Assembly: GCA_964471065.1 (NCBI GenBank)
Contig: CAYYEV010000002.1
Span: forward strand, 1 to 37,900
Length of the DNA: 37,900 nucleotides
DNA from: an uncultured Candidatus Saccharibacteria bacterium
Lineage (GTDB): Bacteria > Patescibacteriota > CPR2 > UBA1875 > CAIMLA01
Direction of reading: 5' to 3'
The position numbers and the translations under genes are program-made. Of the stretch, positions 1 to 37,900 are shown piece after piece. Each line of letters begins with the position of its first letter. The first letter of the stretch is position 1. The notes beneath the pieces were generated by a model. The model was not told the DNA's origin. It was given only the letters and a program-made list of their open reading frames with translations, and searched no databases.

Positions 1-1
1 G

Positions 2-223
2 ATATGTTCAGAGCGTGGGAATGATTGGAGACTACCAACTCACAAAGAATTGATGCAGGAGTATATTGACGGTTCAAATTTTAACCTAACCAATCCCGGC
101 TACAACTTCTGGTCCGTGACGGAGCGCAGCGGCACGAATGCCTGGTACGTGAACTTGTCCAACGGCTACACGGGCGCCAACGGTAAGTCCACCAGTAGCA
201 ACTATGTTCGTTGCGTCAGGTAA
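2..223 (+). CDS. 3' end of the DGR target gene: C-terminal DUF1566/Lcl-like (C-type-lectin-fold) domain carrying the variable region. The 5' end lies outside the window.
   Basis: The frame starting at nt 2 is open from the window edge and reads ...GNDWRLPTHKELMQEYIDGSNFNLTNPGYNFWSVTERSGTNAWYVNLSNGYTGANGKSTSSNYVRCVR*, with stop TAA at 221-223. WRLPT..EL and the terminal VRCVR are typical of DUF1566 domains. The last 130 nt are the VR. Confidence 0.8.
   Translation: MCSERGNDWRLPTHKELMQEYIDGSNFNLTNPGYNFWSVTERSGTNAWYVNLSNGYTGANGKSTSSNYVRCVR
93..222 (+). repeat. DGR variable region (VR)
   Basis: 130 nt align without gaps to 950-1079 (offset 857). There are 13 mismatches (VR 125,126,146,158,159,167,173,174,176,177,182,183,195). 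Every one faces an adenine in the other copy, and all fall in the first or second position of AAY (Asn) codons. Confidence 0.92.
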
Positions 224-250
224 CCGGATTATTTGGATTATTTTATGATT

Positions 251-265
251 ACCGCCGAAGGCGGT
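251..265 (+). promoter_or_regulatory. GC-rich hairpin about 30 nt downstream of the VR: candidate DGR target-recognition hairpin/cruciform, and/or terminator of the target gene
   Basis: accgcc-gaa-ggcggt forms a 6-bp stem with a 3-nt loop. A T6 run follows at 274-279. Hairpins just 3' of the VR are known cis elements for mutagenic homing in the Bordetella phage DGR. Confidence 0.45.
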
Positions 266-318
266 CGGGCGACTTTTTTGAGCTGACCAATTGTTTAATA
301 AATTATAAAAAGGACAGG

Positions 319-696
319 ATGGCACGATACGATCATTTGACAGTTTATCAAAGTACCTACAAGTTAAGCTTATATTTCTTCAAGCTTTCGCGCGGGTTTC
401 CAAAAGACTTCAAATACGGTTTGGCCGAGGAAATCAAATTTCTACTTACCACTCTTATTGACCAGATTGTTATTGCTAATAACAGCATTAATCGAGTCGA
501 GACGTTGCAAGAAGCAACCATAATAATCGAGAGGATAAAGATAAAAGCCAGAATGTTACACGACCTGAATATTATAAGCATTAAAAGCTATGAATATTTT
601 TTCGGCCAATTAATCGATATCTCGAAGCAAATTGAAAAGTGGGCGAATTGGGCAAGAAAAGAACTTCCGAAAAACGTTACAGTCCTACAAGAATAG
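319..696 (+). CDS. avd: DGR accessory variability determinant (Avd), four-helix-bundle protein
   Basis: ATG at 319 is preceded by aaaaggacagg. The 125-aa helical protein reads MARYDHLTVYQSTYKLSLYFFKLSRGFPKDFKYGLAEEIK... Size, the FPK motif and its position between VR and TR/RT fit Avd (the 23S-rRNA-IVS-like four-helix-bundle family). The listed ORF start at 211 overlaps the target-gene stop and is unlikely. Confidence 0.8.
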   Translation: MARYDHLTVYQSTYKLSLYFFKLSRGFPKDFKYGLAEEIKFLLTTLIDQIVIANNSINRVETLQEATIIIERIKIKARMLHDLNIISIKSYEYFFGQLIDISKQIEKWANWARKELPKNVTVLQE

Positions 697-949
697 ATGT
701 GCGAGTTTATCTGTTGTTGTGGGCTTGTAAAAAATTTATTAGTCCACGAGGAAGGGCATTAGTTGGAGCTGATTATTTTGAAAAGCTAATAATCAGGTAG
801 ACATTGTCCCATTACGGCTGCTACTCCCTCGCTTGAAAAACGAGACGAGCAATTTATCGCGTTATTTATAGAGGGAATAATATCAAATTTTCTTACCTTG
901 CACAGTCAGGGATAGAGAATCGTGTCAAGAAAGTTAGCGGCAGATGTGC

Positions 950-1079
950 ATCCCGGCTACAACTTCTGGTCCGTGACGGAGAACAGCGGCACGAATGCCT
1001 GGAACGTGAACTTGAACAACGGCAACACGAACAACAACAATAAGTCCACCAATAGCAACTATGTTCGTTGCGTCAGGTA
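950..1079 (+). repeat. DGR template region (TR)
   Basis: Adenine-rich cognate of the VR. It carries AAC/AAT at every position where the VR differs (aac aac ggc aac acg aac aac aac aat). It lies about 140 nt upstream of the RT start. Confidence 0.92.
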
Positions 1080-1218
1080 CAAGGAATGTCCTTCCTCTGC
1101 TAATATCTTTCGACTTAGCCCAAAGAATAGGGGAAGCGGGGCGCAGTATAAAGGATATTGTTCGACCTTGTGGAAAACATTGCAAATCCTTGACAGTTAT
1201 AAAGAAAGACTAGGTACC

Positions 1219-2303
<1,085 letters not shown>

Positions 2304-2374
2304 CTACACTTGCTTTTACTTTAATAATTTATGTTTTAGTAATAAAATAGAAGTAATATAAAAATACAATTAGG

Positions 2375-4450
2375 ATGGGTATTAAAAAACATACGAGAGT
2401 TTTTAAAAAAAAGCTTAAGAATATTCCCGTAAGAAAGAAGTCTTTTTGGTTCCGGACGGGGATAGAGATTGCGCTTATTGTTGCTTTAGCGATTACTATA
2501 TGGCCATCGGTACAGGAGGCGGTTGTTAAGGGCGACGAAGATGGACCGGAACTTGCGATAACCGGGAGAGCGACATCTGCCCATGGCGGAGATTTAATTT
2601 TTAATTCGTCTCCCTACCAAAGCAACGCGGTCATTAATAATGTGACCAAAGATTTTAGCGGCTATGCCTGGAGCGAAGATCTTGGTTGGATCGCTTTGGG
2701 TGACGGAGAGGACAATCCGAACGGGCCGGTTCATGTCGATCAGGTTTCGGGCAGAGTAGCCGGCCTGGCTAGAGTTATCTCAACCGGGGAAACGATTGAT
2801 TTTAATTCTTCCCCTCATGGTAGTAACGTAGTTGTCAATACAAGCGGAGCGTTTTCCGGCTACGCCTGGAGCGGGGATATTGGTTGGATTAATTTTACCG
2901 GCGTTAATGTCCCGGGGATTTCTTTCTCTTCACCGAACGCGCCAAGCAATGTCAGAATATACGATGTTTCGGATCGCAACCTTCAAGACTATGCGGTTTT
3001 AGTGCGTTGGCAAGAGCCTATTGAATTCGATGAAGATAGTTTTAACGCTTATTTAGTTGAAAGATCGTCTGACGGCATAACTTTTGTGCAGCAATCATCA
3101 ACTACTTCAAAAGCTTACTACGACACCAATGTCACAACCGATGCGGAATATTATTATAGAATCAAGAGCCAAAACAAAACAGGGGCGACGGAAACGTCGC
3201 AAATAGTCTCAATCGAGCCAACCGGCCGCTATACGACGCCGCCAAACTTGGTGAGCGGACCAGACATTAGTATCGGCCCAACCTCTATTGTCGTCAGATG
3301 GGCAACAGATCGCGCTTGTAGTTCCTTCGTCCAGATAAAAGAAGGGAATAGCTTTGTATCCGAACAAGGGCAAACCGAACAAGTGACTTCCCATGAAGTT
3401 AAAGTGGTTGGTCTTCGTTCACAAAAATCTTATGTTTTTAATATTCGTTCGGTTGATATTGACGGCAATGTTTTAACCGGCGGGGGGAAACAATTTACGA
3501 CAGCTAATCTGCCCAGCATTTATGATGTTAAAGTCAACAACATTACACTTACTTCTGCTCTAATTAATTTTAAAAGTACAGCAATCGCTAATTTTGAGCT
3601 TCATTATGGGCAGACGGCAAGTTATGGCACGGTTATCCCCGAGACATCTGGTTCTCAAACCACAAACCACAGCCTGTCGCTAAGTGGTTTAAAGCCAGGG
3701 CAGGTATACTTTTTCAGGTTGATTGGTGAGGACCCGGATGGTAATGAGCTTAGAAGCGATAATTCGTTTTCGACTTTACCTCAACCAGAGGTGACAAAAT
3801 TTGAGATAGGGGTAGTGAAGGACCAACCAACAACCACAGTTAAGGTTACTTGGAAAACAAATGTAAGCACAGACTCGGTAGTTAGATATAGTACGGATGG
3901 AATTAGATATGACGAAAAGTCATCTTCAGAACTTGCGACAGACCATGAAATTGTAATTTCTAATATGGCCGACAACAGCAAATACAGCATTTATGTGACT
4001 GGTAGAGATCAATTTGGAAATTTGGCAACCTCGGAGAAAAGCGAGTTCACCACACCAAAAGATTCAAGGGCTCCAAAAATATCTAACGTGGTGATGGAAT
4101 CATCAAGTATCGGTAATAATTCCACTGACAAGGCCCAGGTGGTTGTTTCTTGGAAAACGGATGAGCCGTCTACTAGTCAGGTGGAATATGGCCAAGGCGT
4201 TAATAAAGAAAATTACACAAACAAGACCGTTCTAGATTCAACCCTTACCAACAACCATCTGGTTGTAATTTCTGGCCTTGATCCTGGAAAGCCCTATCAC
4301 TTAAGAGTTATTTCATCTGACAATTCAAATAACCAGGCCGTCAGCGATGACAGTTTGATTGTTACTGGCGAAGTCCCTCGCTCGGCTCTGAAGATTATTC
4401 TAAATACTTTAGAGAGTGTTTTTGGTTGGATGGGAAGATTTTTACAATAG
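2375..4450 (+). CDS. Membrane-anchored surface protein with two N-terminal FSGYAWSxDxGWI repeats followed by multiple fibronectin-type-III-like domains
   Basis: It has an N-terminal TM helix (IEIALIVALAITIWP). A duplicated unit of about 36 aa ends in FSGYAWSEDLGWIALG and FSGYAWSGDIGWINFTG. After that come repeated modules of about 90 aa with W..T/V...S.V.YG and Y.F.V/I patterns (for example VRWATDRACSSFVQ, VTWKTNVSTDSVVRY, VSWKTDEPSTSQVEYG). Confidence 0.75.
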   Translation: MGIKKHTRVFKKKLKNIPVRKKSFWFRTGIEIALIVALAITIWPSVQEAVVKGDEDGPELAITGRATSAHGGDLIFNSSPYQSNAVINNVTKDFSGYAWSEDLGWIALGDGEDNPNGPVHVDQVSGRVAGLARVISTGETIDFNSSPHGSNVVVNTSGAFSGYAWSGDIGWINFTGVNVPGISFSSPNAPSNVRIYDVSDRNLQDYAVLVRWQEPIEFDEDSFNAYLVERSSDGITFVQQSSTTSKAYYDTNVTTDAEYYYRIKSQNKTGATETSQIVSIEPTGRYTTPPNLVSGPDISIGPTSIVVRWATDRACSSFVQIKEGNSFVSEQGQTEQVTSHEVKVVGLRSQKSYVFNIRSVDIDGNVLTGGGKQFTTANLPSIYDVKVNNITLTSALINFKSTAIANFELHYGQTASYGTVIPETSGSQTTNHSLSLSGLKPGQVYFFRLIGEDPDGNELRSDNSFSTLPQPEVTKFEIGVVKDQPTTTVKVTWKTNVSTDSVVRYSTDGIRYDEKSSSELATDHEIVISNMADNSKYSIYVTGRDQFGNLATSEKSEFTTPKDSRAPKISNVVMESSSIGNNSTDKAQVVVSWKTDEPSTSQVEYGQGVNKENYTNKTVLDSTLTNNHLVVISGLDPGKPYHLRVISSDNSNNQAVSDDSLIVTGEVPRSALKIILNTLESVFGWMGRFLQ

Positions 4451-4455
4451 TATGT

Positions 4456-5160
4456 ATGATAGAAAATAAACACGAAACAATTATTCAGACCATTAACCTA
4501 AGCAAGACCTTTTTTGTTGGTCATCGCAAGATCGAAGTGCTACAAGATATAAATTTAAAAATATCCAGCACTGATTTTATGGTTATATTCGGGCCGTCAG
4601 GCTGCGGTAAATCAACCTTGTTGAATACGATTATTGGATTGGAATTGCCGACAAAAGGCGAAATCTACGTTCGGGAAAATAATATCTATGCTCTGCCCGA
4701 AGATGAGCGTGGCATATTGCGTTCAAAAAAAATGGGCATAATCCACCAAATGTCTTACTGGGTTAAGTCTATGACTGTTTTGGAAAACGTTGCTATTCCG
4801 CTCCTGATTGAAGGCGAAAAACAGCATCACGCCCTCTTAAGAGCAGAGAAGATTTTGGAAGAATTAAATATTATGGACCTGGAGGATCAATTGCCAACTC
4901 AACTGTCCGGGGGTGAACAACAAAAAGCGGCCTTGGCCAGAGCCTTGATTACCAACCCGTGGGTTATCATCGCGGATGAACCAGCCGGGAACCTTGACAG
5001 TAAAGCGGCTGAAGAAATGATGACCCTTCTTACTGATTTAAATAATAAAGCAAAAAGGACGATTATTCTGGTTACCCATAATCAGGAGTGTTGGGATTTA
5101 GGAAATAGAAGACTTGAAATGAAAGACGGTCGGATAATCGGAGACGAAAATCATGGATAG
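4456..5160 (+). CDS. ABC transporter ATP-binding protein (MacB/LolD/FtsE-like)
   Basis: Walker A is GPSGCGKST, the signature motif is LSGGEQQKAALARAL and Walker B is IIADEPAGNLD. The start is uncertain: I prefer ATG 4456 (MIENKHETIIQTINLSKTF). The listed TTG 4426 overlaps the upstream gene. Confidence 0.88.
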   Translation: MIENKHETIIQTINLSKTFFVGHRKIEVLQDINLKISSTDFMVIFGPSGCGKSTLLNTIIGLELPTKGEIYVRENNIYALPEDERGILRSKKMGIIHQMSYWVKSMTVLENVAIPLLIEGEKQHHALLRAEKILEELNIMDLEDQLPTQLSGGEQQKAALARALITNPWVIIADEPAGNLDSKAAEEMMTLLTDLNNKAKRTIILVTHNQECWDLGNRRLEMKDGRIIGDENHG

Positions 5161-6346
5161 AAAATTTATTTTCAGAATGGTTTATAAGAATTTAAGCTCG
5201 CGGAAACTTAGAACGTTGCTAACTTTATCAGGGATTGTGATTGCTATATCAGCAATTGTCTTTTTATTGTCTTTCGCTCTTGGCATAGAAAAGTTAGTTA
5301 CTAACGAAGTAAGCAAAGGCAATGCGCTTCTGCTCTTAGATGTTGGCACCGGTAACTCTCGATTGATGGCGCTAGATGCTAAAACTATTACAGAAGTTAA
5401 GAATTTGGAAGGTGTGAGGTCTGTCTCCGGTCTGATCAGCGTCGGCGCTAAAGCTCAAAATAAAAATCGTACAGCTGAAGTGTCTTTTTACGGTACGGAC
5501 AAGCAGTATTTGTCTTGGTCAGGTTTAAACCTTAGAGCAGGACAAAATCTACCCGATAATGACGCAAAGCATGTGCTAATCAATACGGCTTATCTGCAAT
5601 TACTTCGTATGTCTTCTGAGGATGCGTTGGGGCAAAATATAAAACTTGGTCTTACGATTCCTAAGGAATTAAGCAAAATAGGTGTGGAGAAAGTAGTAGA
5701 GAACCAAGAATATATAGTGGTTGGAATAGTGCAAGATGATTCAACGCCAAAGGTCTACACAAATTATCAGAACTTAATGGATATTGACGCTTCAAACTAC
5801 AGCCAACTTAAAGTCGAGGTTGTTTCAAAAGATCGGGTAGAGGTGGTGCGAAAGCAAATTGAAAGCATCGGACTTAAAACGGACTATGTCGGTGATACTG
5901 TCTTGCAAATTGAACAGGTTTTTTTGATCTTCAAGATAATACTGGCAAGCTTTGGTTTTATCGCTTTAATCGTTGCTCTCCTCGGCATGTTTAACACTTT
6001 AACAATTTCATTATTAGAGAGAATCAAGGAAGTTGCTCTCATGAAGATGCTGGGAATGAAGAAGAAAGATATTAAAAGAATTTTTATAACCGAAGCTACG
6101 ATATTTGGTATCATCGGAGGTCTTCTCGGCCTTCTAATCGGTGTAGTTTTAAGTCAAATCGCTAATTACATCCTCAACTATTACGCCACAAGGTCGGGCG
6201 GAGAGTCAGTTACTGTTTTCTACTATTCATTACGATATGTTTTACTAATTTTTATAATTTCTTTTCTAGTCAGTTTCTTGACTGGATTTTATCCTGCACG
6301 AAAAGCAACGAAGATAGACCCACTGGAAGTATTGAGATACGAATAA
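5153..6346 (+). CDS. ABC transporter permease, FtsX/MacB-type
   Basis: It has an N-terminal TM helix, a large extracytoplasmic domain and a C-terminal FtsX-like 3-TM bundle (LLERIKEVALMKMLGMKKKDI...). It overlaps the ATPase gene by 8 nt. Confidence 0.85.
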   Translation: MDRKFIFRMVYKNLSSRKLRTLLTLSGIVIAISAIVFLLSFALGIEKLVTNEVSKGNALLLLDVGTGNSRLMALDAKTITEVKNLEGVRSVSGLISVGAKAQNKNRTAEVSFYGTDKQYLSWSGLNLRAGQNLPDNDAKHVLINTAYLQLLRMSSEDALGQNIKLGLTIPKELSKIGVEKVVENQEYIVVGIVQDDSTPKVYTNYQNLMDIDASNYSQLKVEVVSKDRVEVVRKQIESIGLKTDYVGDTVLQIEQVFLIFKIILASFGFIALIVALLGMFNTLTISLLERIKEVALMKMLGMKKKDIKRIFITEATIFGIIGGLLGLLIGVVLSQIANYILNYYATRSGGESVTVFYYSLRYVLLIFIISFLVSFLTGFYPARKATKIDPLEVLRYE

Positions 6347-6487
6347 TTTTCAAATAATTAGAATAGCCACCCGATTTGCCTAATTATCAACCTCGGGACG
6401 CTCAAATCTATGCCGTCGATAAAAATTTTTACCAACCCTTTCGCTTATATGCGGAGGATTCAGTTCATTCCCCCTAAAAACAACTTC

Positions 6488-6516
6488 TTGAAATAAAACC
6501 AGCGAAAAAATAGAAT
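6488..6516 (+). promoter_or_regulatory. Candidate sigma-70 promoter giving a near-leaderless transcript of the 6523 gene
   Basis: TTGAAA (6488-6493), a 17-nt spacer, then TAGAAT (6511-6516). The ATG at 6523 lies 7 nt after the -10 and has no Shine-Dalgarno. Confidence 0.4.
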
Positions 6517-6522
6517 GTTAAT

Positions 6523-7380
6523 ATGGACTTTGAATTTCTCTATGAATCACTTTTGACAACAGCCCGGATTGCTGTCATTATCATCCCGCTTCTTTTTATA
6601 TTTGATCTTTTGAACCATCGCTATGGTCACAGGATTGAATCAGTTCTAACTAAATCGCGTCTTTTTATGCCATTTCTTGGAGCAATTTTGGGCTTGCTTC
6701 CTGGTTGCAACGTTGCTGTTATTGCCGCTGTTTTTTATGCCAAAGGTGTCGTTACCCTTGGAACATTGCTGGCAGTAATGATTGCCACTTCCGATGAAGC
6801 TCTCTATGTCTTTATCCCGCTTGGTTTTAACTTCATACCGATCTTGGTCGCAAAATTAATTTTAGCGATAATAGTTGGCTATCTTGTAGATCTTTTTATC
6901 AAAGGGAAAATCATGTCTGGAATCAAAGCAGATACAGGAGAGGTTGATTTCTGCTGCTCCAAGCACCCTCATAGTGACACACCAAAAAAGATGTTTTTTC
7001 ATGCCCTAAAACATGGGTCCAGGATAATCTTGATAGTTTTTATCGTCTTGGCCGTCTTAAACTTTGTTCAGGATAGAGTTCAAATCGAAAACTTTGCCTC
7101 GGCTTTCGGCATTTTAGGGCCAATCCAACCTCTTGTTTTGGGCTTGATTGGTCTCATTCCCGGCTGTGGTACCTCTGTCGGTATCGCCACTTTGTACGCA
7201 AAAGGTTTTATTACTTTCGGAGCTGTTGTCGCCGGTCTATCAACGGCCAGTGGGGAAGCGGTTATTGTTCTTTTGGGCCAGGGGGTCGAAAAGAAGAGGA
7301 TAATAAGGATTATCACTATTCTGTTTGCCTTTAGTGTCCTTTATGGGATGACTTTATCTCTCCTTGGTATTTCTTACTAA
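6523..7380 (+). CDS. Polytopic membrane protein with an internal duplication (LPGCNVAV / IPGCGTSV): putative metal-ion transporter (ArsP_2-like 10-TM family)
   Basis: The two halves each contain a (L/I)PGC motif and an S(D/G)EA motif (ATSDEALYV / TASGEAVIV). A His/Cys-containing loop (CCSKHPHSD) joins the halves. The family assignment is from memory only. Confidence 0.55.
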   Translation: MDFEFLYESLLTTARIAVIIIPLLFIFDLLNHRYGHRIESVLTKSRLFMPFLGAILGLLPGCNVAVIAAVFYAKGVVTLGTLLAVMIATSDEALYVFIPLGFNFIPILVAKLILAIIVGYLVDLFIKGKIMSGIKADTGEVDFCCSKHPHSDTPKKMFFHALKHGSRIILIVFIVLAVLNFVQDRVQIENFASAFGILGPIQPLVLGLIGLIPGCGTSVGIATLYAKGFITFGAVVAGLSTASGEAVIVLLGQGVEKKRIIRIITILFAFSVLYGMTLSLLGISY

Positions 7381-7398
7381 ATTTGTTCTTTTTGTGTA

Positions 7399-7427
7399 TT
7401 GACACAATTTTTAAGTTGTGATATAAT
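7399..7427 (+). promoter_or_regulatory. Consensus sigma-70 promoter with extended -10
   Basis: TTGACA (7399-7404), a 17-nt spacer, then TGaTATAAT (TG at 7419-7420, TATAAT at 7422-7427). It lies about 30 nt upstream of the 7460 ATG. Confidence 0.75.
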
Positions 7428-7459
7428 TTTGTTGTAAAAATTGTTAAAGCAAAAGTAAA

Positions 7460-8563
7460 ATGTCTGATTCAGTTTCTATATTCGATAAGATTGTCGAGGC
7501 AGAAGAAGCGAAAAAGCTTCGCGGTTTTGACGTGGAAGAAGAACTGGCTTATCTCTTTTCTTGCCCAAAGCTTAAAAAAGAAAGGGATAAAGAAGTTTTG
7601 ATTGCCCGTCACGGCCTCGATGGACAGCACCCAAAGACTCTAGAAGAAATCGGCCGGGGACTGAAGATTACTCGGGAGCGGGTCAGACAGATCGAGAAGT
7701 CGGCCAACAAAAAGTTGGTTGATTATGCCAAAACCGAAAAAAGAGCCTTGAAAGCTTTTCATATTATAAAAGAGACCATCCACAAAGAGGGTGGCATTTC
7801 GACTAATTCCAACATTTATGATTTACTTTTGGGCGAAGGGAACAAAAGTAGCAAGCTCAAAAATCAACTAATTTATTTTGTTTCTTTAAATCCTTCATTT
7901 GTTGTTATAAACGAAACACAGACGACAAAAAGGGGAGTTTCGATTAAGTTAACTCTAAAGGAAATAGAAAAAATTATCTTTGCCGGCACCACCATTCTGC
8001 AATCAGAAAACAAGCCGGTTGAAGAAAAGGTTTTTTTGGCCAAAATAAAAAAGGAAATAACAAGCTCTCTAAGCGAAGAAGAAATTCGGGCTGCTATCTC
8101 TCTGGCTAAAAATATTATAAAGACAGAAGAAGGCCACTTGGGCTTGAGTCATTGGCGGGACATCAACCCTAGAAGCATCCGCGATAAAACTTACTATATT
8201 TTAAGAAGACACAAAAAACCGCTTCACTTCAATGATATCGCGGGGCGCATCGATAGCTTGGAGCAAAACAAGAAAAAAGTAACCAAACAGGCCGTTCACA
8301 ATGAACTTATCCGCGACGACCGGTTTGTTCTCATCGGTCGAGGCATTTATGCCCTCAAAGAGTGGGGTTACAACAAAGGAGTAGTTGAGGAAGTAATCGA
8401 AGAAGTTTTGATCTCGGCCGGTAAGCCAATGCACAAAGATGACATTATAAAAGAAGTGATGAAAAAACGGATTGTCAAAGAAACAACCGTTTTACTCAAT
8501 CTACAAAAAAATCGCTTTGAGCGAGTCGCCAGGGCAACTTATACGGTTAAGAAAAAACAGTGA
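7460..8563 (+). CDS. DNA-binding protein with a sigma-70 region-4 HTH and a C-terminal HARE-HTH / RNAP-delta-like winged helix. No sigma region 2 is visible.
   Basis: LEEIGRGLKITRERVRQIEKSANKKL is a classic region 4.2 HTH. The C-terminus (KPLHFNDIAGRI...FVLIGRGIYALKEWGY and GKPMHKDDIIKEV...RFERVARATYTV) resembles HARE-HTH modules. Confidence 0.65.
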   Translation: MSDSVSIFDKIVEAEEAKKLRGFDVEEELAYLFSCPKLKKERDKEVLIARHGLDGQHPKTLEEIGRGLKITRERVRQIEKSANKKLVDYAKTEKRALKAFHIIKETIHKEGGISTNSNIYDLLLGEGNKSSKLKNQLIYFVSLNPSFVVINETQTTKRGVSIKLTLKEIEKIIFAGTTILQSENKPVEEKVFLAKIKKEITSSLSEEEIRAAISLAKNIIKTEEGHLGLSHWRDINPRSIRDKTYYILRRHKKPLHFNDIAGRIDSLEQNKKKVTKQAVHNELIRDDRFVLIGRGIYALKEWGYNKGVVEEVIEEVLISAGKPMHKDDIIKEVMKKRIVKETTVLLNLQKNRFERVARATYTVKKKQ

Positions 8564-8569
8564 GGGTAA

Positions 8570-11500
8570 ATGGAACTAATCCAGGAAATAAGCTTAGCAA
8601 TACTTAGAGGTGGCTGGACTCTAATCGTTTGGACATGGTGGGTCGTCATTCCGGTTATTCTGTATTTTGCCTGGAAGAATCTAAAAAAAGCCCGTTATGT
8701 AGAACAAGCCAAACACATAGTTCTTTCTATCAAAATACCAAAGAACAACGACAAAGGGCCGGTTGCGGCCGAGATGATGTTTGCTTCACTCCACGGTATC
8801 CTTCAGCCCAAAAAGTCCAGAAACAAAGGTGACGTCGTTCAGGAACATTTAAGCTTTGAAATTGTTGCGACGACAAATGCGATTGAATTTTTCGCCTGGG
8901 TGCCCGAACATCTCCGTGATTTTGTCGAAGGACAGGTCTACGCTCAATATCCGACGGCCGAAATTACAGTTGTTGATGACTATACCAAGAACTTAGACAT
9001 AGACAACGATAAATTGGATGATTCCATCGCTGGAACCGAACTAAGTTTGGTCAAAAACTCAATTTATCCGATAAAAACCTTTCAAAACTTTGATGTCGAC
9101 CCTTTGGCCGGCATTACCGGCATGCTTTCAAAATTAGAAGGCGGGAGCGAAAGAGTCTGGATCCAGATCCTGGCCATGCCGATAGATGACGACTGGAGAG
9201 AAGGCGGCCTTGGCTACATCAAGAGCCGAAAAGATTCGCCCCAGAAACCAAAAGGGATTTTTTCTGATTTTCCGGGTTCTCTTTTTGCTGCTATTCCGGA
9301 AATAATCAGCTGGACTGTTTTTAATCTTTTTTATGGTCTGATTGGCGGTCCGGAGAAGAAAAAGGATGAGAAGAAAAAAGAAGAAAAGCCAAAATTGTCA
9401 CACCCCGAAGAGGTAGAGCTAACAGCAATTGAAGAAAAGGCTAATAAGCTTGGCTTTCGAGTTAAGGTTCGAGTCCTATATCTGGCCAAATCGACGGCCA
9501 AAGCCAAGGAAAGAATTCAGTCCGTTGTTGGTGCCTTCAAACAATTCAATACCACCAACCTGAATGGTTTTCAGGGTGACGCTATCTATACCGGTCAAGA
9601 ATTTTTGAATGCTTATAGGGCTAGGCTAATAACCGAGCCGTCATACATTTTAAATATCGAGGAGCTGGCCAGCCTCTACCATTTACCTCATGTTTCGGTT
9701 GAGACGCCCAATATCGTTTGGACCAGTTCAAAGAAGGGTGAGCCACCGGCTGGGCTACCTTATATAGAAGATCTAGCTCATGTCGACCCAGAAATAACAC
9801 CGCTAGCGATGACGACTCACCGTGGCGGCAATAAGCCTTTCGGCATCAAAAGAGACGATAGAAGACGTCATATGTACATCATCGGTAAAAGCGGGACGGG
9901 GAAATCAAGGTTACTTGAATCTTTGGCTATAAATGATATCCGAAGAGGCGAGGGTGTAGCTATCGTTGACCCACACGGTGAATTGATTGACCGGGTTTTG
10001 AAATATATCCCCAAAGAACGGGTAGATGATGTTGTTTATCTCAGCCCGGCCGACAGAGACTTTCCGATCGCTTTTAATCCCTTGGAGGCTACTCCGGAAT
10101 TCCGTGAAGAAGTGACTAACGGCTTTGTCTCGGTCCTGAAAAAGCAGTTCGGCTATTCTTGGGGGCCAAGACTGGAATATGTTTTGAAACACACCGTTTC
10201 AGCTTTAGTTGAAGTTGAAGGTTCAACGATGCTTGGCATTGTCCGAATGTTGACCGACAAAAATTACCGCAAAAAGATTGTCGGAGAAGTAACCGATCCG
10301 GTCGTTCAAATGTTTTGGCTCAAAGAATTTGCCTCATATAACGACAAAATGGCGACAGAAACAATTGCTCCGATCCTAAACAAAGTTGGTCAATTTACCG
10401 CTTCACCGATTATCAGAAACATTGTCGGTCAACCGCAAAGCAAGCTCGACTTCGCTAAAATTATGAATGAACAAAAAATTCTTTTGGTTGATCTCTCTAC
10501 CGGCAAGATAGGGGAAGCTAACTCGGAACTCATCGGTTCGATGCTAATTACTAAGATTCAGCTTGCCGCTATGAGCCGGGCTTACATCCCGGAAAATCAG
10601 CGAAAAGATTTTTATCTTTACGTTGATGAGTTTCAGAATTTTGCGACGGAATCTTTTGGCGTTATCTTATCAGAAGCCAGGAAATATCGGTTATCATTGA
10701 CGGTCGCCAATCAATACATCGCTCAGATGGATGAGAACGTCCGTGACGCCGTTTTTGGCAATGTCGGGACCCTGATATCATTTCGGGTTGGTGCGACCGA
10801 TGCGACCTATCTAGAAAAGGAATTTGCCCCGGTCTTTGTCCAAAACGACCTCATCAACCTGGACACTAGGAATGTTTACCTTAATATGCTTATTGATGGC
10901 GTCGCTAGTGTCCCTTTTAGCGCCATGACTTTGGACTCACCAAAGATCACCGAGGACTTGTCAGCTGTCATCACCGCCGTTTCCAGGGAAAAATACGGTA
11001 CGCCGAAAAAAGAAATCGAAGAAAATATCCGAAGATGGTACAACGTTGACTCGGTTATTGCCGGTGTCAACGCCAACGAGGCAGAAAATCCGATTAAGCA
11101 AAAAACCGAAAGAGAAACCGGAGAAAAGAAAAACGATTTAAAGAAGGCTATACAGGAAGCTTTGGATGATTCAAAAGTAATAATTAAAAATGAAAAACCA
11201 CCCGCCTCCGCTAAAGCGGAGTTTATCCGCCCCTGGCGGGGAACGGGCAAGCAAAACAAAAAAGTTGCCGAAGATAGGGTAGAAAAAGCTGAAAATCAGC
11301 CTACGGCTGACCAACCGAAGGTTGGAAAAACCGAGAAGAAAAGGGAAGAAAAAGCCGTTTCTTCTCCCGTCATTGCGAGAAGAAAACTCGACAGCCTGCC
11401 CGACCTCCGGCGGGAAGCAATCTCGGGCCAGTCAACAAATAATAGCCAGATTGGGAAAGACTATAAAAAAATTGATAAAAATATCCTTCGGGATATTATC

Positions 11501-11770
11501 AAAGAAGTGACCAAGCCAAGCGACCATCGTCGTTCAGAAAAGAATTTAGAATCTAGAGTCCAGAGTTCAGGAGGAGAACAGGGAAGCCACAAAACGAAAC
11601 ACAAGGAGACAAAAGGCGAGGATCATGATAAATTTACTCATCTTCACCAAAAAAAGGTGAGGGAAGTAACGGCCGAAGAATTCCACAAACTTCGAACGAT
11701 AGAGCCACACGAAAAAATTAAAATAAAAGAAACCAAAGAGATCAAACCGGGTGAGACAGTCAAGTTTTAA
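8570..11770 (+). CDS. Large membrane-anchored P-loop ATPase of the VirD4/TraG/TraD (type IV coupling protein, FtsK/HerA superfamily) type, with a Lys/Glu-rich tail of about 270 aa
   Basis: It has an N-terminal TM region (WTLIVWTWWVVIPVILYFAW). Walker A is IIGKSGTGKSRLL and the Walker B-like segment is FYLYVDEFQNFATESF...ARKYRLSLTVANQYIAQM (TraG-D_C-like). The C-terminus is low-complexity K/E-rich. Confidence 0.7.
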   Translation: MELIQEISLAILRGGWTLIVWTWWVVIPVILYFAWKNLKKARYVEQAKHIVLSIKIPKNNDKGPVAAEMMFASLHGILQPKKSRNKGDVVQEHLSFEIVATTNAIEFFAWVPEHLRDFVEGQVYAQYPTAEITVVDDYTKNLDIDNDKLDDSIAGTELSLVKNSIYPIKTFQNFDVDPLAGITGMLSKLEGGSERVWIQILAMPIDDDWREGGLGYIKSRKDSPQKPKGIFSDFPGSLFAAIPEIISWTVFNLFYGLIGGPEKKKDEKKKEEKPKLSHPEEVELTAIEEKANKLGFRVKVRVLYLAKSTAKAKERIQSVVGAFKQFNTTNLNGFQGDAIYTGQEFLNAYRARLITEPSYILNIEELASLYHLPHVSVETPNIVWTSSKKGEPPAGLPYIEDLAHVDPEITPLAMTTHRGGNKPFGIKRDDRRRHMYIIGKSGTGKSRLLESLAINDIRRGEGVAIVDPHGELIDRVLKYIPKERVDDVVYLSPADRDFPIAFNPLEATPEFREEVTNGFVSVLKKQFGYSWGPRLEYVLKHTVSALVEVEGSTMLGIVRMLTDKNYRKKIVGEVTDPVVQMFWLKEFASYNDKMATETIAPILNKVGQFTASPIIRNIVGQPQSKLDFAKIMNEQKILLVDLSTGKIGEANSELIGSMLITKIQLAAMSRAYIPENQRKDFYLYVDEFQNFATESFGVILSEARKYRLSLTVANQYIAQMDENVRDAVFGNVGTLISFRVGATDATYLEKEFAPVFVQNDLINLDTRNVYLNMLIDGVASVPFSAMTLDSPKITEDLSAVITAVSREKYGTPKKEIEENIRRWYNVDSVIAGVNANEAENPIKQKTERETGEKKNDLKKAIQEALDDSKVIIKNEKPPASAKAEFIRPWRGTGKQNKKVAEDRVEKAENQPTADQPKVGKTEKKREEKAVSSPVIARRKLDSLPDLRREAISGQSTNNSQIGKDYKKIDKNILRDIIKEVTKPSDHRRSEKNLESRVQSSGGEQGSHKTKHKETKGEDHDKFTHLHQKKVREVTAEEFHKLRTIEPHEKIKIKETKEIKPGETVKF

Positions 11771-11829
11771 TTATTTTAATAAATAAAACATAATTTCTTT
11801 TTGGCAATAGTCGCGGAGAGAGGGCGGGG

Positions 11830-11858
11830 GAAAATAATTTAAAATTATTTTCTTTTTT
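11830..11858 (+). terminator. Candidate intrinsic terminator after the ATPase gene
   Basis: gaaaataatt-taa-aattattttc forms a 10-bp (AT-rich) stem followed by ttttttatttatt. It is nested inside a possible outer GC stem (ggcgggg at 11824-11830 / ccccgcc at 11871-11877). Confidence 0.4.
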
Positions 11859-12210
11859 ATTTATTATCTACCCCGCCTCCCCTTCAAAAAACAAAAACTG
11901 ACAGCCGGTAAACTAGGTGGCCAAGTTATATTATTTATTTAATTAATTATTATATTTGGGCGAGCCTTGGACAGGAAAGAGAAGATCCGGATTTCTCCCT
12001 AATGTGATATCAGTTAGACCAAACGCCCCTGCCATCTCTTGATAAAGACTCTGTCGCACAATGTATCTTGCACGACTTTTAAGAATTTTAGACAAGGCCG
12101 ATAGATAGGTCATTTTTTATAGAACGAAATAATAAGAAATACTTATTTATAAGTATTATTTGGCTTTTTGTTTGTCACTTTTCCTGTCATTCCATGTCCA
12201 TCCTTTTGTC

Positions 12211-12263
12211 ATTCCCTCGAAAGCGGGAATCCATCTAAATAGATTCCGGATCAAGTCCGGAAT
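12211..12263. repeat. Two REP-like GC hairpin modules
   Basis: attccc-tcgaaagc-gggaat (12211-12230) and attccgga-tcaag-tccggaat (12243-12263). gtcattcc occurs 3 times nearby. Translation gives WIPAFEGMT and VIPDLIRN-type strings, which are typical of spurious ORFs over such repeats. Confidence 0.6.
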
Positions 12264-12531
12264 GACATTCATAAATTTTATAAATTGATTTGTAATTTGT
12301 AATTGGTCATTAGTAATTATTGTTGTAGGGTATCGAACCGGATCTTTCTGCCAGGGACCAAGTCCGTAATTATTTTTCAATTATTTAATTCGTCATCCGG
12401 CTCTTCTCTCTCCCCTATTTTTCATTTTTGTAATTTTTAATTTATTAATTGCAATTTCTTAGTCTCTAGCATTTCTCTTCACAAAATACTTGACAATATC
12501 ATAAAGCGTTAATGTTCAGAGAGGACGCAAA

Positions 12532-12831
12532 ATGGACGACGACCACAGGAAATGGGAAGACCAGCTTGCCCGGTTCTTTGAGGACCACCTAGACGGCAAG
12601 GAGCCTCGGCTTTTGTCGCCGCCCTATGTCGAGCTGGGCAAGCATGTGTCTGAGTGCCAACACTGCCAGGCAGCCTACGCCACGGTGTCACACTCGTGGA
12701 TTACCAACCCCAATTGGTCGCCCGAGGAGGAGGTCAGAGAGGCCATCGAGGCCGAATTCCGGCACTTTGGCATCACGCTAGACCGAAGTCCTGAACAGGT
12801 CGATCTTGAAAAGGAGTCTGAGGTGTCCTAG
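12532..12831 (+). CDS. Small acidic hypothetical protein with an HxxxCxxC (zf-HC2 anti-sigma-like) motif. Its composition is foreign to the host.
   Basis: RBS gagagga lies 7 nt upstream of the ATG. There is a strong G/C third-position bias (gac gac gac cac ... ctg ggc aag) unlike neighbouring genes. The motif reads LGKHVSECQHCQAAY. Confidence 0.65.
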   Translation: MDDDHRKWEDQLARFFEDHLDGKEPRLLSPPYVELGKHVSECQHCQAAYATVSHSWITNPNWSPEEEVREAIEAEFRHFGITLDRSPEQVDLEKESEVS

Positions 12832-12886
12832 TAGAAGCGCTTCACCAACAACATACATATGCGCCCGCCGCGTTCGTCAAGGATGT

Positions 12887-12950
12887 GAGCCCTCACAACG
12901 GGAAGGCAACTCAGCTATATGCTGAGCTAGCCAAACCGGGGTGAGGGCTC
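12887..12950 (+). other. Nested stem-loop downstream of the 12532 ORF
   Basis: The outer 10-bp stem is gagccctcac (12887-12896) / gtgagggctc (12941-12950). The inner hairpin is ctcagc-tatat-gctgag (12910-12926). No U-tract follows. Confidence 0.4.
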
Positions 12951-13009
12951 GATCCATTCTTAGCCATTATTTTCAACTTTGTTATTTTGTTGTTTTGTTA
13001 TTTAGTTAT

Positions 13010-13261
13010 TTAGTCTTTTACTATATACTTTTTGCCTCTGAGGCCTTCGACATAGATTTTGTGCCAGGCAACCGGCCCGCAGACAAAGCCAATCAAGGCG
13101 CCGATAACGACTGCCAGCCCGTAAAGGACGACCAGAAGATTTAGCTCGTCATAGATCCAATACGAGACAAGCTCTAGGATACCGGCAAGCATAACGGCGA
13201 TTAATACTCCGGTAATAACCCAGAGGACTAGATAGGTGATTTTTTTGGTTGTTCCATTCAT
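13010..13261 (-). CDS. Small two-TM membrane protein (hypothetical)
   Basis: 83 aa with two clear hydrophobic helices (ITYLVLWVITGVLIAVMLAGIL and LLVVLYGLAVVIGALIGFVCG). No convincing Shine-Dalgarno. Confidence 0.5.
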   Translation of the reverse strand: MNGTTKKITYLVLWVITGVLIAVMLAGILELVSYWIYDELNLLVVLYGLAVVIGALIGFVCGPVAWHKIYVEGLRGKKYIVKD

Positions 13262-13330
13262 TTGTTTTTAACCCCAGCGCTGCAAGCCGGAGCCCTTTCT
13301 TCTTATAATAGTTTAATTATACACTTTTCT

Positions 13331-13387
13331 AATTTTTAATTTGAAGTTTGTAATCAAATCCAATGATAAATTTTAAATTAATCAACA
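13331..13387. repeat. AT-rich intergenic element, copy A (copy B at 33980-34029)
   Basis: aatttttaattt(gaagtt)tgtaatcaaatccaatgataaattttaaattaatcaaca aligns with aatttttaatttgtaatcaaattcaataataaattattaattaatcaaca. There are a few mismatches and one indel of about 6 nt. Confidence 0.7.
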
Positions 13388-13493
13388 ATTTCAACGTTTT
13401 CCCCGACGTTACAGTCGGGATTTTCGACAACATTTCAACAGCTCTCTTGCCCAACGTTTTTAACAATTTCAACGATTCTTTTTCTTTTTTAGC

Positions 13494-13522
13494 TTGACCG
13501 TCCTCTCCCCTTGTTATATAGT
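13494..13522 (+). promoter_or_regulatory. Candidate sigma-70 promoter for the 13647 ORF
   Basis: TTGACC (13494-13499), a 17-nt spacer, then TATAGT (13517-13522). Confidence 0.45.
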
Positions 13523-13646
13523 TGTCTCTATTCACAAAACTAAAGTTGTGCGTACCACCCGTGTCCGGCGCTTACAAAAGTCAAAGCTAAGGGGACTCTT
13601 TCCGGTATCAGTCGTCACTCATAGGGATAGGCTTGGGGGGCCAAAA

Positions 13647-13919
13647 GTGATTGGAACTATCGCGATCAGCCTAGTGGTGTCAATCCTGCTCGCTTACTGG
13701 CTGGCTCTGAACGAAAGTCGGATTCGACGAGTCTTTCGTCTGTTCGATTACCACACATCCCTGAGATCAGCCATCAAGGCTGCCAGGGCGAGCCACCCCT
13801 ACCCCACAGAAGTCCTCTGCCAGTTCTACTGTGCAGAGGACTGGGAACGAGAGCGCCAGGAGCTATTGGACGATGACCCGGATGACCCGGGGCTCCGTCG
13901 TTTCATCGCCACTCATTAA
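13647..13919 (+). CDS. Small hypothetical protein with an N-terminal TM helix; GC3-rich, foreign composition
   Basis: GTG at 13647 is preceded by gggggg (Shine-Dalgarno-like). The product begins VIGTIAISLVVSILLAYWLAL..., and codons end mostly in G/C. The alternative start GTG 13548, or the listed TTG 13494 (which coincides with the predicted -35), cannot be excluded. Confidence 0.55.
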   Translation: MIGTIAISLVVSILLAYWLALNESRIRRVFRLFDYHTSLRSAIKAARASHPYPTEVLCQFYCAEDWERERQELLDDDPDDPGLRRFIATH

Positions 13920-13950
13920 AGACACCAAAGTACGTGTCGGGCACAAAAAA

Positions 13951-13979
13951 AGAGCGTCGCCTACCGGAAGCGACGCTCT
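13951..13979. terminator. Bidirectional intrinsic terminator between convergent genes
   Basis: agagcgtcgc-ctaccggaa-gcgacgctct forms a 10-bp GC-rich stem. An A7 run flanks it on the left and ttt on the right. Confidence 0.75.
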
Positions 13980-13982
13980 TTC

Positions 13983-14801
13983 CTATTTATAAAAAATTTT
14001 ATTATCAATTCTAAGATCGATATATTCTAAACTTCTCTTGCCCGATCTCCTTGCTTCTTCGACAACTCGAGCCAGATTTATAAGTTCATTTTTAGCCGTT
14101 CTGGTTGTATCGAAATAAGCATACCAACTGGAATTTGAGTAAGCTTTTAGTTCACTCGTTGTATCGACAACTTCCAGCTTGACCATCTTAGCACCAGTAA
14201 TCGTTTCAAAGTCTTTCTTCAAATCCATAACAAAAGTAGCAAATGATGGCGGAACCGGTTTCTTGCCTATCTCGGTCGGAATGTTCTTGGTATCGATAAC
14301 GACCGGGGTGTCTCGAAATTTATCTTCAAAGTTGCCCCAGATCATACCGGATTCATCCACCAGATATCTGTGGTCCAGAACCTGCCAAACAAAAGCCGGT
14401 TCTCTCTCGGCAACGACAAGAGACAAGGCGTCGGGATATTTTTTACTTATCCGGACAGATTTAATCCCCGGGATAGCCAAAATCTTTTTTTCGAGACCTC
14501 CTCTATTAAAAGTAATTAGGTTTTGATTCAAAATAAAACCTGTTTTATAAGCCTCAACCGGTTTTTCGACATTGGCTCGATCTTGATATTTGAGATCGTT
14601 TAGCTCTACCCTTTTTATCCTAAAGACCGGCGAGAAAAGAATTAAATAAGTAATCCCAATGAGCGTAATAATCAAAAAGACGGCCAGAAAGCCTTTCTTG
14701 AAATCCCTCCTGACTATATCCTGTTGGGTTCTGGAATAGATAGAGGGCTGTCTCCGGCCTCTATCTAGTCTCCCCTGCCCTAATTTACTCCTCCTTATCA
14801 T
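13983..14801 (-). CDS. ftsQ: Cell division protein FtsQ/DivIB (POTRA domain)
   Basis: It has a basic N-terminus, a single TM helix (FLAVFLIITLIGITYLILF) and a POTRA-like segment (FRIKRVELNDLKY...). It is the last gene of the dcw cluster. Confidence 0.8.
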   Translation of the reverse strand: MIRRSKLGQGRLDRGRRQPSIYSRTQQDIVRRDFKKGFLAVFLIITLIGITYLILFSPVFRIKRVELNDLKYQDRANVEKPVEAYKTGFILNQNLITFNRGGLEKKILAIPGIKSVRISKKYPDALSLVVAEREPAFVWQVLDHRYLVDESGMIWGNFEDKFRDTPVVIDTKNIPTEIGKKPVPPSFATFVMDLKKDFETITGAKMVKLEVVDTTSELKAYSNSSWYAYFDTTRTAKNELINLARVVEEARRSGKRSLEYIDLRIDNKIFYK

Positions 14802-15957
14802 CTTCTTCTCTGGCCAAAAATTCTTTTGCTACTTTGATAATCTCGCCTGAAACCAACTTAGCAGCCTCTGTTTTGGCATACTCGTGAATGTGCTCGGCCA
14901 TTTTCTTCATATCCTCCGGCTGTTCGACCAAAAGGTCGATTTGGCGGGCCAATTTCTTTCCGGTCAAATGTTCCTGAAGCATAAGAAGGGCCGCTCCTGA
15001 TTGAGATAAAATCTTGGCGTTTGTTAACTGATGATCATTGGCCGAAGTCGAAAGCGGAATTAAAATAGTTGGTTTTGATAGCGATGCCAGCTCGGCGATA
15101 ACATTGTTCCCGGCTCGAGAAATGACCAGGTCCGAAACGGCAAAAGCATCTTTGAGATCACTTGATAAAAAATTATAGAGATGGTAGTGCTTGGCCAGTT
15201 TCGGAGTCAGTTTTTGGGCTCGAAAACTAAGCCAATCATAATCCCTCTCTCCCGAAACATGAATGAGTTGATATTTTTCTAGCAAAGCGTCCAAACAATC
15301 CGAAATCAATTGATTTATAATATAGGCGCCTTGACTGCCACCGATCACCATGACCACCGGCCGGTCTTTGTCCAGACCAAACTCTCTGATTCCCCTCGCC
15401 TTGTCCCCTTGATAAATGTCATCACGGATTGGATTACCGGTATAAACTAAGTTTTCCAACCCCGTCTCCTTGTAAGCTTCCAGAGGATATGCGACACAAA
15501 CTTTAGCCGCTTTTTTGGCTAGCAATCGATTCGAAAGACCAATGACGCTGTCCGATTCATGGATAACCAAAGGATAGCCCAGACTAATGGCTGCTTTACC
15601 AACCGGTAAGCTGACATAGCCACCTTTAGTAAAGACAACGTCAGGGTCAAACTCTGAGATAATTTTTTTGGCTTCGCCTATCCCCTTTTGATAACGAAAA
15701 AAATCCCGGCTGTTTTTGAAAAGAGTTGTCGGGTCAACTACATTTAGAAGCTGGTTTCTGTGATACCTTCTAAATTTGCCACAAGGAATTGATTTGAAGT
15801 CGATGCCCGTCTGAGGAATAATTTTGTTCTCCAGACCTTCCTCTGAACCGATATAAAGGATTTCCGTCGAAGCATCATAAGTTTTTATTTCATTGATTAC
15901 TGCCAAAACCGGGGATATATGCCCGCCAGTTCCGCCGCCAGAGACGATTATGCGCAA
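14785..15957 (-). CDS. murG: Undecaprenyldiphospho-muramoylpentapeptide beta-N-acetylglucosaminyltransferase MurG
   Basis: The N-terminus is MRIIVSGGGTGGHISP (the G-loop of MurG). The start is TTG with an aaaggag RBS. Confidence 0.9.
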   Translation of the reverse strand: MRIIVSGGGTGGHISPVLAVINEIKTYDASTEILYIGSEEGLENKIIPQTGIDFKSIPCGKFRRYHRNQLLNVVDPTTLFKNSRDFFRYQKGIGEAKKIISEFDPDVVFTKGGYVSLPVGKAAISLGYPLVIHESDSVIGLSNRLLAKKAAKVCVAYPLEAYKETGLENLVYTGNPIRDDIYQGDKARGIREFGLDKDRPVVMVIGGSQGAYIINQLISDCLDALLEKYQLIHVSGERDYDWLSFRAQKLTPKLAKHYHLYNFLSSDLKDAFAVSDLVISRAGNNVIAELASLSKPTILIPLSTSANDHQLTNAKILSQSGAALLMLQEHLTGKKLARQIDLLVEQPEDMKKMAEHIHEYAKTEAAKLVSGEIIKVAKEFLAREEDDKEE

Positions 15958-17098
15958 CTTGCTCTCCTTTCTGAGTGTGCTTACTTATATTCAATAGTAT
16001 ACCAGAAGCAAACATCAACATAATAATTGATGATCCGCCGTAACTTATAAAAGGCAACGGCACACCGGTCAAAGGCATCAAGGACAAGATAGCCATGATA
16101 TTGATCAAAGACTGGCCAACGACCCAGGTCGTGATACCGACAGCCATTAATCTGGCAAAAGTGTCCGGCGCTTCCGATGCTACCTTGAGACCACGAGTGG
16201 CATAGCCGACGATAAGGACAATCACCAGAAAAGCGCCCAAAATGCCCAATTCTTCTGTAATAACAGCAAAGATTGAATCTGTTGCCGCTTCGGGCAAATA
16301 ATTGAACTTTTGTCTGGATTTGCCAAAGCCAAGACCCAAAATACCTCCCGAGCCAATGGCTAGTAGTGCCTGATTGACATGATATCCTTGTCCGCTGCTA
16401 TCTGCAGTCGGATTCAAAAAAACGGTAAAACGGGCCATTCGATATGGAGCACTTTTTATTAGATACACGATCATCCCTACAGCTAGAGCGAGCATGCCTA
16501 AGATGTGGACTTTTCTTGCTCCGGCGACCAGATAGATAGCGCCGGCAATTACCGCCAGGACAACGGTCGTGCCCATATCCGGTTCTGCAATAACCAAACC
16601 GCCGACCAGGGCCAAGATCAAAAGAAAAGGTAATGTCCCACTAAAAAGCTTCTTTACTTCTGTCCCCTTGCTTTCAAACCAAGCTGCCAGGTAAATGATA
16701 AGGGCTAGTTTCGTTAGTTCGGATGGCTGAAATTGCATAAAGCCAAGGTTAACCCAGCGGTGAGCTCCGTTTCTCTCAACTCCGATACCGGGCAAAAAGA
16801 CAGCAATTAGGGCGAGAATGCTTAGAATCATAAGAATCGGGGCAAATTTTCTCCAGAAGCGGTAGTCAAGTTTTAGCCCAAGAAAAAATAAAATAAGACC
16901 GACGCCGACACTTCTAAGCTGAGTGAAAAAATAATAGTTAGGGTTTCCGGCTTCTTGCTGACTAAGGACGACTGAGGCCGAAGAAATCATAATCAGACCA
17001 AAAATCAAAAGAAGCGCCGTAATGACAGTCAGGACCGGATCGGGGCTACCCAACCCACTCTGGGCTCGTTCTTTGACTGCGCTTCTAGATAAAGCCAT
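15890..17098 (-). CDS. ftsW: SEDS peptidoglycan glycosyltransferase FtsW/RodA family
   Basis: A 10-TM protein with QPSELTKLALIIYLA and PEAATDSIFAV motifs. Its 3' end overlaps murG by 68 nt. Confidence 0.88.
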   Translation of the reverse strand: MALSRSAVKERAQSGLGSPDPVLTVITALLLIFGLIMISSASVVLSQQEAGNPNYYFFTQLRSVGVGLILFFLGLKLDYRFWRKFAPILMILSILALIAVFLPGIGVERNGAHRWVNLGFMQFQPSELTKLALIIYLAAWFESKGTEVKKLFSGTLPFLLILALVGGLVIAEPDMGTTVVLAVIAGAIYLVAGARKVHILGMLALAVGMIVYLIKSAPYRMARFTVFLNPTADSSGQGYHVNQALLAIGSGGILGLGFGKSRQKFNYLPEAATDSIFAVITEELGILGAFLVIVLIVGYATRGLKVASEAPDTFARLMAVGITTWVVGQSLINIMAILSLMPLTGVPLPFISYGGSSIIMLMFASGILLNISKHTQKGEQVAHNRLWRRNWRAYIPGFGSNQ

Positions 17099-18150
17099 TA
17101 GAGGCTTCCCCGCCCAACCAAAGCAACAGCGACGCCGAGGACAGCCGTAACTGCCCCGATAACCCAGAACCTCATTGTTACTTTAGTCTCCGGCCAGCCT
17201 TTGGCTTCCAGGTGATGATGAATCGGTGCTGACAAGAAAACCTTCTTGCCGTGTCTTAATTTCTTTGACGTTAGCTGAATAATGACAGAAAGAGTTTCGG
17301 CGACAAAGACAAAACCAATTATTGGCAAAACCAAAACCGTATTTGTCAACATTGCCACGACGCCAAGGGTCGCCCCCAGGGAAACTGCTCCCGTATCGCC
17401 CATAAAAAACCTGGCCGGAAAAATATTAAACCAAGTGTAGGCTAGGGTTGCCCCGGCAACAGTACCGCAAAAGATAGCCAAACCGTAATTGCCTTGGAAA
17501 AAAGAAATGATAGCATAGGCAGCAAAAGAAGTTGACAAAAGTCCACCCGAAAGCCCGTCCAAACCATCAGTGATATTGACAGCGTTAGCCGTGGCAATCA
17601 CGATAAAGATAAAAAGCGGAACGTAGAGCCAACTGATTGTCAAATCCCCCCAAGCCGGAATATGAATGATATTCCAACCAAGCTTGGCATAGAACCACCA
17701 GGCACCGATGGCGGCAAAGATGATAAGCCAAGTCATCTTGAATTTCGATCTCATTCCGGCCAAACCGCCGGTTGAACGGATGTTAATATAATCATCGACT
17801 AAGCCCAAAAGACCGATTGTAATCATCGTAAACAGTGGCAGCCAAGTCTGAGCTCGGTCAAGGTTAAAAAGCAAGGTCAAGATAGCCACTGAACCCCAGA
17901 TGATAACGCCGGCCATTGTCGGGATATGCCTTTTGTGCTTGGCCGCATGAATTTTATGAAAAACCGGTATTGCTTTGCCGCCCATATCCTCAGTCTTTAC
18001 CTGTTTCCACCATTTGTATTTATAGGCAAAGTGAGTAAAAAGCGGCGTCAAGATGATCGCCAAACTAAAAGAAGCGAATGAAAAGAAGAAGAGCTTGATC
18101 AAAAACGGAGTAACTATTTGTTCATTGATAACGATTGATGTAAGTTCCAT
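17098..18150 (-). CDS. mraY: Phospho-N-acetylmuramoyl-pentapeptide transferase MraY
   Basis: Motifs are NAVNITDGLDGL and MGDTGAVSLG. I prefer ATG 18150 (MELTSIV...), which has an aggaga RBS. The listed GTG 18171 would sit on that RBS. Its stop overlaps the ftsW start (TAATG). Confidence 0.9.
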   Translation of the reverse strand: MELTSIVINEQIVTPFLIKLFFFSFASFSLAIILTPLFTHFAYKYKWWKQVKTEDMGGKAIPVFHKIHAAKHKRHIPTMAGVIIWGSVAILTLLFNLDRAQTWLPLFTMITIGLLGLVDDYINIRSTGGLAGMRSKFKMTWLIIFAAIGAWWFYAKLGWNIIHIPAWGDLTISWLYVPLFIFIVIATANAVNITDGLDGLSGGLLSTSFAAYAIISFFQGNYGLAIFCGTVAGATLAYTWFNIFPARFFMGDTGAVSLGATLGVVAMLTNTVLVLPIIGFVFVAETLSVIIQLTSKKLRHGKKVFLSAPIHHHLEAKGWPETKVTMRFWVIGAVTAVLGVAVALVGRGSL

Positions 18151-18167
18151 TTGTTTTCTCCTCTGCC

Positions 18168-18190
18168 CCACATACCGTACTGGTATGTGG
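18168..18190 (-). other. Hairpin in the murF-mraY intergenic spacer
   Basis: ccacatacc-gtact-ggtatgtgg is a perfect 9-bp stem immediately upstream of the mraY RBS. No U-tract follows. Confidence 0.3.
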
Positions 18191-18243
18191 CCTGCCGTTA
18201 GACTTTTATTTTATCGAAACATCGGGGACGTTTACTGTCGAGG

Positions 18244-19524
18244 CTATTTAAAGCATTTCTCTTTTTTCTTTTGCCAAAAGCCAGACTGCCGAACCAGCTC
18301 TTCCCCTGCTTTTGCTGGTGTAGCCATAATTATTTTAACCGTTTCTTCAACAAAGACTTTATTCTGTGACCCTTTGACTAGGATGATATCACCTTTCTTG
18401 ATAGTTTTCTTTAGATATTCTCCGGCAGCGTAAGGATTATCAAACGACTGGATGCTTTCCTTTTTCATCTTTGCCTCGGCCTTTGGGACAATATGAGCTT
18501 TGGCCAGTTCTCCGACCGTAATTAGAATATCACAGGCCTCTCCTGCTTTCTCCCCTACTTCTTCGTGCCCTTTTCTTTCATAATCACCAAGTTCATTCAT
18601 ATTGCCCAAAACAGCAATTTTCCGGCCAGGCATTCTTGAAAGAACGTCCAGGGCAGCTATGGTTGAAGCAGGATTAGCATTATAGCTATCATCAATGATA
18701 GTCGAATCATTTGTCCCCTTAACTAGATTCATCCGGCCAGGCACCGGCTTAAATTCTTCTAACTTCTTTAGAAGTTTCTTTGGCTCTTTGCCTAGATAGA
18801 GAGCAGCCGCAAGAGCAGAAAAAAGAGATGGCAAAAGCTGAGGAGCAATAATTTGTAAATTCAAAGAATGTTTCTCTTCTTTCCAAATGAAGTCAACCGA
18901 GGTGCCGTCCGGAGAAATTTGTTCTTTGCCCCAAGAAAGATCAGAGCCTTTCCCTTGGCCAACAAAAAGGATTTGGCTTTTTGTTTTTTTGGCCATTTTT
19001 CTGACCAAGATGTCATCATTATTCAGAACCGCTAAATCGTTTTCCGTCAAGCTTGATAAAATTTCGCTTTTCTCCAAAGCTACCGCCTCAACGTCTTTGA
19101 AGTTTTCCATATGAACAGGCAAAACTGTCGTCACAATAGCGATGTGGGGCTTGATAAAAGAGGTCAGGTGAGAGATATCTCCCGGCCTGTCTGCGCCCAG
19201 CTCTAGAACAATTCTTTTGTAGTCGGCTTTTTTGAAGATAGTTAGAAACATCTTTAACAAAATCTTAAGCCAAGAGCCAAGGCTACCAATCCTTTCCGGC
19301 GTCCGAAGTTTAAAAACAGCTAAAGGGACCCCTATCTCCGTATTGTAGGCTTCTGTCGGGGTATATATATCAGAGTCAGTCAAAAGTTGAGCCAGAGCTA
19401 GTTTGGCGGTTGTCTTGCCAGCCGATCCAGTAATAGCAATTACCTCAATCCGGTTTTTGGCTAGATAAATCCGGGTCAGGGCCGCCAGAAGAAAAGTGAT
19501 TATTTTTTTAAAAATATTTTTCAT
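18244..19524 (-). CDS. murF: Mur ligase, most likely UDP-MurNAc-tripeptide--D-Ala-D-Ala ligase MurF
   Basis: The ATP-binding motif is IAITGSAGKTT. The central and C-terminal Mur ligase domains are recognisable (IIDDSYNANP). It lies between ftsI and mraY. Confidence 0.75.
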   Translation of the reverse strand: MKNIFKKIITFLLAALTRIYLAKNRIEVIAITGSAGKTTAKLALAQLLTDSDIYTPTEAYNTEIGVPLAVFKLRTPERIGSLGSWLKILLKMFLTIFKKADYKRIVLELGADRPGDISHLTSFIKPHIAIVTTVLPVHMENFKDVEAVALEKSEILSSLTENDLAVLNNDDILVRKMAKKTKSQILFVGQGKGSDLSWGKEQISPDGTSVDFIWKEEKHSLNLQIIAPQLLPSLFSALAAALYLGKEPKKLLKKLEEFKPVPGRMNLVKGTNDSTIIDDSYNANPASTIAALDVLSRMPGRKIAVLGNMNELGDYERKGHEEVGEKAGEACDILITVGELAKAHIVPKAEAKMKKESIQSFDNPYAAGEYLKKTIKKGDIILVKGSQNKVFVEETVKIIMATPAKAGEELVRQSGFWQKKKEKCFK

Positions 19525-21216
19525 TATCTTATTTTCTCTGTCGGTGGAATTTGGTAATACTTCAACAAAAAGTCTAACATCTTTCCGACAATCGGAGCAG
19601 CCGAACTTTCGGCCCAGGGGATTCCTTTGGGTTCATCAATCTTGGCCAAAACAACAAATTTCGGATTGTCAGCCGGAGCAAAACCGACAAAAGTACCAAT
19701 ATTTCTACCCGAGCTATAGCCGCCTCTCGGGTCCGGTACTTGGGCCGTCCCTGTCTTGCCGGCGACTTTATAGCCAGCAACCTTAGCCTGATAACCGTGA
19801 CCGTTGTCAACAACTGAAACCATCATTTTTGTCATATCATTGGCGAGACAGCCTGTCTTATTTCTTTTGGCTCGGTTTTTTTGGTTTCTTCCTTGTTGTT
19901 GTCGACCGTTTTTTGGACTATATAGGGCTTCATCATCTTGCCATCGTTAGCAATGGCAGCAAAGCTAGTCAGCATTTGAAGCGGGGTAACCGAGATACTT
20001 TGGCCAAAGCTCATCGTGGCATAACCATGGTCGTTTAGCTCTTTGGGACTATAGACCTTACCCGATGTTTCGCCTGGAAGCTCTATCCCCGTCAGCTCGC
20101 CAAAGCCGAAATTATTCACATATCGATAAAAACTATCTTTTCCGAGTTCTCTGGAAACCCAGGTTGAACCCGTATTCAGAGATTCTTCCAAAACATAAGT
20201 CATGGTGCAAATGCCATGAGCTTTCTTGTCAGAGTTTCTGATTGTATAACCATCTAGGGTTATCTGACCGGTATCTTCGAATTTAGTCTCGGGCGTTATC
20301 TTGCTTGCATCCAAACCAGCAGCCAAAGTTATAACTTTAAAGACTGATCCCGGTTCGTAAGTATCATTGACGGCCCCATTTTTAAAGATATTATAGCTAC
20401 TCAGCTTGATTTCGGCATATTTGTTGGGATCAAAGTTCGGGTTCGTTGCCAAAGCCAAGATAGCGCCCGTTTCAGGCTCCATCACAATAACTTGGCCGCC
20501 AGCTGCTCCAAATTTTTTGACTGCGTCATTTAACTGCTGCTCGGCTTGTCCCTGGATGTATCTATCAATTGTTAGGTATAGATCGGTGCCATCAACCGGC
20601 GGTTTAGAAACATTATCGCCAAAGGCAATTTCCACGCCGGCATGGTCTGCTTCGGCCTTCAAAAGTCCGGGGGAGCCACTCAGGTCTTCATTGTAATACT
20701 CTTCTAGGCCATAGTTGCCCTTAAACTCAGCATTGACGAAGCCTAAAAGATTTGAGGCTAATTTTCCTTCCGGATAGTAGCGCCAGTTTTCAGCCGTTAG
20801 GCCGATTCCTGTCATTTTTTTATCACGAATTTTATCGCCTTGCTCCTTTAAAAGCTTGTGTTTTATCGGAACATAAGTGTCAGAAGTGCCATACCCAAAA
20901 CTACTGATAAAAATTGGGCTGCCTCTTCTTTATTTTCTAACTTCTTTGGCTCGACAAAAACCAAGTCTAGGGCTTGGTTCGTTGCCAAAAGATAAGGCGA
21001 ACTAGAAATTGTATCCGCAGCATAGATCTTGCCTCGTTTGGCCGGAATAACATCTTTGATCCAATGCTGAGAAGCAGCTAGCTTAAAAAAATAGTCATGT
21101 TTTACTATTGTTAGTTCAACGACACGATAAGAAATTATTGCGACGAGAGCGACAAAAATAAAAAAAACCCAAAAAACCCTCTTTCGCTGAACAACTGCGT
21201 TGTGATAACTTTTCAT
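19524..21216 (-). pseudogene. ftsI: Class B penicillin-binding protein (FtsI/PBP2-like transpeptidase) broken into three ORFs (21216-20863, 20815-19832, 19835-19524)
   Basis: The N-terminal TM and dimerisation part is in ORF 1. SVFK (SxxK) and SLN (SxN) are in ORF 2. KTGT is in ORF 3. Each junction needs a -1 frame change. The ORF2/ORF3 junction is an ATGA stop/start overlap. Confidence 0.8.
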
Positions 21217-21263
21217 GAAGCCTAATCCTAATGAACCAATGCGTCTATTTTACCTGAGAAAGC

Positions 21264-21602
21264 TCACTTGTTCAAAGCAATAGTGGTAGGCGCTGTCACA
21301 TAATTTATTTTTTTGACCGGTACCATGCCGGAACTCTTAAGTCCACTTTCGATTTCTTGAATCGATTGTAATCTTGATGCCTCAATTTCCAAACGCTCTC
21401 TTTCGGCCAAAAGTTCCTGTCTTTCTTGTTCCAGTTTGGCAATATCATAGCCCCTTACGGCCATTTTGTTGGATTGGGAAAGATAAAGCAAGCCAGAGGC
21501 CAGGACCAAGGCCAGAACAACGAATATGAAGCCAAACTTTCCCAAACGGAAATGTGGCCTATAATTCCTATTAAATTTTCTTCGCCTTGTTCTATCCTTC
21601 AT
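21264..21602 (-). CDS. ftsL: Cell division protein FtsL-like (single TM helix plus coiled coil)
   Basis: I prefer ATG 21602, which has an aggggaggg RBS. The TM helix is FGFIFVVLALVLASGLLYL, followed by the coiled coil KLEQERQELLAERERLEIEASRLQ. Confidence 0.7.
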   Translation of the reverse strand: MKDRTRRRKFNRNYRPHFRLGKFGFIFVVLALVLASGLLYLSQSNKMAVRGYDIAKLEQERQELLAERERLEIEASRLQSIQEIESGLKSSGMVPVKKINYVTAPTTIALNK

Positions 21603-21732
21603 CTTTCCCTCCCCTTTCGTCCCTCCGGCGCTTATTTTGAGCACTAGAGAGTTTTTTGTTTTTATCTCGGCTTTGTTCACCCCCGATACCTGTTGCCGGG
21701 GTGCCCTCCTTTAAGGCTTCTTGTCTTCTTTT

Positions 21733-22662
21733 TTATATCTTTTCCGCCACCCTTAGTCTGGCACTTCTGCTTCTTGGGTTGTTTCGGATTTCTTCTTCTC
21801 CTGGTTGAATTGACTTTTTGGTAATGATTCTTATCTTTGGCTTGCGCCCGCAAACGCATTCCGGAAAATCCGGCGGGCATTTGCAAGGGTTGGCTTGTTC
21901 TCTGAGAAAGTTAGCGACGATCTTGTCTTCTCTGGAATGGAAGGTAATGACGGCAATTCGAGCTTCTTTCTCCAGAAGACTTGTAGCTTTTGGTAGAAAC
22001 TCGGCCAAATGGCCAAGCTCGTTGTTTACTTCCATCCGAATTGCTTGGAAAGTTCTCGTTGCCGGATTGACGCCTTTTTGCCGGTATTTTTTGGGGATAC
22101 TGTCCCAGACTATTTCTGCCAGCTCAGAAGTCGTTTTGACCGGTTTTTTTGACCGGGCAATATCTATTCTCTCGACTATCCGGGTGGCAAATCTTTCGTC
22201 GGCAAAATTTTTTAGGATTTTCGTCAGTTTATCGACCGGATAACCGTTTACGACCATTTCGGCTGTTAACTCCTGGCTTGCGTCCATTCTCATATCAAGC
22301 GGCCCCTCTTTAGTAAAGGAAAAACCTCTCGAAACCTCATCAAGTTGATATGAAGAAACCCCCAAATCAGCCAGAATGCCGCCTGTGACCTGGATTCCTC
22401 TAGCTGCTTCGTCAATCCTTGAGAAATTACTAAGTTTGTCTCTGAATCTGTCTCCATATTTCTCCAATCTTTTTTTTGAAAGATGGAGAGCTTCGGTGTC
22501 TTGGTCAATCCCAATCAGAATTCCGTTGGGAGCTGTTTTCTCTAGGATTGCTTCGGCATGACCGCCGAAACCACAAGTAGCATCAATAAAGTTTTTGTTT
22601 GCCTTTGGCGTCAAACACTCTACTACCTCATGTAAAAGAACCGGGATATGTTCTTCCTTCAT
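21733..22662 (-). CDS. rsmH: 16S rRNA (cytosine1402-N4)-methyltransferase RsmH (MraW)
   Basis: Motifs are HIPVLLHEV, DATCGFGGH, DLGVSSYQLD and TFHSREDKIV. Confidence 0.93.
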   Translation of the reverse strand: MKEEHIPVLLHEVVECLTPKANKNFIDATCGFGGHAEAILEKTAPNGILIGIDQDTEALHLSKKRLEKYGDRFRDKLSNFSRIDEAARGIQVTGGILADLGVSSYQLDEVSRGFSFTKEGPLDMRMDASQELTAEMVVNGYPVDKLTKILKNFADERFATRIVERIDIARSKKPVKTTSELAEIVWDSIPKKYRQKGVNPATRTFQAIRMEVNNELGHLAEFLPKATSLLEKEARIAVITFHSREDKIVANFLREQANPCKCPPDFPECVCGRKPKIRIITKKSIQPGEEEIRNNPRSRSARLRVAEKI

Positions 22663-22867
22663 CTATTCCTTTCTCGAACAAGTAGCTAGCAGTCAGATGG
22701 CCCTGATGGGCCAAAAAATGAGTTCGTTTTGTTTTCATTTTTATTTTGATTTTCTAGTCTCACTAGATTGCTTTTTAAGGTGGAAATTTAGTTGGGCTAA
22801 ATTTGAGGTGGATGTTTGTTCTAAGGTGCTCGCTGGCTGCTAGCTACCTGCCCAAGGTGACTACTTG

Positions 22868-23290
22868 TTAGATCCCTAATTCTTCAGCGATATTGACGCT
22901 GTCTTTTTCAATGTTCTCTCTATACTCTTCCCAAGTCTTGGTCGACCAGATTTCGACGTGATCGCCCAGACCGGTAACAACTACTTGATTTTTGACCCCG
23001 GCATATTGCCTCAGGGCTGACGGCAAGTTAATCCGTCCTTGCTTGTCTATCTCCGCCGTAAAAGCACCGGAAAGGATAAACCGGGCGTAGGCCCTAGATT
23101 TACTCTGAGTCAATGGCAGGCTTTCCATCTTCTCTACCATCTTGTTCCAGGCTTCTTCTGGATACAAAGAAAGACAGTTGTCCAAACCCTTCGTCACAAC
23201 TGCGCCTCCAGCGAGGCGGTTGCGGAATTTGACCGGGACAGCCAGTCTTCCTTTCTCATCGATATTGTGAATGTATTCACCTATAAACAT
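22868..23290 (-). CDS. mraZ: Transcriptional regulator MraZ
   Basis: It has two SpoVT/AbrB-like halves: MFIGEYIHNIDEKGRLAVP and TAEIDKQGRINLP. The start is probably ATG 23290 (MFIGEY, as in the B. subtilis MFMGEY). Upstream in-frame ATGs at 23296 and 23320 are possible. Confidence 0.9.
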   Translation of the reverse strand: MFIGEYIHNIDEKGRLAVPVKFRNRLAGGAVVTKGLDNCLSLYPEEAWNKMVEKMESLPLTQSKSRAYARFILSGAFTAEIDKQGRINLPSALRQYAGVKNQVVVTGLGDHVEIWSTKTWEEYRENIEKDSVNIAEELGI

Positions 23291-23334
23291 TTGCATCTTT
23301 TCCCTGGGTTTGGTAGGCATTTATGCTCATAATT

Positions 23335-23390
23335 CCCCACTTATCCCCACTTTCTTCCACTTGATACAAGTATATACCACTATTCCCCAC
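23335..23390 (-). promoter_or_regulatory. MraZ operator array: five GTGG(G/A/T) boxes in exact 10-bp phase
   Basis: The plus-strand hexamers CCCCAC, CCCCAC, TTCCAC, TACCAC and CCCCAC end at 23340, 23350, 23360, 23380 and 23390. On the coding strand they read AGTGGGGA, AGTGGAAG and AGTGGTAT. Confidence 0.7.
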
Positions 23391-23436
23391 TTTGTCTATA
23401 ATATTTTTTTGATAAGAAGGTAAAAAAGTAGTATAC

Positions 23437-23469
23437 AAAAAATAATGGCTACTTGTAGCCATTATTTTT
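23437..23469 (-). terminator. Intrinsic terminator after rplA
   Basis: aaaaataatggcta-cttg-tagccattattttt is a perfect 14-bp stem with A/T runs on both sides (so it could act in either direction). Confidence 0.75.
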
Positions 23470-23517
23470 AAATTACTCTTATTTTAGCTTTATATTTCTA
23501 GCAAGTTTTCCACAAGA

Positions 23518-24405
23518 CTATTTATGCTCTATCTTAAGACTTGGACCCATTGTCGTTGTGATATAGATACTTCTGATATAAGTCCCCTTAACACCACTCG
23601 GTTTTACTTTGACAAGGGTCGTTACTAGCTCTTGATAGTTTTTGACCAGGTCAGTTTCGCCAAAAGAAACCTTACCGATGATTGTATGGACGATACCACT
23701 CTTGTCAGCCCGATACTCGATCATCCCTGATTTTAGATTTTTGACTACTTTGGCAATATCTTGGGTCACTGTTCCGACTTTGGGATTTGGCATTAGCCCT
23801 TTTGTTCCCAAAATTTTACCGATTTTACCGAGACTTGGCATCATGTCCGGAGTGGCTACAACGACTTCAAAGTCAAGCCAGCCTTTTTCTATCTTTTCAA
23901 TCAAGTCAGTGCCGCCGACATGGTCGGCACCGGCTTCTTTGGCTTCCTTTTCTTTGTCAGGGCCGACAATGGCCAAGACTTTTTTGATTTTGCCCGTTCC
24001 AGCCGGCAAGACGAGGCTGCCCCGGATTTGCTGATCCGAATTAGCCGGATCGATATTGAGTCTGACATGAACTTCGACGGAAGCATCGAATTTGACAGTT
24101 GAGGTTTTTTTGACAAGATCAATCGCCTCTTCTGGAGTATAAAGCTTACCTGGCTCAAGTAACTCCGCTACTTTTCTGTAGTTTTTTGAGTATTTCTTTT
24201 CGCTATTTTTTAATTTATTCTTCTTCGGTTTAGATTCGGCCGATTTTTCTGCCTTTTTGGTTGTCTTTCCAGTCTTCTTCCCTGATTCTTTTTCGGCTCG
24301 CTTTAGGTCGGTTTTTATTTCCGCTTCGGTGGGCTCTTCTGTAGCTTTTTTCCCAACCTTTTCAGGTTCTATCTTCTTCTTGGTGATCTTTTTCTTCTCT
24401 GCCAT
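23518..24405 (-). CDS. rplA: 50S ribosomal protein L1 with a Lys-rich N-terminal extension of about 70 aa
   Basis: The core reads KNYRKVAELLEPGKLYTPEEAIDLVKK...VHVRLNIDP...GTVT.DI. The first approximately 70 aa (MAEKKKITKKKIEPEKVGKK...KKNKLKNSEKK) have no counterpart in typical L1 proteins of about 230 aa. Confidence 0.92.
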   Translation of the reverse strand: MAEKKKITKKKIEPEKVGKKATEEPTEAEIKTDLKRAEKESGKKTGKTTKKAEKSAESKPKKNKLKNSEKKYSKNYRKVAELLEPGKLYTPEEAIDLVKKTSTVKFDASVEVHVRLNIDPANSDQQIRGSLVLPAGTGKIKKVLAIVGPDKEKEAKEAGADHVGGTDLIEKIEKGWLDFEVVVATPDMMPSLGKIGKILGTKGLMPNPKVGTVTQDIAKVVKNLKSGMIEYRADKSGIVHTIIGKVSFGETDLVKNYQELVTTLVKVKPSGVKGTYIRSIYITTTMGPSLKIEHK

Positions 24406-24506
24406 ATTACTCCTTTGTGGTTCGAGCGATATTTTAAATACCTCCCACTAAATTAGTTCTTTATACAAAATTCTTTATTTTTTCATTTTTAGTTTTTATT
24501 TTTTAA

Positions 24507-24932
24507 TTATTTTTCTACCTCTATCCCCATTGACCGAGCAGTGCCAGCGATAATCTTTTCTGCCTGTTCAATCGAGTGAGCATTGAGGTCTTCCATCTTT
24601 GCTTCAGCTACGCTTATAAGTTGGGCCTTGGTCATCTTACCAACCTTCTCTTTTTTAACCGAACCAGAACCTTTGGACAAGCCGAGTTCTTTTTTGATTA
24701 GCTCAGCTGCCGGAGGTTGCTTCATAACAAAATCAAAGGTTCTATCTTCATAGATAGTGATGACACAAGGAATAACTGTTCCCATTTTATCTTTCGTCTT
24801 TTCGTTAAAAGCCGAACAAAAATCCATAATATTGATGCCAGTTGGGCCTAACGCTGTACCCACCGGTGGTGCCGGGTTGGCTTGGCCTCCTGGAACTTGT
24901 AATTTGACCTTTTTTAATACCTTTTTTGCCAC
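24507..24932 (-). CDS. rplK: 50S ribosomal protein L11
   Basis: [34 protein letters not shown] is the conserved N-terminus of L11. Confidence 0.95.
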
Positions 24933-24950
24933 TTTTTCTCTCCTAGAGGA

Positions 24951-25493
24951 TTAGATTTTCTTTACCTGCAGTGAATCCAGCTCGACCGGCGTTTCCCGAC
25001 CAAACATATTGACCATAACCCTGATTTTGCCTTTTTCTTGGTCAACATGGTCCACAGTCCCGTCAAAGCCTTTGAATGGACCGTCTGTGATACTGACTAG
25101 ATCGCTTGCGTCTAAATCTATCTTGAATTTCGGTTCCTCTAGACCCATTCTTTTCTGAATTGTCGAGACTTCAGCCTCACTCATCGGAATCGGAGTTGTG
25201 CCGGAACCAACAAAACCAGTCACTTGAGGCGTGTTTCTAACTACATACCAGCTTTCATCGGTCACGATCATTTCAACCATGACATAGCCGGGGAAAATTC
25301 TTTTTTCGACTGTTCTTCTGCGACCATTCTTGATTTCAATCGTCTTTTCTTTTGGCACGATGACGTCAAAAATCTTGTCTTCCATCTTCAAAGACTTGAT
25401 CCTTTGTTTCAGATTTTCTGCTACCCTCTCTTCATAGCCAGAATACGTATGGATAACATACCAGTGGCGTCCTTCGCTGTGCTGTTTTGCCAT
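24951..25493 (-). CDS. nusG: Transcription termination/antitermination factor NusG
   Basis: WYVIHTYSGYE (NGN domain) and a KOW motif (GPFKGFDGTVDHVDQEKGKIRVMV). It lies between secE and rplK. Confidence 0.93.
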   Translation of the reverse strand: MAKQHSEGRHWYVIHTYSGYEERVAENLKQRIKSLKMEDKIFDVIVPKEKTIEIKNGRRRTVEKRIFPGYVMVEMIVTDESWYVVRNTPQVTGFVGSGTTPIPMSEAEVSTIQKRMGLEEPKFKIDLDASDLVSITDGPFKGFDGTVDHVDQEKGKIRVMVNMFGRETPVELDSLQVKKI

Positions 25494-25508
25494 TTTCTAA
25501 GTTACTCC

Positions 25509-25712
25509 CTATTTTCTAAGCGTTAAAATATATGCTAATATTTTGCTAAAAATGTAGTCATAGAGACCCAAGAAAACACCGACAACCAAGACCAAAATGA
25601 TAACGGCGATCGTTATGTTAATAACGTGTTTTCTGGTCGGCCAGACGACCTTTGTCAGCTCATCCCGCGACTCTCCAAAATAACTAAAAATCTTCTTAAA
25701 AGCTTTTTTCAT
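25509..25712 (-). CDS. secE: Preprotein translocase subunit SecE
   Basis: 67 aa. ELTKVVWPTRKHV is followed by a single TM helix. It lies immediately upstream of nusG. Confidence 0.88.
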   Translation of the reverse strand: MKKAFKKIFSYFGESRDELTKVVWPTRKHVINITIAVIILVLVVGVFLGLYDYIFSKILAYILTLRK

Positions 25713-25753
25713 ATTTTTCCGTTTTTAAAAAAGCCTTGCGGCTTTGTGCTTAA

Positions 25754-25782
25754 ATCATAGCTTATATAAGCTAAAATGTCAA
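25754..25782 (-). promoter_or_regulatory. Candidate secE-nusG promoter
   Basis: On the minus strand: TTGACA (25782-25777), a 17-nt spacer, then TATGAT (25759-25754). The 16-bp perfect palindrome tagcttatataagcta (25758-25773) fills most of the spacer and overlaps the first two bases of the -10. Confidence 0.5.
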
Positions 25783-25897
25783 CGTTTTTTTGGCAGAAGT
25801 AGAATAATTAAAAATTAAAAAGCAATAAGTAATAAGTTAGTCAAAAATTGGCTTATAGAAGAATATGCTCTATCATAGTTACGGAAGCTTAATTACG

Positions 25898-25926
25898 TTG
25901 ACCTCGAGCCCATTTTCTACTATAAT
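25898..25926 (+). promoter_or_regulatory. Promoter of the tRNA/rpmG operon
   Basis: TTGACC (25898-25903), a 17-nt spacer, then TATAAT (25921-25926). It lies 26 nt upstream of the first tRNA. Confidence 0.7.
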
Positions 25927-25952
25927 ATCAAGGTTAAAAACCTAGGGTCTAG

Positions 25953-26027
25953 GCCGATGTAGCTCAGTGGTAGAGCATCTGTTTTGTAAACAGCAGGTCG
26001 TCGGTTCGAATCCGACCATCGGCTCCA
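25953..26027 (+). tRNA. tRNA-Thr (anticodon UGU), CCA encoded
   Basis: Manual cloverleaf: acceptor gccgatg/catcggc, D arm gctc-agtggta-gagc, anticodon loop tttgtaa, T arm gtcgg-ttcgaat-ccgac. Confidence 0.9.
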
Positions 26028-26113
26028 GGGGAGGTACCGAAGCGGTCAAACGGAGCAGACTGTAAATCTGTTGGCATTAGCCTTCGGGGGTTCGAATCCC
26101 TCCCTCCCCACCA
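26028..26113 (+). tRNA. tRNA-Tyr (anticodon GUA), long variable arm, CCA encoded
   Basis: Acceptor ggggagg/cctcccc, anticodon arm gcaga-ctgtaaa-tctgt, variable arm tggcattagccttc, T loop ttcgaat. Confidence 0.9.
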
Positions 26114-26114
26114 G

Positions 26115-26190
26115 GCCCACCTAGCTCAGTTGGTAGAGCGCATCCATGGTAAGGATGAGGTCACCGGTTCAATCCCGGTGGTGGGCTCCA
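26115..26190 (+). tRNA. tRNA-Thr (anticodon GGU), CCA encoded
   Basis: Acceptor gcccacc/ggtgggc, anticodon arm catcc-atggtaa-ggatg, T arm accgg-ttcaatc-ccggt. Confidence 0.9.
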
Positions 26191-26218
26191 GAAGAAGCAA
26201 TAAACCAGAAAGGAAAAT

Positions 26219-26389
26219 ATGGCAAAATCTAAGAAAGATATCCGACCGGTCATCACTCTTGAATGTACGGGGTGCAAAGAACGCAATTATGCAACGACTA
26301 AAAACACTCGCAACACAACTGATCGATTGGAAGTAAAGAAATTCTGCAAGAGAGAACGCAAACACACCTTGCACAAAGAGACAAAATGA
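26219..26389 (+). CDS. rpmG: 50S ribosomal protein L33 (56 aa; below the ORF-track cutoff)
   Basis: RBS aggaaaat is followed by [56 protein letters not shown]. The CxxC...C zinc ribbon and the RLE.KKFC signature fit L33. Confidence 0.9.
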
Positions 26390-26491
26390 GAGAACATCCG
26401 ACAAAATGTTTTCTAAATTTTGTCGAAAGAGGAAGAGCTGCGAAAAGTTGTAACAAACAGAGTTTGTAAAATGTGAAGCAAGCTCTGACGT

Positions 26492-26565
26492 AGGGGTATA
26501 GTTCAACGGTAGAACGACGGTCTCCAAAACCGTTAATCCGGGTTCAAGTCCTGGTACCCCTGCCA
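26492..26565 (+). tRNA. tRNA-Trp (anticodon CCA), CCA encoded
   Basis: Acceptor aggggta/tacccct, anticodon arm acggt-ctccaaa-accgt, discriminator G. Confidence 0.9.
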
Positions 26566-26569
26566 AAAT

Positions 26570-26596
26570 AAAAATAACCCCTGAGAGGTTATTTTT
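26570..26596. terminator. Bidirectional intrinsic terminator
   Basis: aaaaataacc-cctgaga-ggttattttt lies between the convergent tRNA-Trp and the small minus-strand membrane-protein gene. Confidence 0.7.
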
Positions 26597-26670
26597 GTTA
26601 TCTCAACTTTTATTTTTACCTTTCATAGAAGATATCGAAGGCCCAGTACTACAAAGCTCTAACTAAGGTT

Positions 26671-26844
26671 TTATTTCTTCTGAATGTTACCGTAAAGGAC
26701 GCCGGCAATAAAACCGATCGGAAAGCCCAAAAGAACCCCGGCTAAGATGTTTTGGAAGATTAGTCCGACACCAAAAGCCAGAACAACCCCAAAGGCAATA
26801 CCGTATTCTGATGGAGTGATTGTTGATTTGGTTTTTTCAGCCAT
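26671..26844 (-). CDS. Small hydrophobic membrane protein (57 aa; below the ORF-track cutoff)
   Basis: A strong RBS (aaaggagaaaataa) precedes the ATG. The product is MAEKTKSTITPSEYGIAFGVVLAFGVGLIFQNILAGVLLGFPIGFIAGVLYGNIQKK*, which has two Gly-rich hydrophobic segments. Confidence 0.6.
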   Translation of the reverse strand: MAEKTKSTITPSEYGIAFGVVLAFGVGLIFQNILAGVLLGFPIGFIAGVLYGNIQKK

Positions 26845-26873
26845 TTATTTTCTCCTTTAATCCTATTATATCT

Positions 26874-27602
26874 TTATTTTTCCAGTCGCGCCAGATTTCT
26901 TTGCGCTTCCAAATTATCCGGTTCCAGCTCGACAATTTTTTGCAATGTCTTTTTGGCTGTCCCTTTGTCATCTATCTTCATTGCAACTTCAACTAATTTT
27001 TCTAGATAATCTATATTATTCGGCTCCAAAGAAACGGCTTTTTCCAGAGCAGAAGCTTCTTCTTTGTGTTTTCCGGCTTTTTTGGCCGCCAGGGCTAGAT
27101 TAATGAAACGATGAACAACTTTGTTATTCAAGGCAACAGAATGTTCATAGGCCTTGACTGCTTCGTCGTATTTGCCAATGTTAAAATAAGCCAGGCCTAA
27201 GTTGTTGAAAGCTGAATCATTTGTCGGCGCCAACTCACAAATCTTCTTGAAGGCTTCTGCTGCCCCTTCATATTCCTTTTGTTCCAGATAGATAAGGCCC
27301 AGGCCATGATAGGCTTTGATGTTGCCGTGGTCTTCTCTAATGATGCCTAAGTATTTTTTCTCTGATTGCCTAAACCTTCTGGCCCTATAAAGTTTTGACG
27401 CCTCTGTCGCAACCGAGCTTAATTTTCGTTCTTGCTTTTTCTCGGTCTTTTCTGTATCTAAAACGTTTTGGATTCTTTCGCCGATCTCCCGGATATTTCT
27501 CTTTTGTCCAACAATAATTTCTGTATCGTTTGTCGTTATTAGGGTGGCAACATAAATAACAAAAACAGCAAAGATTACTATAACAAGCAGAGCTATAATC
27601 AT
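26874..27602 (-). CDS. Membrane-anchored tetratricopeptide (TPR) repeat protein
   Basis: It has an N-terminal TM helix and then TPR units (AYHGLGLIYLEQKEYEGAAEAFKK, AFNNLGLAYFNIGKYDEAVKAYE, ...). It shares an ATGA overlap with the upstream gene. Confidence 0.8.
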   Translation of the reverse strand: MIIALLVIVIFAVFVIYVATLITTNDTEIIVGQKRNIREIGERIQNVLDTEKTEKKQERKLSSVATEASKLYRARRFRQSEKKYLGIIREDHGNIKAYHGLGLIYLEQKEYEGAAEAFKKICELAPTNDSAFNNLGLAYFNIGKYDEAVKAYEHSVALNNKVVHRFINLALAAKKAGKHKEEASALEKAVSLEPNNIDYLEKLVEVAMKIDDKGTAKKTLQKIVELEPDNLEAQRNLARLEK

Positions 27603-28261
27603 TTAGCGCTCCCCTTTTTCTTTTTGCCGGCATCTTCAAAAGCCAAGCAGCACATCAAGCGGCCACAAAGGCCGGTTACCTTGTTGGCATTGACGCTTGT
27701 CTCGTACTGGTCCCTAGCCATATCCATCGAGACACTTTCGGCTTGTTTCAAAAATCTGACACAACAAACCTGTTGGCCACAAATGCCGTGGCCGCCAAGC
27801 ATTTTGGCCTCATCTCTGGGGCCAATTTGTCTCATTACCACTTGCTTTCCGATATGTCGTGAAAGTATCTTAATTAGTTCGCGGAAGTCAACTCTGTTCT
27901 CGGCCGTAAAATAAAAGATCGCTTTTTCACCATCAAAAGAAAATTCGACTGTAATCGGTTTCATTTCTAGGTTTAACTCCCCGACCTTCTCTCGAAAAAG
28001 CGGCAAATATTGATAACCATCCTCTCTCATCTTGTTCCAACGATTGAGATCTTTTTCGTCTGCCACCCGGACAATTTCTTTGTACGGCTCATCACTGTCT
28101 TTTTGAGAAACTTCTTTGTCAATATAAACGACTCGGCCGATTTCCATGCCTTGAGTGGTGGTAACAACCACTTGGTCGTTTATCTCAACTTTATTCCGGC
28201 CCGGTTTAAAATCATATATTTTAAGGGATGATGTAAATTGAACCCCGATAACTTTTAGCAA
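27599..28261 (-). CDS. PSP1 domain protein (YaaT/RicT-like)
   Basis: MLKVIGVQFTSSLKIYDF...GRVVYI and a C-terminal Cys cluster (HGICGQQVCCVRF...GLCGRLMCCLAFE) are typical of the YaaT/PSP1 family. It is adjacent to holB, as in Firmicutes. Confidence 0.8.
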   Translation of the reverse strand: MLKVIGVQFTSSLKIYDFKPGRNKVEINDQVVVTTTQGMEIGRVVYIDKEVSQKDSDEPYKEIVRVADEKDLNRWNKMREDGYQYLPLFREKVGELNLEMKPITVEFSFDGEKAIFYFTAENRVDFRELIKILSRHIGKQVVMRQIGPRDEAKMLGGHGICGQQVCCVRFLKQAESVSMDMARDQYETSVNANKVTGLCGRLMCCLAFEDAGKKKKGSAK

Positions 28262-28262
28262 C

Positions 28263-29171
28263 TTATACTCCTTGCAACAAGAGTGACTCTAGAGCCAACT
28301 TTGGATTAACGTTTTTTTGGATATATTCTTTTGACTGTGCTATTTTACCTGTAATTGCCACTATTTTCAATGATTCTTCGTCTCCTAGTTGCCTGGAACT
28401 CAGCTTTGCTTGGAAGTAATTCTCAAGAAAATTCAAGTGCTCTATGAGGCTTTCTTTCTCTTCTGCCAGTGACCCCGCTAGAAGAATCGCTTCGGCATAA
28501 GACTTTTTACTCAAAACAGTCAGAAATTGCCGCAAAAAGAGCTTGAGCCTCTCCGTTTTCTCAATGTCTTCTGCCAGGCTAGTAGCCAGACCGATCTTGC
28601 CGGCAGAAAAGCCGACCAATTCTTCTGCCTTATCTGGAGCAAGGGAGTATTTCTTTGAAAGGTAATCGGCTATTTTCCCCCGGGGGACAAAAGAAAATCT
28701 GATAATCTGAGTTCGAGATTTAATCGTGGGCAAGATGTTACCGTCATTTTCACAGGTTAGGATAATAATAGTATTTGGTGCCGGTTCTTCCAGAGTCTTT
28801 AGAAATGAGTTAGCAGCCGAGACTGACATTCTTTCTGCATGAGAAATAAGAGCAACCTTTACTTGTGATTGATATGGCTTTAGCTCCAAAAAATGAATTA
28901 GATTTCTAATTTCTTCAACATTTAAATTCTCATGGCCGTCAAAGAGCAAAAAGTCCGGCTGATTGCCAAGATCAAGTAATTTACAGCTAGAACAGTTGTC
29001 ACAAGGCTCCCCGTCTTTAGGTTGTTTACAAAGCAAACTCTTAGCAAAATGTTTAGCCAGATGGGTCTTGCCAATTTTTTCCGGACCAACAAAAAGATAA
29101 GCATGTGAATATGCTTTTTTCTCTACAATTTCCTTTAACCTAGAAAGGCCTTTGTCGTGCCCAACAATCAC
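28263..29171 (-). CDS. holB: DNA polymerase III delta' subunit
   Basis: AYLFVGPEKIGKTHLAKHFAKSLLC plus a zinc module CDNCSSCKLL, about 300 aa. GTG start with an aggag RBS. Confidence 0.85.
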   Translation of the reverse strand: MIVGHDKGLSRLKEIVEKKAYSHAYLFVGPEKIGKTHLAKHFAKSLLCKQPKDGEPCDNCSSCKLLDLGNQPDFLLFDGHENLNVEEIRNLIHFLELKPYQSQVKVALISHAERMSVSAANSFLKTLEEPAPNTIIILTCENDGNILPTIKSRTQIIRFSFVPRGKIADYLSKKYSLAPDKAEELVGFSAGKIGLATSLAEDIEKTERLKLFLRQFLTVLSKKSYAEAILLAGSLAEEKESLIEHLNFLENYFQAKLSSRQLGDEESLKIVAITGKIAQSKEYIQKNVNPKLALESLLLQGV

Positions 29172-29216
29172 TTATTCTCCTTCTGCCATTATACAGAATA
29201 AGCTCGGCCGCTTCAA

Positions 29217-29969
29217 TTATGATAGAAGAACTGTCAGCCTTTCTTGTAGCTCCTCTGGCAAGGCCGCTAGATATTTTACTCTTTTCTTTGTTTCGGGATG
29301 GATTAGTTCTATCTCCTCTGCATGCAAAAACATTCTTTCTGCAGAGCTGTCTTCTCCTCCATATCGCCTATCTCCTAGAATAGGAAAACCAAGTGAGGAT
29401 AAATGAACTCTAATCTGATGAGTTCGGCCGGTCTCGGGGTTTACTTTCAAATATGTGTATTTGTTGGTTTGTTTTATCACTTTATAAGTAGTTTTGGCTG
29501 ACTTCCCTTTCTCTTTCGGACTGATTTTGTTTCTTTCACTAATCCCCCTACCTAAAGGCAAGTCGATAATACCCTCACTTGGTTCAAGCCTGCCTCTGAC
29601 CAGAGCAAGATAAGTTTTTTTGATTTTTCTCGACTTAAATAAATTCTGGAGAAAAGCTTGATCTTTTTCTGTTTTGGCAAAAATCATAATTCCTGAAGTT
29701 GGCTTGTCTAGCCGATGGACCAGATAAACATTTCTTTTCTCTCCCAATATTTCTATAGCCGTCTGCTCTTTTTCTCCAGGCGCCGGGTGAACGCTAATGC
29801 CGGCCGGTTTATCGATAACCAAAAGATGGTTGTCTTCGAAAATAACCGGGATAATGGGAGTTTTGTTTTCTCCCCTATTTATAGAATTTTGAGTACCATT
29901 TTTATCCAGAACCATCTTAGACTTTGCCTTTCCTAAGTTCATTCTATCCAAAATGATAGTTGCAATCAA
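29217..29969 (-). CDS. RluA-family pseudouridine synthase (no S4 domain visible)
   Basis: The catalytic motif is HRLDKPTSGIMIFAKT, and HQIRVHL is also present. The listed start is TTG at 29969, directly after the rpsI terminator. ATG 29942 (MNLGKAK...) is an alternative. Confidence 0.85.
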   Translation of the reverse strand: MIATIILDRMNLGKAKSKMVLDKNGTQNSINRGENKTPIIPVIFEDNHLLVIDKPAGISVHPAPGEKEQTAIEILGEKRNVYLVHRLDKPTSGIMIFAKTEKDQAFLQNLFKSRKIKKTYLALVRGRLEPSEGIIDLPLGRGISERNKISPKEKGKSAKTTYKVIKQTNKYTYLKVNPETGRTHQIRVHLSSLGFPILGDRRYGGEDSSAERMFLHAEEIELIHPETKKRVKYLAALPEELQERLTVLLS

Positions 29970-29974
29970 TTATA

Positions 29975-29997
29975 AAAGACCCCGGCGGGGTCTTTTA
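29975..29997 (-). terminator. Intrinsic terminator after rpsI
   Basis: aaaagacccc-ggc-ggggtctttt is a GC-rich stem, followed by a U-run on the minus strand. Confidence 0.8.
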
Positions 29998-30408
29998 TTA
30001 ACGTTTTGAGAATTGAGGCGCTTTTCTCGCTCTCTTAAGACCGTATTTCTTTCTCTCTTTTTCTCTTGGATCCCGGGTCAGGAGACCGGCCTTCCTTAGA
30101 GCTAGTTTGTTGTTTTCGTCATAGGAGACAAACGCTCTGGCTAAACCCAAGCGGATACTATCGGCTTGCCCGGACAGTCCCCCACCTTCGATTTTAACGC
30201 TAAAATAGACTTTGTCATTTTGACCGCAGAGCTTAATCGGCTCATATAGACTTTCTATCAGAAGTTGGTTTTTGCCAAAATAATCTTCAACATTTTTGTC
30301 GTTAATCTGAGATTGACCCTTGCCAAAGAAAAGACGGATTCTTGCCTTGGCCTCTTTTCGACGGCCTAGGCCATAATAATATTTTTCTGTTACTTTTTGC
30401 TCTGTCAT
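29998..30408 (-). CDS. rpsI: 30S ribosomal protein S9
   Basis: YYGLGRRKEAKARIRL...GGGLSGQADSIRLGLARA...LLTRDPREKERKKYGLKRARKAPQFSKR. Confidence 0.95.
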   Translation of the reverse strand: MTEQKVTEKYYYGLGRRKEAKARIRLFFGKGQSQINDKNVEDYFGKNQLLIESLYEPIKLCGQNDKVYFSVKIEGGGLSGQADSIRLGLARAFVSYDENNKLALRKAGLLTRDPREKERKKYGLKRARKAPQFSKR

Positions 30409-30411
30409 ATC

Positions 30412-30840
30412 TTAAACCTCTATTTTTTCCGGCTTCTGAGCCTCGTGAGCGTGTTCGGCCTCCGGGAAAAGCTTTAATTTCTTGATTATCTGATCTGCTA
30501 GTTTATTTTTTGGTAGCATCCCCTTGACGGCAGTATAGAGGACTTTGTTCGGATCTTTTTCCAAAACTTCCTGCAAGGTTTTGCCTTTTATCCCACCGGG
30601 ATAACCGGAGTGATGATAGTAAACCTTACCTTCTAACTTGTTGCCGCTTACTTTTACTTTTCTAGTATTTATAACGACGACGAAATCGCCACAATCAACA
30701 GTTGGTGTAAACAGAGGTTTATTTTTACCACGAAGAAGATCGGCAATTTTTGTTGAAAGACGGCCTAGATTTTTGTCGGTCGCATCGATTAGAAACCACT
30801 TCTTCTCTATCTCTTTTGGTTTTGCTGAATATGTTTTCAT
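30412..30840 (-). CDS. rplM: 50S ribosomal protein L13
   Basis: KWFLIDATDKNLGRLSTKIADLLRGKNKP.FTP..DCGDFVVVIN...YYHHSGYPGG. Confidence 0.95.
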   Translation of the reverse strand: MKTYSAKPKEIEKKWFLIDATDKNLGRLSTKIADLLRGKNKPLFTPTVDCGDFVVVINTRKVKVSGNKLEGKVYYHHSGYPGGIKGKTLQEVLEKDPNKVLYTAVKGMLPKNKLADQIIKKLKLFPEAEHAHEAQKPEKIEV

Positions 30841-31364
30841 TTCTTCGCTTCCCCACCCTTAGGTTGACTTCCTCCAGCTTTTTTGGTTTCCTTTTCCTCA
30901 CCTTTTTTGGCTTTTCCCGACTTTGCTTTATTCGTCTTGCTGTCAGCAGCTTCAGTCTTTTTGGTTTTGTCTTTAGCCGGTGTTTTCACCTTTTTTTCTA
31001 GCTTTTCAATATCTATAAGCTCGATCACGGACATCTTGGCATTATCGCCAACCCTACTGCCAACCTTGGTGATTCTGGTGTAGCCGCCTCTCCGTTCTTT
31101 GTAAAGAGGAGCCAGTTCAATAATCAATTTTCTACCGGCGGCTTCATCCAGAAGATAACTTTTTATCGCCCTGATGCTAACCATATCGCCTTTTTTGGCT
31201 AAAGTTATCATCTTCTCAACAATTGGTTGAATTCCTTTGGCCTTGATATTGGTCGTTTTGACTTTTTCATGCAAGATAACAGAAGTTGCCAAATTGCGAA
31301 GCATTAGTTCTCTTGGCCCTTTGTCCCTTGAATATTTATAACCTTTGTTAGCATGTCTGTGCAT
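30837..31364 (-). CDS. rplQ: 50S ribosomal protein L17 with a Lys-rich C-terminal tail
   Basis: The L17 core runs RNLATSVILHEKVKTTNIKAKGIQPIVEKMITLAKKG...RRGGYTRI. About 50 extra K/E/A-rich residues follow. Confidence 0.93.
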   Translation of the reverse strand: MHRHANKGYKYSRDKGPRELMLRNLATSVILHEKVKTTNIKAKGIQPIVEKMITLAKKGDMVSIRAIKSYLLDEAAGRKLIIELAPLYKERRGGYTRITKVGSRVGDNAKMSVIELIDIEKLEKKVKTPAKDKTKKTEAADSKTNKAKSGKAKKGEEKETKKAGGSQPKGGEAKK

Positions 31365-31370
31365 AAAAAA

Positions 31371-32333
31371 TTATTCTTCCTCAGTTTCGGTTGTGAGCTC
31401 TGTGCTTTCTGCTTTGGGCAAGCCTAATTCTGCTAATTTTTCTTTGACTTCATCGAAGGCTTTGCTGCCGAAGCCTTTAAGTGTTTTTAGATCGTTATCT
31501 GTTAACTTCAGAATGTCGGCAATTGTTTTGATATCGTTGTTCAAAAGAGCATTAGTCGTCCTGGGAGAAAGATTTATCTCTTCGATTAGGATGTCACTAC
31601 CGGCTTCTTCTGTTTCCGCTTCTATCGCTTCACATTTTCTGCTAACAACTTCTTTGCCGGATAGAACCAAGAAGTGATCGACTAGAATCTCTGAAGCCTG
31701 AGCAACCGCTTCTTCCGGAGTTATAACACCATTTGTCTCTACTTCAAAAACAAGACGATCGAGGTTTGTCATTTGGCCGACACGGGTACTTTCTACATTG
31801 TAACGAACTCGCCTAATCGGACTATAGAGAGCGTCAACAGCAATAACGTCGATTCCTAACTTACCGCCGTCTCTTTTTTCGACCGGAACATAACCACGAC
31901 CTTTTTCAACCGTAGCGACAAGATGGAACTTGGAGCTTTTGTTGTCAAGGGTGGCAATGACATGATTAGGGTTTACTATCTCCACATTAGGATTTTTGCT
32001 GAATTGCTTGGCCGTTACCACGCCAGCCCCTGATGCCTCAAGAACAATCTGCTCCTCCTCATCAGAAAAAGACTTAACACAAAGTTTCTTCAGATTTAGG
32101 ATGATCTCAACAACATCTTCTTTGATGTCTTTTATAGTTGAGAATTCATGGCTGATACCGTCAATTTTGACGGCGGTAATGGCTGCGCCTGGCAAAGACG
32201 ACAGGATGACCCGACGCAAAGAGTTGCCTAAGGTCATGCCATAGCCTGGAAAGAGAGGCTCTATCGCAAAGACAGCCGAGTTACCCTCTTTTTGAATTGT
32301 TTTAATCTCTGGGAGATGAATTTCGTGTAACAT
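31371..32333 (-). CDS. rpoA: DNA-directed RNA polymerase alpha subunit
   Basis: FAIEPLFPGYGMTLGNSLRRVILSSLPGAAIT is the NTD. The CTD is LSPRTTNALLNNDIKTIADILKLTDNDLKTLKGFGSKAFDEV. Confidence 0.95.
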   Translation of the reverse strand: MLHEIHLPEIKTIQKEGNSAVFAIEPLFPGYGMTLGNSLRRVILSSLPGAAITAVKIDGISHEFSTIKDIKEDVVEIILNLKKLCVKSFSDEEEQIVLEASGAGVVTAKQFSKNPNVEIVNPNHVIATLDNKSSKFHLVATVEKGRGYVPVEKRDGGKLGIDVIAVDALYSPIRRVRYNVESTRVGQMTNLDRLVFEVETNGVITPEEAVAQASEILVDHFLVLSGKEVVSRKCEAIEAETEEAGSDILIEEINLSPRTTNALLNNDIKTIADILKLTDNDLKTLKGFGSKAFDEVKEKLAELGLPKAESTELTTETEEE

Positions 32334-32357
32334 TTCATCCGCTCCTTATACTTTAAA

Positions 32358-32990
32358 TTATTTCGAATATAACTCAACTATTAGTTGTTCATTTATTTCT
32401 GGATCAAGCTCTAGTCTGACTGGCAGAGCAATCAGCTCCCCGGTCAATTTTCCCGGATCGTATTTCAACCAGTCTGGGACATCTGTTTTTTTGGCTTGTT
32501 CCTCAAATGCCTTAATCAGTTTTTCATTTTTGGCGCTTTCAGCAATAACGCTTATCTTTTGGCCGGGTTTAACTTGATATGAAGGAATATTGACTTTTTT
32601 GCCATCAACCTGAAAATGGTCATGGGAAACCAATTGTCTGGCTTGCTTCCTTGATGAAGCAAAACCTAACCTATAAACGACGTTATCAAGACGGGTTTCC
32701 AAAAGCTGTAAAAGATATTCACCGGTTACTCCTTCTTTGCGATCTGCTTTTTCAAAGTAGTTTCTAAATTGACGCTCCAGGATGCCATAAATTCTCTTGA
32801 CCTTTTGTTTTTCTCGAAGCTGCATACTATAATCACTCATCTTGCTTCGTCTGCTCAAGCCGTGCTGACCGGGAATATAGTTCCTCTTAACCAAAATACA
32901 CTTTGCCCCTTGGCATTTCTCGCCTTTGAGGAAAAGTTTTGTTCCTTCTCTTCTACATTGTCTACATGATGGTTCTAACATTCTCGCCAT
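32358..32990 (-). CDS. rpsD: 30S ribosomal protein S4
   Basis: [18 protein letters not shown]...[24 protein letters not shown] plus an S4 RNA-binding domain ([24 protein letters not shown]). Confidence 0.95.
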
Positions 32991-33011
32991 ATAAAAATTT
33001 TCCTAAAAAAC

Positions 33012-33395
33012 TTAAGGCTTCCTCGGTTTTGGCGGTCGGCAACCGTTATGAGGAATCGGCGTCACGTCTTTGATCGAATTGACATACAAACCGGAAGCAT
33101 TTAGTGCCCGAACGGCCGAATCCCGACCTGAGCCGATGCCCTTAACAAAAACGTCAATTTTATCCACACCATGTTCTTTGGCTTTTTCAACCGCTATTTC
33201 AGCGGCAATTTGGGCCGCATAAGGCGTAGACTTTCTCGATCCCTTGAAGCCGCTAGCACCACTCGAAGCCCAAGTTACAACATTACCGCCGTTATCCGTA
33301 AAAGTAATGATAGTATTATTGAAGGTTGACTTGATGTGGACTTGACCGTGGCCAACGCTTTTCTTAATTTTCTTTTTTCTTACAACTTTTGCCAT
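33012..33395 (-). CDS. rpsK: 30S ribosomal protein S11
   Basis: [44 protein letters not shown]...[16 protein letters not shown]. Confidence 0.95.
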
Positions 33396-33476
33396 AAATC
33401 TCCCTACGGTCGCTTGTCACTTGTCATTAGACTTTTGTCTTTCGCTAATGACCAATGACCAACGACTTGTGACACT

Positions 33477-33863
33477 TTACGTCTTCGCCGCAGCTTTCTT
33501 GCGGCCACTTCCGACAGTTACTTTCTTTCCTCTCTTGGTCCTGGAGTTGGTTTTGGTTCTCTGGCCTCTAGTCGGTAGGCCATTTTTGTGCCTTAGGCCT
33601 CTATAGCTTGTGATTTCTTTCAAACGATTAATGTTTTGGACCACTTCCCTTTTGAGGTCACCTTCTATCTTGAAATTTCTTTCGATACTTTCCCGAATTT
33701 TATTTAATTCACCATCAGTCAGGTCTTTGACCCTTGTGTCTGGACTGATATTGGTTTCTTTTAAGATTTTTTGGCTTCTAGTCAAACCAATACCATAAAT
33801 ATAGGTCAAGGAGACTTCAACCCTTTTTGCGTCCGGGATGTTGACACCTGCAATCCGAGCCAT
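33477..33863 (-). CDS. rpsM: 30S ribosomal protein S13
   Basis: [26 protein letters not shown]...[23 protein letters not shown]. Confidence 0.95.
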
Positions 33864-33979
33864 TAGTTGCCCTGCCTTTGCTTGTGTTTTGGATTATCAC
33901 AAATAACCCGGACAACGCCTTCTCGTCGGATAATTTTGCATTTCATACACATTTTTTTAACTGATGGTCTTACTTTCAT
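33863..33979 (-). CDS. rpmJ: 50S ribosomal protein L36 (38 aa; below the ORF-track cutoff)
   Basis: The minus strand reads [38 protein letters not shown]. Its stop overlaps the rpsM start (TAATG). Confidence 0.92.
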
Positions 33980-34029
33980 AATTTTTAATTTGTAATCAAA
34001 TTCAATAATAAATTATTAATTAATCAACA
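33980..34029. repeat. AT-rich intergenic element, copy B (see 13331-13387)
   Basis: It abuts the rpmJ start codon. See copy A for the alignment. Confidence 0.7.
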
Positions 34030-34080
34030 TTTTAGCGGTTTTGTTTTTTATAAATATCCCTTAATTTTTTATTTTTGAAT

Positions 34081-34302
34081 TTATTTGTGTCTATAAGTTA
34101 TTCTGCCTTTTGTCAGGTCATACGGCGTCATCTCTACCGTTACCTTGTCCCCGGGAAGGATTTTGATATAGTGCATTCTCATCTTACCGGAAATATGCGC
34201 TAAAATAACATGTCCGTTCTCGAGCTCTACTTTAAACATGGCGTTTGGTAGGGTTTCAAGGACGGTTCCTTCGATTTCAATTACTTCCTTTGTATCACTC
34301 AT
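34081..34302 (-). CDS. infA: Translation initiation factor IF-1
   Basis: [64 protein letters not shown]. Confidence 0.95.
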
Positions 34303-34340
34303 TCCGGCTAGTTTTTCCTTCCGTATGCGGACAGTTATAA

Positions 34341-34369
34341 ATTATAAACAAAATCTACAAAAATTACAA
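34341..34369 (-). promoter_or_regulatory. Candidate internal promoter upstream of infA
   Basis: On the minus strand: TTGTAA (34369-34364), a 17-nt spacer, then TATAAT (34346-34341). Confidence 0.45.
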
Positions 34370-34376
34370 GGCTTTT

Positions 34377-35687
34377 CTAGAACTCTTCATAACTTCTAAT
34401 AATCATTTGGGCTTCAATTTGATTTTTAACCTCAATCGCTACGCCAACTACGATCAAAAGACCCGTTCCGCCGACGGTTAGATTGACATCCCCGGTCAGA
34501 GGTTGAACGATATAAGGCAAAATCGCAATCACACTCAAGAACATTGCCCCCCAGAGAGTGACCCGGTTAATAAGATAATGCAGATATTTCTCTGTTTGGG
34601 TCCCCGGCCTGATCCCGGGGATAAAGCCACCTTGTTTTTGAATGTTTTCAGAGACATCTTTTGGTTTGAAATACAAAAAGGTTGAGAAAAAGGTAAAAGC
34701 AAAGACTAGAATAAAAAGAAGAACGGCATAGGGCCACTTGTCAGGTGAAAAGGTTGTTTGAGCCCATTTGGCAGAATGAGCAATCCAAGCTGTCTTGGCA
34801 CTACCTAAAAAGCCAATCATTGTCGGCAAGTTCATAAAGGCCGCGGCAAAGATTATTGGGATAACCCCAGCCATATTCAATTTGACCGGCAGATGAGTAT
34901 CGATACTACCATAGAGCTTGGCACCTCGGACTTTTTTGGCATAAGAAATCGGTATTTTTCTCTGGGCTTCGGTAATAAAAGCGATTAGAGCGACCACCAG
35001 GAGGGCCAGGACTAAAACAATCGCTATTTTGGCCAACTCTTGGCTGTCAAAGCCACCAACAAAAAGCTTTTGGGTTGTTTGGCCAACAACTTCGGGCAAT
35101 CTGGAAACAATGCCGGCAAAGATAATAATACTGATACCGTTACCGATACTTTTTTCCGAGATAAGTTCTCCTAACCACATCAAAAAGACTGTTGCGGCAG
35201 CAATTGAGGTTAGCATCATAAACCACTGGAAAAAAGAAAGGTCAGAAAAAATACTTTGGCCAGATTGGGCACCAACTGATTGTAGGAATCTGATCATACC
35301 GTACCCTTCAATATAGGCCAAGGGGACCGTAATCATTCTTGAATATTGATTCAGTTTGCGTCTACCCTGCTCACCTTCTTTGGATAAAGCTTCAAACTTT
35401 GGAACGACGACGGTCAAAAGCTGGATCATGATTGAGGCCGTAACATAAGGTCCTAAGCTCATCATGACAACAGAAAAACGACTCATGCCACCGCCGGAAA
35501 AAACATCGATAAAGGACAAGACCGTATTACCGCTAAAAGCAGTACTTATAAATTCTTTGACTGCCGCCGGATCCGGACCAGGGATAGGAATATGAGCCAA
35601 GAGACGATAGACCATGAGCAAGGCCAAAACAAAGATGATTTTTCGCCTTAACTCTTTATTCCCCAAGATGCGTTTAAAATAACCCAT
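34377..35687 (-). CDS. secY: Preprotein translocase subunit SecY
   Basis: A 10-TM protein of 436 aa with IPIPG, MSLGPYVTASIMIQLL and GGFIPGIRPG motifs. It lies downstream of rplO. Confidence 0.95.
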   Translation of the reverse strand: MGYFKRILGNKELRRKIIFVLALLMVYRLLAHIPIPGPDPAAVKEFISTAFSGNTVLSFIDVFSGGGMSRFSVVMMSLGPYVTASIMIQLLTVVVPKFEALSKEGEQGRRKLNQYSRMITVPLAYIEGYGMIRFLQSVGAQSGQSIFSDLSFFQWFMMLTSIAAATVFLMWLGELISEKSIGNGISIIIFAGIVSRLPEVVGQTTQKLFVGGFDSQELAKIAIVLVLALLVVALIAFITEAQRKIPISYAKKVRGAKLYGSIDTHLPVKLNMAGVIPIIFAAAFMNLPTMIGFLGSAKTAWIAHSAKWAQTTFSPDKWPYAVLLFILVFAFTFFSTFLYFKPKDVSENIQKQGGFIPGIRPGTQTEKYLHYLINRVTLWGAMFLSVIAILPYIVQPLTGDVNLTVGGTGLLIVVGVAIEVKNQIEAQMIIRSYEEF

Positions 35688-35722
35688 AGACTCCCTTCGG
35701 TCGTGTCATCTGTCATCAGCTA

Positions 35723-36169
35723 TTAGCTGTCGGATCCCTTAGTTTTTATTTTTTCATTTTTACTTTTTATCTGTTTTCTGGCGCCTTCGGTCATTTTGAT
35801 ATTATCAAAATTTAATAACTTTTGAAATTTTTTGCCGGCTACAACCCGATAAGGAGTCCTGTTGCTTTTGATAAAATTTTCTTTAACCAAAAACTCCAGG
35901 TTGATTTTCGACCCGTCTTTGTATTTTGCAAATCGGTCTAAACTGATTGTCACTTCTTTTGGCCGGATTGATTTGAAACCAGGGGTTTTTGGCAATCTTT
36001 TAGTCAAGGGCAATTGGCCACCCTCAAAGCCGGGTCGAATCTTTTTACCCGTTCGAGAAAGTTGGCCCTTGGTCCCCCGACCGGCAGTTTTCCCTTTACC
36101 TGAGCCAATACCACGACCAATCCGTTTGCTGTCTTTGGCGATATTGCCATATAAACTTTCTAGCTTCAT
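35723..36169 (-). CDS. rplO: 50S ribosomal protein L15
   Basis: [26 protein letters not shown]....[14 protein letters not shown]. Confidence 0.93.
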
Positions 36170-36828
36170 GACTTAGTTTCCTTTTTATCCGCCTTGGTAC
36201 TTTTGGTAGATTTGGTCACAGGCTTCTTCGCTTCTGGTTTTACTTGTTTTTCAGCCCCTGATTGATCGGCTCCAGACTGGTTTTTTTCTTTTTTCTCATT
36301 TTTTACCTGTGATTTTTCATTTTTATTTTTTACCTCTAAATTATCTGGTGCTTCCCTCAAAGACTTTAGGGCATCCATCGTCGCATAAGCGTTATTAATT
36401 TTAGAATTTGAGCCATACATTTTTGAAAGAATGTCTTTGACTCCGGCCGCTTCCAAGACAGCCCGGACAGCTCCGCCGGCAATAACGCCGGTTCCTTCGC
36501 TCGCCGGCTTAAGGAAAACCCTGGCTCCGGCTTTTTTGGAATAAACTTCATGAGGGATAGTTGTTTCTTTTAGGTTGACATTAAACATTTTCTTTTTAGC
36601 CTGAGAAACTGCTTTGGTAATAGCAACCATTACTTCTGATCCTTTTTCGATACCAATGCCAACTCGACCGTTTTTGTTGCCGACAACAACGGTTGCTCGG
36701 AATCTCATTCTACGTCCACCTTTAACTACTCTTGTAACCCGGTCGATTTGAATTACTTTTTCTTCAAATTCTTCGACGGGTAGCTCTTCTACGGCTTGTT
36801 TCATTTGTGTGTTCAGCTCATCTTTCAT
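36166..36828 (-). CDS. rpsE: 30S ribosomal protein S5 with a Lys-rich C-terminal tail
   Basis: The S5 core runs [42 protein letters not shown]...[25 protein letters not shown]. About 55 extra K/E-rich residues follow. Its stop overlaps the rplO start (ATGA), so there is no room for rpmD. Confidence 0.93.
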
Positions 36829-36846
36829 AAAAAGTCTCCTCTCGGC

Positions 36847-37191
36847 CTAAAACCTTAATCCGCCCTTTCTTGCACCATCAGCCAAAGCCTTGACTCGGCC
36901 GTGGTAAAGTCTGCCGCCGCGGTCAAAAACTACCTCGGTTATCTTTGCTTTCTTAGCGTTTTCAGCGATTTTTTCACCGACTCTAAAAGCCGATTCTGTT
37001 TTAGTCATCTTTTCCTTGTTTTTAATATCCGAAGCAGAGGCAAGCGTCTTTTTGTTCTTATCATCAATCATTTGAGCGACAATATGCTTATTACTAACAC
37101 TAACAGAAAGCCTGGGCCTGGACGCTGTTCCTTCGATCTTGGCTCTGATTCTTTTTTGTCGTTGTTCTTTTTTGATAAATCTGTCTAACAT
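36847..37191 (-). CDS. rplR: 50S ribosomal protein L18
   Basis: [31 protein letters not shown]...[26 protein letters not shown]. Confidence 0.95.
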
Positions 37192-37236
37192 TTTCTTAAC
37201 CTTTAATTTGTAGTTTGAAATTGGTAATTAGCAATT

Positions 37237-37773
37237 TTATTTTGCCCCTGTCTTACCGGATTTCCTTCTGATAACTTCATCAACGTATTTGATCCCCTTG
37301 CCTTTATATGGTTCGGGTTTTCTAAACGAGCGGATTTCAGAAGCAATCTGACCGACTTTTTGTTTGTCGGCGCCCGAGATGGCAAGGTTGTTTTTTTGGA
37401 CATCGATATGGATGTCTTCAGGGATTTTGTAATCAATTGGATGCGAATAACCAAGATGAAGAGTCAGAATGTCACCGTTGACTGCTGCCCGGTAACCAAT
37501 GCCATTGATTTCCAAATGTTTTTTAAAACCCTCTGAAACACCGGTTATCATATTTGCTATAAGTGTTCTGGTCAGGCCATACAAAGAAGCGCTTTCCGCG
37601 TCTTCTACTTTTTGAGTGACAAAAACTTTACTCTCTTCTATCTTAACTTCAATTTTCGGACTAATAACAACATTAAGCTCCCCTTTGCTACCTGAAGCTT
37701 TGATTAGATTCTTCTCGGCAGTAACGGTTATGCCTTGGGGTATTTCGATGGGTAATTTTCCGATTCTTGACAT
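37237..37773 (-). CDS. rplF: 50S ribosomal protein L6
   Basis: MSRIGKLPIEIPQGITV...GYRAAVNGDILTLHLGYSHPIDYKIPEDI...RSFRKPEPYKGKGIKY. Confidence 0.95.
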   Translation of the reverse strand: MSRIGKLPIEIPQGITVTAEKNLIKASGSKGELNVVISPKIEVKIEESKVFVTQKVEDAESASLYGLTRTLIANMITGVSEGFKKHLEINGIGYRAAVNGDILTLHLGYSHPIDYKIPEDIHIDVQKNNLAISGADKQKVGQIASEIRSFRKPEPYKGKGIKYVDEVIRRKSGKTGAK

Positions 37774-37806
37774 TCTTGACTCCCTATGGGACCCCGCCTG
37801 GGGCTC

Positions 37807-37900
37807 CTACCAAACTTTACACAGAACTTCCCCGCCCAAGCCTTCTTTCTTGGCTTTTTTGCCGCTCATAACCCCTTTTGCGGTTGATAGAACGACCAGG
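37807..37900 (-). CDS. rpsH: 30S ribosomal protein S8, 3' end only (runs off the window)
   Basis: The minus strand reads ...[30 protein letters not shown], with stop at 37807-37809. This is a canonical S8 C-terminus. Confidence 0.9.

Follow-up and report, generated by a model that had tools for sequence, protein, structure and literature searches.

Two GC-rich single-gene units, probably swappable, in the variable gap between ftsQ and a VirD4-like gene of a Patescibacteria genome

The window, a 37,900-nucleotide stretch of DNA from an uncultured Candidatus Saccharibacteria bacterium, contains a gap between ftsQ and a convergent gene for a VirD4/TrwB-like coupling ATPase. Two GC-rich units lie inside this gap. 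Each carries one small plus-strand gene, which we call P1 in unit 1 and P2 in unit 2, and a third small gene, P3, lies between them on the opposite strand. The features of the locus are listed in Table 1.

Table 1. Features of the gap between the VirD4-like gene and ftsQ (window coordinates).
Feature	Position	Strand	Description
VirD4/TrwB-like coupling ATPase gene	8570..11770	+	Left border of the gap; Pfam TrwB_AAD_bind, DUF87, TraG-D_C
63-nt block	12052..12114		Native; bounds the variable P1 slot on the left; 79% identical to L026 9202-9140
P1 expression signals	12490..12525	+	TTGACA (12490-12495), TAATGT 14 nt on; Shine-Dalgarno GAGAGGA (12519-12525); read from sequence
P1 gene	12532..12831	+	99 aa; acidic (pI 4.7), cytoplasmic, all-helical; GC-rich cargo
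Nested GC-rich hairpin, 84 nt	about 12876..12962		Between converging P1 and P3; slot scaffold element
P3	13010..13261	-	83-aa two-helix membrane protein gene between the GC-rich units; native
AT-rich dispersed repeat	13326..13450		Divergent promoter region of P3 and P2; native-type DNA
Unit 2 promoter	13494..13522	+	Sigma-70-like, TTGACC-17-TATAGT; 10/12 consensus matches
P2 ORF	13647..13919	+	Orphan, 90 aa; GTG start after GGGGGG; coding status inferred
Terminator hairpin	13949..13981	bidirectional	12-bp stem; serves ftsQ (T7 run, minus strand) and P2; inverted repeat I17
ftsQ	13983..14801	-	Right border of the gap; last dcw gene (mraZ...murG-ftsQ); POTRA_1

The two border genes keep their arrangement among relatives. 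ftsQ has orthologues in 21 of 21 relatives, and the VirD4-like gene is convergent and syntenic with it in nine loci of the family and order. The gap between them is hypervariable, with a length of 268 to 3,719 bp and lineage-specific content. The initial annotation had placed the GC-rich DNA at the point where ftsA-ftsZ would be expected. However, ftsA-ftsZ is located on another contig of the same genome (C10:5623-8132), and in 20 of 20 relatives ftsA lies on a different contig from ftsQ or 140 to 190 kb away from it. It is the VirD4-like gene, not ftsA/ftsZ, on which ftsQ converges throughout the order. Therefore, judging from gene order, nothing was displaced, and the units did not take the place of ftsA/ftsZ. 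In this clade, ftsQ is normally the last gene of the dcw cluster, which corrects a tempting misreading of the locus. The VirD4-like gene is likewise no sign of an integrative and conjugative element (ICE) or prophage, because it is syntenically conserved across the order and therefore marks no recent element.

P3 has syntenic homologues (58 to 64% identity) downstream of ftsQ in the relatives G009, G004/L027, and L026, and it is native by sequence comparison. Over 15 partial copies of the AT-rich repeat next to it are spread across 12 of the genome's contigs, and P3 would be transcribed from a promoter predicted on the minus strand (13345..13316). Host-like AT-rich repeats and an opposite small membrane-protein gene had been recognized earlier between the GC-rich segments, and both are indeed there. 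The segments had nevertheless been taken for one islet, whereas they are two single-gene units on either side of a native, syntenic gene.

The composition of the two segments is atypical. The GC content is 55 to 60% in the segments at 12,500-12,960 and 13,540-13,980, compared with 42.8% in the 597-kb genome. In 200-nt windows, the peak is 0.57 to 0.605 in segment 1 (12,500-12,900) and 0.545 to 0.59 in segment 2 (13,600-13,900), and the flanks have values of 0.30 to 0.40. The 300-nt windows of the genome have a mean GC of 0.428, a standard deviation of 0.048, and a 99th percentile of 0.55; therefore, both segments are among the top ~1% of genome windows. Further GC-rich patches occur elsewhere in the genome, for example on contig C3. 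The GC fractions at codon positions 1, 2, and 3 are 0.64, 0.37, and 0.73 in the P1 ORF and 0.615, 0.43, and 0.64 in the P2 ORF, against a GC3 of 0.434 on average (standard deviation, 0.059; maximum, 0.64) in the long ORFs of the genome (n = 321). We also scored synonymous codon usage against native 95-codon gene pieces. P1 had a z of -3.4, with 0.2% of the native pieces scoring lower, and P2 had a z of -4.1, with none scoring lower; ftsQ and P3 were typical. The dinucleotide relative abundance of the units is less extreme (76th to 83rd percentile), and the anomaly is therefore mainly a shift in GC and third-position content. Thus, the early impression of two segments far richer in GC than their surroundings, with ORFs strongly biased to G/C at third positions, holds up in GC, GC3, and codon usage, and more mildly in dinucleotides. 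Both units combine odd composition with patchy occurrence at a conserved locus, as genomic islets do.

P1 is preceded by a candidate promoter that is non-canonical, because its TAATGT is only 14 nt from TTGACA; the site was missing from the output of a consensus promoter scan. The cargo gene at the P1 position in L026, the closest relative, has the promoter TTGACT-17-TAATGT. Searches of protein sets of 5.8 billion and 1.84 billion sequences, GTDB representative genomes, IMG/VR, and phage and plasmid collections found two homologues of P1 (P0002 and P0004). Comparison of P1 with a homologue gave a dN/dS of ~0.10; the two differ at 39 third codon positions and at 11 second positions. By this sequence comparison, P1 is a real coding gene under purifying selection. 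Synonymous sites in the family are saturated (pS, 0.61 to 0.90), and GC3 nevertheless stays at 0.69 to 0.79 in all three genes. The GC-rich bias has been kept in a deeply diverged family and is therefore not being ameliorated. The view that the GC-rich DNA codes for protein rather than structured RNA is borne out for P1, and we infer it for P2. A structured-RNA reading of the segments was rejected; Rfam, at gathering and E-value thresholds, and ARAGORN gave nothing relevant, and P1 is clearly coding.

Residues H5, W8, H19, H38, C42, H44, C45, W56, and W62 are invariant among the three family members, and the HxxxCxxC motif (H38-x3-C42-x2-C45) is unchanged in all of them. The AF2 model of P1 has five helices and a pLDDT of 76.6. 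Searches for a family or fold in Pfam, NCBIfam, PHROGs, PADLOC, a PDB sequence profile, Foldseek PDB, and BFVD gave nothing significant; in Pfam, P1 had no match at an E value of ≤0.1, and its homologues had none at ≤1. Foldseek listed no PDB match at an E value of <3, and anti-sigma chains were absent from its list, a negative result that is weak because the AF2 model is only of moderate quality. As a tentative guess, P1 might be a small zinc-binding and protein-binding regulator or adaptor that works through its H/C cluster.

Relatives offer a natural comparison, because the same hairpin and flanks accompany different GC-rich cargo in two of them. The 63-nt block at the left limit of the P1 slot is common to the genome and L026. 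The 84-nt hairpin (minimum free energy, -55.7 kcal/mol; z = -5.4) has 76% identity to L026 8439-8357, and two of its base pairs differ by compensatory changes (TCAC/GTGA -> CCGC/GCGG). In L026, this homologous hairpin stands after a different cargo ORF, and other GC-rich small ORFs are found at both slot positions. GC-elevated convergent ORFs occupy the same slots in L026 and G004/L027, and these are unrelated to P1 and P2. We found no mutual similarity among P2, L026_111, and the 77- and 55-aa ORFs of G004; the sole related pair is L026_89 and L027_74. P1 and P2 are absent from these positions in relatives, and P1 is missing from 40 relatives and from 32 of 32 species of the class. The GC-rich genes are not conserved across the clade.

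Both relatives of P1, in L002 and L030, are cargo of tRNA-adjacent cassettes tailed by a type III hammerhead ribozyme. Their GC3 is about 0.69 to 0.71, within AT-richer contigs. The cassette backbone consists of a tRNA-3'-end junction (AAGCATAAGCA, in the 5' backbone), a promoter, the leader box TTGACAAGCAGA, a terminator hairpin, the hammerhead core, and a small conserved antisense ORF. The same backbone is also present in the genome under study, at C13:2140-3240. The only hammerhead match in a descriptor search of this whole genome lies there (C13:2917-2971), and this predicted ribozyme (C13:2908-2976) has an Rfam score of only 31.5 bits. The ribozyme is also found downstream of GC-rich cargo in seven other Patescibacteria/Saccharibacteria MAGs. 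The window units resemble these cassettes in their GC-rich variable cargo, own promoter, strong 3' hairpin, and AT-richer surroundings, and the P1 cargo family is common to the window and two true cassettes. However, an Rfam E-value scan of 11,700-14,100 found no hammerhead at an E value of ≤10, and the window had no similarity to L002, L030, or C13 outside the P1 ORF. Therefore, with neither cassette backbone nor hammerhead in the units, P1 homology is their one link to the cassette pool.

We consider it probable that the hypervariable gap holds two independent, swappable, lineage-specific GC-rich accessory units of one gene each, which do not form a module. Unit 1 would consist of a weak promoter, a Shine-Dalgarno sequence, the P1 gene, and the 84-nt hairpin. 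Unit 2 would consist of a sigma-70-like promoter, a ~117-nt leader, the orphan P2 gene, and the ftsQ terminator. Each unit would read towards a native gene, with native P3 in between. The units may derive from a pool of small, GC-rich cargo genes in circulation among Patescibacteria; we suggest such a pool because the only two relatives of P1 are hammerhead-cassette cargo and one such cassette is present on C13. In this scenario, recombination within the conserved scaffold sequences, not an integrase encoded at the locus, would swap the cargo. Against this explanation, neither a donor nor a transfer mechanism was found, and the persistent GC3 despite saturation suits selection for GC-rich transcripts as well as repeated transfer. 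It retains from the initial annotation the coding nature of P1, the atypical composition, and the lineage specificity, and it abandons the ftsA/ftsZ site, the single islet, the module, and the anti-sigma function.

The units could instead be resident genes whose GC-richness is actively maintained, for example through selection that favours stable, highly structured transcripts, and is no trace of a foreign origin. We regard this as unlikely. It would account for the maintained GC3 of the P1 family, in which each gene sits within AT-richer DNA, and the weakly foreign dinucleotide signatures and native-looking promoters and flanks agree with it. The unit transcripts also fold better than shuffled sequences (z = -3.8 and -3.2, versus -1.95 for the ftsQ control), although the terminal hairpins account for much of this excess. 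However, the genes are missing from all relatives, and the slots of the closest relative hold other genes. Maintained GC is compatible with mobility, and a resident origin therefore competes only with recent import, not with the accessory and swappable character of the units.

P2 has no homologue in any of the protein, phage, and plasmid collections searched. Its coding status therefore depends on ORF length, frame-specific GC, and a transmembrane-like N terminus. From the position of the promoter, transcription would start near 13530 and give a leader of ~117 nt. P2 has an N-terminal transmembrane helix (KD hydropathy of 2.2 over residues 1 to 23), followed by a charged domain that ends in a DDDPDDPG tail and is probably cytoplasmic. 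The transmembrane helix is the sole confident part of the AF2 model (pLDDT, 65.5), and a fold search was abandoned because the model was too poor. Our best guess from the sequence is that P2 is a small protein tethered to the membrane, with its acidic tail in the cytoplasm. The strong bidirectional terminator reported earlier to abut ftsQ is present after P2, with a fold of -25.7 kcal/mol (z = -4.4). Segment 2 could also be a GC-rich non-coding RNA, with P2 not a protein gene at all, and the missing homologue, the poor AF2 model, and a moderate fold excess of the unit 2 transcript would fit. An open frame of this length is also not vanishingly rare by chance at 55% GC. Nevertheless, we find an RNA here quite unlikely. 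Segment 2 has no Rfam family match, and the leader folds unremarkably (z = +1.7). P2 is the sole long ORF of the segment in six frames, its GC1>GC2<GC3 pattern suits coding DNA, it starts 6 nt after the SD-like GGGGGG, and its N terminus is a clean transmembrane helix that leads into the charged domain.

Recent direct capture from a donor of high GC content, for example an actinobacterial host or a phage of that host, would need no cassette system. The codon usage of the units is like that of organisms with 58 to 60% GC, the genome has the other GC-rich patches mentioned above, and HxxxCxxC zinc motifs are common in Actinobacteria. However, all the collections searched yielded no P1 homologue beyond three AT-rich-flanked Patescibacteria-type contigs, and the family has diverged to saturation within such AT-rich-flanked contexts. 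We therefore hold this route to be improbable. A phage or plasmid origin was rejected as well; tblastn of P1 and P2 yielded no match among 50,697 phage and 72,556 plasmid records, and pattern scans of IMG/VR and GTDB gave nothing. Of the earlier proposal of a higher-GC donor, the atypical composition is confirmed and the DNA is lineage-specific, but no donor was found in any database searched.

The two products had also been proposed to form a two-component module, anti-sigma-like or toxin/antitoxin-like. Both are small, share an atypical composition and orientation, and lie within 1.5 kb, and a 13-nt repeat, TCT(C/A)TTCACAAAA, which may be a chance match, is found just 5' of both units. We nevertheless judge such a pairing highly improbable. 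P1 and P2 are 815 nt apart, with separate promoters and native P3 on the opposite strand in between, and in L002 and L030 the P1 homologue is the only cargo, unaccompanied by a P2-like gene. Neither protein matches a toxin/antitoxin or defence family in Pfam, NCBIfam, or PADLOC. ZAS anti-sigma factors (zf-HC2, PF13490; e.g., RsrA and ChrR) share with P1 the H-x3-C-x2-C motif, invariant in P1, and a small helical build, and invariant His residues upstream in P1 could supply a fourth ligand. Unlike them, P1 has no zf-HC2 match, no match to an anti-sigma fold, and no adjacent sigma gene, its neighbours being the hairpin and P3 on one side and an AT-rich spacer on the other; its homologues are solitary cassette cargo. 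A six-frame search of the whole genome with PF13490 gave nothing at an E value of ≤0.1, and control genomes do match. Taking the two small proteins for a paired module is a second misreading that the locus invites.

We all but discount chimeric insertions from another organism by faulty assembly or binning, although the genome is a MAG of 43 contigs that contains scaffold gaps. Two insertions of 0.4 kb would have had to arise separately, each of them fitting precisely into the space from a native-type promoter to a hairpin, and one of these hairpins is conserved in an independent assembly. Analogous GC-rich ORFs also occupy these slots in two relatives whose genomes were assembled independently. 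The window is free of N runs, and no Ns occur within 24 kb.

As first described, no integrase, transposase, or tRNA attachment site adjoins the units. The only PF00589 match of the genome is a tyrosine recombinase on another contig (C12:4201-4740), and the region has no tRNA or Rfam family. T-arm-like hairpins at 12,207-12,267 were considered as a tRNA remnant or att site and rejected, with no similarity to the 33 tRNAs of the genome and no Rfam tRNA match; no tRNA remnant was found upstream of P1. There are no target-site duplications, only AT-rich low-complexity repeats and the 13-nt repeat. Like horizontally acquired islets and ORFans, the units have an atypical composition and a patchy phyletic distribution, and they lie in a hypervariable gap between conserved genes, where relatives differ in content. 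In contrast to such islets, each unit is one self-contained gene that brings a promoter and a 3' hairpin of its own; integrase, transposase, tRNA, and direct repeats are absent, and the GC-rich codon bias persists across the deeply diverged P1 family. Integron cassettes are similar in that a swappable single ORF of atypical composition stands beside a conserved imperfect-palindrome hairpin. However, the 84-nt hairpin lacks R''/R' (RYYYAAC/GTTRRRY) cores, there is no integron integrase, and the units have their own promoters and stand as single slots rather than arrays. An attC reading of the hairpin was rejected because core sites and integrase are absent.

More speculatively, Patescibacteria may keep fixed slots between genes, framed by conserved hairpins of RNA or DNA and by promoters of native type, that exchange GC-rich cargo from a hammerhead-cassette pool with no local integrase. 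The ftsQ/VirD4 gap would be one such site, and the 84-nt hairpin would be a signal for recombination or processing. We hold this generalization to be rather doubtful. If it is true, slot exchange would be a gene-cassette system that has not been described before, operating in ultra-small symbionts whose minimal genomes gain and retain accessory genes in ways that are poorly understood. If general, it would suggest a dedicated route for small-gene swapping in these symbionts and a concrete role for bacterial hammerhead ribozymes.

Genes next to hammerhead ribozymes (Rfam RF00008, type III) of bacteria and prophages are known to vary (Perreault et al. 2011, PMC3088659). The P1 family resembles this pattern: each of its two other members is the single cargo gene of a cassette in which a hairpin and a complete type III core lie downstream. 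Adjoining genes vary among such cassettes, one of which is on C13 of the same genome. The two window units differ in having neither the hammerhead nor the cassette backbone. On casual inspection, no integrase gene was apparent on the short cassette contigs. Unlike hammerhead-flanked genes of prophages, the cassettes have no recognizable prophage and abut a tRNA 3' end; in L042, the cassette backbone begins at the final base of tRNA-Ala.

The gap between ftsQ and the VirD4/TrwB-like gene is best read as a hypervariable convergent region that holds two accessory units, each a single GC-rich gene, which are swappable and independent of one another. The GC-rich units sit inside the 2.2-kb stretch where ftsQ and the VirD4-like gene converge (table). 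The gap is hypervariable, ranging from 268 bp without any gene to 3.7 kb. The convergence itself is kept at nine loci that span the family and the order.

Features of the ftsQ/VirD4 gap, its neighbors, and a GC-rich islet on contig C13 of the same genome
Feature	Position	Strand	Description
mraZ, rsmH, ftsI (as two ORFs), Mur ligase, mraY, ftsW, murG, ftsQ		minus	
ftsQ	14801..13983	minus	
P2	13647-13919	plus	90 aa
Promoter of P2	13494-13522		good sigma-70-like promoter, TTGACC-17-TATAGT
P3	13261..13010	minus	83-aa membrane protein, between the two GC-rich segments
Nested hairpin after P1	12,879-12,962		84 nt, -55.7 kcal/mol, z=-5.4
P1	12532-12831	plus	99 aa
VirD4/TrwB-like ATPase	ends at 11,770	plus	1,066 aa
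C13 islet	C13:2140-3240		promoter, TTGACAAGCAGA leader box, two GC3-rich ORFs (63 and 78 aa), terminator hairpin, hammerhead, antisense ORF

The window (C2:1-37,900) belongs to a MAG of the Patescibacteria type (597 kb, 43 contigs, 42.8% GC). In 200-nt windows, the GC fraction is 0.57 to 0.605 at 12,500-12,900 and 0.545 to 0.59 at 13,600-13,900, and it is 0.30 to 0.40 in the flanks. Genome-wide 300-nt windows have a mean of 0.428 (sd 0.048) and a 99th percentile of 0.55, which places both segments in the top ~1%. Further patches of comparably high GC exist elsewhere in the genome. GC1/2/3 is 0.64/0.37/0.73 for P1 and 0.615/0.43/0.64 for P2; the GC3 of the genome's long ORFs (n=321) averages 0.434 and reaches 0.64 at most. 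Scored against native 95-codon pieces, synonymous codon usage is atypical in P1 (z=-3.4) and P2 (z=-4.1) and ordinary in ftsQ and P3. The dinucleotide relative abundance of the segments reaches only the 76th to 83rd percentile. A search of the region found no tRNA or Rfam family. The sliding GC, GC3, and codon-usage scores bear out the anomaly described in the initial annotation, which was also right to call the DNA acquired. The genome's biggest cluster of atypical composition is C3:4000-21700 (L032), a mosaic of many small or medium GC3-rich (0.56 to 0.72) ORFs among native genes.

The expectation that ftsA-ftsZ should follow ftsQ does not hold for this clade. In this genome they lie behind adk and map, at C10:5623-8132, and in 20/20 relatives ftsA is on a separate contig from ftsQ or 140 to 190 kb away. 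Nor do the two segments form a single islet, because P3 divides them. P3 is a resident gene: it has native codon usage and syntenic homologues downstream of ftsQ in three relatives (G009, G004/L027, and L026). In L026, the closest relative found (67% FtsQ identity), the P2 position is occupied by a different GC-elevated ORF of 111 aa, convergent with ftsQ, and the P1 position by a different GC-elevated ORF of 89 aa. G004/L027 has another ORF pair (77 and 55 aa) directly after ftsQ. None of these slot ORFs is related to P1 or P2, and the gap of two further relatives, G007 and G006, contains no GC-rich ORF. The hairpin behind P1 is kept in L026 at 76% identity; two pairs of its outer stem have changed in a compensatory way, and there it stands behind a different cargo gene. 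In the P1 slot, the scaffold is retained and the gene is exchanged.

The segments could also be the product of a chimeric assembly, but several observations argue against this. The sequence has no run of Ns within 24 kb. A promoter and a hairpin enclose each GC-rich ORF precisely, and an independent assembly has one of these hairpins in conserved form. In addition, two independently assembled relatives carry like islets in the same slots.

Swappable single-gene units remain our preferred reading. A word-indexed search of 5.8 billion proteins and a full HMMER profile search of 1.84 billion representatives returned only two relatives of P1, P0002 on a 1.2-kb JGI contig (L002) and P0004 on a 1.3-kb Logan contig (L030). 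P1 was not found in 40 relatives, in 32/32 species of the class, or in the GTDB representative, IMG/VR, phage, and plasmid collections. P1 and P0002 differ at 39 third and 11 second codon positions, with a dN/dS of ~0.10 over 72 aligned codons. P1 is therefore a real gene under purifying selection, in agreement with the earlier view that the GC-rich DNA is coding. All three family genes keep a GC3 of 0.69 to 0.79 despite saturated synonymous sites (pS 0.61 to 0.90), and the surroundings of 3/3 are AT-richer. The conserved core (residues 5 to 65) has invariant H5, W8, H19, H38, C42, H44, C45, W56, and W62, and the AlphaFold2 model has five helices (pLDDT 76.6). Pfam, NCBIfam, PHROGs, and PADLOC gave no family match, a sequence profile search of the PDB found nothing, and Foldseek gave no match at E<1 in the PDB or BFVD. 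The proposed anti-sigma-like function, for which only the HxxxCxxC motif speaks, is not supported; the zf-HC2 model found nothing in this genome. P1 may be a zinc-binding regulator.

P2 had no homologue in any collection searched, and the indirect evidence suggests that it is coding. It is the sole long ORF among the six frames, its GC1>GC2<GC3 pattern is consistent with coding DNA, and a GGGGGG motif lies 6 nt ahead of its GTG start. The promoter position implies a leader of ~117 nt, which excludes an upstream TTG start. At its end, the unit has a 12-bp bidirectional terminator in common with ftsQ. The predicted protein starts with a clean TM helix, continues with a basic stretch and then an acidic domain, and is probably a small membrane-tethered protein; its AF2 model is poor (pLDDT 65.5).

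The proposal that P1 and P2 form a two-component module is not supported. They are 815 nt apart, each with its own promoter and with an opposite-strand native gene in between, and the P1 homologues are solitary, with no P2-like ORF on their contigs. No direct repeats bracket the units, and no tRNA remnant was found upstream of P1. The sole repeat candidate is a 13-nt TCT(C/A)TTCACAAAA just 5' of both units. The whole genome has one tyrosine recombinase, on C12.

The contigs of both P1 homologues and the C13 islet (L031 2140-3240) share a common backbone around unrelated GC-rich cargo. It consists, in this order, of a junction at a tRNA 3' end (...CACCA|AAGCATAAGCAT...), a promoter (TTGAC-17-TAGAAT or TATAAT), the leader box TTGACAAGCAGA, the cargo itself, a hairpin terminator, a sequence that has all core nucleotides of a type III hammerhead (CUGAnGAG, stem II, CGAAA, stem III, H17), and an antisense ORF that is small and conserved. 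The C13 copy scores 31.5 bits (E 0.009) with Rfam RF00008, below the gathering score of 48.5, and across the copies stem II covaries between U-A and C-G. In a pattern scan, the same hammerhead turned up behind GC-rich cargo (59 to 72% GC, with GC3 as high as 0.88) in seven other Patescibacteria/Saccharibacteria MAGs (L041-L047). L042 (oriented 1218-2700) has a complete tRNA-Ala gene, and its last base is where the backbone starts. Variable genes with flanking hammerheads have been described before, in prophage regions (Perreault et al. 2011, PMC3088659); our literature search found no paper tying them to Saccharibacteria. One cargo family of the window, that of P1, also occurs in these hammerhead-tailed, tRNA-adjacent cassettes. 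The window units themselves have neither the backbone nor the hammerhead. The C13 islet is a third GC-rich islet, outside the window, between ABC ATPase and histidine kinase genes.

Several smaller features were seen. A 63-nt block (12052-12114; L026 9140-9202) is 79% conserved and holds the imperfect palindrome GTCGTGCAAGATAyATTGTGCGAC. Stop codons break the overlapping ORF 11943..12113 in L026, so this element may be non-coding. A compound hairpin at 12207-12267 (GTCATTCCC...GGGAAT / ATTCCGGATCAAGTCCGGAATGAC; z=-2.4) looks like a T-arm but matches none of the genome's tRNAs; the related motif GGAyCAAGTCCG recurs at 12355-12370. The L026 gap also carries DUF6504 and Y-family DNA polymerase genes (L026 6139-7617), both missing from the window. 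At 7460-11770 (and in loci L018-L026), the sigma-region-4/HARE-HTH and VirD4-like ATPase genes resemble a mobile-element remnant, but the latter is syntenic and convergent with ftsQ order-wide. The two ftsI (PBP transpeptidase) ORFs, 20815..19832 and 19835..19524 (minus; 19524-20815), overlap by 4 nt; the split could be real or could stem from a frameshift or a sequencing error. Positions 1-2303 hold a diversity-generating retroelement (bAvd-like, reverse transcriptase, Lcl_C-type target). An AT-rich dispersed element at 13326-13450 contains (c)aacaatttcaac(g) repeats and has >15 partial copies (33979-34033 and contigs C3, C4, C6, C7, C9, C13, C19, C20, C41, and C42), mostly in promoter-proximal intergenic DNA.
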